From: Octopus bimaculoides
Taxonomy: Eukaryota
Direction: 5' to 3'
Length of the DNA stretch: 40,283 nt
NCBI RefSeq assembly: GCF_001194135.2
Contig: NC_068999.1
Span: 43,029,649 to 43,069,931, forward strand
Part shown: piece by piece, positions 1 to 40,283 of the stretch
How positions within the stretch are numbered: position 1 is the stretch's first letter
Layout: each line of letters begins with the position of its first letter
Translations under genes and position numbers: made by a program
The notes under the pieces: generated by a model
Told to the model about the DNA's origin: nothing
The model's database searches: none
Seen by the model: only the letters and a program-made list of their open reading frames with translations

Positions 1-96
1 CTTAACACCTGATATGACCTGATTTACATACAAATAAAGCGGTGAGATAGCAGGATTGGAACACTGGGCAAGATGCCTTGTGATATTGCTTCCGAT

Positions 97-245
97 TCGA
101 TTAGATCGACCCCAGTACGCAACTAATACTTAATTTATCGACCCAGAAAGCATGAAAGGCTAAGTCGACCTCGGCGTAATTTGAACTCAGAACGTAAAGA
201 CAGATGAAACATCACTAAGCATTTCGCCCGGCGTGCTAACGTTTC
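97..245 (-). mobile_element. tRNA-derived SINE, family A (Meta-like central domain), partial older copy
   Basis: Seen: reverse complement carries GTTCTGAGTTCAAATT (B-box-like) followed by GAGGTCGACTTAGCCTTTCATGCTTTCTGGGTCGATAAATTAAGTA, matching many other copies in the window. The resemblance to the Meta domain is from recall, not from a search. Confidence 0.85.
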
Positions 246-482
246 TTATTTCTTTATTGCCCACGAGGGGCTAAACATAGAGGGGACAAACAAGAACAGA
301 CAAAGGAATTAAGTCGATTAGATCAACCCCAGTGCGTAACTTGTACTTAATTTATCGACCCGGAAAGGATGAACGGCAAAGTCGACCTCGGCGGAATTTG
401 AACTCAGAACGTAACGGCAGACGACATACCGGTAAGCATTTCGCCCAGCATGCTAACGTTTCTGACAGCTCCTCGCCGCCTT
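244..482 (-). mobile_element. tRNA-derived SINE, family A, near full-length copy with AAGAAAT-type tail
   Basis: Seen on minus strand: head GGCGGCGAGGAGCTGTCAGAAACGTTAGCATGCTGGGCGAAATGCTTA, B-box GAGTTCAAATTCC, central GGTCGACTTTGCCGTTCATCCTTTCCGGGTCGATAAATTAAGTAC, tail ending CAATAAAGAAATAAGAA. Confidence 0.9.
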
Positions 483-1232
483 CGATGTAACAATTGTTTC
501 AATTCACAGCCTTTCAAGAACAAGACGCAGAAACTGATATTTACATGTTTTTTTAAGATGTAAACATTAATCACTGAAGAGAAACGATGACAGAGAGGTT
601 ACCAAGTATCGAAACAGGGCTGTTGTTCTGGCTCACCGAAAAACCAACCGCAAATCCAACCACCCAGTGCTTTCTAGCTGCGTATGTAAATGCTGCAACC
701 AAAGTTCTAAGCATGTTTATTCATTGTAAACATAATCCTCGTTGGTTTCATTATATTTTTCTGTCTTCTTTTCCTCTTAATACTTCGCTGCTTCTTTTAT
801 ATATATTTTTTCTTATTTTACCTCTTACTTTGCAGCGCTTAAAGAATACTGTTGATGTGAATAGACAAATGCATTAAAATTCCACAAATTTGGCATGGTA
901 TCTGCCACGCAAAAATAAAATAAATGAATAAATAAATAAAAATCTTATAGGATGACTTGAACAGAAATTGCAAACATTTTAACCTGAGAAGTTTGATAAT
1001 TTTAGCTTTCGTTTAAAAAAAAAAAGAGGAAAAAAAAGCATGACAAAAATGCAAAAACAAAAAATACAAAATGTTCTTCAAGTTAGCTCCAAGGTCATTG
1101 TTAAACAAATAAAACGAGTAAAGACTGTCAGATCTACTTCCGCTTCCGTCGCTATTATGAACAGTATACTTATTTAATACACCATCAAACATTCGTATAC
1201 GCCTAAAACACACACAAACACACACTCATATA

Positions 1233-1409
1233 TACGAGGGGGTGCTGAAAAGTTCCTGGCTTTAAGGGTCTCGCGAAAGACCTGGTTGAAGGAGCGACCT
1301 TCCGAGTTCTTTTAAAGGGCTTAGAAAAACTGAATGACCGCTGCTATAAATGTGTGAATCTGAGAAAGGGAGACATGTTGAATAAAATCATTATTAACTG
1401 ATCATCCAC
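1233..1409 (+). mobile_element. Tc1/mariner-derived non-autonomous element, truncated by assembly gap
   Basis: Seen: TA followed by CGAGGGGGTGCTGAAAAGTTCCTGGC (mariner-like TIR). Internal LEKLNDRCYKCVNLR.G..(YVE) remnant resembles the mariner transposase C-terminus (established pattern L..RW.KC....G.YVE). The second TIR is lost in the N gap. Confidence 0.7.
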
Positions 1410-1481
1410 NNNNNNNNNNNNNNNNNNNNNNNNNNNNNNNNNNNNNNNNNNNNNNNNNNNNNNNNNNNNNNNNNNNNNNNN
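1410..1481. other. assembly gap (N run)
   Basis: Seen directly. Confidence 1.
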
Positions 1482-1552
1482 TATATATATATATATTAGA
1501 AGGTTTGGAAGTGATGTACAGGAATTATATATCAGAAAAAATAATAAGGTAC

Positions 1553-1563
1553 TCAGATAGCTG

Positions 1564-1617
<54 letters not shown>

Positions 1618-1754
1618 CAGATAGACAGATAGACAAACAGATAGACAGATAGATAGACAGATAGACAGACAGATAGACAGACAGATAGATAGATAGACAG
1701 ATAGATAGATAGATAGACAGATAGATAGATAGATAGACAGATAGATAGATAGAC

Positions 1755-1851
<97 letters not shown>
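1553..1851. repeat. (GATA)n/(GACA)n microsatellite
   Basis: Seen directly. Confidence 0.98.
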
Positions 1852-2199
1852 CATGCATTTTCTGCGTGCGTGAGTGGTTATTAAAAAAAACATTTCCAGT
1901 GTTTCGGAGTGAGAGACGCATGCTTTCTTCGCCGTTTTACCTTTGGCAGGATGACAAGTTTCCTCGCCTTGTCAACAACGATATTGACAAGTTGCAGAAA
2001 GAGGTGCAGTAGGAGTTAGCAATGACAAGAGAGAGTAGCGATGCTGGGGCAAGTGTGAAAAGCGACGTCTGTAACCGTCGGCTGCCTTCGTTGAATCTAT
2101 AATGTGTTCTGCTGGCGGTGGGGAAACAGGAAAAGTTAAACAAAGGTCACGAAGACGTTAAACCCGAGTGTCTGAGAAGTGAGAAAATACAAAGAGTGA

Positions 2200-2500
2200 T
2201 ATCAAGGCGGTGGTAGAGGAGGAGGAGGAGGAGATGGCGGCGGAGGAGGAGGAGGAAAAGTCTTAGGTGGAGAAACAAGGAGGCAGGGAAGTAGAGAGGG
2301 TGGGAAAAAAGGGAGTAGAATATAGAGGAAAAGGGGGAGGAAAGAATAAGGAGGACGAAGAAGGGTGAAGGAAAGGAGGAGAAGGAAAAGAATAAGAGGA
2401 GAGGGTGAAGAATAAGAGGAGAGCGGGAAGAAGGGGAGAGGGGGAAGGGAGAGGGAGGAGGAAGAGGTGGAAGTGAGAGAGGAAGAATAGCAGCAGCAGC
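2200..2500. repeat. polypurine (GA-rich) low-complexity tract
   Basis: Seen directly. Confidence 0.9.
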
Positions 2501-2614
2501 AGGTGAGTCCGACATTGCATGAGCAAAACAGGCCCGATGGTCACGGCCGGAGTTCCTTTGGACATATAGTCGCTCTTACCAGCAAATAGAACGGACAGAC
2601 AATCAGACAGATAG

Positions 2615-2675
<61 letters not shown>

Positions 2676-2681
<6 letters not shown>

Positions 2682-3607
2682 TGAGAGATTAGCATACAGG
2701 AGTGCATCAACAGTGAAAGAAGAAACATGGCAGAATATTTGGTAAACAACAAACGAGACCTGCTACAGTATGCTGCTAGTGAAGGAATTAACAAAAATGG
2801 AGGTGAGAGTGCTCATGAATTCCGATCAAGAACAGCCAACGAGAGAGAAGTAACCCTACCTCACATGGAATTACATGGTCAGTTCCTCCATGAAACCAAC
2901 AAATTAAAAGACCAGGAAGCATCGACAAGGGTGACCAAAGACAGAAGACTGAAATCCTAATCATCGCGGCCCAGGTCCAGGCATTGAATACCAACTCAGT
3001 GAAAAGCGATATATACCACACGAGTGCGTCAGACCTCTGAAGAATGTGTGGGAAGAGGGTGGAAAGCGTGACACACATTGTTAGTGCTTGTGAAAGTCTT
3101 GCGCAAAAAGAATACAGACGTAGACACGGCAAGGTAGCTCAAAACCTCCACTGGCTACTATGCCGTAAGTTACGGGTGTTTGGTATTAACATACACCGGA
3201 AAAGGTAATGGACGAAAAAGGGAAGGCAAAAATCCTCTGGGACTTTGATTTCCAGAGAGACAAGGTGTTAGAGAACCGAAGGTCGGATATAGTAACCTTT
3301 AAGAGGGACAAACAAGAGTGCCTAATAATCGACGTAGCAGTGCCATGAGATCAAAATATCATCATTAAAGAAAGAGAAAAGGTTGATAAATATGGAGACC
3401 CGAGAACTGAGATAGCTAAGATGTGGCAGCTACGAGAATCAAACGTAAAGGTTATTCCTATTGTCATTGGAGCATTGGGTTCAATGATACCCAATCTGAA
3501 AAAAACAAACATCCGAAACCCTAGAAATACTCTACAATATACATGTACTGTAAAAGTCGGCATTACTTGGAACTGCATGCATATTGCGTCAAGTACTTTC
3601 TGCCTGA
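2676..3607 (+). mobile_element. Degenerate non-LTR retrotransposon 3' region, R4/Dong-like (RT C-terminus, CCHC knuckle, restriction-like endonuclease)
   Basis: Manual translation across frameshifts: ISIQECINSERRNMAEYL...HGQF...TEILIIAAQVQALNTN...L*RMCGKRVESVTHIVSAC (C-x2-C-x8-H-x4-C, first Cys now TGA at 3038-3040)...EYRRRHGKVAQNLHWLLC...KILWDFDFQRDKVLENRRSDIV...CLIIDVAVP*DQNIIIKEREKVDKY...VIPIVIGALG...KSALLGTACILRQVLSA*. This motif order is typical of RLE-bearing LINEs; the R4/Dong clade call is by recall. Confidence 0.9.
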
Positions 3608-3700
3608 GATCCTTGTTGTAACTTGACAAACTGCACAAACCCCCTGTAAACACAATATCTTCAATCAACAACCTCACAATATGGTATACTGTACGACGTA

Positions 3701-3845
3701 TACTATAATAATAATAATGATGATGATGATAATAATAATAACAATAACGAGAAGTGACGATGATAATTATACTAAGAGAGATGATGATGACGATGATGGC
3801 TAGATGATGACGAACAGCAATAACAACAACAACAACAATACCAGA
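3701..3845. repeat. (TAA)/(TGA)/(CAA) trinucleotide tract downstream of the R4/Dong-like element
   Basis: Seen directly. Confidence 0.9.
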
Positions 3846-4023
3846 AGCCAAAGTATTCTAAAATTAAAATGTTTATATCATTCTCAGAAAGCCATATTTC
3901 TTAATTTATCTCTTTCGAATTATAGACGGCGCCACATTTGTGAATATTTCACATCCACTCGTCTGCCTCTGACCATCTCTGACATTTACAGGATTTGAAG
4001 AGGACTGACAACAACAGCGTTCA

Positions 4024-4026
<3 letters not shown>

Positions 4027-4067
<41 letters not shown>

Positions 4068-4079
4068 TACGTACATGCA

Positions 4080-4125
<46 letters not shown>

Positions 4126-4156
4126 CATATATAGATATATATACATACACACAAAG

Positions 4157-4193
<37 letters not shown>

Positions 4194-4209
4194 CGTATGT
4201 ATGTATATA

Positions 4210-4269
<60 letters not shown>

Positions 4270-4276
4270 TATATAT
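4027..4276. repeat. compound (CA)/(CATA)/(TA)/(TG) microsatellite
   Basis: Seen directly. Confidence 0.97.
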
Positions 4277-4332
4277 AAGCTACTAAAGCTTTCATTTTTT
4301 TATTGTCTCTGTTTATTTTCTCGTGTTCCTTT

Positions 4333-4470
4333 CTGTTGAAGAGCGTAGGCTCGAAACGTAAAAGACGTTCTCACCTTCCCGAGCGTTAAACTTATACACC
4401 TGTTTGTTGTTTACACACCTGTCCTCGTCTTTTGTGTTTTTGTCTTTGTATTTTTGTAATTCCAACTATA
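4333..4470 (+). mobile_element. Probable Penelope-like element terminal fragment with hammerhead-like motif
   Basis: Seen: CTGTTGA-A-GAGC-GTAG-GCTC-GAAAC-GT-AAAAG-AC-GTT. Established: Penelope-like elements carry minimal hammerheads with a CUGANGA...GAAAC layout. The element assignment is inference. Confidence 0.45.
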
Positions 4471-4851
4471 AATATATAAAGGGTAATGACCCACCGTCGG
4501 TTACGAATGACCATGGAATTGCACCGGGAAAGTGTCCCTCTGAGGCACAAGTCCGGACGTAACCGTCCCGTCTTTTGGTATAACCAGAGCAATTGTATAT
4601 TACATACAATATGTAAAAGATTATTTTATTTTAGAAGATGTGTGACCAAAATGCCGTACAGTGGAGACGTATTCGAAACTATATAGATACGAACTTCGTA
4701 ACCATACACCTAAGCCTGCGTCCATTATTATGTATGATATAAGATACGATCGATAACCATATTCACGGACATGAACGGGCTCAACCATGGGTTTGATCAG
4801 AAAAGACCAGCCTGATGCTAATAAATATCACCGACAATGGTAGCAGTATAT

Positions 4852-4937
4852 TTCATTATCATATTGTTACATCATATATTCATTATCATATTGTTACATC
4901 GTATATTCATTATCATATAGTAACATTCATTATCATG
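4852..4937. repeat. 27-bp minisatellite (TTCATTATCATATTGTTACATCRTATA), two full and two partial units
   Basis: Seen directly. Confidence 0.9.
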
Positions 4938-4994
4938 CTATTACGTCATGTCGCAGAATCTGTAGATCGTCAGGTAGAGTCGGTTGTGTCCCAG

Positions 4995-5125
4995 CGTTGC
5001 TTAATAATCATTTTTTCTGTTCTGAGTTCCAAAGCCTCCCAAGTCCACTTTGCTCTTTTATTCTTCTGGGAGGTGGAAACAATAAAATAAACTATTAATC
5101 AAATACTGGAATCGATTAAACTTTT
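4995..5125 (+). mobile_element. SINE family A, highly degenerate copy
   Basis: Seen: GTTCTGAGTTCCAAAG...GTCCACTTTGCTCTTTTATTC...ACTGGAATCGAT, colinear with better copies. Confidence 0.5.
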
Positions 5126-5660
5126 GGCCTTCGGCCTGTACTGGAGATTGTTATCATTCTAAATTATAAGTTTTATGACTTGATAAATTCGATGCTTGTA
5201 CAATAGTCTGTAGATGTTGTTGCATACGTTGTTGCTGTTGATCTTCTTGTCGCTGCTTGCGGCAGCAACTGTTGCCGTTTTACTTTATCTCCAGGCCAGT
5301 CCTGAACAAACAAATTTATTTCCGAAAATCTTTCCAGACGTAACCGTCCCGTCTTTTGGTATAACCAGAGCAACGTTATCCTATATGCATTGGCCGTTAT
5401 TCAGAATTTACCGTATTTGATGTAAGTGGGTACTGAGGAAAACTTGAGTGCTGTTTCGAGGTGAAGAGACAGCGCAAAGAGACATATGTGAAGAGAAAAA
5501 GGTGAAGTGACATGGGAAACCATTTTTAAGAAGCAGACTGTAATGGCACATGACTCATGATCAGACGAGCAACAATACTATAGCAGAAAAGAATGCATTA
5601 AACACACACACACACACACACACACACACTGTCTCTCTCTTTCATATATACATACAACAA

Positions 5661-5716
<56 letters not shown>

Positions 5717-5775
5717 TATGAAAACCAATGACAGCAACAGATTATATTTTGTATATATATATGTAATTGATATAT

Positions 5776-5832
5776 GGCGCTCCAGCATGGCCGCAATCAA
5801 ATGGTTGAAACAAGTAAAAGGATAAAAGAATA
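5776..5832 (+). mobile_element. SINE family B, solo 3' tail
   Basis: Seen: GGCGCTCCAGCATGGCCGCAATCAAATGGTTGAAACAAGTAAAAG matches 23450-23495. Confidence 0.85.
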
Positions 5833-5850
5833 TATGTGTCTGTGTTTAAA

Positions 5851-5881
<31 letters not shown>

Positions 5882-5967
5882 CACACATATACATATAGAC
5901 ATACATATATATATACATGCACACACATACACACACACACATACATATGAAAGGATAAATATAAGTA

Positions 5968-6003
<36 letters not shown>

Positions 6004-6168
6004 TGTATATGTCTGTTTGTGTATTTGAAAGAGAGAGAGAGAAAGACAGCGAGATGGGAGAGAGAGAAAGAGAGATGCTTATAATGTTGAATGTGCTATA
6101 GTTGGATGCGCACACTTTGGACGACAATCAGCGGGCATAAGTGTGTAAGAACAACTGTATACACACAC

Positions 6169-6213
<45 letters not shown>

Positions 6214-6299
6214 CATATAGATAGATAGATATAGACATATATTTGTATGTATATATATATATATATATATATAGATAGATAGATATAGACATATATTTG

Positions 6300-6345
<46 letters not shown>

Positions 6346-6664
6346 CGTTCTTTGTGTGTGAATATGTGTGTTTGTGAAATTAGATGGAATGAAGCAATTG
6401 TTGTGTAAGTCTCCATAGTCAACGTAAATTATCTCAATCAGTCTCCTGCTAATGAAGATTGTATATAATATATTGCTTTGCAATTATCACAGGCAGTTTT
6501 AATTTACTGACGCTGTCTGAAATTTGCATTCTTTAGCATAACTAATTAACGGTATCAATCGCATAAAGTCTCTATATATGCGACACTGTGCACTATATAT
6601 ATATACATAAGCATGTATGTATATGTATATACATTGATACATAATTATACATGCATAAACACAC

Positions 6665-6697
<33 letters not shown>

Positions 6698-7552
6698 CGT
6701 ACATACTTAAATATAGACACACACACACAGACAGATGGACATAAACACATATTTTGAATTATAAATATGTGTGCGTGTGCGCGCGCGTGTGTATGTATGT
6801 GCGTTACTCTGTAAGTATGATTGTGTATATGTATATATATATATACACACACACGTGCATACACAGATTACACACACATACATACATGCATACATACATA
6901 CATGCAAACAGTATTATACAGATATACAGAACACGTAATACATTCATCCATTGTATAGCGCATATACATCGTATTAAATAATTTAAAATTATTCACCGAG
7001 TCTCTTTGAGTCTGACTGTATGTGTACGTATGTATGCATGTATGTATGTACATTTGTATGTATGTATGTGCGTTTGTATGTATGCATGTGTGTATGTGTG
7101 TATGTATGTATGTGTATAAGTATGTAAATGCAGAAACGGTCATAGATGTATATTTATATATATTTATTATATAAACCAATGTTCAATGAAATTTGCATAA
7201 AACACTTATTTCTCGGGTTAAACTTTCTTTTAATTTTTTTTTTTTACAGTTTATGGGAAACACAAAATCGAGGAGTTTGCGTAAGTGTGTAAATGCGGGT
7301 ATGTATGTACGTGTGTTTGAATATGTGTTTGTGCACGTGTGAGTATTTTAGCAAACAGGATTTTAGCGCTAAATTATTCGTCATAAAGAGAAGAGAGAAA
7401 ACGCGTATATCAAATACTATAAACGTACTTTTGTATAGAAACACACAGACTTATTCACACGCACACACACACACGTCAGTATGCGTATATGTGTATGCAT
7501 GCGTGTGTGTATACGCATGTATACATACTTATATATAAAGTATGTTTATGCT

Positions 7553-7589
<37 letters not shown>

Positions 7590-7754
7590 TTATATACATT
7601 TATACGCACATATATATATATACATACATATATTGTGCATATATATTGCTAATATATACACACTTACATTGTATATCTATGTGTAAACACACAAACACAC
7701 ATATATCCATATATTGTATATAAATATACATATAAATATATATATATATATACT

Positions 7755-7798
<44 letters not shown>

Positions 7799-7803
7799 CT
7801 TAT

Positions 7804-8385
7804 NNNNNNNNNNNNNNNNNNNNNNNNNNNNNNNNNNNNNNNNNNNNNNNNNNNNNNNNNNNNNNNNNNNNNNNNNNNNNNNNNNNNNNNNNNNNNNNNN
7901 NNNNNNNNNNNNNNNNNNNNNNNNNNNNNNNNNNNNNNNNNNNNNNNNNNNNNNNNNNNNNNNNNNNNNNNNNNNNNNNNNNNNNNNNNNNNNNNNNNNN
8001 NNNNNNNNNNNNNNNNNNNNNNNNNNNNNNNNNNNNNNNNNNNNNNNNNNNNNNNNNNNNNNNNNNNNNNNNNNNNNNNNNNNNNNNNNNNNNNNNNNNN
8101 NNNNNNNNNNNNNNNNNNNNNNNNNNNNNNNNNNNNNNNNNNNNNNNNNNNNNNNNNNNNNNNNNNNNNNNNNNNNNNNNNNNNNNNNNNNNNNNNNNNN
8201 NNNNNNNNNNNNNNNNNNNNNNNNNNNNNNNNNNNNNNNNNNNNNNNNNNNNNNNNNNNNNNNNNNNNNNNNNNNNNNNNNNNNNNNNNNNNNNNNNNNN
8301 NNNNNNNNNNNNNNNNNNNNNNNNNNNNNNNNNNNNNNNNNNNNNNNNNNNNNNNNNNNNNNNNNNNNNNNNNNNNNNNNNNNNN
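7804..8385. other. assembly gap (N run)
   Basis: Seen directly. Confidence 1.
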
Positions 8386-8451
<66 letters not shown>

Positions 8452-9422
8452 GCGTTTGTGAGTGAGTTTGTAATTATTTCTATAGATGTAATATGTTTGT
8501 CGGATTAAATATCTGGTTTTGTAATTGTAGTTGTTGCTCTGGTGGCTGGTGCTGGCGTTGTAGTTTGATTAAAATTTCGTTAAAACTATTGAAAATATTA
8601 TTAGTTCTAATTCTTTACAATTTCCCACTTTTCAAACCCCTCGGCTATCGTAGATTTTATTCTAATTCCAGCACAATTCAATTCTTTTTAAGCAAAAATG
8701 ATATATGAAATGCATAAAATTTCACGAAACCCCACTGCAAAGTAACGAACACAACACTGAGAAAGACAGAAAAGGAGAGGGGGGAGGACAGAGATAGGAG
8801 AGGGAGAAAGATGAAGAGGGGGAGATTGGGAGAGAGAGAGAGAGGAGGAAGGGAGGAAGGAATTGGTTAGAACAATTGAATTTTCATGTGCAATGCTAGT
8901 ATGGTTCATGGTGGTTTCTGTGAACGGAGCACATGGCATTTGGAGTAATAATTCACTCAATCTATAGCAAAGTGTTTAGAAAATTAGTAGTGTGTGTGTG
9001 TGAGAGAGAGAGTGAGAGAGAGAAAGAGAGAAAATCCCGCATGAAGCAGCTTTGAATATAATATATTTGTGTAAAGCCATGTCCAACTTGTGCGGTTGTA
9101 ATCGGTTGCGACATCACATATCACAGCAAGAGCAGTCTTGCTATTACACATGCCGTGTTTTAAATGCTTAAAGCTGTTGCTACATGTGTTGTGTTATGAA
9201 CATGTATTGCTTTTACTCTGTATACCATGTTATAAATACTACTTGTCACCAAGAGGCGAGGTGGAGCTGGTGAGATTGTTAGTGCACCGGAGGACATGCT
9301 TTGCGGCATTTCATCGCACCTTCTAATTCTTTGACTGGTGGTGGCGGTGGTGGTGGCGGTGATGAAGCTTGTGATGACGATAATGGGGGATAATGTGCCT
9401 GTCGTTATAATGGCACCACAAT

Positions 9423-9720
<298 letters not shown>

Positions 9721-10353
9721 GCTGCGTCATCGTCACCAGCGTCGCCAGCATCTCGACCTTGAGAACAAAGGAGACGTTGGTCACGCCGTGATGAGGTCAG
9801 CGAGAGTGTGAGAAACAGCTCAAGTGAAAAAGGTTCAATGGCTTTTGCCACAATCCCAGATTCCAAAGAATACAATTCGGACGCTGACCTAAAGGAAACA
9901 AACTCCACCATTTCTCCATCTGACAATCATATGGTGGCCCAAAAATCCATGAGATTATTTCCGGTGAGCGTCGCATTATACAGGATTAAGAAGAATACAT
10001 CCAATGGAGAGAGAATAACGTTTCTATTCTTCTCTATAGAGAAGCTTCAAATGGTATTTGTTCAACAAGAATCTATTGTAGAATTCCTGCAAGGTTTAGG
10101 ACGGAGAGAAGTAACATGACTTGGTTAAATTAGAAGACGATGTTGCTACGCATGAATGACGTATACAGGCGTCACTTCCGTGTCATTATAATTCGACGAC
10201 ATTCTGACAATAAGTTCAAATCTGTTTCTTCTTTCTGGCTTTGGTTATTCCTTAATGCTAATAACATTGGTGAAGTCGATTCCCTGCATCACTCAAACCA
10301 ATCAATATTTTATTATATTATTTATCAATAGAGCTATTGTTCTTGTTCTTGTT

Positions 10354-10401
10354 GTATGGTGTAGTGGTTAAGAGCACGGGCTACTAATCCCAAGATTCCT
10401 G
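10354..10401 (+). mobile_element. tRNA-like SINE head fragment (A-box only)
   Basis: Seen: TGGTGTAGTGGTTAAGAGC (A-box-like, TRGYNNAGTGG); the sequence is cut off by (TAA)n before a B-box. Confidence 0.45.
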
Positions 10402-10481
10402 AATAATAATAATAATAATAACAGTAATAATAATAATGATAATGATAATAATAATAATGATAATAATAATAAGAAGAAGAA

Positions 10482-10786
10482 GAAAACGAGAAAGCAACCA
10501 TACTCTGGGATATGCCAATACACACAGATAGAGAAATTAAGGCAAATAGACCAGATATAGTTGTCAAAGATCATGAAGAAAAAAAATGCTTTCTAATTGA
10601 TGTATCAATACCAGCAGATGACAACGTTTCTCTAAAAGAAATGGAAAAACTTTCAAAATACAAAGACCTGGAAATAGAGATAACTCGAATGTGGAATCTA
10701 AAAACAGAAACAATTCCTATCATAGTAGGTGCCTTAGGTATAATAAAAAAATATTCAGACAAATACATAACAAAAACACCAGGACT
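10482..10786 (+). mobile_element. 5'-truncated R4/Dong-like LINE, uninterrupted restriction-like endonuclease domain, runs into gap
   Basis: Open frame ENEKATILWDMPIHTDREIKANRPDIVVKDHEEKKCFLIDVSIPADDNVSLKEMEKLSKYKDLEIEITRMWNLKTETIPIIVGALG, with RPD...ID...EK..KY RLE motifs. Preceded directly by (TAA)n at 10402-10472. Confidence 0.92.
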
Positions 10787-11554
10787 NNNNNNNNNNNNNN
10801 NNNNNNNNNNNNNNNNNNNNNNNNNNNNNNNNNNNNNNNNNNNNNNNNNNNNNNNNNNNNNNNNNNNNNNNNNNNNNNNNNNNNNNNNNNNNNNNNNNNN
10901 NNNNNNNNNNNNNNNNNNNNNNNNNNNNNNNNNNNNNNNNNNNNNNNNNNNNNNNNNNNNNNNNNNNNNNNNNNNNNNNNNNNNNNNNNNNNNNNNNNNN
11001 NNNNNNNNNNNNNNNNNNNNNNNNNNNNNNNNNNNNNNNNNNNNNNNNNNNNNNNNNNNNNNNNNNNNNNNNNNNNNNNNNNNNNNNNNNNNNNNNNNNN
11101 NNNNNNNNNNNNNNNNNNNNNNNNNNNNNNNNNNNNNNNNNNNNNNNNNNNNNNNNNNNNNNNNNNNNNNNNNNNNNNNNNNNNNNNNNNNNNNNNNNNN
11201 NNNNNNNNNNNNNNNNNNNNNNNNNNNNNNNNNNNNNNNNNNNNNNNNNNNNNNNNNNNNNNNNNNNNNNNNNNNNNNNNNNNNNNNNNNNNNNNNNNNN
11301 NNNNNNNNNNNNNNNNNNNNNNNNNNNNNNNNNNNNNNNNNNNNNNNNNNNNNNNNNNNNNNNNNNNNNNNNNNNNNNNNNNNNNNNNNNNNNNNNNNNN
11401 NNNNNNNNNNNNNNNNNNNNNNNNNNNNNNNNNNNNNNNNNNNNNNNNNNNNNNNNNNNNNNNNNNNNNNNNNNNNNNNNNNNNNNNNNNNNNNNNNNNN
11501 NNNNNNNNNNNNNNNNNNNNNNNNNNNNNNNNNNNNNNNNNNNNNNNNNNNNNN
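10787..11554. other. assembly gap (N run)
   Basis: Seen directly. Confidence 1.
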
Positions 11555-11663
11555 ACGGTGAAATAAACAAACAAAAAGGCTGTACAGCCAGACGTGGAGA
11601 AGAGTGTGTATATTGAACGCTGTGAAGCACGAACTGGAGAGGCGAAGAAGTGCGTGCGAAGCT

Positions 11664-11725
<62 letters not shown>

Positions 11726-12398
11726 GTAAGGGCAAAAACCATACACTGTTACGGTTATACACTCGACAATGTATATAGAAGCTACTTTACCCACAAAAAT
11801 TCTTGCCAAAACCAACTTGCACAGCGATCTGTGACCATGTTAACTCTGTTCAGTTCTGCTACTTTAATACAGATTAAATAAAGCTTTGCTTTTTTTTTTC
11901 ACTGCTTATCTTCTTGTTATTGTTTCGTTGTCTTTTGTTTGTTTGCTTGTTTCTTCTTGGTGTTGCTATTGAAATGTTAGAAAGAGAGAGAGAGAGGGAG
12001 AAAGCGAGTGAGAGGGATTGAGAAAGAATGCTGTGCAAGAGATAAGGCATCTTTTAAACACAGATCTGACGCTTCAGGCGTTCAAAAATCATCAGCTGCA
12101 ACGCCGCCATCACCAGCAGTATCACCGTATTAATACATCCGTATGAGGTTTTTCTCACACATACACACACACATGTATGTATGTATGTGTGTGTGTATAC
12201 ATTATGTATTTTATGGCAGATCTGTATGTGTGTGAGGGGTTGTTGTATACACATATGTTACATAAAAGACACAGATATATCAATATGTAGATATAGAAAT
12301 ATATAATCTATACGCATGCGCCGACATATATTTGCATACAAGTTTGTGTGAAAGTGTCTGTATAAAAATACATAAGCATATATAATACATGCATGTAT

Positions 12399-12442
<44 letters not shown>

Positions 12443-12567
12443 TGAAACTACACACATATGTTCATGCGTACGTACATGTGTGTGTGTGTATACGTATACA
12501 TATTAATACACACATATACCCACGCATGCATATATATATATATATATATATATACATGCACACATAG

Positions 12568-12804
12568 NNNNNNNNNNNNNNNNNNNNNNNNNNNNNNNNN
12601 NNNNNNNNNNNNNNNNNNNNNNNNNNNNNNNNNNNNNNNNNNNNNNNNNNNNNNNNNNNNNNNNNNNNNNNNNNNNNNNNNNNNNNNNNNNNNNNNNNNN
12701 NNNNNNNNNNNNNNNNNNNNNNNNNNNNNNNNNNNNNNNNNNNNNNNNNNNNNNNNNNNNNNNNNNNNNNNNNNNNNNNNNNNNNNNNNNNNNNNNNNNN
12801 NNNN
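12568..12804. other. assembly gap (N run)
   Basis: Seen directly. Confidence 1.
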
Positions 12805-13056
12805 GATATATATACACACATACTCATTTATCTCTCCCTCCACACATACACACACACTCACACACAAATGTATATGCACGTACACACCGTTACATAATAC
12901 ATGCGTATACACATATACATGCATATATACACACATATACCCATTTATCTCTCTCCACACACGCACACAAACATGTATACGTACATACCGTTACATACAT
13001 ACATACTTACATACATACATCCATACATACATACACACATACATACATACACACCG

Positions 13057-13101
<45 letters not shown>

Positions 13102-13608
13102 TATCCGTGTGCTTATACCGACGAGCACAAGAGATTGCACGCGAACCTCCATAGTTGTTCATCCGCACTTTTGTCGCTTTATTTTTATGCTGGGAACTCT
13201 TCAAGAGAATCTTTTAGCAACGTTTTGTTATAGAATGTGTCTTCGCTAATGTTGTAGCACCACTCAAACATACCCGGGGTATTGTTGAGATAAGCCACAG
13301 CAGCATACATCCAACATGAACCGTAATCTTCAACCCTAAATTCATGGTTTATCACCAACCCATCTGCTCGCCTTTTTATACCTGACTATTATTATTATTA
13401 TTATTATTATTGCTGTTGTTGTGACTGTTGTTAGTGGTGGTGGAATTATTGTTCATGTTGTTGTTGCTGGTGTACAAAGTATCCTTTCTTTTCAAGGCTC
13501 CGATTTTAATCTTAGTTCACTCACTAAAAGATGCCCTTTTTTTTTTATTATTTCTTTTTTTTTTCTTTGCTGTTTTCGTCGTCTTTGTTTCTTTTTTTCC
13601 CCCTTCTT

Positions 13609-13645
<37 letters not shown>

Positions 13646-13970
13646 TTCGGTAGCAAATCAATAACGAACAATGAGGTTGTGACTTTCAGCCATCAAAACG
13701 ACAAACACAGCTAACATCACCACCACCACCACAAACACTATTACTGCTACCACTACTACTACTACTACTACAATTACCATTCCTATGATCACAACGATGA
13801 GAGTAAACAAACAACCACCACCTCCACTGCTACCACTACCACTACTACTGGAACGGTAAAGAGCTCGCTTCAAAGTGAGATGGCGTGAAACAATCTACCT
13901 GTCTGTTGGCATCAATGTATCTACTCTTAAGTAGTATTACTTATGTGTCTCACAGTCCTTCCTTCGCTTA

Positions 13971-14114
<144 letters not shown>

Positions 14115-15334
14115 ATGTATGTATACGTATCTTTTTGTCTGTCATTTCTCAGTTCCTACACGAAAACATCTTGGGCTTCTTTCTACAATGACATTTCAAA
14201 ATACATTGGAAGACCATTTTACAAAGGAAGTATAAGACCATAATCTTGTTTTATGAGCTTTTGGTGTCACCTACGTCGTAAGTCTGTCCCTTTGTCTCTG
14301 TTTGCCTGCCTGCCTGTCTGTCTGTTTGCCTGTCTGTCTGTAAATATGGATGTAAGAGCGCGTGATGTGTGTGTATGTATGTGCGTATCTATGCATATAT
14401 ATATATATACGATAGAGAGAATGAGAGTGTGAGCGTGTGTGTATATGTGTGTTTGTAACCATATATATACGTACGTATCTGAGAACGAATGTGTGTATGT
14501 GTGAGAGATAGAGAAAATGATAGTAAAAGTACGATCAAGGGAATGTTTACATGTACGCAAGTGTGTATGTTTAAGTGTGTATATACGTATGTATCGATGA
14601 GAGAGAGAAATAGTTTGTGTTCACGTGTAGGTATGTATATATGGGAGGAAGAGTAAGAGAGACAGAGGGGAAAGCGAGAGAGAGATAGAGCGCATATGTG
14701 CATGTGATGTACGCGTAGACGCAGTGCCGCCTGCGTGTGTGCACGCGTATGTATGTATGTATGTATATGAGACAATATGTATATATGTACGTATACATTG
14801 TGCGAGAGCGAGAGTGTGCGTGTGTGTGTTTATTTTTGCGTGTGTATTTATATGTGTTGTGTATTGTGTGTATGTGTGTGTGTGTGTGTTTGTGTGTTCC
14901 GTCCGAACAATCGTTTTTGTATGTGATATTTCGTCTCTGCCCAACCAAAGTCGGTGACATAACCGAATAGTTTAGAAATACACCTCGCAACAGAACTACA
15001 GGATTCACTAATTCAATCCCACTGCGCATATACTTGCACAAGGCAGCACACAGAACACGCATATACACATAGATACAATACACAGGAGCAGATAGAGGCA
15101 AAGTGGGGCAAATCAATGTCTAGTAAACTGCGTTCGTTGACAGAGTATTTATTGGCAAACAAATATGATGGACCCATATGCTACCAACAATGTTTAGAAG
15201 AAAAAGTTTACATACACAAGTAATAAATTACTAAGACGGCACAGGAGAATGATCTGTTCGGTTCTGCATATCAGATTCAATTTTTATAATGTCTACACAG
15301 ACGTAATTTTTCATACTAATTACACACCATTAAA

Positions 15335-15502
15335 ACGACGAGCTGGCAAAATCCTTGGCACACCGGACGAAATGTTTAACAGCATTTCGTCCGTTTTTAC
15401 GTTCTAAATTTAAATTTCGCTACGGTTGACTTTACCTTTCACCTTTTCGGGGTCCAAAAAAATACCAGTTGAGCACTGGGGGTCGATGTAATCGATTTAG
15501 CC
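15335..15502 (+). mobile_element. SINE family A, diverged copy
   Basis: Seen: ACGACGAGCTGGCAAAATCC...GGTTGACTTTACCTTTCACCTTTTCGGGGTCC...CCAGTTGAGCACTGGGGGTCGATGTAATCG. Confidence 0.85.
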
Positions 15503-15550
15503 TTGTGCATGGTTTTTCGTAATTAACACGAAGACAAACTACTTAGGTGT

Positions 15551-15953
15551 TCTTTGTTTTAACTTGTTCCCGTCATTAGACTGTGGCCACGCTGGGGCAT
15601 CGTGTTGAAGAATTTTAGTCGTACGAATCGAAGCCAGTACTTTTTCGTTTTATGCCTGGCATTTATTCTATCGGAATCTTTTGCTGAACCGCAAAGTTAC
15701 GGGTACGTAAACACACCAATACCGGTTGTCAAGTGGTGATGGGAGGACTGACACAGACACACACACATAGATATATATACATATATATATATGACGAGCT
15801 TCTTTCAGTTTTCATCTACCAAATCCACTCACAAGGCTTTGGTCGGCTCGAGGCTACAGTAGAAAGTACTTGTCCGAAGTTTCACGCAGTGGGACTGAAC
15901 CCGGCCGGTACTAAATGGTTGGGAATCAAGTCTCCTTACCACACAGCCGCATC
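15551..15953 (-). mobile_element. tRNA-derived SINE, family B (CORE-like), full-length diverged copy
   Basis: Seen: colinear reverse complement of 23098-23507, including head GCGGCTGTGTGGTAAGG, GGGTTCAGTCCCACTGCGTG and tail CCAGCGTGGCCACAGTC. Confidence 0.9.
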
Positions 15954-16034
15954 TGCGACAACGGTGTAGAAATATTCAAAAAACAATCGGATCCGGTGTT
16001 TGAAACCGTAAGGATTACAGGAAAATTTCTTGAA

Positions 16035-16100
16035 TGTTAGAACCACTGTGTCTGAATAAAAGACAGGACGGTCACGCTTGGAACGCTTTTAATTATGGGT
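16035..16100 (-). repeat. dispersed repeat family C fragment
   Basis: Seen: reverse complement ATAATTAAAAGCGTTCCAAGCGTGACCGTCCTGTCTTTT resembles 5334-5360 and 32500-32530. Confidence 0.55.
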
Positions 16101-16279
16101 TTTCTTAATCAGGGTTTACTTGTGAGTCAAAAGCGAAAGAAGAAACGTGCCAACCATTATATGGTTTGTAATAAGACGAAAGTATGGAATAGCAGGAGTG
16201 CTAGAAATGTAGGTGGTACTACTAACTCCGACAAGATAACTACAATCTCGAACGTAACTGGCAGAGGTTATACAACTAC

Positions 16280-16302
16280 CGCAACAACAACAACTACTAC
16301 TA

Positions 16303-16349
<47 letters not shown>

Positions 16350-16400
16350 GCTGCTGCTGCTACTGCTGCTGCTGCTGCCACTGCTGCTGCTGCTGCTGCT
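16280..16400. repeat. (ACT)n grading into (GCT)n trinucleotide repeat
   Basis: Seen directly. Confidence 0.95.
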
Positions 16401-16829
16401 TTAGTTTCAAAATTACAGTTATGCAGTTATAAAATTCTGTAAAGCCTAATTAATCATAATGAATGAAGAAACATTATCAGGAATTTTATCATTAATCCAC
16501 TCAAAGCTGACCAGGAAGAAGTAAAAAACATGAGTCCGACATTTTCAGATAACGGTTTGACATTACAGAGATAAATTGTCCTCTCTCTCTCTCTCACTCC
16601 GTCTATGTCTATCAGTATATCTTTCTGTCTCAACCTCCTTCCATAGATTTGTTAATCCCTTGAACACTGGTAGCGCAAACCAACGGATTTTTCTTTCCTC
16701 TTTTTTTCCTTCCATTTTGTTTTTTTGTGGCATCTTAAATAAAACGATTGCCATCTGTCAGGTGTCAAAATCACATTTTATGTACATAATTTCTTCTTTA
16801 AACCAGTAATATGTTCAAACATACATTTT

Positions 16830-17098
16830 AGATTTCTTCTACTCCGACTTCTCCGTATTTTTCTCCTCCTCCTCCCTTTTCTCCTTTATCACTCCCCTTC
16901 CATTTTCTTCTCTTTTTACTTCTCCCTTTTCTTCTCATTCTCATTATTTTCCTCTTTCTTCACATCCCTTTCTTTCTTCCTCTTCTCTTTCATCTTCCCT
17001 CCTCCTCCTACGACTACTTCTATTCTTTCATCCTCTCCTCAAACTACTACTCTTTCTTCTTCTCTCGCCTTCCTACTTCATCTTCGTCGTCGTCGTCT
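16830..17098. repeat. polypyrimidine (CT-rich) low-complexity tract
   Basis: Seen directly. Confidence 0.9.
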
Positions 17099-17194
17099 TG
17101 AAATTTCTCGTAAACAATGGAGTGTATGCCCTCTATATCGTAGTTTAAGCATGACATGGAAAGTTGTTCAACAGCTACCCTGTGATTTCCATCG

Positions 17195-17325
17195 CAAGGT
17201 CGTTCGACCTTGCACAAATCGTAGTCGAATCTCTCTCAAATCATACTTTAATAACATTATAAAAGTCGGATCGTCGTTTTAAAAAAAGCATCGAGATAGT
17301 CACGGCCAGAACGCTTTGATAATAT
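17195..17325 (-). repeat. dispersed repeat family C copy
   Basis: Seen: CGTTCGACCTTGCACAAATCGTAGTCGAATCTCTCTCAAATCATAC is the reverse complement of the GTGATTTGAGGGAG..TTTGCTGCTATTTCTAGC..TCGAGCG motif at 32941-32986. Confidence 0.6.
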
Positions 17326-17334
17326 TTAGTAATA

Positions 17335-17971
17335 TTTTGGGGAGCCGAGTTTGCCAACATAATTCCAAATAAGATCCAGTGGAGGCTAAGGTCGTCTTAA
17401 ACAGGCGGGTCAGGTATTCCTCGTCGACGCCCGGGTTCGGCCCGAGATCGTCGTCGTACCTTCCCTCCACTAATCCACTATAGAATGCGTTAGTTGTGAT
17501 GCAGTCGCTCAAGGTTGACCCGGGATGTTGAGTCCTCCTTTTAACGGGTGTTGGCAGCAAACGGATCGCCTAACCATCGGAACGCTTCCTTTCCACAAGA
17601 AGCGGAAGAGGATACGCTCCAGCTTGGTGATGGTAGGGTCGGGACAAGGAACGACGGTTAGGCGGTAGTAGATGACGGACGCGATGTACGTGTTCGCCAC
17701 CTCCGCCCGACCTTTTAGGGACAGCTTCCTCTCGGCCCATTGCCGGGCTAGAGTGGCCACCCGTCTCGTTATCTCGTCCCAGTTCTTCTCCGTTTGGAGG
17801 TCCGGACCAAACCAGACCCCGAGCAACTCAACCGGACCGTCAGTCCAACGTCCCTCGACGGAGGCGCTGCTTGACGGCATGGGCTTGCTTCTCCAGGTGC
17901 CGAGCCGCAAGCCCACTGACTTATCCCGGTTGATTTTTGCTCCCGTTACCGTTTCGTAGTCTTTCAGTGTC
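17335..17971 (-). mobile_element. L1/Tx1-like LINE ORF2 fragment (RT C-terminal/thumb region) with internal deletion
   Basis: Translation TLKDYETVTGAKINRDKSVGLRLG...VELLGVWFG...W.ERKLSLKGRAEVANTYIASVIYY...ILFRFLWKG...RRSVCCQHPLKGGLNIP. The GAKIN..KS, LG, LSLKGR and GGL..P motifs are established L1/Tx1 ORF2 features. GC-rich relative to the flanks. Confidence 0.9.
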
Positions 17972-18172
17972 TAGATAGATAGATAGATAAATAGAATAAT
18001 ATCAATTGGCTGAGCGTACAAATCCTCACTAAGTATTTTGTTACAGGGTAGAGATGCTTTGTCTTCACACAAGGCCAAATGCTACGAATATCATAAGCTC
18101 ACAAATCTACTAAAGGATATGTGTGTGCGTGCGAATGTGTGTGTGTGTTTTGCTGAGTGTATATGTATTATT

Positions 18173-18210
18173 TCACTTGTTTCAGTCTGTGGCCATGTTG
18201 GAGCACTACT
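18173..18210 (-). mobile_element. SINE family B, solo 3' tail fragment
   Basis: Seen: ACTTGTTTCAGTC-TGTGGCCATGTTGGAGCAC. Confidence 0.7.
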
Positions 18211-18412
18211 TTCTGGGCCATTTTTATTTTAAATCTCGTCATGGTCTCCTTACGTTTTCGTGCTCGTCTCAAGTCGATCAAATACACACTTTAGTGAGTG
18301 TAATCGACTACACTTTAGAAGGTAGGGTCCAAGCTACCCGTTAATTCACTGTGAGACACCAGCAAAAAACAAAAACAATAAATCAGTTGTGCAATTTGTA
18401 TGTGTATCCGTT

Positions 18413-18636
18413 AAGGCGGACGATCTGGCTGAATCGATAGCGCGCCGGAAGAAATGCTAAGCAGCATTTCGTCCGTCTTTTCGTTCTGAGTGTAAATGCC
18501 ACCGACGTTGGATTTACTTTTCATCCTTTCGGGGGTCAATAAAATAACTACCAGTTGAGCACTGGGATCGATGTAATCGATTTAACCTCCTCTCCAACCC
18601 CCAAATTGTCTGGCTGTGCGTCAAAATTTGAAACCA
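18413..18636 (+). mobile_element. SINE family A copy
   Basis: Seen: AAGGCGGACGATCTGGCTGAATCG...CTTTTCATCCTTTCGGGGGTCAATAAAATAACTACCAGTTGAGCACTGGGATCGATGTAATCG. Confidence 0.85.
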
Positions 18637-19000
18637 ATGTCTGCTCATGCGTGCATGTGTGTCAGTGTGTCTGAGTATACATGCGCGACAATCTATGTAT
18701 GTGTGTCAATGTGTCTGTGTATTTATATATGTATGTATGTATGTGTGTGTGTTACTGTGTCGGTGGGAATGGCAAGATACCCGTGTCGTACATTGACTTC
18801 TTTGTCCTAGATTTCACTCCGATAGAAAAAAAAAATTTTAAAAAAAGAAAAAAGTAATTTCGTTAAGACAATTATAGAAGTATAAGAAAGTAGCGATCGA
18901 TTTCAATTGATTGAATGTTGTCTATAATTACAACCGATATTTATATATTTTATCTATTTCTTTATTTACTTACTTATTCAGGCATTAACGTATTTGCTTT

Positions 19001-19033
<33 letters not shown>

Positions 19034-19108
19034 AACGTTAATCTATACTTAGATACGCACACACACATATTATATATGTATATATATATATATATATATA
19101 TGTATATA

Positions 19109-19322
19109 NNNNNNNNNNNNNNNNNNNNNNNNNNNNNNNNNNNNNNNNNNNNNNNNNNNNNNNNNNNNNNNNNNNNNNNNNNNNNNNNNNNNNNNNNNNN
19201 NNNNNNNNNNNNNNNNNNNNNNNNNNNNNNNNNNNNNNNNNNNNNNNNNNNNNNNNNNNNNNNNNNNNNNNNNNNNNNNNNNNNNNNNNNNNNNNNNNNN
19301 NNNNNNNNNNNNNNNNNNNNNN
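19109..19322. other. assembly gap (N run)
   Basis: Seen directly. Confidence 1.
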
Positions 19323-19363
<41 letters not shown>

Positions 19364-19520
19364 TAGATATATTCATAAGTATATATACGTATACACACAC
19401 ACAAACACATGTATATATAGTATACATATACTTCAGAATGTAGGCATACATATTAATACATATGCATATATACATACATATATAGAGAATCAAACACACA
19501 CGCGCGCAGACGCGCACACA

Positions 19521-19552
<32 letters not shown>

Positions 19553-19770
19553 GGTATACAGAAATATACATATATATCTCTATATCCACACGTTTCGCTA
19601 TATGTATGCATACACACACACGCACATACATACATGTATATATAGGTATACACATGCACAAATAGATCTCACACACGTTTACCTATATATATATATATAT
19701 ATATATATATACGCTTACACACGCGCGCACACACACATACATATACATATATACATACACGTACACACAG

Positions 19771-19801
<31 letters not shown>

Positions 19802-20935
19802 AAATTCATATATTATCTTTCGTTTGAGTTGTGTTTGTTTGTTTTTCTCTCCTTTCGTTAGTTAACTTTTGAAAACGAATTTCACGCCACGTAACTTTTA
19901 ATGATTGCACTTGGTATACAGTTCGGAATGTTTTGTTTTTTTTTACTTCTTGCAGAGATGAAGGGAGGATGAGGATGGGAGAGGGGGTGGTCTTAGTCAT
20001 TGCTTTATATTTGTTTTTGTATTAATCTATCATTGCAATTTTATTCATTTACTTATTTATATATATATATATTTATTTAGTTTTTTGCAAATTCTTCCTG
20101 ATCAGTTTTCGTAGTTCACTGCATCACTGATTTGCAAAGCTCTTCAAGAAGCCAACTTGCTATAAATATTACTACTACTATTATAGCTACTAAGAAAATT
20201 CACTCAGGTTTCTTCTAAGCAATTTTTTTTAACAACAACCGGCGTCTTTTGATTTCGACCACGTGATTTTGGCCCCGCTTAATAATTAACAAACAGCATT
20301 ACTATATTCTTTGCTTTGCTTTACATCTACGCTTTATATCTCGATTTTTTTTTACCATGTTTATTCTTATTATTATCACTCTTCTTCTTTTTATTATTAT
20401 AAATTATTATTATTATCTATAATATTATTCTTCGCGTTCCTACGTTTCTGACTGTTTCGTCCGTGCGTTACGCATACACCAAGGGAGGTAATAACTTGAA
20501 TTGAATGAGAAGTTGGAGAACGGGTTACAAAGAAAGGGACGAAAAACGTGAGAGAGAGGGAGAGAGAGAGTTCTATATTATTAAAAAGCGTGAGAAAGAG
20601 AATGTCGATATTATTTTGCATTTGTGTATTAAAAAAAAGCAGACACAATGTGATGAAGGTCTATAAATTTATGGTTTAAAAGACACATTGGTGATTGATA
20701 ATTAAGCTAAAATGAAATAATCTCGGTTAAGAAATATCAGTGGACGTTGCACTTTCATCTTTTACGTGTTTCAAACCAAAATTTGTGGCCAAACAGACAG
20801 ACAGGGAGGCAGGCAGGCAGGTAGGTAGATAGGTAGGTGTGTAGTAGGTGAGTCTGGGTGACCCAAGATGTCTAGGGTTCCTTGGTAACTTCTGAGTGAT
20901 CCTACCCCACCCCACGCAAACCAGGACATTTTGTT

Positions 20936-21150
20936 ATTATACTCTTTTACTCTTTTACTTGTTTCAGTCATTTGACTGTGGCCATGCTGGAGCACCGCCT
21001 TTAGTCGAGCAAATCGACCCCAGGACTTATTCTTTGGATGCCTAGTACTTATTCTATCGGTCTTTTTTGCCGAACCGCTAAGTTACGGGGACCTAAACAC
21101 ACCAGCATCGGTTGTCAAGCTATGGTGGGGGGACAAACACAGACACACAA

Positions 21151-21197
<47 letters not shown>

Positions 21198-21289
21198 CGA
21201 CGGACTTCTTTCAGTTTCCGTCTACCAAATCCACTCACAAGGCTTTGGTCGGCCAAAGGCTATAGTCGAAGACACTTGTCCAAAGTGCC
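20936..21289 (-). mobile_element. SINE family B copy, 5' end lost in gap
   Basis: Seen: high-identity reverse complement of 23170-23507, with an (TTTTACTC)n-type tail. Confidence 0.92.
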
Positions 21290-21848
21290 NNNNNNNNNNN
21301 NNNNNNNNNNNNNNNNNNNNNNNNNNNNNNNNNNNNNNNNNNNNNNNNNNNNNNNNNNNNNNNNNNNNNNNNNNNNNNNNNNNNNNNNNNNNNNNNNNNN
21401 NNNNNNNNNNNNNNNNNNNNNNNNNNNNNNNNNNNNNNNNNNNNNNNNNNNNNNNNNNNNNNNNNNNNNNNNNNNNNNNNNNNNNNNNNNNNNNNNNNNN
21501 NNNNNNNNNNNNNNNNNNNNNNNNNNNNNNNNNNNNNNNNNNNNNNNNNNNNNNNNNNNNNNNNNNNNNNNNNNNNNNNNNNNNNNNNNNNNNNNNNNNN
21601 NNNNNNNNNNNNNNNNNNNNNNNNNNNNNNNNNNNNNNNNNNNNNNNNNNNNNNNNNNNNNNNNNNNNNNNNNNNNNNNNNNNNNNNNNNNNNNNNNNNN
21701 NNNNNNNNNNNNNNNNNNNNNNNNNNNNNNNNNNNNNNNNNNNNNNNNNNNNNNNNNNNNNNNNNNNNNNNNNNNNNNNNNNNNNNNNNNNNNNNNNNNN
21801 NNNNNNNNNNNNNNNNNNNNNNNNNNNNNNNNNNNNNNNNNNNNNNNN
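21290..21848. other. assembly gap (N run)
   Basis: Seen directly. Confidence 1.
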
Positions 21849-22166
21849 AGAAAGAAAGAAAGAAAGAAAGAAAAAAATGGGGCAGGTAAGAATGGAGCCA
21901 ATCGGTCGGTCAGAAAGAGCAGAGAAGACAAAACAAAATGCAAATTACGGGTACAGAGCAAAAGAGAAGAAGTCAGGTCAGAGGTCAAAGGAAGCCGAAT
22001 TTAGAAATAAGGAGGGGGGAGGCAGAGAGGGGGAGGGGGAGGAGGGGAGGAGGAAGAGAATGTACGCCGTACGCGCCAGTCATTTGTGTATTAATAGTTC
22101 TCTATACATACATACATACAGTTATATATATACATATATATACACACACACATATATGTATATACA

Positions 22167-22206
<40 letters not shown>

Positions 22207-22834
22207 TATGCGCACATGCACACACATACGTATATATATATGTATATATATATGCAAACACACACACACACATGTACAAATATACATGTGTATGTGTGTG
22301 TGTATGTGGGTGTGCGCGCGCGTTGTTACCTCTGCACCTGTACAGGTGGTTAAGACCGGGAGATGGTAATTAACATGGCTTGTCTTCCATTTTGTTTATT
22401 GTTTGTAATTGTTGCTCAAACTATGTTAATTACAACCTTCGGAAGCAAAAATACAAGAAATAAAAAAAGATAAAGAAAAAGAAAACACGCAAAATTATAC
22501 ACACCTGGACATACACAAGCACACACACACACACACACACATACGCTCGCGCACACATTTCCATGTCTGTCCCCACACATACCACACTTATATATGGGTT
22601 CACTACAAGACATACCTGGTGCATGGAATCTAAATATGTGTGTGTGTGTGTGTATGAGTGAATGTGTGTGTGTGTGTGTGTGTGAGTGTGTGTGCAAACA
22701 TAATGAGTTCCGATATACACAGACCCACACATGCACACACAAACACACACACACACACACGCACACACAGACACACGCACACATAGGCGCACACGCACAC
22801 ATACACACAAGCGTATTTCGCCTCCGTATCAGCT

Positions 22835-22900
22835 AGAGAGAGTTTAGGATGTCACTTAACCGGCTAGAAATAGCAGCCAAATGCCATTTAATTCTCACAG

Positions 22901-22937
<37 letters not shown>

Positions 22938-23075
22938 CACACACACACGCACACCGTCTTAATAAATGGCAACACATTACATCAGATAATGATGTAACCC
23001 TAAATACTAAATAAAAAATGTCGAGATGGACACGGTTGGAATGGAGCTTATTCACATATCTGCTCGGTAAGTGTT
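22835..23075 (-). repeat. dispersed repeat family C copy interrupted by (CA)n
   Basis: Seen: GGCTAGAAATAGCAGCCAAAT (reverse complement ATTTGGCTGCTATTTCTAGCC) and GATGGACACGGTTGGAATG...ATATCTGCTC. Confidence 0.6.
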
Positions 23076-23097
23076 GATCTTGCAAGAAATAACTGTA

Positions 23098-23507
23098 GGT
23101 GTAGGAGTGGCTGCGTGGTAAGTAGCTTGCTTACCAACCACATGGTTCCGGGTTCAGTACCACTGCATGGCACCTTGGGCAAGTGTCTTCAACTATAGCC
23201 TCGGGCCGACCAAAGCTTGTGAGTGGATTTGGTAGACGGAAACTGAAAGAAACCAGTCGTATATATGTATATATATACGTATGTGTGTATATGTTTTTAT
23301 GTCTGTGTTTGTCCCACCAGCATCGTTTGACAACCGATGGTGGTGTGTTTACGTCCCCATAACTTAGCGGTTCGGCAAAAGAGACTAGTAGAATAAATAC
23401 TAGGCCTCCAAAGAATAAGTCCTGGGGTCGATTTGCTCGACTAAAAGGCGGTGCTCCAGCATGGCCGCAGTCAAATGACTGAAACAAGTAAAAGAGTAAG
23501 AGAGTAA
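23098..23507 (+). mobile_element. tRNA-derived SINE, family B (CORE-like), full-length
   Basis: Seen: A-box TGGCTGCGTGG (23108-23118), B-box GGTTCAGTACC (23151-23161), ACCTTGGGCAAGTG (resembles the MIR/CORE motif GACCTTGGGCAAGTC, by recall), internal TA/TG microsatellite, tail CCAGCATGGCCGCAGTCAAATGACTGAAACAAGTAAAAGAG. Confidence 0.93.
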
Positions 23508-23616
23508 TAAACATGAGTATCTATAATGGAATATTTCAGTTTTGTTTGAATTCCTCTCTTGAGAACGTTAAGAAGATTAATAAAAGGAATTTTAGTTGAT
23601 TCTAACAGAACAAGCA

Positions 23617-23795
23617 ACGTGAGGTAAGAAGCTTCCTACCCAACCACACAGTCCGGGTTTCAGTCTCGCAACGTGCCACCTTGGGCAAGAGTCTTCTACT
23701 ATAGACACGGGCCGATCAAAATCTTGTTAGTGGATTTGATAAACGGAAGCAGAAAAAGTCCCGTAGTATGTGTATAAATATGTGTGTGTGTGTGT
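23617..23795 (+). mobile_element. SINE family B, diverged 5' half
   Basis: Seen: GTGAGGTAAGAAGCTT...CACCTTGGGCAAGAGTCTTCTACTATAG...GTGGATTTG. Confidence 0.85.
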
Positions 23796-24591
23796 CCTAA
23801 TCCATCGAGGGTCCATCCGTGAGCCTTCTCTATTATTCAAAATACAGAGTATCAAGGACTAAACTTTTAATTAGCCCTGATTTTTTCCCCCTCATAGATG
23901 CTAACTTCTGATTTGCGAGGGTTTTAGAAAACTATACTTACATGCCCGTTAGTGACCACCTCGTTGATTCGTCAGTGGAACGAAAGGATTTCTTATTGAA
24001 TTGCATATTGTAGCAATAAACTCAGCACAAAGTCACACTGACATGATAGGATCTCGGGGTCACGTCGACATATTTTCAATTACTTATGACCTTATCTACG
24101 TTCTGTATTTACTCAACAATATACATACAAACACACACACACATAGATATATACATATATATATACATATATATATACATATATAGATATATATACATAT
24201 ATATATGTTTATATATACACACACACACTGCAAACAATTGATTCCATATTGGTTACCCTGCATTTCTTATTATAATTTGATATTCATCACACAGTTCTTG
24301 TTTACACGGCGTAAAATTACTAGGAAACAACTGAGTGTTGACAGAAATTTGAGCAACGAAGGGGACGTTGAGAGATTCTATTTGTCATTGAAGCATGACA
24401 GCTGCGCCCTTCAGTATGTATTAACGCTGTATGAGACCCAGATTAGAACACTGGAGCAACAGTGATCTCAAAAAGCAATTCACTTTCTCGCCAAGGAAAA
24501 TGTTACTTAACAACAAAACGAACAATAAGGCAGTTAACTGTGAAGTTTCTGGTTGGGTAGTTGTAATAACAACAACAACAACAACGACCAG

Positions 24592-24750
24592 AAAAGTAAA
24601 TTTTCTACTCTAGGCACAAGGCCCGAAATTTGGGGGGAGGGGGCAAGTCGATTAGATCGAACCAGTACGCAACTGGTACTTAATTTATCGACCCCGAAAG
24701 GATGAAAGGCAAAGTCGACCTCGGTGGAATTTGAACTCATAGCGTAAAGA
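24592..24750 (-). mobile_element. SINE family A, 5'-truncated young copy
   Basis: Seen: CTGGTACTTAATTTATCGACCCCGAAAGGATGAAAGGCAAAGTCGACCTCGG, nearly identical to the consensus of the other copies. Confidence 0.92.
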
Positions 24751-24954
24751 CCCAGAAAAGTAATATTACCATACTAAAGATTTAGTATGGGGTGCCAGCA
24801 ACTTTCATGATATCTCATTTTGAATGCAATTTTTATCAGCATAACTACAGGTGTACACCAACTAGTTTTGTTTCCTCATAACTTTCTGTAAAATGGATAT
24901 TTGTATATTAAATTTTCTAGCCCACGAAGTAGGACTGAACCCAGGACCAATGCT

Positions 24955-25440
24955 TTGGGTCGAAGTAATCGACTTACTCCTTCTCCCAAAATTTTTGGCA
25001 TTGTACCTTTAGTAGAAAGAATTATTATAGATTTCTCTGAGGCGTCGAGCTAGCAGAACTGTTAGCACGCTGGATGAAATGCTAAGCGAAATTTGACCCG
25101 TCGCTACCTTCCGAGTTCAAATTCCGCAGAGGTCGACAAATTAAGTACCAGTGAAACACTGGAGTCGATGTAATTTTGACCAGTCTCCTCCCACCAAATT
25201 TGAGGCTTTGTGCCTATAGTAGAAAACATTATTAGACGAGGTCGTTAGCTCGATAGGCTAACTGCTTGGCAGCATTTGGTTCGCCTTTATGTTCTAAGTT
25301 CAAATCCTGCTGAGGTCGATGTTGCCTGTCTGTCTATCGGGGTAGATAAATTAGGTACCCGTTGAACACTGGGGTTGATGTAATCGAATATCGACTCACT
25401 AAAATTTGAGTCCTTCTACCCCCAATGGAAAGGATTATTA
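24955..25440 (+). mobile_element. SINE family A head-to-tail array: 3' fragment plus two copies
   Basis: Seen: tails ending GAAAGATTATTAT (about 25025), GAAAACATTATTA (about 25233) and GAAAGGATTATTA (about 25440), the first two followed by a new head. Confidence 0.85.
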
Positions 25441-25545
25441 AAGATTTCTGTTCTTAATTAAATTTGGAATTAGCATGATAAGAAAAAGAAAATATTTCGT
25501 ATAATAAAAATAGATTTGAAAGTAATGGCGGACAAACAGACAGAT

Positions 25546-25591
25546 CGCTAGATAGATAGATAGACACACAGATATAGATAGGGAGCTAAAC

Positions 25592-25628
<37 letters not shown>

Positions 25629-25702
25629 CGTACCTAGATAAACAGGTAGGTACCTAAATAGATAGATAGGTAAATAGATAGATAGATAGATAGATAGATA
25701 GA
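25546..25702. repeat. (GATA)n microsatellite
   Basis: Seen directly. Confidence 0.95.
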
Positions 25703-25918
25703 CAAACCGACTCGGGGTCAGACGAACAGACAGACAATCAACGGCAGCTATATTCCCTTTTATATTGTTTTGCGATTGCATGGGTGCAAATACAAAAGCT
25801 GGTATGCACTGAATTACGTATTAACTTTTGTATTTGCACAAAGTTAAAAACTGATTTTGCATGTTTGCATGTAAGCATACATACATTAATATGTCTTAGT
25901 CGATCACATCCACCTACA

Positions 25919-25951
<33 letters not shown>

Positions 25952-26326
25952 GAGCACGTACATACGTGTATGTTTTAATGTACCTTGTTTTATTTTCCGT
26001 GTTATTCCGTTTAACATATTCACAACTGATAGATAGATAGATAGATAGATGGAGAGATAGATAGATAGATGGAGAGATAGATAGATGGAGAGATAGATAG
26101 ATACGCGCATACATAAATACATACATATTATAAACGCTTGATTGTGGAGGGATACGTGCATGCACGGCCTTCAACGTATGCCTCGGGGAACATGCAGGGA
26201 GAGGCCGAAGACAAAAACAAAACAAAAAAAAAACAAAAACGTGGGGTTGGTGGCTAGGACAACGATGGAAGAAACGATAAAGCGAGAGGGTGTCGAACGT
26301 TCGAACCGACTTAAGAGTTAACGACG

Positions 26327-26366
<40 letters not shown>

Positions 26367-27014
26367 CGGGTTTTAGGATCATAGTATTAGCAAATAGCAC
26401 AGTTGTCCTTTCTTCTAAGCTCCAAGGCGAGTAATGAATGATTCATGCCGCTGACTGCTTTGCAAGTATTTTTCAATGGTCTCTCTAAGTCTCTCCCTCT
26501 CTCTCTCTCTCCCCGCTTTTTCCTTGCCCAAATGCCATGCCGTATTCTAGAGAAGATGCGCTTAACTGCATGCACTCTTTACCTGCAGGCTATATACATC
26601 TTCTCCACAGCGTTATTGTGTCACCAAACTAGATTTTTTTTCGTTGTTGTAGTTGTTGTTTTTGTCAATGATGTATATTAGTAGCTATTGTGTTGTGTCT
26701 TCTAAAGGACGAGAAGTTGGAAGAACAAAAGAGGAGGGGCGAGTTTCAAAAAAACAAACAAAAAAAACTTGGGGAATATGAGGAGGAAAAGGACGAGAAG
26801 AAGGACCGAGAGGATGAAGAGACAATAGTGACCCCCTAACCCTCAATTATACCCCCCACCCCCACTCTAAAAAAACACACACACAGAAACAAACAGAAAC
26901 TAATGAAAACAACAGGAGAGAAACGCAAACAAAAATAAAACAAGAACATAAAAAAATACAAACGAATAAGCATAACAACAATTGCGACGTATGGCCGTAT
27001 GCAAGAGTTAACAT

Positions 27015-27061
<47 letters not shown>

Positions 27062-27237
27062 GGTATGCAGTCATTTACAAACACACATTTACAGGCCAAC
27101 CAAGGAGATTGAGACACAAAGACACACACACACACACACTCACACATCATGAGAACATATATTTACATGCATTATCCCGTTATCAGCCAAGATACATGTG
27201 GTGGAATTTAAACATACATGTAAACTATGATTAAATG

Positions 27238-27285
<48 letters not shown>

Positions 27286-27366
27286 ATTTTTATGTTTGGT
27301 TAAAATAGAAACAGTTTTACATTAATCTGATGGCTTACCCTATAATTTTGGAGAGTACGTATTTTG

Positions 27367-27489
27367 TTATTCTCAAACAAGAATATAAATATTACTGATA
27401 GTGACTTCGAAGTTTCGGCCAGTCCAACGAAGGCCGAACTGGCTGAAACGTGGACGTCCCCGCTCAGTAACATTCTTGCTTGAGAATAA
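27367..27489. repeat. ~123-bp imperfect inverted repeat (fold-back element)
   Basis: Seen: 27367-27384 vs 27472-27489 (17/18), 27392-27398 vs 27464-27470 (7/7), GAC/GTC, 27412-27423 vs 27438-27449 (11/12), with a 14-nt spacer. Confidence 0.9.
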
Positions 27490-27517
27490 TAAACGAACAA
27501 ACATATATGCATAGTTG

Positions 27518-27602
27518 GCCTCGGTAGCGCAGTAGGCAGCGCGTCAGTCTCATAATCAAAAATGAAATCTGAAGGTCGTGAGTTCGATCCTCACCTGGGG
27601 CA
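27518..27602 (+). tRNA. tRNA-Met(CAT): Elongator tRNA-Met (anticodon CAT, 27551-27553) with 12-nt intron at 27555-27566
   Basis: Seen: acceptor GCCTCGG/CTGGGGC plus discriminator A; D-arm GCGC-AGTAGGCA-GCGC; anticodon stem TCAGT/TCTGA; loop CT-CAT-A|A; variable AGGTC; T-arm GTGAG-TTCGATC-CTCAC; A-box TAGCGCAGTAGG and B-box GAGTTCGATCC. The spliced sequence closely matches the metazoan elongator tRNA-Met as I recall it. G1:C72 and T54 exclude the initiator. Confidence 0.95.
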
Positions 27603-27608
27603 TATTTC

Positions 27609-27613
27609 TTTTT
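27609..27613 (+). terminator. RNA polymerase III terminator (T5)
   Basis: Seen: TTTTT starting 7 nt after the discriminator base. Established: Pol III terminates at runs of four or more T. Confidence 0.8.
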
Positions 27614-27617
27614 AACT

Positions 27618-27669
27618 GGCGGCGCCCCAGCAGGGCTGCAACCTCAAGACTGAAACATATAAAAGAATA
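27618..27669 (+). mobile_element. SINE family B, solo 3' tail
   Basis: Seen: GGCGGCGCCCCAGCAGGGCTGCAACCTCAAGACTGAAACATATAAAAGAATA. Confidence 0.75.
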
Positions 27670-27693
27670 TATATATGTACATATATGTATATA

Positions 27694-27758
<65 letters not shown>

Positions 27759-28004
27759 GTGTATATATATGTATATATATAACTTGGTATGATAAGTGCA
27801 ATGCAGGAAGATCTCGGTCCTTAAGTAATTTGTATGATTTACAACCGAAAAATAAATTTGTGGATAAATAGACAGATATAAAGAGAGACAGTCACAGATT
27901 GATGAAAAGTAATATTTTATCCACCGTTATGTGTCTGTCTTCTTGGAAGTGTCCCCTTTTTGTACCTGGAACCATAAAACATACCCATGCACACGCATTC
28001 ATGC

Positions 28005-28045
<41 letters not shown>

Positions 28046-28323
28046 GTGTATGTGTGTGTATACATGTATATATACATTCGTAAACATGAGCGTGTGTGTG
28101 TGAGGGAGAGAGCTGTGTGTACATATGCATTTATGTAGGCATTATGCATGTATGTATATATGTATGTATATACGTATGTATTTATTATATATGCATGTAT
28201 GTATGCATGGCATCTTTACATACAGATGAACAGATTAGTAATCAATTCATTCATATAGTTTGAACACATGCATGCGTATTAAAATATATTTCTCTCACCA
28301 TATGCGTGTGTATGCGCGCGTAT

Positions 28324-28372
<49 letters not shown>

Positions 28373-28944
28373 CATTAGTGTGTGAATGTATTCCTCTAAA
28401 TATTTATACGAGCGAGAACAGAAGCCCGCACGCACCAGTGTGTTTACACCATACACAAATGATAGATGACTACCTCGAAATCTCTCAGTACTATTATGGT
28501 CTATATATATATATATATATATATGTACAATATTTGATGCTGCGCAAATCTATATAAAACAAACGGCAGCGCTGCCTGGCGGGCAATTTATTCGTTATTC
28601 GCTCAGGAAGTCCATCTTGCATGTGCGAGCAGTGTTGTTATGCCTCCAGAATCTACCAAGCTTCGCATCTAATTCCGCCGATACAGCGATATCGTCTGAT
28701 ACACGGGATTACGTAAAGGCTTTCGTGGGATAGGGTCGAGGTGGGGTTGTTTTGGTGGGGGTGGGGGGTTTGTTGTTGTTGTTGAAGTTGTTCGTCGTTT
28801 CTTTGTTTTTGTTGTCATTGTTTGCTTGTTAGTTTTTAAGTCCAGCTTTTTTTTTGCTTTTTTCGGATGAGAGGTTTAGCCGAATCTATGTTGGAGAATC
28901 TTTTGTTAGTGTATCTGATATCATCAATATCATCATCATCCTGT

Positions 28945-28992
28945 TCCAGCATGGCCGCAGTCAAATGACTGAAACAAATAAAAAAAGAATAG
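28945..28992 (+). mobile_element. SINE family B, solo 3' tail
   Basis: Seen: TCCAGCATGGCCGCAGTCAAATGACTGAAACAAATAAAAAAAGAATAG. Confidence 0.85.
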
Positions 28993-29735
28993 AAAATAAA
29001 ATAAAATGCTAATAATATTTAATAATGAAAATACAAGATTTCTAAAACAACGAACGGCTCTAACGGTCCACAAGAGCAAAATAAGAATCAAAATGGTCCA
29101 TAGATAAAAAGTGGTTGAGAAACGCTAGACTAAGCCGTTCAGGGCGGTGTCCCAGAATGGCTGCAATCCAATGAGTGAAGCGAGTTAAAGGTACAAGATA
29201 AACCCATCCTACACTGAAAGACTCGCGCGCACGAGCATAGAGCATTAAAAATATGTTAAAACTGTATTTCAAGAAACAATATTTTATTTCAGTCAAATTA
29301 CGTGAAACTGTTTATACAACAACACCACAACAATAACAACTATAATAACGAACAATAACAACAAGTTGAAGAATGCGAAATGCAGCACCAAGCAACAACA
29401 GATGCATTAAACATCTGTGCAATTTATTGCAGCGATGACATCAAGAGAGAGAGGGAGGCGGGGTGGGTGGGAGAGAAAGGAAGACGAGTGCGAGCGGCGG
29501 TTTGGTCAATCTTGAAATGGTTTGGAAGAAAGCCAAAGCCGACTGTTTGAGACTAAACTGATCATGTAGAGAGGAGGATCTACAACGTGAAGCACGACCA
29601 CGTAGTTTACACTTAACAGATCCATAGTTTCTGTTCGGTAGAATTGTCAAAAGATTCTAATGTTTGTAAAAGCTTATAACATGTAAATACTGTGAATGAC
29701 AAACTGGAATAACAGAATAGGTTTTAGTTTCACCG

Positions 29736-29767
<32 letters not shown>

Positions 29768-30275
29768 CAACAACATTTCGCTTTCACAGCAAGCAAGATT
29801 GTTGTTGCTTCATAGGAATTGATCGTGGACTATGGCTTTACTCGACTGGAAGAGTTCCAGGTAAATTACACATCAGAGGTTGTTGTCGCGAACAAGACCA
29901 CCCTTAAATACCAACATCGACAGCGAAAAAGATAAAAGAAGAGAAAAATGCGAGAGCCGCGATTCAAGGTTACACAGACACAGAGAGACAGAGAGACAGA
30001 GAGACAGACAACGTATAGATACGTTTAGTTAGATAGGATATTTGTGGGCCTCTGTACGTGTGTGTATGTGCATGTGTACGTGTGTATGCATATATATATA
30101 TATATATGTATATGTATGTATGTATATACACATACAAATACATATGTATGGGTACGTGTGCATGTATATATATGTGTGTGTGCGTGTGTGTGCGTGTGTG
30201 TGTGTGTGTCTATCTATCTATATATATAAATAGATATATATATATATACACAAACACACACACATATATATAGAC

Positions 30276-30306
<31 letters not shown>

Positions 30307-30383
30307 TATATATATATACATATATACACACACATATATACATATATATATGTATACATGTATACAAATACATGGATGTGTGC

Positions 30384-30418
<35 letters not shown>

Positions 30419-30445
30419 AACATATACAAACATTCATACATAGAT

Positions 30446-30574
<129 letters not shown>

Positions 30575-31557
30575 TAGAGAATCTTTATTTAAAGATATCT
30601 GGTGATTCAGATCAACATATCAACATTGGCGAAGAAGACAAATAGTTAAAGTTGTATAAAAAGAAAAAAAAAGAAAAAAAAAGTTCGTAGAGAACCGCTG
30701 CTAAGTGTTGGATTCACGCCACGGCTGATGGCCAAGTTAGTTTCAACTTCTTCAACAGATCAACCATAAATGTTGTTTGCAAAATCCGTCACTCTTCTGG
30801 AAATATATATCTTTTTATCAATTCACTTCAGAAGTGAATTTTTGATCTGTAAGTTTTTCAAACAAAAAGTCCCCCAGTCCATAATTGCTTCTTTTTGATG
30901 CGCTTTGAGCATGTGTCATATGAAAAGATGATTTCGCATGCTACTCTGTCTATTTAACTTAATGAGATAGGCGGGTCTCTTACAACCTCTCCTAGATTCC
31001 TTTACATCTAAATTATTTGTTTTAAAATGTATCAAAGATAATTCTGCTGCTCTTCTACTCTGCTGAGTAAGGACGGAATGGATGAATGAGTAAATTACCC
31101 AGGCTTTTCGATCTAAGGGTTCTTCAGCTCTTATTTGATCACAAATAAGTGCTACTATGTGCGTCTTTGAAGAAACGATGTGGAAGTACCCCCCCCCACA
31201 CACACACAGACACACACACACGTATTTGGTGCTAACCAGTCCATTGCTTTGTTGTTGTTTGTGGTGCTTACTTTAAAGTTTATGGTTGCGAAATATGACG
31301 TGACTGTAGTGCCGCATTGCTTAAGTACGATTTCTTGGTACAAGAACCAGACAAAACTATGGACGCATGGCATTTCTACCGAAAGATCTCGTAATGAAAT
31401 ATTGGATAGATATGTCTGAGAAAATAAGTGTTATGTCGATGCGATTGTTCACATTTTAACACAATAAAAAGAAAAAATTATAACTAAACTCCCCTTTCAA
31501 CTACATAAACAGCAAATTAATTAGCGTATCCAGTACGCCATGGTTAAAAGGTAGTAA

Positions 31558-31601
<44 letters not shown>

Positions 31602-32310
31602 TAGTGGTAGTTTGGTAGGAACCACTAGTTAATTAACAAACGGTTAGTCATCATAAAACGCCCTTTGATCATCTTTGATCAACTTCCGCTAAGCCAGTCT
31701 TGTCATTTGAAACCTTTACACAAGGCAAATGACAAAACCGCCATATTTATTTCTTTAATTGCTCAGCTAGCGAAGTCGACACACTCCGTTACACGATGGC
31801 TATCGATTAATTTCATACACTTTTTTTTTTTGGCTCTTTTTTTTTATTATTGGAGAGGATTTGTACGTTTTCTCTCATCGATAACCTTCGCTTCTTTATC
31901 TATTCATCTATAGCAATTCTGTTCTTGCTGTTGGTATACGGCGGGGAGAGATTTTAAAACTTTATTTGTATTTTAATTCCAGTATAGTGCAGTTATCAAT
32001 TTAAATGAGAGAGAGAGAGACCTATGAGAAATATTGTAATCAATATCAATCAGAAAATATCTATATATATATATTTTTTTCATTCTTTTGTTTTTAATTG
32101 GTAGACAGAGAAAGAGTGGGGCGGCAGCGATCATAATTCTTTAAAACCCTTTTCTTTTGAAACAGATAACTCAGCTGAAGGTTATTCGGTTAATGTTCAC
32201 TTTGTATAATACGGTTAGTGCGTAGTGAATGGCGACAGAACGTGGGCGGAGACGTAATTATAGAGAAGAGTTCTGACGAAGGGGAATAACTAGTGTCATA
32301 AAAGGGACAT

Positions 32311-32463
32311 ACTGGTAGCGAAGTCGGACAAAATGCTTAGCGGCGTTTCTTCCGGTGCTTTACGTTCTCGGTTCAAATTCAACTGAAGTCGACTTTGACG
32401 GTCATCCTTTCGGACTATGATTCTCCTCTAAGAATTGCTGGTCTTGTGTCAAATTTAAAGCAG
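32311..32463 (+). mobile_element. SINE family A, diverged copy with internal deletion
   Basis: Seen: CGGACAAAATGCTTAGCGGCG...GGTTCAAATTC...GAAGTCGACTTTGACGGTCATCCTTTCGG. Confidence 0.8.
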
Positions 32464-32465
32464 TT

Positions 32466-33195
32466 ATTTAGCCCTAGGTTAGCTCAGACTGAGCAGATCG
32501 ATAATTAAAAGCATCCTAACCTTGGCTATATGTTTTTTCAGACGTAGCTTACTTCTAACACGAAGTATCTTTTATCATTCAGTAGGATATGATGTGAAGG
32601 AAATTTAGCTGTTGTTTCTAGCTATCAAGCAACCGCGTACAGGATCCCATATGAACCCGTGAGAACAAGACGTTATTGTCATTGTTGTTGTTGTAAGGTC
32701 AGTCTAGATAGAGCCGACCCATGTTAAGACATTCCACTCATAACCATCCCACCTTATTTAGAGATTATCCAGGACAACGTTATTCCAATGTCTTTCCCTT
32801 CTAATGACGGTAAGGTGATAAGTCGGATAAGTTGGCTGCGATTTCTAGTAGATCGAGCAACCACATAAAGACCTCCCACATCATGTGCAGGGAAACTTAG
32901 AACTATATTATCCAGCGTGTCATTTTCTAAGAGAGTGCGGTGTGATTTGAGGGAGTCTTTTGCTGCTATTTCTAGCTATTCGAGCGATAACATAGAAGCT
33001 CCTTCATTGGTTTCTCAAGCGTTTTCTTTTAACCCCGATCAATCAGCCTTATTGCAATCAGCATTGCAAACCGTGACCACCACGTCTCATTTTTCATTTG
33101 TGCGGGAAAAAATTAGGACCATTTTCTAAGAAGGCACAGGGTGATTTGAGGAAAAATTTTGCTGCTGTTTCTACCAGGTCGAGCGCAAACACGTC
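32466..33195 (+). repeat. four diverged tandem copies of repeat family C
   Basis: Seen: shared motif TTT(N)GCTGY(N)NTTTCTA at about 32603, 32831, 32958 and 33157. Confidence 0.7.
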
Positions 33196-33781
33196 ACAGC
33201 TCGTTGGATGGCAGGTCCCCAAGAGACATAATATTCGTTGCCGTTAATATTAATCAATAAGGCCTCTTACGTAAATTTGACTCGAGTAATTCTGCTCATG
33301 GTGGAGATTGAAGTTATCCAGCAGAAATCAATAAAACCTGAGGTCAAATGCTAAAATTCAAATTAACACTGGTCAAATCCGGCCAGAGTCTTGTGAGAGT
33401 GGCGTCTAATTAAAACGGCTGACACACAGCAAGATACTTAAATCCAGAGTGAATTTCTTCATAACAGCTTTTATTTCCTCACCGTCGACTCACATTTTAG
33501 ACATGATGGCTCCTTTCTGATGACTAAATATGATGCAGAATGAAATGATACGATGTGACTTTCTGGATTTTAAATTCGGCGTCTGTTTCTTCGGATTTTC
33601 ATTTTATCGAGAGTTGGTTGAGGGTGTAAGTTTCTAGCAGTCTCCGATATTTATTAGCGATGTTTGTTTAAGAATTTACAGAGGATGAGTAAAAGTTGGT
33701 TTGCGTAGAGCGACATATATATATAGATATGTATGTATTTATGTATGTATGTATATATGTATGTGTGTGCGTGCGCGCGCG

Positions 33782-33852
33782 TACAGTATATGCATTGCTC
33801 TAGGACGGCGAGGTTTTGAAATATAACACCCGCGATAGTCGAGGGATTACTG
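33782..33852 (-). mobile_element. Tigger/pogo-like MITE, single terminal fragment
   Basis: Seen: reverse complement CAGTAATCCCTCGACTATCGCGGGTGTTAT matches the right end of 35434-35752. Confidence 0.75.
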
Positions 33853-33861
33853 CATATACAC

Positions 33862-33915
<54 letters not shown>

Positions 33916-34099
33916 TTGTATAAAGGATCGTGGGTAAGGCCAAAACAATGCGAACTAAATGCAAGGCAAATCACAAGAAAACAAATATATGAATTAATGT
34001 AAACTTACCTTGTATTCAATATTTCGGGGTTATGAACCCATTTTCAAGAAATTACCGAATGTTGCCGATGTGCGTGTGTTTACACAATGCTTCCTAGTA

Positions 34100-34143
<44 letters not shown>

Positions 34144-34680
34144 AAGTGATAGAGAGAGAGGGGGAGGCAAAAACAGACAGGCAGACACGGTCTGTCTTTC
34201 AAGGAACTTATGGATATTTAAAGAAAATAATTCAGCAAAGATCACTGAACAACTCCACTCATGTTTTCTTCTCATAATGTTAAATCTATCAACCACGACC
34301 AAGAAGCAAAACAAAGCAAAACAAAAACAACCCGATATAAAGAATAAAATAAATTAAAACATTTAAAAAAAAAAACAAAGTCATAAACATTGTTGTCATG
34401 ACAACGGTAACATCCCATGAACGTGTCAATCTTATGATTGGTTTAATTAAATGTCTGCGTCTGTTTCTTTTATTTGATTCTAAAAATAAGGATTTCTAAC
34501 AAACGCACAAGTCCCTAATTTTTTTAGTTTGCAGATTAGGATAGAGTGGTTGATTATCTCGTCCCCATATCCGGGAAATAGTGTTTTTGAAACAAGTAGG
34601 TTCATATACCCCAAGGTATTTTCTCCAATGCTCTAACAACGGATTTTGCCAATTTGCCTTATTCTTATAATGCTAGGATA

Positions 34681-34922
34681 AGGCGGTGAGTTGCCAGAAT
34701 CGTTTATAAGCCGGACAAAATGTTTTGCGGCATTTCTTCCGGATTTACATTTCGAGGGAAGGAGTAAGTCGATTACATTGACTTCAATGCTCAACTGGTG
34801 TTTATTTTATAGACTCCAAAAGGAAGAAAGGTGATGGCGACCTCGGCGAAATTTGAACTCAGAACGTAAGGACGGACGAAATACTGCTAAGCATTTTGAC
34901 CGGCGTCTAATGACTTTGCCTT
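34681..34922. mobile_element. SINE family A head (+, 34681-34756) fused to an inverted family A copy (-, 34757-34922)
   Basis: Seen: + head AGGCGGTGAGTTGCCAGAATCG...CCGGACAAAATG, then AAGTCGATTACATTGAC...GACCTCGGCGAAATTTGAACTCAGAACG...GCATTTTGACCGG. Confidence 0.85.
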
Positions 34923-35433
34923 AGTACCAGGCGGTGATACATTGTGTTATTGCTACATAGTCGTTGAACTTACATTAGATTCAACGATCCTTCTGACAGG
35001 TCTAGTTTTTAGTTCTGTTGGGTTTCTAGCAAACCTACTAACCAGAGATACCTAGTGGGGGTGCCGGTTTGGTCACCGACGACCCAACCACGCTATAGGT
35101 TGTATTGGTTTCCATGTTACCAGTAGCACCAATGAGAGACCTCACAAGTGACCCTGAAATATATTTGCAGTGGGATTGTATCAGTAAACCGATCGTAGTG
35201 GTATAACGAAGCCCTTTCACCAAATAGTTGCGAAGGAGACACACGGAAGAAAAAAAAGAGGACAGACAGAAAATGCACATGATGTTAGAATCCGCAACCG
35301 ATATGCCACGGAAAACTGGTGTGCCACGAGACGATGCTAGGTGTGCCGCAGTGTAACCTGAATATAATTTTTTCCCTTCACGTTTAGCGATATTTTCAGT
35401 TTTGGCGTGCCGCCGAATTTTGAAAAGAATATA

Positions 35434-35571
35434 CAGTAATCGCTCGCCATCTCGCGGTTCACTTATCGCGGTTTATCATTTAAACTTACGTCGATTCCTC
35501 TGTGGTATTGTTTTGCATTTATAATAAAATAAATATATACAAATTATAAAAATAATAATAAGAATAATAAT

Positions 35572-35607
<36 letters not shown>

Positions 35608-35752
35608 TGGTGCTCCAGCATGACCACAGTCAAATGACTGAAACAAGTAAAAGAAAAGTAAAAGAATATACAGTACAGCCTCTACTTCGCGGATTTTCGT
35701 CTATCGCGGGAGGTTTGGGAATGTAACACCCACAATAGTCGAAGGATTACTG
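35434..35752 (-). mobile_element. Tigger/pogo-like (Tc1/mariner) MITE, full-length, TA target-site duplication
   Basis: Seen: TA|CAGTAATCGCTCGCC...CGAAGGATTACTG|TA, with terminal inverted CAGTAATC..TCG. Confidence 0.85.
35606..35668 (+). mobile_element. SINE family B solo 3' tail nested in the MITE
   Basis: Seen: GGTGGTGCTCCAGCATGACCACAGTCAAATGACTGAAACAAGTAAAAG after (TA)n. Confidence 0.88.
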
Positions 35753-36499
35753 TAAGTGTACCATAAGTGCAAAAAGGTTGCGGAGCACTGTGCTAGATTA
35801 TCAAAACTATGTAGAACCAGAAAGAAATAAACCACCGCCGCTTCTAGATGCTTTTCGTCTGCTGCTCAAATTTTTGTGAGCTTTTTAGTACTACATATCT
35901 ATACGAGATGCTTTCTCAAAACGAATTCGGAAGTGTTGGAGGCTTTCTACAGTATATCCACATTAAGTTAGATATACAGATAGCTATTAAAAACCATATG
36001 AATCCAGGGATTGAAATCTCTCACTCGAAGTTACCCGGTTTAAATTATTCACTCCCTTAAAAGTACAGTTCTCTTCGCTTTGTTTGATTTTTAGAAATTT
36101 ATCAGAGTAAAACAGTATCATTTAATTAATTAATTTATAAATTTTAATAAATACATAAATATTACATAATTTTAAAATGTTGACGTCAGAAATCCTTACC
36201 ATTATTATTACATTATTATTATTATCATTATTATCATCATCATCTATGTATTTTTTGTTATTTTCGTATATGGCATCATTCAATGACGTCATTAATCGAT
36301 TTAGTTAATAAAATTTGTTGTAACCATCATTCATCTCACAGAACAAACAGTCTAACAACCGCGAATCGCAGCGGTGACATACGTAAACTGTTCCCATCTA
36401 CATTTGTGTGTGTGTGTGTGTGTGCGTGCGTGTGCGCGTCATGTGTCTTTATTGGTAAGTATACATGTGTGTGTATATATATGTGTGTACGTATGCATG

Positions 36500-36577
<78 letters not shown>

Positions 36578-36644
36578 GAGAGAGAGAGAGAGACGTATAT
36601 ACACCTATATAAATATATAAACACGTTTGTATACATATGTGCCC

Positions 36645-36679
<35 letters not shown>

Positions 36680-37350
36680 TACATATGTGCGCGCATAGGT
36701 TTATATATGTATGTATATATATATATGCATACATTTGTGCACACATGAGTTTTATGCACAATTTTAAGTGTGCATAGTATATATTATATACACACACACA
36801 CACACGCATATATATATTTAAATCTTACATGTTCACGAAACTTTTATACACACATAAAAGAGGAGAGAAAGAGAGAGGCGAAAGCTAGTAAGAACAGAAA
36901 CAAAAACAGAAACAAAACAAAAAACAATCCAAAAATCTAACCTCATACACTCGTATATATATGTCCATTAGAAACTATGATGATATATGCTAACAAATAT
37001 TGCATTAGCCATTCGATAAAATGCATGTATGAAAGAAGGTAATTGGATATCAAAACAATTATGACATACCAGATAAATCATGGAGACATATCTGATCACA
37101 TGACGTTTGGGAAACGTAGGCGACAAGTCTTTCTGCAATGTGTATATAGTAAGACAGAACAAATGTTGCTAGGAAATCTGTCAGAGAATTGAAGTCTAGT
37201 GAATTGTCGAGCTATACGAAAGAGCCTTGCACGTATTGCGAGAATATGGTGTGTGTGGGAATGAGTGACGAAGGGAAAGTGATGTACACACAAACACACA
37301 GAGACACATACACACGCATGCACACATACAGACACATATCTATCTATCCA

Positions 37351-37386
<36 letters not shown>

Positions 37387-37477
37387 TGCATGCATTTATA
37401 CACACACATGCATGCATGCATAAATACATACATACATACATACATACGCACATACACACACATAATACATTGTGGTG

Positions 37478-37620
37478 GCGGGGACACTGCTAAAGAAAGA
37501 TCCGAACAAGAGGAACTCACAGATAACTTCAGGTCTATCACTCTGTTCAACGCAGACTTGAAGATTTTGGCCAAGGTATTAGCCGAGAGGTTGACCATTG
37601 TCATCGAGAAACTGATCGAT
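37478..37620 (+). mobile_element. L1/Tx1-like LINE RT N-terminal fragment, frameshifted
   Basis: Translation TLLKKDPNK/...DNFRSITLFNADLKILAKVLAERLTIVIEKLI matches the established non-LTR RT motif (N[YF]RPI.LLN.D.KILAK.LA.RL). Confidence 0.88.
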
Positions 37621-37692
37621 GTGTGTGATTCAGTGAGATCGATTTGATTTTTCTTTGAGTTATAATATACAGCGAAATGAAGAAATAAACAG

Positions 37693-37752
37693 TAGGTGTC
37701 TGGTTAAGAAGTTCGGTTTAAAAATTCTTGTGGTTCCTGGTTTCGATTCGAT
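37693..37752 (+). mobile_element. degenerate SINE family B head
   Basis: Seen: GTAGGTGTCTGGTTAAGAAGTT...GTGGTTCCTGGTTTCGATTC, resembling 23101-23160. Confidence 0.5.
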
Positions 37753-38914
37753 CTCAGTGATGGGGAGACAAAGCTTTTTCAACTAGAGTTTGAAAAAGCC
37801 TACTTTGTCGAAACTTCGATGTCGGTTTCATCTTAGTAAGTGAATAAATAAATAAATATTCGGTCTATTTCACGGCTTTTAGTTCTTATTCTGTTGATGG
37901 TGGTTTTGCTTTGATATATAAATAAGGACGAGGAGACTGAGTGAGGAAGAGGGAGAGAGAGAGCGAGAGAGAGAGAGAGGAGTTAGACACACAGAAAGAT
38001 ACACACATACACACACACACCCACACAAGTGAACGAAGGGATAGATAGAGAGAGAGAGAGAGAGTAAGAGAGAGGGAGTAGGTAGATAGAAAGAGAGATA
38101 CACAGAGAGAGATAGGTAGGTGGATAGATAGAAAGACAGACAAATAGATAGAGAGATAGAGAGCGAGAGACCGACAGACAAACACACACACACATATATA
38201 TACACACATAGAACTGAATAAATAGATGAAAAGACAGAAAGACAATTAGATAGAGAGATGCATAGATACAAGTACATACATACATACATACACACACTCA
38301 CACAGAGATAAATTAGAGATTGATAGATGCATATGCACATACATTTATAGCAGTAAGGATAGACAGATACACAAATACATGCATAGATGCATACACACAT
38401 AGATGAATATTAGGGATAGATATACATACAGACACGTTCACAAAAGCCTAGATAGACAGACAGACGGACGGACAGTTACATAGATGAATGGAATGAAGTA
38501 AGAGATTGGTATTGTATGAGTTTATATATTTCCTTTCTGTACTGGCCGCCTTTGATCTTAAATGTTCTCTACTCTCTCTATCTCTCTCTCTACATTTTAT
38601 ACGTCTATGTTCATCTCTATGCACATGAAACCCTTAACCCCAAACGCATCATTTTCTGGACACAAACATCCTCACCTCTTACCCTTGCGCTATTAGGGTT
38701 GCTTTCACTCCTAAGATGGCGAGGTAACACGATCGCTCTTAGAAAGTAAAGCCAGTATTATTACTATTATTACTATTATAACTATTATTATTGTTATTAT
38801 TATTATTATTATTGTTATTATTATTATCAAGTGTCAGGTTTTTACTTTTGGTTTTCTATTATTACATAATTCCATTCACATCTTAGAATGCTTTGTAGAA
38901 TGGAATACTGAAAT

Positions 38915-39080
38915 GGCACCAGTACTTCTCTGGTACGTTTGTTTATATCAACCCAGCGAGGATGAAAGGCAAGGTTTGACCTTGGTATGATTTGAACTCA
39001 AAACTTAAATGGCTCTGTCTTAAAACACAGCATGCATTTTCGTTTTATCCAGTGCTCAAACGATTCGGCTGGTCAATCCA
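38915..39080 (-). mobile_element. SINE family A, degenerate copy
   Basis: Seen: GGATGAAAGGCAAGGTTTGACCTTGGTATGATTTGAACTCAAAAC. Confidence 0.7.
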
Positions 39081-39159
39081 CTGTCTGAAATCGGTGGAGT
39101 GTCGACGAACAAAACTTGTTTTGTGGTATCTAGTTAGGTTTTTTTTTTCTATACATAAT

Positions 39160-39405
39160 CAAACAGCCATAACGTAAGTTCAAATCCCGGTAAAATCCAC
39201 TGTGCCTTTCATCTTTGATAAATCGATGAAATATGTGCATCCAGTTAAGTATTGGAATAGACGTAATCGATTATATCCGACCATAACCAATTTCAGAAAC
39301 CAATGTATATGTGTGGATGGTAGAATGGTTCGCGCAATGAGATAAATGCATTGCGACATTTAAAAGTTGCAGCCGTTTAACTTCTGAGTTCAAATCCCGA
39401 CGGGT
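39160..39405 (+). mobile_element. SINE family A, degenerate copy plus a second degenerate head
   Basis: Seen: AAGTTCAAATCCCGG...TGTGCCTTTCATCTTT...GTAATCGATT, and TTCTGAGTTCAAATCCCG at about 39382. Confidence 0.55.
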
Positions 39406-39699
39406 ACCACTAGGAGGTGAGGGTTCGAAAAAACAACTGGATAATTTTCAATCTGGTAGACAAATCGATTAATTAATTTTTTGTAAAATAGAAACTTTTG
39501 TCAACAAGTAAAAAATGTTCTATATGACACATTCTACCAGTGTCCGAAGTTTCAAAGTGTTTCGTTAAAAAAAAATTAATTAATCGACTTGGCTATCAGA
39601 TTGAAAGGATCCAACAACTGCCATATATGGACTGGCAGATGAGATGGCTAAAATCCATTTCCAAAAATGTATGGCATTGTGCTTAATTTAGAAATCGTC

Positions 39700-40283
39700 A
39701 TCACTACCACCACCACAACCGCCGCCATCATCATCGTATTCATCATCATCGTCATCATCTCTACCAACATAAGCAACATCGCCATCCTCATCATCATCAT
39801 CAACCTCATCATTATCACTATTATTATCATCATCATCATCATCGTCATCGTCGTCGTCGGCATTATCATCACCATCAGTTGTAATAGTGGTGGTGGTGGT
39901 GTTGGTAGTAGTAGTAGTAGTAGTAGTAGTAGTAATGGCTGCGGGGTGTTGGCGTTTATGTCGGTGGCACCAACGTTGACCGCGGCACCAGCTGTGATGA
40001 TGGCGTCCCCATTATTATTATCGTTGCTTTGAAGGCGTTGGTGTTTAGTAGATGGTATGGGTGGTAGTGTTTGTGGTGGTGGTGCTACTTCTGGCGATAA
40101 TCATGAAGATTGACCAAGGAAACGGTTGCCGTCGGTATGGGGAGGAAGTGGTAGTGGCAGAGGTGGTGGTGATGTTGGTCTTGTGGTGGTGATGGTGGTA
40201 GTGGTGGTAGTTGCATTGTGGTCTTATGGTGGCGATGGTCTTATGGTCTAGCGGTGATGGTGGTGGTGGTGGTGGTGGTGGTG
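39700..40283. repeat. (CAT)/(AGT)/(GGT) trinucleotide low-complexity region
   Basis: Seen directly. Confidence 0.92.

Follow-up and report, generated by a model that had tools for sequence, protein, structure and literature searches.

The analyzed DNA, a stretch of 40,283 nucleotides hereafter referred to as the window, carries on its forward strand an elongator tRNA-Met (Met-e) gene with the anticodon CAT and an intron in the anticodon loop. The gene reads GCCTCGGTAGCGCAGTAGGCAGCGCGTCAGTCTCATA (5' exon), ATCAAAAATGAA (intron), and ATCTGAAGGTCGTGAGTTCGATCCTCACCTGGGGCA (3' exon). Its parts and the neighboring signals are the following:

27485..27493, + strand: AT-rich block AATAATAAA at -33 to -25, a possible TATA-like element
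27518-27602, + strand: intron-bearing elongator tRNA-Met(CAT) gene
27518..27554, + strand: 5' exon, tRNA positions 1-37 (G1 = 27518), with the sequence found most often among the 5' exons of the animal-type class described below
27525-27536, + strand: A box TAGCGCAGTAGG, intact, inside the 5' exon
27551-27553, + strand: anticodon CAT, followed by A37 (27554)
27555..27566, + strand: 12-nt intron ATCAAAAATGAA between tRNA positions 37 and 38, with an A-U-C start and G27564 at intron position -3
27567..27602, + strand: 3' exon, tRNA positions 38-72 (A38 = 27567) and the discriminator base A73
27582-27590, + strand: B box GTTCGATCC, intact, inside the 3' exon
27609..27613, + strand: T5 run, beginning 7 nt past the discriminator base and read as the RNA polymerase III terminator

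The Rfam tRNA family (RF00005) matched this gene over the full model (1-71) with 52.8 bits (gathering score 29, E=1e-08), and this was the sole Rfam family match across the 40-kb window. The model puts a 14-nt insertion into the anticodon loop. ARAGORN, run in the bacterial mode, returned the same coordinates and left the anticodon unnamed because of the insert; removal of 27555-27566 restores CTCATAA. The G1:C72 pair together with T54 identifies an elongator, and initiator identity was ruled out by the same two features. The gene has the type 2 architecture of RNA polymerase III genes, with an A box, a B box, and a T run of at least four residues; the T5 run is preceded by TTT at 27605-27607. 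The exons are equal to the majority animal-type Met-e exon save for one wobble-compatible change, and the G6·U67 wobble pair of the window gene is also present in one gene of a metagenome locus (L014). No second or intronless Met-CAT copy was found within the 40-kb window. The window gene is a real, intact-looking tRNA-Met gene split by a 12-base intron.

The structural part of the first-pass annotation of this DNA is borne out. It had described an elongator tRNA-Met(CAT) gene with an intact cloverleaf, A and B boxes, and a T5 terminator, in agreement with the Rfam score and with our reading of the sequence. It had also placed the insert exactly between positions 37 and 38, where the full-length model match with its insertion in the anticodon loop places it as well. 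The AATC direct repeat that it had noticed around the insert is likewise present, at 27554-27557 and at 27566-27569.

Ordinary protein-coding genes were not recognized in the window, and an exact ORF look-up gave no match. The only ORFs found there are transposon-like, without Pfam match:

10512-10786, + strand: 91-residue transposon ORF with relatives in Penaeus monodon, Lingula anatina, and Montipora capricornis (62-65% identity)
17509-17916, - strand: reverse-transcriptase-like fragment, whose relatives carry Pfam RVT_1
about 37500-37647, + strand: retroelement ORF fragment

None of these three fragments represents an intact retroelement. The closest homologue of the reverse-transcriptase-like fragment (77% identity) is on a 722-bp contig of GCA_024449705.1. 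The relatives of the 91-residue ORF span shrimp, brachiopod, and coral at 62-65% identity and are therefore not taxon-diagnostic; its further best matches come from tiny ENA contigs. This content would fit a large invertebrate animal genome. Microsatellites are extremely dense in the window; examples besides the numerous arrays of (AC)n, (AG)n, and (TATC)n are (GATA)19 at 26028-26103 and (AT)57 within 27667-27781, the latter beginning 65 bp past the tRNA gene. At 60-115 bp upstream of the gene (27403-27458), there is an imperfect inverted repeat of 21 nt, with arms that are 81% complementary and separated by a spacer of 14 nt.

The assembly is a draft with six gaps in the window (1410-1481, 7804-8385, 10787-11554, 12568-12804, 19109-19322, and 21290-21848). 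Such richness in repeats, microsatellites, and gaps speaks for a tRNA-derived SINE, some other repeat, or an assembly artefact as the source of the split gene, but this explanation is extremely improbable. The 600-700 bp on either side of the gene are unique when compared with the window and with all loci fetched, which places the gene outside any repeat family in the data at hand. Moreover, the terminator follows directly after the gene, the cloverleaf scores like those of other intron-bearing Met-e genes (52-57 bits), and no N gap lies within 5 kb. Membership in a SINE or tRNA pseudogene family was rejected on the same grounds, that is, unique flanks, an intact cloverleaf, and an adjacent terminator.

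Metagenomes were scanned with the pattern GTCAGTCTCATA-N{5,35}-TCTGAAGGTC for Met-e anticodon arms that contain 4-34 additional bases. Intron-bearing Met-CAT genes were found on at least 120 metagenome contigs, and 130 genes with complete flanks, the window gene included, were extracted among the matches listed. Animal-type exons were defined by the D arm AGCGCAGTAGG[C/T]AGCGC and the T arm GTGAGTTCGATCCTCAC. Among the matches listed, 73 contigs yielded 81 genes with such exons, which together with the window make 82 genes from 74 sources; the exons are identical or nearly identical to those of the window gene. Presumably, they are also identical or nearly so to the exons of human Met-e. Other exon types among the matches listed were fungal-like, red-alga-like, and others. 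In total, 66 distinct introns of 12-24 nt were found in the 82 animal-type genes listed, window included. Their conserved positions, with positive numbers counted from the 5' end and negative ones from the 3' end of the intron, and the associated T run are as follows (all among the matches listed):

Intron position +1: A in 66/66 distinct animal-type introns
Intron position +2: U in 65/66 distinct animal-type introns
Intron position +3: C in 65/66 distinct animal-type introns
Intron position -5: G in 48/66 distinct animal-type introns
Intron position -4: A in 58/66 distinct animal-type introns, G in 6 more
Intron position -3: G in 65/66 distinct animal-type introns
Downstream of the gene: a run of at least four T in 81/82 animal-type genes

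The A-U-C start, found in 65 of the 66 animal-type introns listed, was retained in 72 of 74 after more loci had been added. For all exon types together, and after the addition of loci L125-L130, G at -3 was found in 102 of the 103 distinct introns listed; the share of G in the interiors of distinct introns of all exon types listed is only 13%. On this pattern of conservation, G at -3 is taken as the signature of the proximal anticodon-intron pair. In the same scan, the fungal-like and red-alga-like Met-CAT introns keep G at -3 and lack the A-U-C start, which thus appears to be specific to the animal-type class. The class is defined here by animal-type exons and by an intron of 12-24 nt that has an A-U-C start and G as the third base from its 3' end. 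The window intron has both intron marks, ATC at 27555-27557 and G27564 at -3. Judging from these shared features, the window gene is likely part of a widespread, inherited Met-e class in non-model animals.

This distribution bears directly on the origin of the window intron. The first-pass annotation had proposed a lineage-specific gain, and such a recent gain is now unlikely: introns of the same type occur in at least 81 animal-type genes on at least 73 environmental contigs, as well as in Oculina patagonica and at the syntenic locus of four further assemblies (see below). Its caveat that the AATC repeat could mark a small, disabling insertion loses most of its force as well. Since A-U-C opens 65 of the 66 introns listed, the repeat is a characteristic class feature rather than a scar left by an insertion. 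The direct repeat around the insert, and the A-rich composition that the insert shares with the surrounding DNA, would be expected if an intronless Met-e gene had acquired a private small insertion or duplication whose likeness to an intron is coincidental. Nevertheless, that coincidence is very improbable, because the insert lies exactly at 37/38, begins with A-U-C as do 65 of 66 introns listed, has G at -3 as do 102 of 103, and carries a complement of the anticodon. In addition, no intronless Met-e gene was found in the related loci, all of which had been selected for the intron. A private insertion that disables the gene is accordingly unlikely. The first-pass annotation had also allowed that Met introns might prove common across animals, in which case the window intron would not be novel; in substance, the scan and the coral loci have given this result.

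The sources of the related genes were assigned, outside the coral contigs, by exon similarity and by transposon and animal-type genes on the contigs, not by named genomes. Thus, among the animal-type contigs outside the coral subgroup, there are some with reverse-transcriptase genes, with an exon for a C2H2 zinc finger, or with a glycine-rich domain of the ALK/LTK type. Presumably, several JGI sample series in the scan come from holobionts of gutless worms and corals. In 26 related loci, Rfam yielded tRNAs only and no taxon-informative family. The class genes score 52-57 bits with Rfam, a range that includes the 52.8 bits of the window gene. Several metagenome contigs carry two or three intron-bearing Met-e copies; intronless Met-e genes were found in 0 of 129 loci, which is weak evidence since all these loci were picked for the presence of the intron. 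Among the animal-type genes listed, 12 acceptor-stem variants were found, and the subgroups also differ in intron family. Within the 45 nt examined upstream, an A/T run of at least 7 nt at about -45 to -11 was present in 51 of 95 class genes among the matches listed.

No intron-bearing Met-CAT genes were matched in the scan of viral contigs. The scan of bacterial and archaeal genomes gave one match, at 786-871 on the reverse strand of FXLX01000321.1 (L130; coverage 0.55), which is in a SUP05 symbiont bin and is filed under "uncultured SUP05 cluster bacterium." This gene has window-type exons and is the same as the gene of locus L049 in its intron, its exons as extracted, and the match of the downstream T run. 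The contig is probably host contamination in the symbiont bin. A further contig of only 3 kb (L079, 36-2983) contains nine tRNA genes, one of them an intron-bearing Met-e gene, and is a dense tRNA cluster from a marine animal.

A coral subgroup of the class is characterized by the acceptor stem GCCTCGT/ACGGGGC and by introns of the form AUCUGA...AGAN. One of its contigs, L115, also carries a 599-codon ankyrin-repeat ORF, for which the best named homologues were found in Oculina patagonica (75% identity over the full length) and Pocillopora verrucosa. In the O. patagonica assembly GCA_052425735.1, the ankyrin orthologue is followed 1.5 kb downstream by an intron-bearing Met-CAT gene. Orthologues of the L115 ankyrin ORF were found in three further assemblies (58, 52, and 47% identity), each with an intron-bearing Met-CAT gene 0.6-4.6 kb downstream. 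No tRNA was found within 10 kb of the ankyrin homologue in Pocillopora verrucosa. The coral Met-e genes are the following:

L115: 2870-2956
L125 (O. patagonica): 13151-13237
L127, L128, and L129: one gene in each of the three further assemblies

In the alignment of these five loci, every exon position is invariant. The introns keep ATCTG at the 5' end and AGA-N at the 3' end around a variable middle, and the flanks are unalignable save for the T run and a few upstream positions; AT-rich blocks are present upstream here too. Because the exons are invariant, the intron ends kept, and the flanks diverged, the intron appears to have stayed at a single locus while its carriers diverged for a long time. 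Such retention suggests selection on the presence of the intron and on its ends. The Rfam model places the insertion of the coral genes in the variable loop, an effect of the duplicated AUCUGA in their introns; such a placement is impossible for the window gene, and this reading was rejected. The AUCUG(A) with which the coral introns begin copies the anticodon stem's 3' strand, and some of these introns contain UCAGA and can form a hairpin of their own. These sequences hint at an origin of the coral intron by duplication of the anticodon arm, or at a precursor with an alternative, mature-like stem.

Like the window gene, the coral Met-e genes (L125 of O. patagonica, L115, and L127-L129) have animal-type exons, an intron at 37/38 with A-U-C start and G at -3, and a downstream T run. 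Their introns of 13-14 nt are close in length to the 12 nt of the window intron. They differ from the window gene in the acceptor-stem pair 7:66 (T-A in corals, G-C in the window), in the AUCUG(A) start, and in keeping A at -4.

The window intron is the shortest among the class introns listed, and it alone among the 66 animal-type introns listed has U at -4 (T27563). It also lacks the common GAG at -5 to -3. A purine at -4, able to pair with U33, was found in 64 of the 66 animal-type introns listed and is lacking in the window intron. The first-pass annotation had stated correctly that an anticodon-intron pair between C32 and G(-3) can form. Both C32 and G27564 are present, with A-2, A-1, and A38 as the bulge, although the pair is predicted to be unfavorable when alone, at +2.9 kcal/mol relative to the open loop in the full cloverleaf. 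The complementarity of intron ATGA (27562-27565) to the anticodon-loop TCAT (positions 33-36), pointed out in the same annotation, forms the helix of the predicted minimum-free-energy fold. This helix, between U33-U36 and intron positions -2 to -5 (UCAU/AUGA), is predicted at -3.3 kcal/mol relative to the open loop. The canonical 3-bp helix of typical class members is predicted at about -1.2 kcal/mol on the same scale. Since the minimum-free-energy folds of class anticodon arms have the canonical register in only 32 of 71 cases and the helices are marginal, folding is uninformative for the class, and sequence conservation was relied on instead.

In Drosophila, the proximal pair is always C-G, lies beside a 3-nt bulge, and is located 6 nt from the exon end (PMC6614914). 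The window gene has all three features at the level of sequence. In Drosophila reporters, the proximal pair was necessary and insufficient, and one adjacent pair partly rescued splicing (PMC6614914). Because no pair adjoins C32:G(-3) in the window copy, these reporter data indicate that it may be spliced less efficiently than the rest of the class. The window gene could then be a decaying class member, a young pseudogene whose intron has been shortened or mutated (GAG to AUG at -5 to -3) and is spliced poorly or wrongly. The shortest intron and the sole U at -4 among those listed, the unfavorable canonical helix, and the insufficiency of the proximal pair alone in fly reporters speak for such decay. 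We nevertheless consider it unlikely. The exons have no disabling change, the boxes and the terminator are intact, and G at -3 is retained. Furthermore, the 3' end of the window intron (AUGAA before exonic A) is also found in L058, an unrelated Met-CAT gene with its own terminator, as AAUGAA before exonic A.

A further point against decay lies in the register of the shifted helix. Its natural cuts would fall between +1 and +2 and between 38 and 39, and the mature sequence obtained from them is the same as from the canonical cuts. The reason is that the A-U-C of the intron equals tRNA positions 38-40, so that a displacement of the cuts by one nucleotide leaves the mature tRNA unchanged. More generally, splice sites shifted by 1-3 nt would yield the same mature tRNA owing to this copy of 38-40. 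An inherited, intron-bearing Met-e gene that is probably functional is the explanation we favor, as the likely one.

For such a gene, the following pathway is proposed. The internal A and B boxes would recruit TFIIIC and RNA polymerase III, transcription would stop at the T5 run, and the ends of the pre-tRNA would be processed after transcription. The TSEN endonuclease, measuring along the mature domain and guided also by the proximal pair C32:G(-3), would cut between 37 and +1 and between -1 and 38; the cut register displaced by one nucleotide (+1) would suit the more stable UCAU/AUGA helix of the window copy. An RtcB-type ligase would join the exons, as in other animals, to give a Met-e tRNA of 73 nt before CCA addition. 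The freed 12-nt intron would be degraded or circularized. No account of a circular tRNA intron of 12 nt was found in the literature consulted; small tRNA introns were excluded by size from most RNA-seq libraries of the study in which tricRNAs were discovered (PMC4536317).

At the level of sequence, the window gene shares features with the TSEN-spliced Tyr(GTA), Ile(TAT), and Leu(CAA) introns, which also lie at 37/38 and have a C-G proximal pair, a 3-nt bulge at the 3' splice site, and C32 located 6 nt from the exon end (PMC6614914). The window gene differs from them in its isoacceptor. Pairs next to the proximal pair are possible in most Met-e class members and not in the window copy. No description of a 5'-AUC rule for the Tyr, Ile, and Leu introns was found in the literature consulted. 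The architecture of the window gene is that of an ordinary eukaryotic tRNA intron, a fairly ordinary inherited feature.

A survey of 576 eukaryotic genomes in GtRNAdb found Met-CAU introns conserved in plants and fungi and listed Tyr, Ile-UAU, Leu-CAA, and Arg-UCU introns for animals (PMC12168002). The view of the first-pass annotation that a Met-CAU intron is not the animal pattern is consistent with this survey (PMC12168002). The plant and fungal tRNA-Met(CAU) genes share a Met-CAU intron with the window gene but differ from it in exon sequences. Met-e introns of land plants are similarly short. No explicit description of Met-CAT introns in molluscs, invertebrates, or cnidarians was found in the literature consulted. 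Nonetheless, tRNAscan-SE run on any coral genome would report the Met-e intron class. The animal-type Met-e intron (5'-AUC, G at -3, usually after GA) is abundant in marine animal DNA, and the contrast between this class and the plant and fungal picture given by the survey (PMC12168002) may be of interest to tRNA biologists. For the window locus itself, the main outcome is a correction: the gene has the look of a normal, inherited member of the class and not of a fresh gain.

The Met-e intron may be old in animals, common to the lineage of the window and to cnidarians at the least, selected for a step on the precursor, and lost in vertebrates, insects, and nematodes. We regard this scenario as tentative and more doubtful than probable. 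If it is true, the copy of positions 38-40 in A-U-C (38-43 in corals) would mean that the precursor still shows a mature-like anticodon loop, which by analogy could matter for loop modifications, for instance the methylation of C34 at the wobble position. The correct tRNA would also result from cuts that are 1-3 nt out of place, a tolerance of register that the window copy would illustrate in nature through its shifted 4-bp helix. The conserved ends, together with coral synteny at neighbor-protein identities down to 47%, suggest selection on the intron itself. Speculatively, and again by analogy, AUC, which is conserved, and GAG, which is frequent, may have a role in a step on the precursor.

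Two known systems provide the analogy. In a passage of PMC6601510 citing Joardar et al. (2011), the wobble C34 in Haloferax volcanii is described as being methylated on the intron-containing pre-tRNA-Met by a box C/D guide. This elongator pre-tRNA-Met resembles that of the window in isoacceptor and in having an intron in the anticodon loop, whereas its intron is an archaeal bulge-helix-bulge substrate. In human Met-e, the wobble C34 is 2'-O-methylated with the SNORD97/SCARNA97 guide, whose antisense element pairs with the anticodon stem-loop (PMC6601510). Met-e would be a second animal tRNA, beside Tyr, Ile, and Leu, in which intron-dependent modification can be sought.

Two minor observations concern other exon types found in the scan. 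The contig L070 carries a Met-e gene of a related exon type with the T arm GAGCC. Its almost intron-free ORF (2153-8400) is, by eye, presumably PRP8, and its other ORF (10749-13100) we take, also by eye, to resemble an ankyrin-repeat, patatin-type phospholipase with asparagine runs. The source of this contig is a compact, AT-rich eukaryote. Additionally, Met-CAT genes with a 5' exon beginning GTCCTTGTAGCTCAG have a second insertion in the T arm, of the form GTGGGTTCGAG-[about 12 nt]-CCACCCCACCGGGGGCA; this group comprises L004, L012, L037, L055, L068, L087, L091, L096, L099, L111, and L112. As read from their sequences, these genes would be tRNA genes with two introns each, a type that has been reported in red algae.
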